A stretch of DNA of 63,741 nucleotides, filler included, from Octopus bimaculoides (Eukaryota), in assembly GCF_001194135.2 (NCBI RefSeq). It is 7 parts of 6 records of this genome, joined end to end, with 100 filler letters (N's around TTAATTAATTAA, not from the genome) between each part and the next. Parts side by side here need not be neighbours in the genome. Positions count along the whole stretch, not along the records: positions 55,824 to 60,748 come from NC_069010.1; 6 more parts are not named here. The stretch is one strand, 5' to 3'. Shown here piece by piece: positions 1 to 63,741 of the stretch; position 1 is the first letter of the stretch, and the number at the start of each line of letters is the position of its first letter. Under the pieces are notes generated by a model, which was not told where the DNA came from, did not search any database, and worked only from the letters and a program-made list of their open reading frames with translations. The translations under genes were made by a program, and so were the position numbers.

Positions 1-59
1 TATATATGAATACATATGTATGTATGTAGGTATGTATGTATAAATATACATATATTTAT

Positions 60-277
60 GTGTGTGTGCCTTTGTGCTTTTTCTCCACATCGCTTGACAA
101 CCAATGTTGGTGTGTTTACCTCCATGTAACCTAACAGTTCGGCAAAAAATATTGATGGAATAAGTACTAGGCTTACAAAGAATAAGTCATGGGGGTCGAT
201 GTATTCAACTAAAACACCTTAAAGTAGTGCTCCAGCATAGCCGCAGACAAATGACTGAAGCAAGTAAAAAAAATAAA
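60..277 (+). mobile_element. SINE family A, 3' half
   Basis: Matches the 3' module of the full copies at 32672-33075 and 24250-24600 (cgcttgacaacc...ggggtcgat...ccagcatagccgcag...tgactgaagcaagtaaaa). Confidence 0.85.
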
Positions 278-850
278 TGAATGTGTATGTATGTGTGTGC
301 GTGCATGTTTTTGTGTATGTATACACACACACACATACCATGCGCTTTCACACAACTTCCTTATAAATGACCCGGTTTCAAGGCACAAAACATTTGCGCA
401 ATGTGTCAGTGAGAGGAATCGAGCCAAGAACCTAGTGGTTTCGAAAAGGTACGTGTTAACCAGTCAAGATTTGCATCCATCATAATTTGGCGTATGGCAA
501 TCACCTGTACGAAGTTCTATTGAATTCCATTTGTGTATTAAATTCCATTTGTCGGCTTCGATAATAGAGTTGTGTTAAACAACAAAAATTTAATGCTTAA
601 ACAACATATAACTTGGATTTCTCTTCCCTATAGCAGAAGATATTTGCACAAAATGCCATGGAGAGAAATAGAACCTGGAACCAAATAGATGAATAACAAG
701 TTCTCTACTGCATAGTGTCTTACTCAATACAAATGGATATGGCAGGAGCGGCAAGCAACTAAAGTAAAAGTGATTTCACTCATAATCGAAGCAGTATGGC
801 TGGCTCAGCTTCCCAGTCGCTAGTTCCCAATACAACATAAATCGTATTAG

Positions 851-1529
851 CAGTGGCAGGTCGTAGTTAAAATTAGTGGTGGGGTGCTGCTTCAGAAAAT
901 TTTTAGCCGTTGTTTTAATATTGTGTAAAAGGAAACAAACATATATAAAAAAATTATGCATAAACTCGATCGGTTTGCGTTTTAGCCACTGCCAGGAAGT
1001 GTGTTTAATTTGTTCAATGAACACCGCCACGATTTCCCCCTTTTTTTTCAAAAATTTCCCCATAACCACAAAATAAAGGGTGGAAATGTGCCCTATTTTT
1101 CAAATCCTGGCAGCAACACTTGAAGCTGGAAGCAGGATACACTTCATCACATTCAAGAATATAAACACGTTTTTAAGCACAACGCACGCGGAGTCAAAAA
1201 GAAACACTACCTTTCATCCGGCACTGTCGTTCATGCAGTGCTCTCTCTCCCTAGTGTGAAGCTTCCTATCTCGGACATGTGATCATGCACACAACAGCCA
1301 AACACCGCGTCGCTGTAACTGTGAAGTGCACAATTCTATACTAGGATATTTGTATTTTTTTCACAAACTGGAATATGACTACTGAAATTAAGCTTAAGAA
1401 TTATACAATGTACAAGTATAAAGAAAGAATTAAAGAAAAAAGGGCTCATTATATTGAATGTTATCGATAATATCGAGTGGAAATAGGGGGTGCTGCAGTC
1501 CGACAGTTCCTTTACACGAGCCGCCACTG
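851..1529. mobile_element. Non-autonomous hAT DNA transposon (MITE)
   Basis: Imperfect TIRs CAGTGGCAGGTCGT / ACGAGCCGCCACTG; perfect 8-bp TSD CGTATTAG at 843-850 and 1530-1537; subterminal GGGGTGCTGC at both ends. Confidence 0.9.
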
Positions 1530-1577
1530 CGTATTAGTTAAATTGCCGTCCTATTGGCATACTACCACTACCATTGC

Positions 1578-1578
<1 letters not shown>

Positions 1579-1648
<70 letters not shown>
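1579..1648. repeat. (ATT)n microsatellite
   Basis: Direct inspection. Confidence 0.95.
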
Positions 1649-1649
<1 letters not shown>

Positions 1650-2084
1650 TTAGTTATTTTCTGTAATATATTTATATATTTATTTTTTATCCAATCTTTG
1701 CAGTCGGAAGAGACTGTGTCTAATTATCTATTATCTGTCACCCACTGGTGATTACTAATACTTTTCGTTGTTCTTTATAAACGCATCGATCATTTTATTT
1801 TTCACTCTTCCTACCACTCCCAGTGTAACAAATGTCACGTTTCCGCATTGATAAAGTAACATTTTCAGGGATACAACATTAGAATCCGGGTGAATAAAAG
1901 AGAATTAAAAGAGAAAGAGAGAATGGTGAAAGTAGGAGAAAGAGAGAAGTAGAGGTTGTTGTTTTTTGTTATTAAATAGATAGTTGTCACCGGTTAACAT
2001 TGAATAATCGTATGTTTCTGTCAGTACAATAATAATGATTTCTAACTCAGAAACAAAACACGCAGTTTGAAGCTGGAGACAGAT

Positions 2085-2210
2085 TTTGATTGATACTAAT
2101 TTTATCGACCTCAGAAGGATGAAAAGCAAAGTCGACCATGATGGGATGGGAACACAGAACGTAGAAACAGGCAACATAATCACCACTTGATATATTTTTT
2201 GGTCCAGCAC
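2085..2210 (-). mobile_element. SINE family B, decayed
   Basis: Reverse complement of the B core (ttatcgacctcagaaggatgaaaagcaaagtcgacc). Confidence 0.7.
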
Positions 2211-2338
2211 TTTGGTAGTTCTGTTATTCTACTATGAATATTTGCCATAACGATCATTCAAAGGTAATTTAGAGAAAAATTATTGAGGTATGTTGGTTCC
2301 TACTTAACGCAATTATTGGTAGTGTTGCAAAAGAAGAA

Positions 2339-2391
<53 letters not shown>

Positions 2392-2829
2392 NNNNNNNNN
2401 NNNNNNNNNNNNNNNNNNNNNNNNNNNNNNNNNNNNNNNNNNNNNNNNNNNNNNNNNNNNNNNNNNNNNNNNNNNNNNNNNNNNNNNNNNNNNNNNNNNN
2501 NNNNNNNNNNNNAAAAAAAAAAAAAAAAAAAAGAAATGCCAGAAAACAACAGAGAACAAGCAATGCGATCGCCATTATACACGAAAATAAGAAATTCTAA
2601 ACATTCATGGTACAATACAGATACATAAAAGCACAAAAGTATTTCAAGAGGAATACGCTAGGGAATTAATAAGAATCGTAATATTCTGTGAATTTGTTCT
2701 TATCACAAAAGATGTGTGAAGGAGTGAGATGTGGTGGTAGAATGGGCATTACTAAAAGGATAAGGGACAATATTTACTATCTCATAGCTCAATATCACGA
2801 ACATCAGCTTGAGGGGTGAAGAACTTATT

Positions 2830-4302
2830 CAAAGTTGTTGCTTATGATTCATCATCTCTTTGTATAGTTCAGTACAGGAACTGAGCTCACTGTAAACTCG
2901 TCTTGTTATTTTCATATTATGTTCACGATTAGGATCATTATCAGCAAAACCTCTCGGCTTTCCTCTATAAGTGCCAAACCTTTATCAATAATTTTTGTAG
3001 CCAATTTAAGTGATTCACCTGTATTCTCAGCTTGTTCTTTTTCTAAAAGTATCAGGCACTCGTTAATTTTTCTTTCTGGGACACTAGCAACTCAGTCACA
3101 TCATCTTCTATGACTTCTTCAAATGTTATATTTTCCGAATTTGATGTAGACTTTCTGTTCGTGGAAAACTTGTAATGTCACTAATACAGTCAGGCCATAG
3201 ACTTTTCCAAGCACTATTGAAAGTTGAAGGTTTCACTTCATCCCATGACTCAGTACTATTATCCACCGCATCCATTATGCTGAATTTCTTCCAGAAATTT
3301 CTAACTGTGTAGGTTTATTCTCCCTGTCAATTGTTTTCATAAGTTGTTCGAAAGTTCTTCTCATATGCTATTCCTTGAAGTTAGCTGTCACCCCTTGACC
3401 CATTGGCTGGAGTAAAGAAGTATTCTTGCGGATATATTCTATTTTCACATTATCAAAGAACTCATCTAAGTTCGCTGGGTGGCTCGGTGTATTGTCTAAA
3501 AGAAACAATGCTTTGTTGGAAATATTATGTCCGGCACTGTACCTTTCTACGGCAGGGCAAAATACCGTTTGTAAACCACTCTTTGAAACGGCTCTTAGTC
3601 ACCAATGCCTTCTTATTTGAACGCCAAATAAGAGGCAGATTAAACTTCGTGTAACCCTTGAAAGTACTTGAATTTTAGGAGTGGTGCACGTGTAGGGGCT
3701 TTAATTTCATATCACCAGCGGTATTTCTTCTCAAAACAAGTTTCAGATGATTTTTGAAAGCTTTAAATCGCATTGTTGATTTATCTTCTCAAGAAATAAG
3801 GTTCTAGTAGACATGTGTGTCCAGAAAAGTGCAGTTTCATCATCATTGCATACTTCAGGAATCATTTTCTGCAACTGCTCAGGATAATTAGTAGCAACCT
3901 CTGTATCAACGCTCGCAGTTTCACCAATAATTTTTATGCTGTGACAATTTATGCGCTTCTTTTAAGCTATCCTTTACTAGTCAAAAAAGATTTTTCATTA
4001 GAAGTTTCACTTTTTTTCTGCAAAAGGCGTTCAATTTCAAGCATTATATTAGATCTATGGAAAAATATGGTTTGGGTAGTTAACAGAGTAGCTTCTTGAA
4101 AACTTGACATAGATTTCTCTCTGTTGTCCCCAATCGCTCCAACTGTAGGCGTTGTAAAATTTAATATCTTGACAATATAACTTAGTTTTTCTCCCACATA
4201 AAGTCTTTTAAAATCATCAAATTTAATATCAAATGTAATCTTTTTAGAGTTTCTTTGCGCACTGCTGCCTTCAAGTCTAATTAATAGATTCTTTCCAGAC
4301 AT
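2830..4302 (-). pseudogene. Tigger/pogo-family transposase (HTH_psq + CENP-B HTH + DDE_1), decayed
   Basis: Manual translation across frameshifts and stops: KKITFDIKFDDFKRLYVGEKLSYIVKILNF (psq-like HTH); LTSKG*...IKIIGETASVDTEVATNYPEQL...DETALFW; AGDMKLKPL...LFLLDNTPSHP...TSLLQPMGQGVTANFK...FWKKFSIMDAVDNSTESWDEVK; C-terminal DNDPNRE. Confidence 0.92.
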
Positions 4303-4568
4303 GAAATTAAATGTAAATCCAACGGTAGCAGCGATTAATTATCCATAACAAATAGGTAGTAACAAAATTAGTCCAGGAAAGATCTGATTTATGAGAGTGT
4401 AAAATTGACTTATTCCTTTTCATGCAGTTATGAAAATGAGATGAAAAGGTAAATGACTGGAGAAGGGTAAGTACTTATATGATTACAGTTAGCCGGTTCA
4501 CCACATATAGAACAAGAAAGGGGAAAACACTAGACGGAGAGAGAGTGTATAATTCAAAACAGTTTCTA

Positions 4569-4909
4569 CAGGTGGGAGTTCTCAACTATTTTCTCATCTA
4601 TGGTGACCTTTGATTACTATTTTAATCTGATGGAACCCCATAACCATTCGATGGTTAAAAACTTTATATTTACTTGTTTCAAAATTCTAGTTTGATTTTC
4701 AAACATTCGCTTGTGTAGTTTGAACTATGTTAAATATTAGAGAAAGAAGCTGAACTGTTTCTTGCTATAAATAAATCTGAAGCAAAATTTGTTCACGGAC
4801 CCTTAAAATACTACTTTGAATCTCCAATTTACTATTTTGCTTAATATAGACGCCCAAAATTTTTATATGGATCCTCAGGGGTCATATGGACCCCGGTGGG
4901 GAACCACTG
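4569..4909 (-). mobile_element. hAT (Charlie-like) MITE, copy 1
   Basis: End GGGAACCACTG; colinear over about 340 bp with the reverse complement of 34381-34718. Confidence 0.8.
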
Positions 4910-5467
4910 ACTTACATCATCTAGCCGATTCTTTTGTATAATGCACCGATTAAGACTCCAAAGATAGGACCAGTTCTGCTTAAAACAACACCTACACCTC
5001 TACGTTCTTTGATTGACTCTATTCAAAAATTTCTCCTAAAATAAATTGATCACAACCCTAACCTGTCTTACTCTACATCATAGGGTGGTGTTGTCCTGGC
5101 CAAATCTTCTTTAAATCATAAAAGCATTATGATCCTATCAAGAGTAAGCGCTATTCTCTTATTAGTTCTTTGTTCAAAACATGATACTCAATATTTAGAC
5201 GAGTTATAAATAAGATGAAAAATATCAACTACGTTACTCTTATTCGCATTCTTCTATAAAATAGGAAATGCCCCGAATCGGCATCCAGCTGTGGTCACAA
5301 AAGAAATAACTCTTGTTCGATAGACTGTTGTATTTTATTCTGAAGCACAGTGTGTCTCGTACACTTCAAACGCTGTTAGAGACCTTTTGTGCACCTTCCT
5401 CCAAATCTTTAGAGATCTATGCTAAAGTATTGAAGTGGGTTTCAACATTAATATTACTCTGTCTAAG

Positions 5468-5665
5468 GCAACGAGCTGGTAGAAAAGTTAGCATGCCAGG
5501 CGAAATCCTCAGCAGTATTTCGTCTCTCTTTACGTTCTGAGTTCAAATTCCACCGAGGTAATCCTTCCGGGGTCAATACATTAAGTACCAGTTACGTACT
5601 TGGGTCGATCTAATCGGCTGGCCTCCTCCCACAAAGGTTCGGGCCTTGTGCCTTGAGTAGAAAAG
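5468..5665 (+). mobile_element. SINE family B
   Basis: ggcaacgagctggtagaaaagttagc head; B-box-like gagttcaaattcc; core ccttccggggtcaat..aagtaccag. Confidence 0.85.
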
Positions 5666-5750
5666 AATATTACTCTGTTTCTCACATCTCTGCTCCAAAC
5701 AATATTGCAATTTGTTGCTGAAAGACAACACAACTTTGTTAGGATTTGGA

Positions 5751-5799
<49 letters not shown>

Positions 5800-6141
5800 C
5801 ACATANNNNNNNNNNNNNNNNNNNNNNNNNNNNNNNNNNNNNNNNNNNNNNNNNNNNNNNNNNNNNNNNNNNNNNNNNNNNNNNNNNNNNNNNNNNNNNN
5901 NNNNNNNNNNNNNNNNNNNNNNNNNNNNNNNNNNNNNNNNNNNNNNNNNNNNNNNNNNNNNNNNNNNNNNNNNNNNNNNNNNNNNNNNNNNNNNNNNNNN
6001 NNNNNNNNNNNNNNNNNNNNNNNNNNNNNNNNNNNNNNNNNNNNNNNNNNNNNNNNNNNNNNNNNNNNNNNNNNNNNNNNNNNNNNNNNNNNNNNNNNNN
6101 NNNNNNNNNNNNNNNNNNNNNNNNNNNNNNNNNNNNNNNNN

Positions 6142-6177
<36 letters not shown>

Positions 6178-7077
6178 TCCAGACCATCAAAAATCATATT
6201 GCAGTTTTGTTGCGACGCCGCACTTCCACCATCGAACTTCTTACGTATCTTGATTCCTTAGCGCATGCAAATTGTTACGAACAATGAAAGCGTTGTGTTT
6301 GCATTAAGGAAATGATTAATGACCATTCGTGCTTCTGTCAAGTCGGCTACGAATATTTCTCATACACCTTTGTTAGCCTACATACCAAGCACTTCTCTAA
6401 TCAACATTTTCTAGACGCTATTTAACTCAATGTCAGTCTTGATCCAGCAGATTTTAACCAAAGACAATTCATCCATGGCCATCCTATATTATTTTCAGGC
6501 ATACTATATCAAATATGCCTTTACGTTTACAGTCTGGTGGGGTGCAACTTGAGGGCTATTTCACTGTTGTTTCTTGTTGGAAGAGTAGCTTTCTAACCGA
6601 GTACGTTCTAGAGATTGTAAACGTTTGAATCTAATATTTGTCTTAATACGCACCCTTTCAAAGTTATTTATATTAGTCATCACCAACTCACGCAAAGCTA
6701 CGTGATTTTCCACTGAACAATGGTACTTCTATATGCTATTATAACAGAGTGCCTCTGCATAAAGCTTCTACCCCAGTACACTCTACATCCATACATACTT
6801 ACATACATACAAACATACATACATACATAAACACATACATATATACATGCTTACAAGTACATACGCAGAAACAGAAATATGTATTAAATTTATGGTATGG
6901 ATTATATTTCACCTAGAGACTTCATCACATATCATACAAATGAATATATGAATATTTGCACACGAACGCATTCATACTGGCAAATACTTGTGTGTGTGTC
7001 TGTGTGCGTGTGCGCCTCTGTGTGTCTGTGTGTGTCCTGTAGAAATACAGGAATACAGGATATATATACATACATAC

Positions 7078-7111
<34 letters not shown>

Positions 7112-7742
7112 NNNNNNNNNNNNNNNNNNNNNNNNNNNNNNNNNNNNNNNNNNNNTTAATTAATTAANNNNNNNNNNNNNNNNNNNNNNNNNNNNNNNNN
7201 NNNNNNNNNNNTATATATATATATATTTATATGTTTCTTTATTTTATTTATTTATTCATTCATTTATTATTAGATTTATTTATTTTTGTTTTGCTGCTCC
7301 TATCAATTTGTTTTGTCGTTTCGTTTTAAATGATTAAACGGATATAAAGTGTTGTCATTGCCGCTGCTGCTTCTGCCGCTGCTGTTGTTGCTGCTGCTGC
7401 TTCGGCTGTTATTCTTCCTGATGTTGTTCTTCTTGTGGTTGCTTATTAGCTAAAAACACATTAATTAGGATAATGAATCTTTCTTCGTGATCACCTTGCA
7501 GGCAGCTGCTGCTGTTTGCTAAGGTCGTTGCATTGTGTGTGTATCTATGTATGTATGTGTTTATATATGCACACATATATATACACACACATACACATAT
7601 ATACACACATACATACACACACATACATACACACACATACACACACAAGCACAGACGTATGTATTTATAAGCAATAGATAGATAAGGTGTCAAAGGAAAT
7701 ATCGCTAATAGGCATATATACAATGAGTGCTGAAACCGAACT

Positions 7743-7849
7743 AGCGTTAGCTGCTGGGATGCCGGATTCACGAAGATAAGATCCGCTTACAGGGAACCAG
7801 CGTTAATTGCCGGGATGCCGGATTCACGAAAATAAGATCCGCTTACAGG
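7743..7849. repeat. 56-bp-period tandem duplication, GC-rich
   Basis: agcgttagctgctgggatgccggattcacgaagataagatccgcttacagg (7743-7793) repeated with 4 mismatches at 7799-7849. Confidence 0.95.
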
Positions 7850-7989
7850 CAATGATATGGTCGGGCTGGCCTGGGTCTAACTAAAGCCAAATAAGAACTG
7901 GCAGATATTGTGAGATCGAATCAAGTTGTCTTTTATTTTTTGTGGAAGCCCGTTGTGTATACGTGTGTGCTATACATCTTTCTGTGTGT

Positions 7990-8222
7990 TTGTTTTCGTT
8001 TGTGTTTATCACCCTTAACACTGTTTGACAACCGTTGTTGGTTGGTTTATGTCCTTCACCTTAGCAGTTCGGCAAAACAGAGTAATAGAATAAGTAACAT
8101 ACCTAAAAAAAAAAAATAATAATAATAAATTAAGTACTAGAGTCGATTTATTGCACTAAAAGCCTTTCAAAATGGTACTTCTGCATGGCTGCTGTCCAAT
8201 GACTGAAGCAAACGATAAAGAA
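7990..8222 (+). mobile_element. SINE family A, 3' half
   Basis: tttgacaaccg...cggcaaaa...gtcgatttattgcactaaa...catggctgc...tgactgaagc. Confidence 0.8.
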
Positions 8223-8294
8223 GGACGCAAGCGAGGAACTGGCCAATCAAGAACACCGAGAAGTTTCTCTGCCGCTGGTACTCATTCTGCTTAC

Positions 8295-8366
8295 CATTCC
8301 ACAGACTTTCCAGGCACCATGTTCCGCCACTTTACACCATCCTCTACAAATCCTACCAAACAGATT
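8295..8366 (-). other. Candidate 72-nt cassette exon
   Basis: Acceptor ctgacactaattgttttgcggtag| and donor |gtaagc; two frames open (ICLVGFVEDGVKWRNMVPGKSVE or NLFGRICRGWCKVAEHGAWKVCGM); no homologue recognised. Confidence 0.25.
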
Positions 8367-8631
8367 CTACCGCAAAACAATTAGTGTCAGAATTTTTTTT
8401 TGTTTTCCTTTTCTTTTGGCAACTTCGAAGTCATTACGAAATCTTTTCCTTCCTTATTTATCGTACTTTTTCCTCCTTCGTTGTAACGAATGTGTGTGTG
8501 TGTGTGTGTGTGTTATCTGTATGTCTGTTTGAACCCAACTCCGGCCTACAACCGGTGTTACTCTGTTTACGTCGCGGTAACTTGAAAGTTCGGCAAAAGT
8601 TTTTGATAATTACTGAAACTCCTCTCTCTCG

Positions 8632-8679
<48 letters not shown>

Positions 8680-8775
8680 GTATATGTAAACATTCATCAT
8701 AGAACAAACATCAAATTCGAGCCAAAGATTTTATATATCNNNNNNNNNNNNNNNNCCATATCTCCAAACATTTTT

Positions 8776-9118
8776 TTTTTACTTGTTTCAGTCATTTGGC
8801 TGCGGCCATGCTGGAGCACCGCCTTTAGTCGAGCAAATCGACCCCAGGACTTATTCTTTGTAAGCCTAGTACTTATTCTATCGGCCTCTTTGCCGAACCT
8901 CTAAGTTACAGGGACGTAAACACACCAGCATCGGTTGTCAAGCGATGTTGCGGGGACAAATACAGACATACATACATATATACGACGGGTTTCTTTCAGT
9001 TTCGTCTACCAAATCCACTCACAAGGCTTTGGTCGGCCCGAGGTGCCACGCAGCGGGACTGAACCCGGAACCATGTGGTTCGTAAGCAAGCTACTTATCA
9101 CACAGCCACTCCCGCGCC
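8776..9118 (-). mobile_element. SINE family A, near full length
   Basis: Head ggcgcgggagtggctgtgtgataagtagcttgc, B-box ggttcagtccc, internal (TA/TG) tract, tail tgactgaaacaagtaaaa. Confidence 0.93.
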
Positions 9119-9509
9119 TCATATATAAATATTACCATGGCTCTTAAACACATAAAGTATACATATATAAAAACACAAAAGGTAAAAGAGATGCAAATAA
9201 AAATAGATATATAGAACGGTCCATTAAGAAGGTAAATGTAATCGACTAAAAATTCTAAAGCGTGTCATGCGACTAAAAATTTAAATAAAATAAAATATCA
9301 ATTGACTAAATAAATTTTTTTACTCTCCTCACACAAAAGAGTACGTCAAAAACAGTTCATTTCATAAAAACCATGGTAGGCTGAAGTCCATTTCCAAGTA
9401 AGTTTATCTCTATAATATTAACTTTTATTCTTTTACTTGTTTCAGGTAATTCACTGCAGCCATGCTAGAACACCGCTTTGATACACACACACACACACAC
9501 ACATGCGTG

Positions 9510-9720
9510 ACTGTGTTTCCCTTAATATACGTTTTCTGCCAAATAGAGTATTCTTCTTAGGAATAAGCTTCGAGTAAATAATAGTTTTCTCTCGAATAGC
9601 CTTCTTAATCTGTTGTTCCGTAAGTTGGGAAGCGTTTTGTCAAAGAGAAAACAAAACCGCCAGAATGAAAACACGATTAGGGTGAAACTATTCACATAAA
9701 TAATATCCATTTGGAGAATG
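9510..9720 (-). mobile_element. Probable LINE 5' end / ORF1 start, decayed
   Basis: Frame ASQLTEQQIKKAIREKTIIYSKLIPKKNTLFGRK preceded by gacaaaacgcttcc (would be ATG GCT TCC with two changes); R-x-T-I/V-I/V-Y motif shared with the ORF at 20966-21211. Confidence 0.35.
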
Positions 9721-9789
9721 GTGTGTTTTGCATGAAACTTAATAGTGGAAAATTAGTTTTTATTTATCGACTATATTACAATATATGTA

Positions 9790-9909
9790 GGTGTGTGTGT
9801 GTGTACATACATATATATATATATATATATATAGATGAGTGTATATATGTGTAGATATGTGTGTGTGAGTATAACTGTCTAGATGTGTGTGTATATATAT
9901 GTATATGAG

Positions 9910-9940
<31 letters not shown>

Positions 9941-10047
9941 GTGTGTACGTGTATATGTGTGTATATATAGTTATGTATATATATATATTATATATAGAGT
10001 GAGCATGTTTGTACACACATATAGACGTATATATATAGGCGTGTATA

Positions 10048-10081
<34 letters not shown>

Positions 10082-10240
10082 GTGTGTATATATATATATA
10101 TACACACACACAATCACACGTGTGTGAATATGTGAGTATATATGTGTGTGCACGAATATACATGTACGTGTCAGGGTGTGTGTGTGTGTGGTGGTGGTGG
10201 GGAGAAATCTACATGTAGATACGTGCATAGACATACACAC
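9790..10240. repeat. (TA)n/(TG)n compound microsatellite field
   Basis: Direct inspection. Confidence 0.95.
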
Positions 10241-10409
10241 GCATATACAACTCACAGGAGCTTATATTTCTACACGTGTGCATTTGGGAGTGTGTTGCAC
10301 TGCCTGTACATCTGATCATATTACAATAGAATGAGATTTGCAAACAACGAGGGTTGCTTGCATACATTATTATTATTATTATTTATTATTATTATTATTA
10401 TTATTATTG

Positions 10410-10725
10410 GCAGCATTTCGTTCTTCCTTACGTTCTGAGTTCAAATTCTGCCGAGGTCGACTTCGCCTGTCATCCCTTCGGGGTCGATGAATTAAGTACC
10501 AATGAAACACTGGGGTGGGGGATGGGGTCGATGGAATCGACTTATCCCCTCCCAGAAGCTGCCCTTACGGCGAAATTTGAAACCATTATTTTTATTATTG
10601 ACGGATTTCGTTTTTTCTCAGGTCCCGAGTTCAAATTCCGCTGAGGTCGACCTTGCCTTTCATCCTTCGGGATCGATAAATTAAGTACTCTAATGGACTG
10701 GCCCTCTCCCCCAGAATTGTAGCAA
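10410..10725 (+). mobile_element. Two head-to-tail 5'-truncated SINE B units
   Basis: gagttcaaattc(t/c)gc(c/t)gaggtcgac...cttcgggg/atcgat occurs at about 10437 and 10627. Confidence 0.85.
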
Positions 10726-10839
10726 GTCTGTGGAAAGGTGGGCGAATGGCCAGTGTAAAAGGACCAATTCTGAGTATACACTTATACAAAAAAAGAAGGG
10801 CTCTTGCCTTGTTGTCAGGTACTTATGGCTTTTGTGGGG

Positions 10840-10997
10840 TTTTCCACGAGGACCTTAAAGCGCCACCCCTATTGGGAGTTTTTAATTATTTATATTGTTT
10901 ACACGATGTAAAACCCTTTGTGTCGTCCTGTATTTGTCTTATGTTGTATGTCATTTCATGTTTTCGTATGTGAGCCCTTGTGGCTACTAAAATAATA
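10840..10997 (+). mobile_element. LINE 3' end (L1/Tx1-like 3' UTR)
   Basis: T-rich UTR ending gagcccttgtggctactaaaataataata; homologous tail at 37681-37706. Confidence 0.55.
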
Positions 10998-11164
10998 ATA
11001 ATAATTATTATTAACCCTCGTGTATTTTGTATCTGTGACACACTTCCACAGAAACCAGATGGAAAGGAATACCCATGTTAAAATATACAAAATAATTCTC
11101 GGATGTCAAAACTGAACTGGTACACTGATTGTGTTTATCAGTGCCAGAGTCGGTAAAGCGCCGG

Positions 11165-11330
11165 GGCAAGATGTCTTTCGACATTTAGTTACAAGATTAT
11201 GAGTTCAAATCCACCTCATCACTCCCAGTGAACATTTTACTTTCCACCCTTCCAAGGTCAATAATATGTACCAGTAAGGTATTGGGGGCGATATAATCAA
11301 TGTTTCTACTTTCGACTCCTAAAAAAAAAA
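11165..11330 (+). mobile_element. SINE family B, decayed
   Basis: gagttcaaatcc, ccttccaaggtcaataa..gtaccag. Confidence 0.65.
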
Positions 11331-11623
11331 AGCGGGGTGAACCGTCGTGGCTTGTATACTTACAATTCATTTTATTTATCGTTTGAGTCTGTGTAAACCC
11401 CGACACTTTGTTTTAATCATTCCTCTCATCCATCGCCCTGGTGGCAAATATGAATTATCATAATTTTTTTGGTGGGGCGGAATAGTATATCTCGAAGCAC
11501 ATGCATAGAGCTATAACTACTAACATGTAAAAAAATCTAAAAGGCATTTTCAACCCAATATTAGTATGTTATGACTTATAGTTTTATGTGTATGCTTCGA
11601 GATAGACAATTCCAAAAGAATTA

Positions 11624-11670
<47 letters not shown>

Positions 11671-12321
11671 CTCTCCCCTATTGCTCTCTCTCTCTCTTGC
11701 TCTCTCTCTTGCTCTCTCGAAAGTTCTTATGACGTATTATCCTTCTTGGCTGGTAGAGATTAACCTTCTTGGCTGGTGGAGTAAATCTGTCGCTCGGTGG
11801 AGCACCACAACCTGGTCGACTCCTAGGTTGTCTTTAGCGGTCTTCACTTTGTTAGAAGCTTTATAATCAGAAAATACAGTTTCCGTATTATTAGCTTTTT
11901 TTTCTCCTTCACTGGTCTCGGAGGTTCTGCCCTATTTTTTCTTTCTCTTTCTTTTCTTTGACTGGAACATTTACAAAACAAATTTTTAAAAAAAGCATCA
12001 CCACACTGAGTTAACTTCATTAGTTTCGTATTTCATGTTTTCGTCACTGACTGTTGATCAAATATCACGTATATATTTTCTTTTTGGGTGATTATAACTT
12101 AACTTTAGTATTTCTAACAAATGTTGTTTGCATTAAAACCTTTGAATATTTCTTAATTCTGGTTTGGGAATATTATTTTCGCCTTAAGCTTAATACAGTA
12201 AAAGTAGACAACGCGAGGAAAGTTTAATAAATAAGCTTAAAACACCACCCGAAGTCCAAAAGTTTTGCCCAATCCGAGATTACGACCCATGCATTGGGTG
12301 TTATGCAACGCTGGAAGTGTA

Positions 12322-12540
12322 TCTCTTTTCTACTCTCGGCACAAGAGCCCGAAATTTTGGGGGAGGGAGCCAGTCGATTAGATCGATCCAGTACACAACT
12401 GGTACTTTATCCCCCCCCCCTCCGCAAGGTGAAAACAAAGTCGACCTCGGCGGAATTTGAACTCGGAACGTAGCGGCAGACGAAATACCGCGAAGCATTT
12501 CGCCCGGCGTGCTAACGTTTCTGCCAGCTCACCGCCTTTG
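12322..12540 (-). mobile_element. SINE family B, full length, young
   Basis: Reverse complement reads aaggcggtgagctggcagaaacgttagcacgccgggcgaaatgc...gagttcaaattccgccgaggtcgactttg. Confidence 0.93.
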
Positions 12541-12559
12541 CTGAAAGTATATCTACATC

Positions 12560-12940
12560 GGCCGTGAGTAGAAGGTCTAAATGTATCACGTTGTAAAACG
12601 CCACCGTCTTGTCCTTGGGTAGTTGTTTGAAAGCAAACCCTCCACCCAGTGTTGTACCATTATCTGGGCTTTGGGTGCTTCGGCGGATTCCACTTTGTTG
12701 CAGTCGTTCCACCAAATGCTTCGATCTGTTGGTCGATGTCTTGATGCGTGACTTCATAGGGAGGCACTTAATGACTCGTGGTTCTGTCCTTAACTCAAAA
12801 CATCCTCACTCACGAAGACGCTGCAAAGTGACCAATAGATTCCATTATTGGTACTTGAGAGCGGTATTCACCCAGGGTGGGTCAAACCGGTTCTGACCAA
12901 CGAGTTCACCACCTCCCTCCCGAATGCCGACATCATCTGA
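12560..12940 (-). mobile_element. RTE-like LINE RT 3' fragment, decayed
   Basis: Frameshifted remnants IMESI/VTLQRLR...RSK..WWND...KQLPKDKT resemble the RTE C-terminal pattern (SIE..QLRW.GH...GR.K.RW.D...LA.DR..WR). Confidence 0.45.
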
Positions 12941-13268
12941 CAGTCGGCCTTATCATTCCAGCAATCAAAATAATGCTTCTACCTGCGGCCCAAAAGATTC
13001 AGAACACAACGCATCAAGTCTAAGAATGGAACCTCTAATCTTATGATCATGACAATGACATTCTAATCACTAAACCACGCGAGCTTCCTTATAGTTTCTC
13101 AGGTAATGCGGTATTTCTTTCACTGGCTGTGCTGCTTTTCCTGGTGGTGTTTCTTTCCCTAAGGCTCTGGAAATTTAGGGGTCTTTGTAAGGCGCACAAC
13201 ATAAGAAATTTTATGACATGATTATGAATTTCTCATGGTAACCTTTCTACTTAGCGGAGAGGTCTTAC

Positions 13269-13289
13269 ATCTGTTGGCGTGGCCGCCAT
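13269..13289 (-). other. Candidate first coding mini-exon MAATPTD
   Basis: agaATGGCGGCCACGCCAACAGAT|gtaaga in a CpG-richer patch with a nearby X-box-like motif; no downstream exon firmly linked. Confidence 0.3.
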
Positions 13290-13303
13290 TCTAGCTTTCG
13301 AAC

Positions 13304-13363
<60 letters not shown>

Positions 13364-13444
13364 TCCCTCACGTGAGCATGTGTTAGAAACAGAGATTAAA
13401 CATAAAAAATGTTGTTTGTTTAAAATGAGAAGACTCAAAAGGAA

Positions 13445-13596
13445 ATGTGTGTGTATGTATGTAAGAATGTATATATGTATGCGTATGTAATATATCAATG
13501 TATGTGCGCATTAATGTATGCGTGTAAAAGTAAACTGGTGTACGAATATGCATGTATGTACGTGTGTGTGTGTGTGTGTGTGTATANNNNNNNNNN

Positions 13597-13632
<36 letters not shown>

Positions 13633-13965
13633 ATATGTACGTGTGCATATATATGTATATACATGTATGTATATATATGTACGTGTGTATATGTATATAT
13701 ACATAAATATATATACCTATGCACACGTGTGTATTTGTATATATATGAGTGTATGTATATACATGTGTGTATGTATATGTGCATATACATGTGTGCATAT
13801 ATACATGTGTGTATACATATATATTACACTGTGTGTATATGTATATACATGTATACATATGTATATATGTTTTCATATGTACGTGTATACATGTGTATAT
13901 ATGTTTATATACATGTATGTGTGTGCATATGTTTATATACGTATGTGTATCTCTTTGTGTATTTA
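13445..13965. repeat. (TA/TG/CA) microsatellite field
   Basis: Direct inspection. Confidence 0.95.
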
Positions 13966-14274
13966 AATGTTTGATTCTTCTCCCTTTTGTTTTATGATGG
14001 AGAACAAAGATTTTTATTGCAATTTAGAATCCAAAGAAATCGTTTCACTGGAATATTGCAGGGCAATTTGAGGGAGATAAGACACCGCTTTATGACAGGT
14101 ATTTCTGGCTATTTACAGAGAATCTGGCAAACTATTAGCAATACATATTCATGGATGTGTGTATGCAGACGTGAGAGTGTGTGTTGTGTGTGTGTGCAGA
14201 TATATATATATATGCACATTTATACACACAGTTGTGTATGTATGCACGTATGTATAAACATGTTGCTTCACTTT

Positions 14275-14480
14275 TTTTATTTCTTGTCTCAAGTCATTGC
14301 ACTGCGGCCATGCTGGGGTACCGCCTTAAATGGTTTAGTCGAACAAATAGAGCCTAAGGCTTTGTTTTGTGTGTGTGTGTTTTTTTTTTTTTTGAAGTCT
14401 GGTACTTATTCTATCGTTTTTTTTCTGCCGATCTGCTAAGTTGTAGAGATATAAACACTAACATTGTTTGTGAAGCGGGG
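14275..14480 (-). mobile_element. SINE family A, 3' half
   Basis: cttgtctcaagtcattgcactgcggccatgctggggtaccgcc. Confidence 0.8.
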
Positions 14481-14500
14481 GGCGGACAAACGCTGCTTAA

Positions 14501-14531
<31 letters not shown>

Positions 14532-14774
14532 CGTGTGTGTGTGTGTGTGTGTGTATATATTTTCCAATAATAATATTGTATACGATTTGAGATGTTTGCC
14601 TTGCCTTATTGTTTGTTGTCCTCTTTAACAATCATATATCTGCTGCATCGGAAATCTGCAATGGCTCCATAACTAATGTCTCGGCTATAACCTTGGAGCC
14701 ATAGTAATCCCGTACAACACTTACCTAGCGTACCTAATCGTTTAGATCACCTGTGTACTAAACCCCCTATACTT

Positions 14775-14818
<44 letters not shown>

Positions 14819-14828
14819 TACATACATA

Positions 14829-15120
14829 CAGGGTGAGCCAAGAATTACAGAACCCATAAAAATTGTATTAAATCCTGCAAACGTCCAGCAAATCTCTTGA
14901 AATTTGCTGGACTTAAGCTTCGGTCTGTGTACGATTATTCCCTTTGCATAAAAGTCATGTTCTTTTCAAAATATGCTCCAAATGGCCTCCGCGGCGTTGG
15001 AGGTACACTTGCATACGTCACGTAAACTTGTCAAATCCTCGAATACATTTCTCTTTGGAGATTTCCCCGATTCCTGCTGTAATTGCTGCCTTAAGTTCAC
15101 CAATCGTTTTGAGGGTCGTT
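14829..15120 (-). mobile_element. Tc1/mariner-superfamily transposon 3' fragment
   Basis: TA|CAGGGTG terminus; minus-strand TTLKTIGELKAAITAGIGEISKEKCIRGFDKFT*RMQVYLQRRGGHLEHIL matches the typical C-terminus (TI.EL..AI...I..I......F..R...C....GGH.EH.L). Confidence 0.85.
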
Positions 15121-15233
15121 TCTCTGTTTGTTTTTTGTTTTCGTTGTTCGAAAAAAGTTCGTTTTCTGTCTTCGTCTTTTATGTTTTCATTTCTCATTGT
15201 GTTTAACGTTTTTTTTGTGATGTCCTGTACCCA
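15120..15233 (-). repeat. Small interspersed repeat (end motif tgggtacaggacat), second copy at about 24075-24120
   Basis: tgtcctgtaccca followed by TA-rich microsatellite at both 15221 and 24107, with similar upstream aaaacgt. Confidence 0.5.
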
Positions 15234-15313
15234 TATATGTATGTATACATATAGATGTAGGTATGTACATATCTGTATGGATATATGCATATAGCTATAT
15301 ATTATTTATGTTG

Positions 15314-15351
<38 letters not shown>

Positions 15352-16032
15352 NNNNNNNNNNNNNNNNNNNNNNNNNNNNNNNNNNNNNNNNNNNNNNNNN
15401 NNNNNNNNNNNNNNNNNNNNNNNNNNNNNNNNNNNNNNNNNNNNNNNNNNNNNNNNNNNNNNNNNNNNNNNNNNNNNNNNNNNNNNNNNNNNNNNNNNNN
15501 NNNNNNNNNNNNNNNNNNNNNNNNNNNNNNNNNNNNNNNNNNNNNNNNNNNNNNNNNNNNNNNNNNNNNNNNNNNNNNNNNNNNNNNNNNNNNNNNNNNN
15601 NNNNNNNNNNNNNNNNNNNNNNNNNNNNNNNNNNNNNNNNNNNNNNNNNNNNNNNNNNNNNNNNNNNNNNNNNNNNNNNNNNNNNNNNNNNNNNNNNNNN
15701 NNNNNNNNNNNNNNNNNNNNNNNNNNNNNNNNNNNNNNNNNNNNNNNNNNNNNNNNNNNNNNNNNNNNNNNNNNNNNNNNNNNNNNNNNNNNNNNNNNNN
15801 NNNNNNNNNNNNNNNNNNNNNNNNNNNNNNNNNNNNNNNNNNNNNNNNNNNNNNNNNNNNNNNNNNNNNNNNNNNNNNNNNNNNNNNNNNNNNNNNNNNN
15901 NNNNNNNNNNNNNNNNNNNNNNNNNNNNNNNNNNNNNNNNNNNNNNNNNNNNNNNNNNNNNNNNNNNNNNNNNNNNNNNNNNNNNNNNNNNNNNNNNNNN
16001 NNNNNNNNNNNNNNTGTGTGTGTGTGTGTGTA

Positions 16033-16198
16033 CGAGAGGGTGCTGAAAAGTTCCTGGCTTTACAGGGCTTAGAAAAACTGAAGGACCGCTGCAAAAAGTG
16101 TGAATCTGAGAGGGGAATATGCTGAGTAAAATCCAAATTAACTGATCCTCCCGTATTTTCTTCTACCCAAAGCCAGGAGCCTTTTGGTACCCCCTTTC
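16033..16198 (+). mobile_element. Mariner deletion derivative (MITE)
   Basis: TA|CGAGAGGGTGCTGAAAAGTTCCTGGCTTT TIR with decayed partner aaagccaggagccttttggtacccc; internal QGLEKLKDRCKK.../LRGEYAE* resembles the mariner C-terminus; similar start again at 60735 (cut by gap). Confidence 0.85.
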
Positions 16199-16223
16199 AA
16201 TGTGTGTGTGGGGGGGGAGGAGA

Positions 16224-16504
16224 GAGTAATCCCTCGACATATCGCAGTTTATCATTTAAGCTTACGTCGATTCCTCCGTGGTGGTGTTTTGCATTTATAT
16301 TAAAATAAATATATATATACAAATTATAAAAATGATTTTAAAAAATATACAGTACTGTGCTGTTTCTACTTCGTGGATTTTCGTCTATCATGGATTTTCG
16401 TCTATCATGGATTTTCGTCTATCATGGATTTTCGTCTATCATGGATTTTCGTCTATCATGGGTGGTTTTGAAACGTAACACCCGCGGTAGTCGAGGTATT
16501 ACTA
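16224..16504. mobile_element. Tigger/pogo-type MITE, copy 1
   Basis: TIRs agtaatccctcga / tcgaggtattact; homologous to 33079-33563. Confidence 0.85.
16374..16458. repeat. 17-bp minisatellite x5 (TGGATTTTCGTCTATCA)
   Basis: Five perfect copies inside the MITE. Confidence 0.97.
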
Positions 16505-16507
16505 TAG

Positions 16508-16538
<31 letters not shown>

Positions 16539-16689
16539 TTGACAACCTATGTTATATATAGATGGCCTGGTAGGTAGATGGATTAGTTGAGATGAAAGAA
16601 TCCAGGCGTTTAGGCTGAGAAGCACTTCTGGAGACCACGGATATCTGAAAATTGCAAAAGCGGAATATCCCCTTGTAACACGGAAGTTC

Positions 16690-16775
16690 TGGGGTCGATT
16701 TGCTCGACTAAAGGTGGTGTTCCAGCATGGCCACAGGCAAATGACTGAAACAAGTAAAAGAGTATATATAAAGAG
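16690..16775 (+). mobile_element. SINE family A, 3' end
   Basis: ctggggtcgatttgctcgactaaaggtggtgttccagcatggccacaggcaaatgactgaaacaagtaaaagag. Confidence 0.85.
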
Positions 16776-17379
16776 TAGAAATTAATATTATGAAATAATA
16801 CCAATTTCAACGAGTGGTCAGTATACTTTAAAATGTCCGAGGACCGTGAATTCTATTTAAATATAAACTATATGAGAGACCACTATGTGGATCCCTTGTA
16901 TGCTGAAAATAGACGACAAACCGTCTTGCCACTAAATCTGTGTTCCCAACTTTGTCGCTAGATGCTAGTTGAGAACACAGATTTAGTAGTAAGACGGTTT
17001 GACGTCTATTTTTAGCACACAAGGAATCCACATACTGATATATTCTCCTTTTTTTTTCTCTCTAAACATACTATAAACATGTATACACGCATAGCCGATA
17101 CTGATAGAACAGAGTTAACTACATTTAGATGTAGGCCATTACAATGCAGGGCCCCTTTAAGAAATCGTGTCACACACAAACAAAGGAGGTCAGTACTTAA
17201 TAATGGTAAGATTGGGTGAGGCCGGAACTGAACAGAATAAAACAAGTCTTTCTTAAAGGACAACACTTTTTAAGACATTCTTAACCTAGATTTTGTCACC
17301 AACACAATCTTCACTTACAACCACAACAAACAACACCAATACCAACGCTCTCTCTTTTCGTTTTTCTTTAAACTTTTAT

Positions 17380-17745
17380 TTATTTATTTTTTTCGTTTGC
17401 TTGTCACTGGACTGCGGTCATGCTGGAGCGCCACGTTAAAGGGTTATTAGTCGGACAAATCGTTTCCGGTACTTCTTTTTTTTTAGTCTGACACTTAATT
17501 TATCGATCAACTTTTCCTTTTTTCTTTATTGTTGTCCAACCTCTAAGATACGGAAACGTGAACAAACCAACACCGATTGTCAATCGGTGGGGGGGGGGTG
17601 AAATAAAAAGACTCGCCCAACCGCACACGACGGGATTTCACAGTTTCCGTCTACTAAATTCACTCAGCAGAAGTCATTGGTCGACCCTGGGCTATAGTAG
17701 AAGGCACTTACCCAAGGTGCCACGTAGTGGAACTGAACCCGAATG
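17380..17745 (-). mobile_element. SINE family A
   Basis: Tail, middle and head modules in reverse complement. Confidence 0.85.
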
Positions 17746-17921
17746 CCACCCGAGCTCCTTAATCATATGGCCAACATTTTCGGGGTTTTTCCCTCCNNNN
17801 NNNNNNNNNNNNNNNNNNNNNNNNNNNNNNNNNNNNNNNNTTAATTAATTAANNNNNNNNNNNNNNNNNNNNNNNNNNNNNNNNNNNNNNNNNNNNAGTG
17901 TTCAGTCAACGGTCAATCATA

Positions 17922-17973
<52 letters not shown>

Positions 17974-20261
17974 ATAACTAATAGTGCACACGCCTATATA
18001 TATGCATACATGTACAAATATATATGCATTCGTATGCTATATATCAGGGTGCGTGTGGGTATGATTGTGTGTGTGTACATTATATATATACATGTATAAG
18101 TAAATGGAAACATACACAGAATTATATATGCTACCATACAAACATGCACACACACACACACAAATACACATACACACGCATACGTATATACATACATGTG
18201 TATACATATTATATATTATGCATACGTATAAGATACATACACAAGGATGTAGTGAGGTGCGCAGTATACAAGCACACACACATATATATATACAAAGTGA
18301 GGGAGAGAAAGAAAGGGAGACAGAAAAAGTGAGAGGGAGAGAAAGAAAATCAGAGGGAGAGAGAAAGAAAATGAGAGAGAGGGAGATAGAGATAGGTAGA
18401 CAGAGACAGTGAGAGAGAGAGAAAAAAGGAGAGAGGGCGATAGAGAGATGAAGTGAGAGAGAGAGAGAAAGAAAGAAAACGAGAGAGAGGGAGATATAGA
18501 TAGATAGATAGATAGATAGATACAGACAGACAGACCCACAGAGAGTGACAGAATTGAAATTGCAGAAATGGAAGGAGGGTAATAAGAGAAGGACAGATAG
18601 ACAACGTAAGAATTTAGAATTGGAAAATTGATGGGGAAAATGTAATCACGAAAAAACAAAAAACGAGAAATATAAAAAAAAAACTGGTTAATATGAAATT
18701 GTCTAAATTTTCGATAATTTATAGCAGAGGTGGGAAAATATTGCGTGTTTGGAACTAACCGTGCTAAAATAATAAAATAATCATTCTGCGATTAGTTGTA
18801 TGAAGAAAATGACAGTGTGTTGCAATCGTCAAAAATTAAGGCGGGATTGTGGTAGGTAGAATGTGATGGATCTCGTGTGATTGTCGAAATGTAATGGAAA
18901 TTAGCTTCCTGCTAATTCCCTCCGGATTTTCTGTGGAAGTTTTCCTGTATTAAATACTCAGTAAATTGTCTCACCAGCAAGACAGCTTATTTATAATTGT
19001 CGTCATGGTTTGTGTAGACCACGTCTCACTTTCTTGTCTTTTAAACTTTTATTGGTCTGTGAGTCACCCTCTTCCGAAGGCACTTTTAGAGTAGATTATA
19101 AATAATTGAATCAACCTTTTTCTCGCTCAATGTTTAGTACTAATGGCATATACGTCGAAACCCGTTGTAGGCTAACCAAAACAAGACAGGAAATCAACAA
19201 TTTCAACTCAAGATTTGATGAGTAAACATTAAAAAAATGAACATAATTAAATAACAATATTATTTTCCCTCCCCTCTAATAACAGGTTATGTCATAAACA
19301 GCTCCATCATATTCCTTGATTACGAAACCTAGATTTTCCTCGTTGTTCAACTTGTTCATTTTAACTCAACATAATTATATTTTTCATTTTTAATTATTTC
19401 TTTTTCGGTTTATATCATTTTTCTTCCTTTCTTTCCTCAATTTCTTTTGTTTTATTTTCTAAGAATTTAAAATGTGACGAACGAAACCATTCTTTATTTT
19501 ATTTGCTATAAACGTCATTAGTGATAACACAATCTTTTACTCTAAAGTCTGCTTCTATTTTTGAATTTGATTTCAATTCGTTTTGGTTTACACAATTTTC
19601 ATTAAATTGTTAGCACTAACTTTCAAAATACTTATCCATATANNNNNNNNNNTATATATATATATATATATATATTTATATCTCCTTTGCTGCGTTGCTG
19701 GTGGATGGGCTTGGGTAGATTGGGGATCGAGCATTTTTATCGAGTGAACAATTTGGCGGAAATGACATTAAAAGCATTTCTCTTTAAGCATCCTCTTCCG
19801 TCATATCTTTACAAAGCTAAACACTTTTCGGTTTTCACTCCTACGTTTTACAAATCACTATTATTTTACAGTATCTCCATGTCTCCTTCCGTGATTTTTT
19901 GTTTTATTTTTGCTTGCTTTATTTTGTTCTTACATTATTCTGTCCTCCTCCTTATCGCTTACAATGTTTCCCTCCTTCTCCATCTCCTTTGTCTCATTAC
20001 CTCACCATACCACTCATTATCTCACCTCTCATTCTCCCTCTCTCACTCTCTTTCTCTCTCTCTCTCTCTTTCTCTCTCTCACTCTCTCTCTCTCTCTCTG
20101 TTTCTAGTTGTCAATTCTCTAGTCTAAAACTTTTCCGTAAGTGTTTTCTCTGAATAATTTGGAAATCTGTATGGTCAAAAACAATGTGTCGGAATGGTAG
20201 ACAAAATAGCAATGACTGGTATCACATGATTCAACAAGTCTATACATCTATACATTATAGC

Positions 20262-20298
20262 CGAAGGAGTGGCTGTGTGGTAAGTAGCTCGCTTACCT
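20262..20298 (+). mobile_element. SINE family A head, abruptly truncated
   Basis: ggagtggctgtgtggtaagtagctcgcttacc followed by unrelated sequence. Confidence 0.85.
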
Positions 20299-21211
20299 CT
20301 ATCGTTGTCGGATGTGTTTGTGGTGTGTTGAGCGTTTTGTTCGGAATTGGATTGTTGCTATTGAATTTATTGTTGTCGTGCCGAATATTTTCGAATTATT
20401 GAACTGTTGATATTCTTTGTGCCTTTTCCCGGTGACGAGAGAAAGGAATTGTTTGTGCAAAGCTATTTTTGCATCATCAAATGCTAAAAAATTGAACATT
20501 ATAAAGCAGTTGTAGGCTTATCGTTGCACCCCTCCCCACAGCGGGGGTGGGATCTGAAGTGTTATCCTCGTTAAGAGTAAAAACACATCATAAGTTTCCC
20601 GTTTTGAGGGATTAATTTATGCTGTAGTATTTGTCTATTTTTGAACTGTTATCTTCGTTAAGAAGGAAAAAAAACACATATAGGTTTCCCGTCTTTAATG
20701 TGTCCTGTGCTATGTGGGAAAGCTGAATTTCGACCGTGTAGGCTTTATTGTTTAACCTATTGTCCTCAGTAAGAGGATAACCCCCCCCCCCCCCNNNNNN
20801 NNNNNNNNNNNNNNNNNNNNNNNNNNNNNNNNNNNNNNNNNNNNNNNNNNNNNNNNNNNNNNNNNNNNNNNNNNNNNNNNNNNNNNNNNNNNNNNNNNNN
20901 NNNNNNAAAAAAAAAACAGATTATAGGTTTCCCGTTTTGGATAAGTAAGCTCGTTAGAGGTTCTATTGCTACACCCCACCCCGCAGCGAGGAGTAGGATT
21001 TGAACTGTCGGTCGAAATAATTCAACAAGCAAAACCGCTGGATGACCCAGCAAAAAATTTCGCGGCAGAGGCCGCTGTATCATGTGAGAACGTGATAATA
21101 CAAACGGAGAAGCTCTCTGAGCTTTTTGAAAGAATGAAAGAGGAGGGTGAGGTGATAAAGATCTCACCCTCCCCTAGGGTTGAAAATATGAAGAGAAGGA
21201 CAGTCGTTTAG
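20299..21211 (+). mobile_element. Probable LINE 5' region: repeated-monomer UTR plus ORF1 start
   Basis: Three about 45-bp monomers (tgttatcctcgttaag...cacat.ata.gtttcccgt) and two ccccRcagcgRggRgtRggatYtgaa motifs, then an open frame SVEIIQQAKPLDD...MKRRTVV*. Confidence 0.45.
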
Positions 21212-22489
21212 AAAATAGCGACACAAGTGTTTCACGTGTTGATAAATATTATTAACCTTATACCGAAAGCATTAACAATATACTATTAAACAATAAACCG
21301 TTATGCAATAATTAATTTTAGCAGAAACAGTAAAGAGGTCGCAGTTTCGAGCGACGAAAATTTGGACAACATATTACGTTACGTGAAGTTGACGTTCTTT
21401 GTGTGTCTGTGAATATCTAACTTATGTGTTTCACTCTCAGATCGCCAATTTTATTTTCATTGTTTTCCCTATACAAGAACGGAAGATAACTGCGTATGTG
21501 TTCCGTTCGGTTTTACTCTTAATCTCATTATCGAATCATAGCCTTTAATATGCTAGCCAATATATTGATGAAATAATCAGTGAGTAAACTTTACAAGATT
21601 GTGCGCTCGGTGTTGCAGTATAATTGCAATACCCTGAGAATTGATAATTCATAAACATCAACCGTATGGAAAATAATAGTTGAATCAGTGTGAACATATA
21701 TAAATGTTGATCACAGCGATAATATGTCATTCATATGTATGAAACCTTAGATAGTTGTGTCAGGAGACTGGTATATTGTACCACAGAGTAAAATTTGAAT
21801 ATTAGTCTTATCGGTTTGTAGTATTTGCTATTAAAATGTATGTATATGTACAATGTATGCTATTCTTTGTATATGCAAATTGTGTGATCGAGACTTCACT
21901 CTCACCGTAGTTACTTAAAATTCTAGAATTTGTTAATGTTTCGTATCAGCAGATGTGAGTACAACGAACTAATATGGTGGTCACTTAGTAATAAAAATAT
22001 CGGTTAAATCTCTTGGCAATTACGTACAACTTACGAAGAGTAAACAAAAGTTCAAAGAATAACTCTCCAAAAGAAGAGGCCTACGGGAGTTAGTCATGGA
22101 AACCCCATAACACCTACAGTCAACATCATCACGAACGCAAGCGGCTTTTCCAGTTGCTCTTCTCTAATCGAGAAGCAAATGCTTAGTACAGGCCTGCCAC
22201 TCTCATTGACCTTTGCAATTGTTGAGAGGCAGCACTTACCGCTCTGCCCTAATTTGCTTTGAAACTTGACCTAAGGGGAAGTTACCTGACCCCAAGCATT
22301 TCAGTCTCAACATTCACATAACCTCTAAGGGCTGCCAGCCGTTCCGGGCCAAACAAACTGTAAGATGCTCTTGACAATAAACTTAGCTGATAACCAAATC
22401 CGTCGACATGTAACAACTGCTGGTCCACATAACTCCACAACACAGCAACGCTCAGATAGCGGGTGAATAATCCGATGAATAATCCGATA

Positions 22490-23172
22490 AGGCGGCGAGC
22501 TGGCAGAAACGGGCGAAATACTTAACGGTATTTCGTCTGTCGTTACGTTCTGAGTTCAAATTCCGCCGAGGTCGACTTTGCCTTTCATCCTTTCGGGGTC
22601 GATAAATTAAGTACCAGTTACGCACTGGGGTCGATGTAATCGACTTAATCCGTTTATCTGTCCTTGTTTGTCCCCANNNNNNNNNNNNNNNNNNNNNNNN
22701 NNNNNNNNNNNNNNNNNNNNNNNNNNNNNNNNNNNNNNNNNNNNNNNNNNNNNNNNNNNNNNNNNNNNNNNNNNNNNNNNNNNNNNNNNNNNNNNNNNNN
22801 NNNNNNNNNNNNNNNNNNNNNNNNNNNNNNNNNNNNNNNNNNNNNNNNNNNNNNNNNNNNNNNNNNNNNNNNNNNNNNNNNNNNNNNNNNNNNNNNNNNN
22901 NNNNNNNNNNNNGTAATCGACTTAATCCGTTCGTCTGTTCTTGTTTGTTCCCTCTACGTTTAGCCCCTTGTGGGCAATGACAAAATAGGTATTTCGTCTG
23001 CCGTTACGTTCTGAGTTCAAATTCCACCGAGGTCGACTTTGCCTTTCATCCTTTCGGGGTCGATTAAATAAGTACCAGTTACGCACTGGGGTCGATGTAA
23101 TCGACTTAATCCGTTTATCTGTCCTTGTTTGTCCCCACTATGTTTGGCCCCTTGTGGGCAATAAAAAAAAAT
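22490..23172 (+). mobile_element. Tandem array of SINE B units (LINE-tail variant), spanning a gap
   Basis: Full unit from 22490, a unit tail at 22913-22987, and a unit lacking its first 40 nt at 22988-23172; all very close to consensus. Confidence 0.93.
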
Positions 23173-23362
23173 AATCCGTTGATCTCAACAATTAGTTTGT
23201 TTGTTAGCAAAGATGTATAATTGATAACTGGCTTTCTATAATTATTACTTAGATTTCTCTCACATATACACACAAAAACATAGATTCTCATGCATTGACA
23301 CACACATATATGCATATCTATAATGTTTACACCTATCTATATGTCTCTGTAGTGCCTACGCT

Positions 23363-23570
23363 TGCGAGACCAATAGGATCGCTGCTGCAGAAGACCGGAG
23401 ACAAGCCAGGAAGAACAGAACTAACAACTCTGTAGCAGGCGCTGCCATTCCCTGTCGAAACTGTCAAAGACTCTTTCGGGTGCAGATTGGCCTCACTAGC
23501 CATCTGCGAACTCACAAAAGAAGCCCACCCCCACCCCAGGATGATTAGATGGTCTTCGTCGCATCAACGN
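23363..23570 (+). mobile_element. RTE-clade LINE 3' end
   Basis: CETNRIAAAEDRRQARKNRTNNSVAGAAIPCRNCQRLFRVQIGLTSHLRTHKRSPPPPQDD* (C-x2-C-x12-H-x3-H with RTE-typical IGL.SH.R.H) then tail atggtcttcgtcgcatcaacg. Confidence 0.88.
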
Positions 23571-23584
23571 NNNNNNNNNATATA

Positions 23585-49116: not shown

Positions 49117-49774
49117 GTATGTATGGTAGTGGAACGTGGTCCAGGAAAGACGGTTCTGAAATCTATTGCTGAACAACCTGCACAAATGATTTATATATAG
49201 TAATAAAACGTTTCTGCGGTGCTTTAGGTCACTCCCTCCATAAAATCGACTTTGCCTGTACAGGTTTACGGTGTACCACACCTCAGGTGGCGAATTAATC
49301 ACAGAGCAACCTGAAATGAAGTGTTTTGTTCAAGAACACAATGGTTCGGAAATTGAAATCACGGTCTAGCAAGCTGAGTGCAACACCCTAACCACTAGGC
49401 TATGCGTCCTCATCCTTCGACATTAGTAAAGCACAATCACTACACGATACAAGAAAACATTATTGCACCTCTATGTCTACTGTAGGCAACTCAAATCCCC
49501 AAGGCTGCTACAAATACCAGGCGAGCATATGTTCTCGCCAAAGCCAAATTACAAAGACAGGCCTTCTACACCAGATCCATAAAATACTTCATTATCCAGT
49601 AACTAATCTTGAACATCCACCCTCGTTTTGTCACTGATTCTTTTTCTTCAGTGATCCCGAATAACACGGTACTCTCAGTAAACATGGATCAAAGTTAATA
49701 TCCCTGTTCAAGCCACAAACCATCAGCTCAAACATACAAACAAGTTAAAAGAGCAGAAGGTCTTTTACCTTTTT

Positions 49775-49952
49775 ATTTGTTTCAGTGATTGTACTGCCTT
49801 GAAAGGTTTAGTTGAACAAATTGACCCCAGCACATATTTTCAAGTCTGGTGCTTATTCTATCGATCAATTTTGCCAAACCGCTAATTTATGGGGACGTAA
49901 AACAATAGCATCGGTTGTCAAGCGCAGGTGGGGGACAAACAGAAACATAAAG

Positions 49953-49999
<47 letters not shown>

Positions 50000-50009
50000 N
50001 NNNNNNNNN

Positions 50010-50055
<46 letters not shown>

Positions 50056-50228
50056 TTATATACGATGGTCTTCCACAGAGTTTTCGTCTATGAATTTCAC
50101 TTAAAATCCATTGACCGGCCCTGGGGTTATAATAAAATATAGTTGTCAAACCAAAGATGTCGCACAGTGAGACTGAACCCGAAATCACACAGCTGCAAAG
50201 CGAGCTTGTTAACCATATAGCCATGCGT
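49775..50228 (-). mobile_element. SINE family A with an internal (TC)n tract
   Basis: Tail, 3' module, (CT)n plus gap, and head in reverse complement. Confidence 0.85.
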
Positions 50229-51370
50229 GCATTTCAGAGTAACAAGGCACTATGAAAAAATATCCCCAAGGCAGAAACAAGCCTAAATATCAACAAACTA
50301 AACTGGCAAATCTATTCGGTTGTATCGAGGGAAATCGAACGAGATTCAAGTGGTTTAAGACTCTCCTCAGGCAAAAACTAACATAGAATAATGTAAAGAG
50401 GAAATATACTTAATAAAATAAAAATAATTAAGCTTATTTTTGCTTCACGTATTGGTAAGGGAATGTTTTGTGAGAAAATAAATCAATCAGAAACGACCAA
50501 ATAATAAAAAAAAAATATGAATAATACCAGATAATCACAGTATTCTGTATGAAATGAATTACAAAAGAGTTAACTCTTTGCCAGTTCTAAGAGTCACTAG
50601 CGTCTCCCCACGCCATATCCTTGATATACCGTGGTAGTCACTAGTGACTCTTGATAGAGATGATTTTTTTTGTTTTTAATGGAATTTCAAATTACTGCGG
50701 TTTAAATAATATTCGAATTTTAGGATTTGCACAGAACACAAATATCAGAAGGGTGCATGTCACTGCCATCTCCATCATTGGATGCGCTGCTCTTCATAAA
50801 ATATTTTCGTGAAAAGGAAGTCTTCAAGGATAAAAAAAACGTGAAATATAATCTTCAAGGAAAGATCATAAATAAATGAAACAAAAATCCAAAATGGAGG
50901 TATAAAGGCCATTTTAACATTTTTTAATGTCTTTCACTAGTGAGTCTCGCGGTGCAGAATGAATATGCTATTCGTTCTGTACTGCGAGAGTCATGAGTGA
51001 TATACATAGTATAAATCATTGTGTTAGTTTTTATAGTGAACTAGAACATATATATGGCTAGAAAATTTTAAAAAGATAAATTAAAAAATCCCGCATAATT
51101 GATCACAAAATTAGACTGTTGGTGCGAAAGAAAATATGGTACAAAATGAGTAAGGGAGGCAAATTGTAAATCAAATGAAAAGTATTAAAACGATTATTAC
51201 TTTACTTAGTAAATTGGTATAAGAGCGGCTGGCTCACTGGGGACAGCTACTTGCAGTTTCTTTACTTTACTACATCAAAGTGAAAATAATAAGACAAAAT
51301 AAATGCAATCATAAAATAAAAACCATTTATGGTTCCTTAATCAATCACAGTAGTTTACATTCACAGAACG

Positions 51371-51501
<131 letters not shown>

Positions 51502-51634
51502 TACATTAATTTATTGCATGGGTATATTTCAGACTCTATAATGCTTAAGAGCATCTTTTGTGCAAAAATTATTTTACCGAGGACATCGCTTCAATGATGG
51601 AAATTACACTGACTTGCACTCTTCTTTTATCTAT

Positions 51635-52020
51635 ATTCATTCATCATTATCTGGTCGAGTCTGCTCCGACAATTTTAACCATCACACGCCATCCATCTCG
51701 GTCCTGCGTTAGATGAGGGAGGTTTTCAGCTATCCTTGTCTTTGGTGAGTTGATCTACATACGTTGTGTTCGGACGACCTGCTCGAGTATGGCAGTGGGT
51801 CACTTGTCAGCTCTTGTTTAGCTCACCAACAATGTCTCACAAAACACAAGTACTTCCGCCTTATAATGGTGAAAACAGGCAGGGGATCTCCATATAGCTG
51901 TTTCTTGGGGGGACGAGTTCTCAAAGATATGTTTAAGACTGTTATTAATATTCGGGTGTAAGTTCCATCTTGCTTGAATTCCAGTACTTTTCCTAATATT
52001 CAAGTAGTTCGAACCATAGT
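51635..52020 (-). mobile_element. RTE/RTE-X LINE RT 3' fragment
   Basis: VLEFKQDGTYTRILITVLNISLRTRPPKKQLYGDPLPVFTIIRRKYLCFVRHCW*AKQELTSD.../AGRPNTTYVDQLTKD.../QDRDGWRVMVK, then (ATGA)-like tail. Confidence 0.88.
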
Positions 52021-52727
52021 AATGTGAGGCTCAATTAATTAAAAAGAAAACCCCATCTCTGTTGAGTATCACCGGTGACTCCCCGGGTATATTAAGAACA
52101 TAGAGCGGTGAGTCAACCGTGACTCCCGTGGTAATTAAAGTGTTAATCAAAAGAGTAGTTCATTCATTCATTTATGTTTCTCATCTGGCACGCGAAGTAG
52201 TTAATGTTAAATGAAGGTGAATACGTAGTTTCGATTAATAATACAGGCAATCTAACACGATCTAAAACGCTAATTATTTTGAGAAAAAGTATTACTGCTT
52301 AAATTTCCTATTTTCCATCAGCACGCACCATTCAATCTTTCCTTCTTAAGATTCATCTATCGGACAAAGAAATAATTATTTCTTCTGCTCAAATAGTTCG
52401 TCATTTTCTAGAATTGTATCCAGTAACTTGTGCAATCAATTATCTTTAGAATAAAAGTTTCATTTCAAATTATGGCTTGACCTATAAGTGGTGTAATTAC
52501 TTGTTAACTTTTACATTTCTCATTGGTTTACTAATTTTGTATAAACGAAGAAATGTTACGTTGGGTATGTTATAATAATCGTATAATGGCTCCGGTTTGG
52601 TTGTTTGTCTTACAAGTATTTAAGGTCAAAGTTCATGTACATTTCATACTGATTAAATTTACCATTAACATTTTCAGTAAGATCGTGGTTGGACGATAGC
52701 TTTTGTTATTTAGAGCCAGTTAAAGGC

Positions 52728-52940
52728 AGTAATCCGGCAGAATCGTTAGCGCATCGGCCAAAATAGTAGGCAGCATTTCTTCCGGCACTCTAAGTTCCGA
52801 GTTCAAATTCTTCCGCAGTCAACTTTGCTTTTCAACCCTTCAGGGTCGACAAAGCAAGCACCAGGTGAGCAATAGGATGAATATACTCGACAACCCACCT
52901 CCCTATAGAATTGCTGGCTTTGTGCCGAAATTTGAAACCG
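52728..52940 (+). mobile_element. SINE family B
   Basis: aaggcagtaatccggcagaatcgttagcgc...gagttcaaattc...cccttcagggtcgac. Confidence 0.85.
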
Positions 52941-53044
52941 CTGTCAAGAGGCGTTTAGACTGGCCAACAAAGACGTTCCAACCGTGGCTAATCCAACATT
53001 TTCTATGTCGAGGACGACATGCTTCAATGTGTCTTTCATCTTTT

Positions 53045-53451
53045 TATAGCTTACTTGTTTCAGTTGTTAGACTGCGGCCACGATGGAGCACAGCTTGGAA
53101 GCATTTTAGTCGAATAAGTCGACTCTAGTACTCATTTCTTAAAGCCTGATTTTTACTCTACCGGTCACTTTTATTAAAAAAAAAAACTAAGGTACAGGGA
53201 CGGAAATACGCCAGTACCGGTTGAAAAGCTATGGTGGGGAAAACACAGACACAAATACATGCACACAAAGACATACACACAAAGACACATACAAAGATAT
53301 AAATATATATGACGGGCTTCTTTCAGTTTCTATCTACCAAATTCACTCACAAGGCTTTGGTCGGCCTGAGGCCATAGTAGAAGACACTTGCCGAAGGCTT
53401 CCCGCAGTGGGACTGAACTCAAACCATGTGGTCGAGAAGCAAGCTTCTTAC

Positions 53452-53499
<48 letters not shown>

Positions 53500-53570
53500 A
53501 CTGAGGGACTGAACTCGGAACTATGTAGTTGGTAAGCAAGCTACTTACCACACAGCCACTCCTGCGCCTA
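53045..53570 (-). mobile_element. SINE family A with a duplicated head separated by (AG)n
   Basis: Head at 53570-53500, (CT)n, second head and body at 53455-53045. Confidence 0.88.
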
Positions 53571-53793
53571 TTAGTATCGATAATATATTAAGTGTTAAAT
53601 ATCCTTTATATTTCTCTCTACAAAAGTTGACCTTGTATTTGTGAAAGAATGGCATTGTTATGGAAGAGATGTCTTTTACTAGAGGTAATGAAGAAATATT
53701 ACACTGTTGTTTTGTTAGTTCACAATCACATGACTAACGCTAGTTTATACACAGAAACACACACACACACACACATTCATATTCTACTCTTAA

Positions 53794-54176
53794 CCCTTTG
53801 CCTGCCCAAAGCATTTTTATCAGTTTATCTTAAACGTCCATGCTTGTTTTCAGACTTTTAGTTTGCTCATACTTAATACATCCTGAGTAATATAAAGCTT
53901 TCCTTTCCAAATAATGCTTTCCATTAGTCCCAAGTTACCCGGGTGGTTTTAAAAAAATGGTAATGTGTATCACAGTCACTGCCTATCTCACTCATGGGTA
54001 CTCTCTGAATGGTACGTCGAACGAAAAATTATCTCGACTCTTCGCCTGACGATAAACCATGTTTCATGCCGTCCGCTTCTCGAAAAATGGCTGTTCTCGC
54101 CTGATCATAAATAACACATGAACACCAGAGAAATATGTCCTCTGTGTTACATGCGACACACCAGACAGGCAAAGAG
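53794..54176. mobile_element. piggyBac MITE (383 bp)
   Basis: TTAA|CCCTTTGCCTGCC ... GACAGGCAAAGAG|TTAA. Confidence 0.88.
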
Positions 54177-54623
54177 TTAAAAATGCTGATCTACATAATT
54201 AAAGAATCTGAAATATCTTGGGATAGATCGAATTAATTTTAGAATGAAGCTAATCAGGTCAGATTTCCGTCAAATAATTGACATGAAAATCGATTTTTGA
54301 GGACTAAATGTAGTTTAAGAAGCAGAAATATAAGTAGGTTAATGTCTCAGCGAGAAAATTTTAATGAAGACAAAATTATAGATTTTTAAACATGTTCCTG
54401 TAGTTGAGTTTGTTGCTGTTGTTGTTGTTGTTTTTGCAGTTGTTGTTGTTTTTGCTGTTGTTGTTGTTATTGATTAGCAATGCAAAATGGATTATAAATA
54501 AACCATGAAGAAATCTGATGTCAACGGATAAAACAGCAACTTTCTGTCGTGTCGAGAGAAATTTTTGTTACTAATTTATATTTATTTGTCGGCGTCTTAT
54601 TAACTATACATATATATGAACGT

Positions 54624-54660
<37 letters not shown>

Positions 54661-55354
54661 CTTATATATGCATGTATATACGTATCTATATACGCATACA
54701 CACATATATGTACATATATATATATATATATATATATANNNNNNNNNNNNNNNNNNNNNNNNNNNNNNNNNNNNNNNNNNNNNNNNNNNNNNNNNNNNNN
54801 NNNNNNNNNNNNNNNNNNNNNNNNNNNNNNNNNNNNNNNNNNNNNNNNNNNNNNNNNNNNNNNNNNNTATTCATATATGCATATTTGTGTGTATATGTGC
54901 ATATGCAGTATAGTTGTATGGATGTGAGTGACTGCATGCGTGTGCATGCATATGTGTCTATACGTGTACAAATGAGCAATTCTGACTATTTTAAAAGCTA
55001 CTTTAGTACATGCAATTCGGAACTTACTCTACTTTTATAAATTTAGCCACTTAGAGTCATATCAACAATCTGAATGTAACACTTGTCTTGCCGAGAGCTG
55101 TTGTCCAGAAACATTTCGGCTCCTTAAAGAAATAGGAAGTCTTACGCTCCAAACCAAATAACTGCACGCCTGTAGAGAACTATTTGACTCGCTAAAAACT
55201 GCAGCTTAACTTTCTTCCCATCACAGACAACTTTCTAATAAAATGGAGGATACACTGATTAATGTAATTCTAAATTGTGATAGAAAAATGGTGGGATGGT
55301 CATAACTGATTAGCTTTCATTACAGGTCTTTTCGATCAGAGCTGATGCAGGTTA

Positions 55355-55580
55355 CTCTTTTTCTCTTTTACTCTTTTACTTGTTTCAGTCATTTGACTGC
55401 GGCCATGCTGGAGTACCCCATTTAGTCGAGCAAATTAACCCCAGGACTTATTCTTTGTAAGCTTACTACTTATTCTATCGGTCTCTTTTGCCGAACCACT
55501 AAGTTACGGGGACATAAACACACCAGCATCGGTTGTCAAGCGATGTTGGGGGACAAACACAGACACAGAAACACATACAA
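55355..55580 (-). mobile_element. SINE family A, 3' half, young
   Basis: Near-consensus reverse complement with tail ttttactcttttacttgtttcagtc. Confidence 0.92.
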
Positions 55581-55687
55581 ACATACTGTGCTTCATCTGT
55601 CTGCTGTCTGTCTGTTTGTCAATCTAGCTGTCTGTGTTATACTTTTATTCTTAATATGCTCTCTACAAAAATTATTAAGTAACCATT

Positions 55688-55723
<36 letters not shown>

Positions 55724-55823
55724 NNNNNNNNNNNNNNNNNNNNNNNNNNNNNNNNNNNNNNNNNNNNTTAATTAATTAANNNNNNNNNNNNNNNNNNNNN
55801 NNNNNNNNNNNNNNNNNNNNNNN

Positions 55824-55928
55824 ATATATATTACTATATATATATTACTATATATATATATATATTACTATATATTACTATATATATATATATATATATT
55901 ACTATATATTACTATATATATATATATA
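55824..55928. repeat. (TA)n interrupted by TTAC, minisatellite-like
   Basis: atatatattact units. Confidence 0.9.
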
Positions 55929-55998
55929 AATGGCGGTGCCCCAGCATGGCCACAGCTCATGAGCTGAAACTAGATAAAATGAAAAATAAAATGAAAAA

Positions 55999-56030
<32 letters not shown>

Positions 56031-56032
<2 letters not shown>

Positions 56033-56131
56033 AGACCCCTTCGGTCATGACTGACCATGGGATTGCACCTAGGAAGTTACCCTCTCAGGGACAAGTCTGG
56101 GCAAGGTTGTTTATGGAAGACCAGCAGTCAC
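56031..56131 (+). mobile_element. RTE 5'-UTR-like repeat fragment
   Basis: Homologous to 33588-33775. Confidence 0.7.
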
Positions 56132-56236
56132 CTGCTGGTCAGATAGATAGATAGATAGATAGATAAGATAGATGGATGGATGGATGGATGAAGGGAGGCG
56201 GGAGGGATACATACACACACTCACACACACAAAAGT

Positions 56237-57541
56237 CTAGTGCAGTGAGAACACATGGGAATGACATTTCCTTACTTTTTCAAATATACCCAAATTTAAA
56301 ATGATCTAACATAACGATGTCATTCATTCAACATGTGTTGAAATATGCCAAAACAATTTAATTCCACACAAATATGTTACTTTACATATAATTTATGTGT
56401 TAATTCTATTTACTGAAATTTGTTAAAAAACATATTTTATTTTAAAGTAGTATCACCTTATAGACACAATTTCCAGTAATCGTACTGTTTCCATTTCTCT
56501 CGGCCAATATTCTTACATTAGCCTTCTTTCAAACTCTAGATAATGCAACATAGAGCTGACCACGTGAGAAGAATTGTGTTGAAAGATATATTCCAATTTG
56601 TTCAAAAGTCTGTCCCTGTGCCTTGTTACATGTCAAGGCAAAAGCTGGCTTGACAGGAAATTGTCTGCATGTAAATGTAAATGAAAATTCCATTTCTTGA
56701 GACACATGTGGTATTCTTGGGATTAGCAGAATTGATCCTACCTAAGGACCAGAAGCAACCTCAGCCTCAATAACATGATCATGTCAACTGACAATGATGT
56801 AGTGTGTGCCATTGCAATGTCCATTAGTAGCATCTAAATTTCTCAGAAGCATTATGCATCGTTTTTTCTTCAGTTTGAATGTGTGAATGTGTGGTGGAAA
56901 CCCTGATGGTGTAAGTTTGTTGATGAACTTGATTGAGTACAGGGCTGCATTATCAACTGTATCTGAGCTTCTGTATATTTTTAGCTCACCAGGGATCCTG
57001 GTCAACAGAAAATCATTCATAAATTGAGCTGCTTCGTTTGTTGGAGTAACGATGGTTCTATTTGCATGCTACACGGTTCGTGAAGTTATTTTTTAGATCT
57101 GAAAGAGAGCCACTTTCAAGGCAAGAATCATTGGGTAGTTTGATTTTGAATTCACCTAGGCTTCGTTCAGCAGAAATGTTACCGTTTCCTACATCAAGAA
57201 GGTAATCAGCAAACTCTCTTTCATCAGAATGACCTTCTGTAAGATGTCTTAGATTGGTTGTCGACTCCACTACTTTCGCATAATCGCAAAAAAAAAAGAT
57301 CTCTTTAGTCTTGCATCAACAATTTGTGATCTGATACAATTATTCTGAAGTAGAATATTCTCCTCTCGAGATACCCTAACCAGTCAGTCATGTGTAGCAG
57401 AAACGGAATCATGTCTACGTTTCTGTGCATATTCAGGTTTCTATTTCAGTCGTATTGTCTTGGTTTCATCTGATTCAGTTGCCCGTCTTTCTTTCTGCCT
57501 TTGTGCCTTTGCTGCTAAATTTTCTTTTTCAGTCACATCTG
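56237..57541 (-). mobile_element. Helitron, internally deleted
   Basis: Rep-Hel N-terminal charged repeat joined to a Pif1 helicase C-terminus; putative 3' end cccatgtgttctcactgcaCTAG (decayed hairpin plus CTAG) at 56237. Confidence 0.85.
56442..57345 (-). pseudogene. Helitron Pif1-type helicase C-terminal half
   Basis: TTNLR...FADYLLDVGNG...IVTPTNEAA..MN...YRSSD...LTPSGFPPH...KKKRCIMLLRNLDATNGHCNGT...LIPRI...RQFPVKPAFALTCNKAQGQTFEQIGIYL...FSRGQLYVALSRV*...CVYKVILL*. Confidence 0.95.
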
Positions 57542-57806
57542 TATATATAAATGAAAGCTCGTTAAAAACTATCTTGTTTAGCATGCTAGAAATAGCAGCG
57601 ATCACATAGTCATTATTATAAGGCTTACCAACAAAATCACTTCTTCATTTAGAAAACAAAAATTATACCGGTATATCAAAGAATTTTCATTTTATCAAAA
57701 ATATTCATTTAACAAACTCTGGAAACTGCTAATATTCTTGAAATTTTGCCTTATATCAAAGTTATACAGCTATTTTCTGTAAACAGGAAATGAAAAAAAC
57801 CATATA

Positions 57807-57975
57807 GGCGCAGGAGTGGCTGTGTGGTAAGTAGCTCGCTTACCAAACACATGGTTCCGGGTTCATTCCCACTGCGTGGCACCTTGGGCAAGTGTCTTCT
57901 ACTATAGCCTTGGGCCGACCAAAGCCTTGTGAATGGATTTGGTAGACGGAAACTGAAAGAAGCCCGTCGTATATA
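57807..57975 (+). mobile_element. SINE family A, 5' half, young
   Basis: ggcgcaggagtggctgtgtggtaagtagctcgcttacc...ctgaaagaagcccgtcgt. Confidence 0.93.
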
Positions 57976-59268
57976 TGTATATCATCATCATCATCACCGT
58001 NNNNNNNNNNNNNNNNNNNNNNNNNNNNNNNNNNNNNNNNNNNNNNNNNNNNNNNNNNNNNNNNNNNNNNNNNNNNNNNNNNNNNNNNNNNNNNNNNNNN
58101 NNNNNNNNNNNNNNNNNNNNNNNNNNNNNNNNNNNNNNNNNNNNNNNNNNNNNNNNNNNNNNNNNNNNNNNNNNNNNNNNNNNNNNNNNNNNNNNNNNNN
58201 NNNNNNNNNNNNNNNNNNNNNNNNNNNNNNNNNNNNNNNNNNNNNNNNNNNNNNNNNNNNNNNNNNNNNNNNNNNNNNNNNNNNNNNNNNNNNNNNNNNN
58301 NNNNNNNNNNNNNNNNNNNNNNNNNNNNNNNNNNNNNNNNNNNNNNNNNNNNNNNNNNNNNNNNNNNNNNNNNNNNNNNNNNNNNNNNNNNNNNNNNNNN
58401 NNNNNNNNNNNNNNNNNNNNNNNNNNNNNNNNNNNNNNNNNNNNNNNNNNNNNNNNNNNNNNNNNNNNNNNNNNNNNNNNNNNNNNNNNNNNNNNNNNNN
58501 NNNNNNNNNNNNNNNNNNNNNNNNNNNNNNNNNNNNNNNNNNNNNNNNNNNNNNNNNNNNNNNNNNNNNNNNNNNNNNNNNNNNNNNNNNNNNNNNNNNN
58601 NNNNNNNNNNNNNNNNNNNNNNNNNNNNNNNNNNNNNNNNNNNNNNNNNNNNNNNNNNNNNNNNNNNNNNNNNNNNNNNNNNNNNNNNNNNNNNNNNNNN
58701 NNNNNNNNNNNNNNNNNNNNNNNNNNNNNNNNNNNNNNNNNNNNNNNNNNNNNNNNNNNNNNNNNNNNNNNNNNNNNNNNNNNNNNNNNNNNNNNNNNNN
58801 NNNNNNNNNNNNNNNNNNNNNNNNNNNNNNNNNNNNNNNNNNNNNNNNNNNNNNNNNNNNNNNNNNNNNNNNNNNNNNNNNNNNNNNNNNNNNNNNNNNN
58901 NNNNNNNNNNNNNNNNNNNNNNNNNNNNNNNNNNNNNNNNNNNNNNNNNNAAAGAGAGTATATAAAAAACTATCTTGTTTAGCGTGCTAGAAATAGCAGC
59001 GATCACATAGTTATTATCGTAAGGCTTATAGCGTTCCAAGTAGCCATACCAACAAAATCACTTCTTCGTTTAAAAAAAAAAAATTATGCCGGTGTATTAA
59101 AAATTTTTTATTTTATCAAACATATTCATTTAACAAACTCTGGAAGCTGATAATATTCTGTACAATTTTAATATCACAGATCCCTATGGATCACACAAGT
59201 TGTAATCCTTTGAAACATATGTAGGAATAAAGTATGCAATTATAACATGCGTTTTCTCCATTCCTTAA

Positions 59269-59307
<39 letters not shown>

Positions 59308-59428
59308 CATACATACGCATAAGTATTTATATACTATATATACATACACATATATGTATTTATACATATCATATATATACACCTTTATATTATACAAAAA
59401 TTGATAAAAGAAGAGGGAATGAACAAGC

Positions 59429-59434
59429 TTTATT
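59429..59434 (-). terminator. Candidate polyadenylation signal (AATAAA) for the ACAD transcript
   Basis: TTTATT on + about 600 nt past the stop; first clear AATAAA seen on the minus strand downstream of the stop. Confidence 0.35.
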
Positions 59435-59679
59435 CACAAATCCTAACAATTGTTTCTTTGCATTGGTAACAGCTGTTAGTTGCTGACTTTTTCATATCAT
59501 ACTACTACCTGATGACATGCAGGTACATGATTATTGCTGACTCATATTTATTTATCTAATATTTTACATAATAATATGCTTTGATAGCACCATACAGAAA
59601 CTTTGATATGCACATTATGCAGTTATTATCCAAATGATATTGTATGTATATATATGATTGACCGTTGACTGAACACTAT

Positions 59680-59850
59680 TCAATTTTTTTTCCTCCGTGT
59701 TTTTCTCCTTGTCTCCGTATTCTTTCTGTTGAAGAGCGTAGCTCGAAACGTCAAAGACTTTCCGTATTCCCGAGCGTCATACTAATATATACTTTTGTTA
59801 TTTACACCACCTGTCCTCGTCTGTTGTTATTATTTGTATATTCTCCCATA
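59680..59850 (+). mobile_element. Penelope-like terminal repeat P1, copy 2
   Basis: Colinear with 48700-48880; ends in (TA)n; carries a hammerhead-like motif. Confidence 0.78.
59721..59757 (+). ncRNA. Minimal type-I hammerhead-like motif with a CUGUUGA core
   Basis: TCTTT-CTGTTGA-A-GAGC gta GCTC-GAAAC-GTC-AAAGA: helix I 5 bp, helix II 4 bp, palindromic ACGU helix III, GUC site. Confidence 0.7.
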
Positions 59851-60028
59851 TATATACATATATATATATAGAGAGACATAATGAATATATATAATATATA
59901 TGTATATATATATACACACACAGTTGTATTCATACATTTTCACACACATAGATATATATACACACGCACATTGATAAGTGCTATGCAAGTTTTCCCGTTG
60001 TTACAGAGATGGCAGTCACCGGTTCCAA

Positions 60029-60169
60029 TCACCGATATTTCTTGCGTTCAAGTTTAGCAACGGTCTGCAAGTGAACTTCATCTGGTCCATCAGCGAGACG
60101 GAGGATTCTTGCCCAGGCATACATGGAAGCGAGAGGTAAGTCAGAATTGAGTCCTGCACCACCATGGAT
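60029..60169 (-). CDS. ACAD10: Acyl-CoA dehydrogenase family member 10/11, terminal exon
   Basis: Strong acceptor ttctttgtttttcattgtctttag|, phase 0, [46 protein letters not shown]. The HGGAG..D.PLA...[13 protein letters not shown] motif is diagnostic; GL.SD.PLA and W-A-R favour ACAD10 over ACAD11. Confidence 0.93.
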
Positions 60170-60284
60170 CTAAAGACAATGAAAAACAAAGAATTAGTCA
60201 GGGCACAAAAACAACAGAAACAAATAGACATTTCCCATGCTAGAAATAGCAGCCAAAGCTTCCCTCAATCACACCCTAACCACA

Positions 60285-60430
60285 GTCTTTTACTTGTTTT
60301 AGTCATTTGACTGTGGCCATGCTGGAGATGAAAAATTGACCCCAGGACTTATATTTTTTTTAAACCTAGTACTTACTGTCAGTCTCTTTTGCTGAAACGC
60401 TAAGTTACAGGGACATAAAGACACCAACAC
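60285..60430 (-). mobile_element. SINE family A, 3' fragment
   Basis: ttttacttgttttagtcatttgactgtggccatgctgg. Confidence 0.8.
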
Positions 60431-60431
60431 A

Positions 60432-60590
60432 GTTCAGTTCTATATTTAAGATATGAGGAATTATGTACATTATTTACAATTGATGGATATTTGTCCTCAT
60501 CTTGTTTGTTGTTAACACAACGTTTCGGCTGATATACCCTCCAGCCTTCATCAGGTGTCTTGGGGAAATTTCAAACCTGGGTTCTCATTC
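60432..60590 (-). mobile_element. Penelope-like terminal repeat P2
   Basis: Carries a canonical minimal hammerhead; abuts a (CA)n microsatellite. Confidence 0.75.
60514..60559 (-). ncRNA. Minimal type-I hammerhead ribozyme, canonical core
   Basis: GACAC-CTGATGA-A-GGCTG gagggtatat CAGCC-GAAAC-GTT-GTGTT: helix I 5 bp (one G-U), helix II 5 bp, palindromic helix III, predicted cut between 60519 and 60518. Confidence 0.85.
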
Positions 60591-60879
60591 ACACACACAC
60601 ACACACACACACACATATAGAGTTTATTCTTAAACAAGAATATCGGTGACAGTATCCTCGAATTTTCAGCCAGTTAAGTTATCATCGCACTCAGCTATAT
60701 AACTATTAAAATACACACATTTATATAATTGCTATACGAGGGTATGCTNNNNNNNNNNNNNNNNNNNNNNNNNNNNNNNNNNNNNNNNNNNNTTAATTAA
60801 TTAANNNNNNNNNNNNNNNNNNNNNNNNNNNNNNNNNNNNNNNNNNNNATATATATATATATATATATACATATATACA

Positions 60880-61038
60880 ATCGGCTTCTTTCAGTTTCCG
60901 TCTACCAAATCCACTCACAAGGCTTTGGTCGGCCCAAGGCTATAGTAGAAGACACTTGCCCAAGGTGCCACGCAGTGGGAATGAACCCGAAACCATGTGG
61001 TTAGTAAGCGAGCTACTTACCACACAGCCACTCCTGCG
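60880..61038 (-). mobile_element. SINE family A, 5' half, young
   Basis: Near-consensus reverse complement. Confidence 0.92.
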
Positions 61039-62339
61039 TAAAAATTAAGTTAAAAGATATAACCATTTGAGAAAATATCTTATATTAATTTTTTTAAGGG
61101 TGGACCTGGTGGTCCGCCTTTAAGGTACATCATTAACAAATCTTTTGAACACATATTTGTTAAATTTGTTTGTATAAGAAGACTGGAGAAAGTGATAGTG
61201 GAAGCTTTGATTGGTTTATTGCTAAAGAAGAGCTATGTCACATTTATAAAGTTTTAATTTTTCATGCAGAGTAAAGTATTAGGACAGTTTAATTGTTTAT
61301 AATCGTTTATGTACTTGTATGTGTCATTTTAGATATTACTCATCCACTTGTTGTTACAATGAAATAGGAGAGTACCTCATTGTATAGAATATATAGATTG
61401 GATTGAATTTCTACGAATAAAGTACATATTACACCATTGACAATGTGCTTGTTTGGTCAACAAATATGGAAACCAAGTATATAAGAAGAGAGTCAGGAAG
61501 CCAATGTTTTGACAGAGTTCGTTAACGAAACGTACATGTACAGAACATACACAAAATGTGATAAAGGTCACCATACATTATTATCATTATCGTTATTATT
61601 ATTAAAAGGAGTTCTACTATTCTGATACAAATAGTAACAACAACAAGGTTTCGAGGGATCTAGTTAAACTGATTCACAGAATCTGCATTTTTTAAAAGGA
61701 AGTAAAAAATCTGTTATATTGATGTAGTTTTCCACTCTTATTGTTGTGAAGCCATGATGTTGTGGAGAAAAAATTTGAGGGAAAAGTTGCAGAGGTTTAA
61801 ACATTGAAAAAACTGTGTATTTTTAGCCAATAGTGAGACAGAAATTTTCTGCATTGTAGCGATGTCAACTTTAAGGTTGTACTCTGGGAAATTTATAGTT
61901 TAGTGTCTGTGAAATGACCGAGCCAACCTAGTCTCACACCAAATATGTAACCAATAAGGGGAAATGCAGAAACCTGTGATCCATAGCACTCTGTCAATAG
62001 AATTATTCATGTGATATTTAGTTTAATTTTGATGTGATTTTCCACAATTTATTCAGCGAATGGTGTATTTTTCTTAATAGTTGAGAAACATTCAGTTGAA
62101 ACGCTGGCTATGCCCATCATGTGTCATGCTGATTCTGTCCCAGAATTACATTAAGGCCACATATATCTATGGAATACTCAGCCAAATTATACTATAATTA
62201 GATCCTGGACTTGTAATTAAAAGGCCTAGCCATGTCACACTGGTTTGTACTGATTCTACTTACGGATTACGCTGTGGGTACATGTGTGCTGTGGGATACT
62301 CAGTCAGTTATATGTTAATATAATGTGTAACGATAAGAC

Positions 62340-62465
62340 TACAAGCTGACAGAATCATTAGCACACTGGGCAAAATGCTTTACATTCTGAGTTCAAATTC
62401 TACCTAGGTTGACTTTGCCTTTCATTCTTTGAGGGTTGATAAAATAAGTATCAGTGGAATGCATA
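62340..62465 (+). mobile_element. SINE family B, decayed
   Basis: aagctgacagaatcattagcac...gagttcaaattctacctaggttgactttgcctttcattc. Confidence 0.8.
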
Positions 62466-63741
62466 ACCAGTTGATTTGATCATATAACTTGAATGATCAT
62501 CCTAGAAGCAGATGAAGATCCATTTCCTCTAATTTTTGCTTATGTATACACATCAGCAAATGAGCCAATGAGGTAATCTATGTGGTTGTTCAATTTGCTA
62601 GAAATAACAGTCAAATTTCCCTCACACTGTTCTCTAACCTTTTAAAAATGAAGGACACATTGAATTATGTTGTCCTACATCTTTAATAAAAATACAGAAT
62701 GCCTCATTCTGGCCTCACCTGTGTTTAAACTGAGTGGTACAATTAAATGGCTTGAATGTGGATGCGGCTATTCGAGTTTAACAGTAAAAACAGAAATAGT
62801 AAACAGAAAATCTTCACGAAATATATGTAAAATATGAAAAAAATATATGAAAAATACATAAAATATTAAGACAATTGACGAAAAATATCTACAATAAAAT
62901 TCTAATTGATAAATATAAATTTTTATTGAAACAAAACGTGGGTGAAGTGAATCTCGTGGTGTGAAGAATCAACACAACATGCGGGTGAAGCGAAACATCA
63001 CACAGCATGCGGTGGTCATGGTAACAAGTTGTTAATGCCTGGTTGTGTGTTGATTGGCTAAAATTACCCAAATTGTCTAACTTTAATTCCAAATAGCATC
63101 AGATTCTTTAATTTACAAAATAAAGTAATTGGTTGATTGAATCAAAATTCAGAGTTGCATCGAAACACCAAAAGCAATCTGAACGAAATTAAAGGGGGCT
63201 GATTTTGTGAATCAATTTAACTTGATCCGGTTTCGAGTCTAGCTGATATTAGCTTTAAAGCAGAATTTAAAGAATTTCTTGTCTAACTGAAAAGACAGCT
63301 ACTTGACACATCGGTTAAAAAATACAGGCAAGGTTTTCTCATCTGGTCTCTGCTAGCGCCTACTCCGTCTCTCCAAACCACAATTTAATAAATGTTCACA
63401 AGTGAAAGGGTAAAAAGAGAACTGAAGTATATCAGTTGAATAATAAGGAAAAAAAAATAATGATTATATATAGAAGTATAAAGTAGAGTCAGCCAGTAAA
63501 GTGCCTGAAAATACTGGCATTGAATTCAGAATTGTCACTGAGTAAAGAGGGAAAATTCTGGTCCTTAATGACAAGAATTATTTATAATAAATACCATGAC
63601 ATAAATGGTTCAATTTGACAAAACTCTGCAATATTCTATGCTAGTTGTATTACTTGGGATTATAAGTGCTAATGGCATCAATTATTTAATTTAAACCTTA
63701 TAACTTAAGTGTTCAGAACTGCAGATATGCAGTTGTGCATT

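What the first reader, a model, noticed from the sequence alone, without database searches (positions are those of the whole stretch)
60514..60559. Canonical minimal hammerhead ribozyme in sense orientation in the last intron of ACAD10/11
Seen: intact CUGAUGA and GAAA core, 5-bp helix II, 5-bp helix I and a GUU site, on the same strand as the ACAD exon about 350 nt upstream of its 3' splice site. Known: Penelope-like repeats encode such minimal hammerheads, which cleave poorly as monomers because helix III (ACGU) has no loop; intronic self-cleaving ribozymes are known in vertebrates and can affect splicing. Inference: co-transcriptional or trans-dimer cleavage, with another P2 copy in the same or another RNA, could modulate last-intron splicing of a metabolic gene. 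It may equally be an inert insertion.
Basis: partly seen in the sequence, partly recalled or inferred. Interest (0 to 1): 0.75.

Follow-up and report, generated by a model that had tools for sequence, protein, structure and literature searches.

The report
Lone transposon hammerhead in ACAD intron
The hammerhead ribozyme motif is real and intact, but it is a single copy from a repeated mobile element that landed in the last intron of an ACAD10/11-like gene, and on its own it most likely does nothing for that gene.

Summary
The motif exists exactly where reported, on the minus strand (60559->60514), the same strand as the last coding exon of an ACAD10/11-like gene. It lies about 345 nt upstream of that exon's 3' splice site.

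It has every hallmark of the minimal, helix-III-less hammerheads of Penelope-like elements:
- an intact CUGAUGA/GAAA core
- an extra unpaired A between A9 and G10.1
- a G10.1-C11.1 pair
- an ACGU palindrome in place of helix III
- a GUU cleavage site

It is not a chance match. It sits in a 156-bp repeat unit (60590-60435) that is 91% identical to a copy in Octopus sinensis. Homologous units form 114-129-nt tandem arrays in another assembly of unknown organism. Across subfamilies the hammerhead is the best-conserved part of the unit, and two stem pairs covary.

The window copy is solitary. A covariance model finds no partner in the 4.9 kb available. The lone RNA is predicted to fold into an inactive hairpin, and a trans double hammerhead is predicted to be less stable than two monomers.

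Most likely it is an inert retroelement insertion: a new member of a known kind. A role in splicing of the host gene is unsupported.

The parts
60514..60559 (-). Minimal type-I hammerhead motif with helix I open and no helix III loop. Predicted cleavage is after U17, between 60519 and 60518.
   Evidence: Sequence read. It is the only descriptor hit in the piece and the only strong hit of covariance model R1 (92.8 bits).
60555..60559 (-). Helix I, 5' strand (GACAC). It pairs with 60514-60518 (GUGUU).
   Evidence: The third pair (C-G) becomes U-A in the L020 subfamily.
60547..60554 (-). Catalytic core C3-A9 (CUGAUGA, 60554-60548) plus the extra unpaired A (60547) before G10.1.
   Evidence: [quoted passage not shown] U7 is A in the O. 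sinensis paralogue, and position 7 is the free position of the core.
60527..60546 (-). Helix II (GGCUGG / UCAGCC, with G10.1-C11.1) and its 8-nt loop 2.
   Evidence: Pairing probability is about 0.8 within the 156-nt unit. The fourth pair is U-A here and C-G in the units from the ENA assembly.
60519..60526 (-). G12 A13 A14, the ACGU palindrome (A15.1 C15.2 G16.2 U16.1) that stands in for helix III, and U17.
   Evidence: A palindromic 15.2-16.2 is a hallmark of PLE min-HHRs (PMC4209133).
60435..60590 (-). The repeat unit that carries the hammerhead, about 1.25 units long. The 33-nt leader resembles the end of a unit, and one full unit of about 123 nt follows.
   Evidence: 91% identical over 156 nt to O. 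sinensis L004 9999-10154. Homologous along its length to tandem units in L005, L006 and L020.
60590..60615 (.). (CA)n/(GT)n microsatellite directly at the 5' edge of the unit. It is the likely insertion target. 60590 is shared with the unit's 5' edge.
   Evidence: Both O. sinensis copies also abut a microsatellite, (AAT)n. An insertion bias of PLEs for microsatellites is reported in PMC8557442.
60285..60432 (-). The 3' part of an abundant octopus SINE. The hammerhead unit sits between this SINE's internal (GT)n and its 3' part.
   Evidence: BLAST and alignment to three SINE copies in L004.
60472..60477 (-). GTAAAT inside the unit. In the O. sinensis paralogue the same position reads GTAAGT and is annotated as a splice donor.
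60029..60169 (-). Last coding exon of the ACAD10/11-like gene with its stop codon. The 3' splice site AG is at 60170-60171.

Best explanation
This is an intact but solitary minimal hammerhead. It is carried by a 156-bp copy (about 1.25 units) of a short, non-autonomous, hammerhead-bearing retroelement of the Penelope-like / retrozyme kind. The copy inserted at a (GT)n microsatellite inside an older SINE, in sense orientation, in the last intron of an ACAD10/11-like gene.

The ribozyme serves the element, not the host. In transcripts that carry two or more tandem units, two motifs pair through their ACGU palindromes and swap their helix I strands. This forms a double hammerhead that cuts after GUU and releases unit-length RNA for retrotransposition, possibly through circular RNA. 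A lone copy cannot build helix III. This copy therefore most likely does not cleave and is a neutral passenger in the intron.

Shown here: the motif and its hallmarks; repeat membership; tandem and inverted arrangements in relatives; preferential conservation of the hammerhead; no partner in the 4.9 kb available.

Inferred: dimer-dependent cleavage (from the literature), mobilisation by a Penelope-like element, and inertness in this intron.
For: - The motif carries all four non-descriptor hallmarks listed for PLE min-HHRs in PMC4209133.
- A 91%-identical 156-nt copy lies in O. sinensis (L004 9999-10154), with only U7->A and one loop change inside the hammerhead. A third copy there carries a 28-nt deletion of the 5' half.
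- A further copy is annotated as an O. bimaculoides peptide (P0010).
- 92 ORF translations of homologous units were found, many as tandem repeats of about 43 aa. A consensus query found 3488.
- Tandem arrays of 129 nt x 2.7-2.8 copies occur in L005 and L006, and three units about 114 nt apart in L020. Adjacent inverted copies occur in L005, L006 and L021. This matches the tandem/inverted architecture described for PLEs (PMC8557442).
- The hammerhead is the best-conserved part of the unit: 78-83% identity against 31-45% for the rest when compared with the ENA subfamilies (Fisher p=1e-5 and 8e-9).
- Two stem pairs change on both sides, and 83% of cells are paired against 11-47% when the 3' partners are slid.
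- There is no partner in the piece: the next-best hit of the covariance model scores 14.7 bits in AT-rich sequence.
- The monomer's minimum-energy fold pairs G5-G8 with C15.2-U17. Helix I has probability 0.001 in the context of the full unit. The double hammerhead is predicted at -22.3 against -25.2 kcal/mol for two monomers.
- Intronic copies of related retrozymes are common, 42-44% in Xenopus.
Against: - No RT/GIY-YIG ORF lies near any copy I could fetch; the nearby reverse transcriptases are APE-type LINEs. The link to Penelope-like elements therefore rests on motif architecture and insertion style only.
- The piece ends 189 nt upstream of the motif, so most of the intron is unseen and could hold a partner.
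- The helix II covariation (U-A against C-G) can arise from CpG decay at two sites. The peptide-level association tests were either not significant or biased by my own query.
- Only 8 distinct DNA copies were aligned.
- There is no biochemical or RNA-seq evidence.
- Nearest-neighbour energies ignore tertiary contacts and protein chaperones.
- The copy keeps both CpGs of the core region intact. This fits a young insertion but would also fit constraint.
Confidence: 0.8

Rival explanations
1. The hammerhead is a working cis-regulator of the host gene. It cleaves the pre-mRNA in the last intron, together with a second copy in the same intron or with abundant family transcripts in trans, and so tunes ACAD10/11 3'-end processing or splicing.
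For: - Sense orientation, with all core nucleotides and both core-region CpGs intact.
- It lies only about 345 nt from the 3' splice site.
- The family is abundant, so trans partners with matching helix I could exist.
- The unseen part of the intron could hold a partner.
Against: - There is no partner in the 4.9 kb available.
- The trans dimer is predicted to be less stable than two monomers, and the monomer folds into an inactive form.
- Min-HHRs cleave weakly even as dimers (PMC4209133).
- Slow intronic hammerheads did not disturb splicing (PMC2995048).
- A paralogous copy sits at an unrelated locus, which fits random insertion.
Confidence: 0.04
2. The carrier is a Pol III-transcribed, tRNA-derived SINE with a hammerhead, like Sm-alpha of schistosomes, rather than a derivative of a Penelope-like element.
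For: - The leader contains AGGTTCGAAAT (L004) / AGGTTTGAAAT (window), which resembles a B box.
- The unit is SINE-sized and lacks an ORF.
- SINE-like hammerhead carriers are known (PMC6765202).
Against: - ARAGORN finds no tRNA-like structure next to the L004 copies.
- No A box is present, and the sequence directly upstream is a microsatellite in all three octopus copies.
- The same 'B-box-like' stretch is simply the end of the preceding unit in the tandem arrays.
- The helix-III-less architecture with the extra nucleotide is the PLE type, whereas Sm-alpha has a canonical type-I hammerhead (PMC4209133).
Confidence: 0.12
3. The motif is a chance match to the hammerhead consensus, or the conserved block is really a protein-coding exon, as annotated at the start of O. 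sinensis LOC115224785.
For: - Rfam models do not recognise it.
- The O. sinensis paralogue is annotated as coding (MRTQVRNFPKTPEEGWRVYQPKRC...).
Against: - About 4e-4 chance hits are expected in the piece.
- Homologous copies keep the core and stems.
- The window copy has a stop codon five codons after the equivalent ATG.
- Relatives are translated in different frames and as tandem repeats (P0083, P0011).
- The O. vulgaris orthologue of that protein lacks this N-terminus.
Confidence: 0.02

Closest known systems
Minimal hammerheads (min-HHR) of Penelope-like elements (Cervera & De la Pena 2014, PMC4209133; Lunse et al. 2017, cited in PMC6765202)
   Same: - Type-I topology with no helix III loop and a palindromic ACGU.
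[quoted passage not shown]
- A short helix I and a longer helix II.
- Mostly dispersed single copies, with tandem or inverted pairs at some loci.
- Copies sit next to microsatellites.
- Cleavage is expected only as a dimer.
   Different: No RT/GIY-YIG ORF was found next to any fetched copy. The carrier here is a unit of about 125 nt that also forms short tandem arrays on its own. Helix II has 6 pairs, against 7-8 in the schistosome families.
Non-LTR retrozymes of animals (Cervera & de la Pena 2020, PMC7229834; Li et al. 2026 preprint, 10.64898/2026.07.22.740005)
   Same: - Short non-coding units, each with one type-I hammerhead.
- Found as monomers, dimers and multimers.
- Proposed to derive from PLE terminal repeats.
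- Many copies lie in introns.
   Different: The published units are about 170-400 nt and carry canonical hammerheads with loop-loop contacts. Here the units are 114-129 nt and carry the minimal variant. The window holds only about 1.25 units. Circular RNA was not tested.
Sm-alpha / Sj-alpha SINE-like hammerhead elements of schistosomes
   Same: A SINE-sized, non-coding, highly repeated carrier of a type-I hammerhead.
   Different: Those have a Pol III promoter region and a canonical hammerhead with a helix III. Neither was found here.
Conserved intronic hammerheads of amniotes (HH9, HH10; De la Pena & Garcia-Robles 2010)
   Same: A sense-oriented hammerhead inside an intron of a protein-coding gene.
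   Different: Those are single-locus, deeply conserved, complete hammerheads that are active as monomers. This one is a repeat-family copy lacking helix III, with no Rfam match and with orthologous conservation untested.

Membership tests
PLE-type minimal hammerhead (min-HHR) | Hammerhead core C3 U4 G5 A6 N7 G8 A9 ... G12 A13 A14, an A15.1/U16.1 pair, and H17 that is not G | tested here: met
   CUGAUGA at 60554-60548, GAA at 60526-60524, A 60523, U 60520 and U17 60519.
PLE-type minimal hammerhead (min-HHR) | [quoted passage not shown] | tested here: met
   A at 60547; G 60546 pairs with C 60527. The feature is listed in PMC4209133.
PLE-type minimal hammerhead (min-HHR) | No helix III loop, palindromic 15.2-16.2 | tested here: met
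   ACGU at 60523-60520.
PLE-type minimal hammerhead (min-HHR) | Belongs to a multi-copy consensus family with compensatory changes | tested here: met
   Copies in O. sinensis, O. bimaculoides, Logan contigs and an ENA assembly. Two pairs change on both sides. Caveats: few DNA copies were aligned, and CpG decay could explain one of the two pairs.
PLE-type minimal hammerhead (min-HHR) | Lies in the terminal repeat of an element that encodes RT plus a GIY-YIG endonuclease | tested here: inconclusive
   No such ORF lies within 10 kb of the copies in L004, L005, L006 or L020. The piece ends 189 nt upstream of the motif. Most published min-HHRs are likewise single copies away from full elements.
PLE-type minimal hammerhead (min-HHR) | Self-cleavage, as a dimer | not testable with these tools
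   Only energy models were available: double hammerhead -22.3 against -25.2 kcal/mol for two monomers.
Non-LTR retrozyme | Head-to-tail tandem repeats of a short unit, each with a type-I hammerhead | tested here: inconclusive
   Met in the relatives: 129 nt x 2.7-2.8 copies in L005 and L006, and three units about 114 nt apart in L020. Not met in the window, which holds about 1.25 units and one hammerhead.
Non-LTR retrozyme | Canonical hammerhead with loop 1 / loop 2 contacts, and a unit of about 170-400 nt | tested here: not met
   This is the minimal variant with helix I open. Units are 114-129 nt.
Non-LTR retrozyme | Expressed as small circular RNAs | not testable with these tools
   No transcriptome data could be reached.
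Rfam hammerhead families (RF00163, RF00008, RF02275, RF02276, RF02277) | A match to a curated covariance model | tested here: not met
   cmscan of the piece at E<=10 lists no hammerhead family. This is expected, because those models require a closed helix III.
Conserved intronic hammerheads (HH9/HH10 type) | Conservation at the orthologous intron across species | not tested
   The ACAD exon search returned only non-cephalopod exon fragments, and exact look-ups failed. No orthologous intron could be fetched.
Sm-alpha-like SINE with hammerhead | A tRNA-like head with Pol III A and B boxes upstream of the hammerhead | tested here: inconclusive
   ARAGORN found nothing next to the L004 copies. There is only a B-box-like GGTTCGAA, which equals the end of the preceding unit in tandem arrays.

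The most novel reading that the evidence does not exclude
The lone sense-strand hammerhead is cut in vivo. Cutting would depend either on a second family copy further upstream in the same intron, or on abundant trans transcripts of this very small (114-129 nt) retrozyme-like family, possibly circular RNAs. A retroelement family would then impose ribozyme-mediated control on the last intron of a lipid-catabolism gene in octopus.
Probability: 0.03. Interest if true: 0.65.

Novelty: new member of a known kind. Interest (0 to 1): 0.2.

Why it matters
As a finding about ACAD10/11 it matters little. Intronic single copies of hammerhead-bearing retroelements are common in animals, and this one lacks what it needs to cut.

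It has modest value as annotation. Cephalopods carry a family of PLE-type minimal hammerheads that none of the papers my searches returned describes. Its units are unusually short (about 125 nt). It targets microsatellites, and one copy is annotated as the first coding exon of an O. sinensis gene.

If the tandem forms proved to give circular RNAs, they would be among the smallest retrozyme-like circles known.

Tried and rejected
- **Rfam scan.** cmscan of the piece at E<=10 gave no hammerhead hit, only sub-threshold miRNA-like hits on (TA)n/(CA)n low complexity.
- **Orthologous intron.** The 46-aa exon peptide returned five short exon fragments from metagenome and Logan contigs. They match only in the exon and carry no hammerhead. 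Exact look-ups of the exon ORF and of the ORF across the motif found nothing.
- **Metagenome DNA scans.** The unit leader gave 0 hits. The helix I + core + helix II pattern gave 13 hits, 12 of them in high-GC sequence (51-70% GC) and one in a 37%-GC contig. None is followed by the rest of the hammerhead, so all look like chance matches.
- **Search for a Penelope-like ORF near the copies.** Only APE-type LINE reverse transcriptases and a Pif1 helicase were found.
- **tRNA-like head.** ARAGORN found none.
- **Peptide-level test of the helix II covariation (W/Q against R/R codons).** The odds ratio was 2.3 and not significant. A larger set gave 4.25 with p=6e-4. I discount the second result because my query contained both variants, and because both changes are CpG transitions.
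- **Window copy against the O. sinensis copy.** The hammerhead is less diverged (2/46) than the rest (19/120, including a few flank bases), but not significantly so (p=0.07).
- **Organism of ENA assembly ERZ21867824.** It could not be identified, and it shares almost no other repeats with octopus.
- **Lunse et al. 2017.** The paper could not be opened and is cited only through PMC6765202.

Full report
**1. The observation**

On the minus strand, 60559->60514 reads GACAC-CUGAUGA-A-GGCUGG-AGGGUAUA-UCAGCC-GAAA-CGU-U|GUGUU. Its features are:
- a 5-bp helix I with one G-U pair
- the full CUGAUGA box
- a helix II of five Watson-Crick pairs plus a closing G-U
- GAAA
- an ACGU palindrome where helix III should be

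An extra unpaired A (60547) separates A9 from G10.1.

The same strand carries the last coding exon of an acyl-CoA dehydrogenase.
- After a pyrimidine tract and AG (60171-60170), 60169-60032 encodes [46 protein letters not shown], followed by TGA.
- The peptide matches the end of Pfam Acyl-CoA_dh_1.
- Its best match among solved structures is ACAD11, residues 726-767 of 778 (E=1.4e-13).

The motif is therefore in sense orientation, 344 nt upstream of the 3' splice site of the last intron.

**2. Chance**

- The bare core pattern occurs twice in the piece against 0.02 expected. The other match, 57184-57227, has no helices.
- A descriptor that also demands helices I and II, U16.1 and H17 finds only this site.
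- In 60 Mb of composition-matched random sequence, the same descriptor with position 7 left free hit 3 times. That is about 4e-4 expected for the piece. A strict descriptor with all features of this motif hit 0 times.
- No Rfam hammerhead model matches, even at E<=10. This is expected for a motif without a closed helix III.

**3. What kind of hammerhead**

Cervera & De la Pena (PMC4209133) defined minimal hammerheads in the terminal repeats of Penelope-like elements (PLEs). They listed features that emerged beyond their search descriptor:
- a conserved G10.1-C11.1 pair
- a palindromic 15.2-16.2
- a short helix I of 4-5 bp
- a longer helix II

All of these are present here.

They also reported that most copies are dispersed single motifs. 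Single motifs showed no detectable cleavage, and dimers or trimers cleaved only weakly.

**4. It is part of a repeat**

No eukaryotic genome collection was available, so I translated the region in six frames and searched the protein collections.
- The minus-frame peptide across the motif (NFPKTPDEGWRVYQPKRCVNN...) matched the N-terminus of Octopus sinensis LOC115224785.
- The genomic locus L004 holds a copy at 9999-10154 that is 91% identical to window 60590-60435.
- Inside the hammerhead that copy differs only at U7->A and at one loop-2 base. Position 7 is the free position of the core.
- A third copy (L004, about 6090-5960, minus strand) has a 28-nt deletion. It removes the helix I 5' strand, the CUGAUGA box and half of helix II.
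- All three copies start at the same base, directly after a microsatellite: (GT)n in the window and (AAT)n in L004.
- In the window, the unit lies between the internal (GT)n and the 3' part of an abundant octopus SINE.

An insertion bias for microsatellites, tandem and inverted arrangements, and hammerheads near 3' ends are all described for PLEs (PMC8557442).

**5. The wider family**

- A sensitive search with the 45-aa translation found 92 ORF products. One is an O. bimaculoides entry.
- Many of these products are tandem repeats of about 43 aa, in which PEEG = CCUGAAGAAGG and PKRC = CCGAAACGUUGU.
- A consensus query found 3488 such ORFs, nearly all from ENA assemblies; the three loci I fetched come from one assembly, ERZ21867824, whose organism I could not identify.
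- DNA fetched for three of them shows 129-nt arrays of 2.7-2.8 copies in L005 and L006 and three units about 114 nt apart in L020.
- Adjacent inverted copies are present in L005 and L006.
- Logan contigs carry decayed octopus-type copies, including a head-to-head inverted pair.
- Aligning whole units shows that the window element is about 1.25 units long. Its 33-nt leader corresponds to the end of a unit.

**6. Evidence that the hammerhead itself is what is kept**

- Between the window copy and the ENA subfamilies, the 46-nt motif is 78-83% identical. The rest of the unit is 31-45% identical (p=1e-5 and 8e-9).
- On ten aligned motifs, 83% of cells are paired, against 11-47% when the 3' partners are slid by 1-3 columns.
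- Two pairs change on both sides: helix I pair 3 (C-G <-> U-A) and helix II pair 4 (U-A <-> C-G).
- The helix II change could come from CpG decay at two sites. My peptide-level tests of it are weak or biased, so I give it little weight.
- The helix I change is not a CpG change.

**7. Is this copy likely to work?**

- Covariance model R1, built from the aligned motifs, scores the site at 92.8 bits. It finds nothing else in the piece above 14.7 bits, and that hit (59810-59872) lies in AT-rich sequence downstream of the stop codon. BLAST of the piece against itself agrees.
- The lone 46-mer's minimum-energy fold keeps helices I and II but pairs G5-G8 with C15.2-U17 (-12.6 kcal/mol, z=-1.9).
- In the 156-nt unit, helix II is likely (p about 0.8) but helix I is not (p about 0.001).
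- A double hammerhead of two identical copies has swapped helix I strands and a 4-bp ACGU/ACGU helix III. It evaluates at -22.3 kcal/mol, against -25.2 for two separate monomers.
- Published work found that a slowly cleaving hammerhead in an intron leaves splicing intact, and only a fast ribozyme abolishes it (Dye 2006 and Fong 2009, as summarised in PMC2995048).
- In Xenopus, 42-44% of related retrozyme copies lie in introns, so the location is ordinary.

**8. Limits**

- I found no RT/GIY-YIG ORF near any copy. 'PLE-derived' therefore rests on motif architecture and insertion style. A SINE-like carrier remains possible, though no tRNA-like head was detected.
- The piece ends 189 nt upstream of the motif, so the rest of the intron is unseen.
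- Orthologous introns could not be fetched.
- No cleavage or expression data exist here.

**9. Verdict**

The identification as a PLE-type minimal hammerhead is supported. The proposed host function is unsupported. The most likely reading is an inert single retroelement copy: a new member of a known kind and of low interest for the host gene. It has a small side value as the first description I could find of this short hammerhead repeat family in cephalopods.

Noticed in passing
L004 10001-10113 (O. sinensis CM016884.1): A paralogous hammerhead unit is annotated as the first coding exon of LOC115224785 isoforms X1-X3. The ATG is at the start of the unit and the donor ATT|GTAAGT lies inside it, so an intact minimal hammerhead would sit in the coding mRNA. 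The O. vulgaris orthologue has a different N-terminus.
   Followed up: partly
L005 10030-10379, L006 10154-10516, L020 10161-10471 (ENA ERZ21867824, organism unknown): These are tandem arrays of homologous hammerhead units, 129 nt and about 114 nt long with 2.7-3 copies, and an inverted copy lies next to the L005 and L006 arrays. More than 3,400 ORF calls across ENA assemblies translate such units. The units are shorter than published animal retrozymes.
   Followed up: partly
window 60489-60513 and the same block in all relatives: A block of about 25 nt just 3' of the hammerhead (AACAACAAACAAGATGAGGAC...) is 68-88% conserved across subfamilies, nearly as well as the ribozyme itself. Its function is unknown.
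   Followed up: no
L004 about 5960-6090, minus strand: This copy of the unit has a clean 28-nt deletion that removes the helix I 5' strand, the CUGAUGA box and half of helix II. It is a dead hammerhead in an otherwise recognisable unit.
   Followed up: yes
window 56529-57270, minus strand: Broken ORFs here match the Pif1 2B domain and a UvrD-like helicase C-terminus. They are probably a Helitron-type helicase remnant downstream of the ACAD gene. An intact-looking Pif1 ORF also occurs in L004 22660-23745.
   Followed up: partly
window 58001-58950, with 57564-57747 and 58965-59169: A 950-N assembly gap is flanked by direct repeats that are 81-94% identical. This may be a tandem duplication, or a collapsed repeat at the gap.
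   Followed up: no
window 59262-59359 and 59880-59971: Sub-threshold Rfam hits to mir-297, mir-466 and mir-3149 fall on (TA)n/(CA)n low-complexity sequence, far below the gathering scores. I treated them as chance matches.
   Followed up: no
P0030 (Homalodisca vitripennis KAG8331152.1): This insect hypothetical protein is made of 51-aa tandem repeats containing TTEEGW. It was picked up weakly by the hammerhead-unit peptide. I did not check whether it translates another hammerhead repeat.
   Followed up: no
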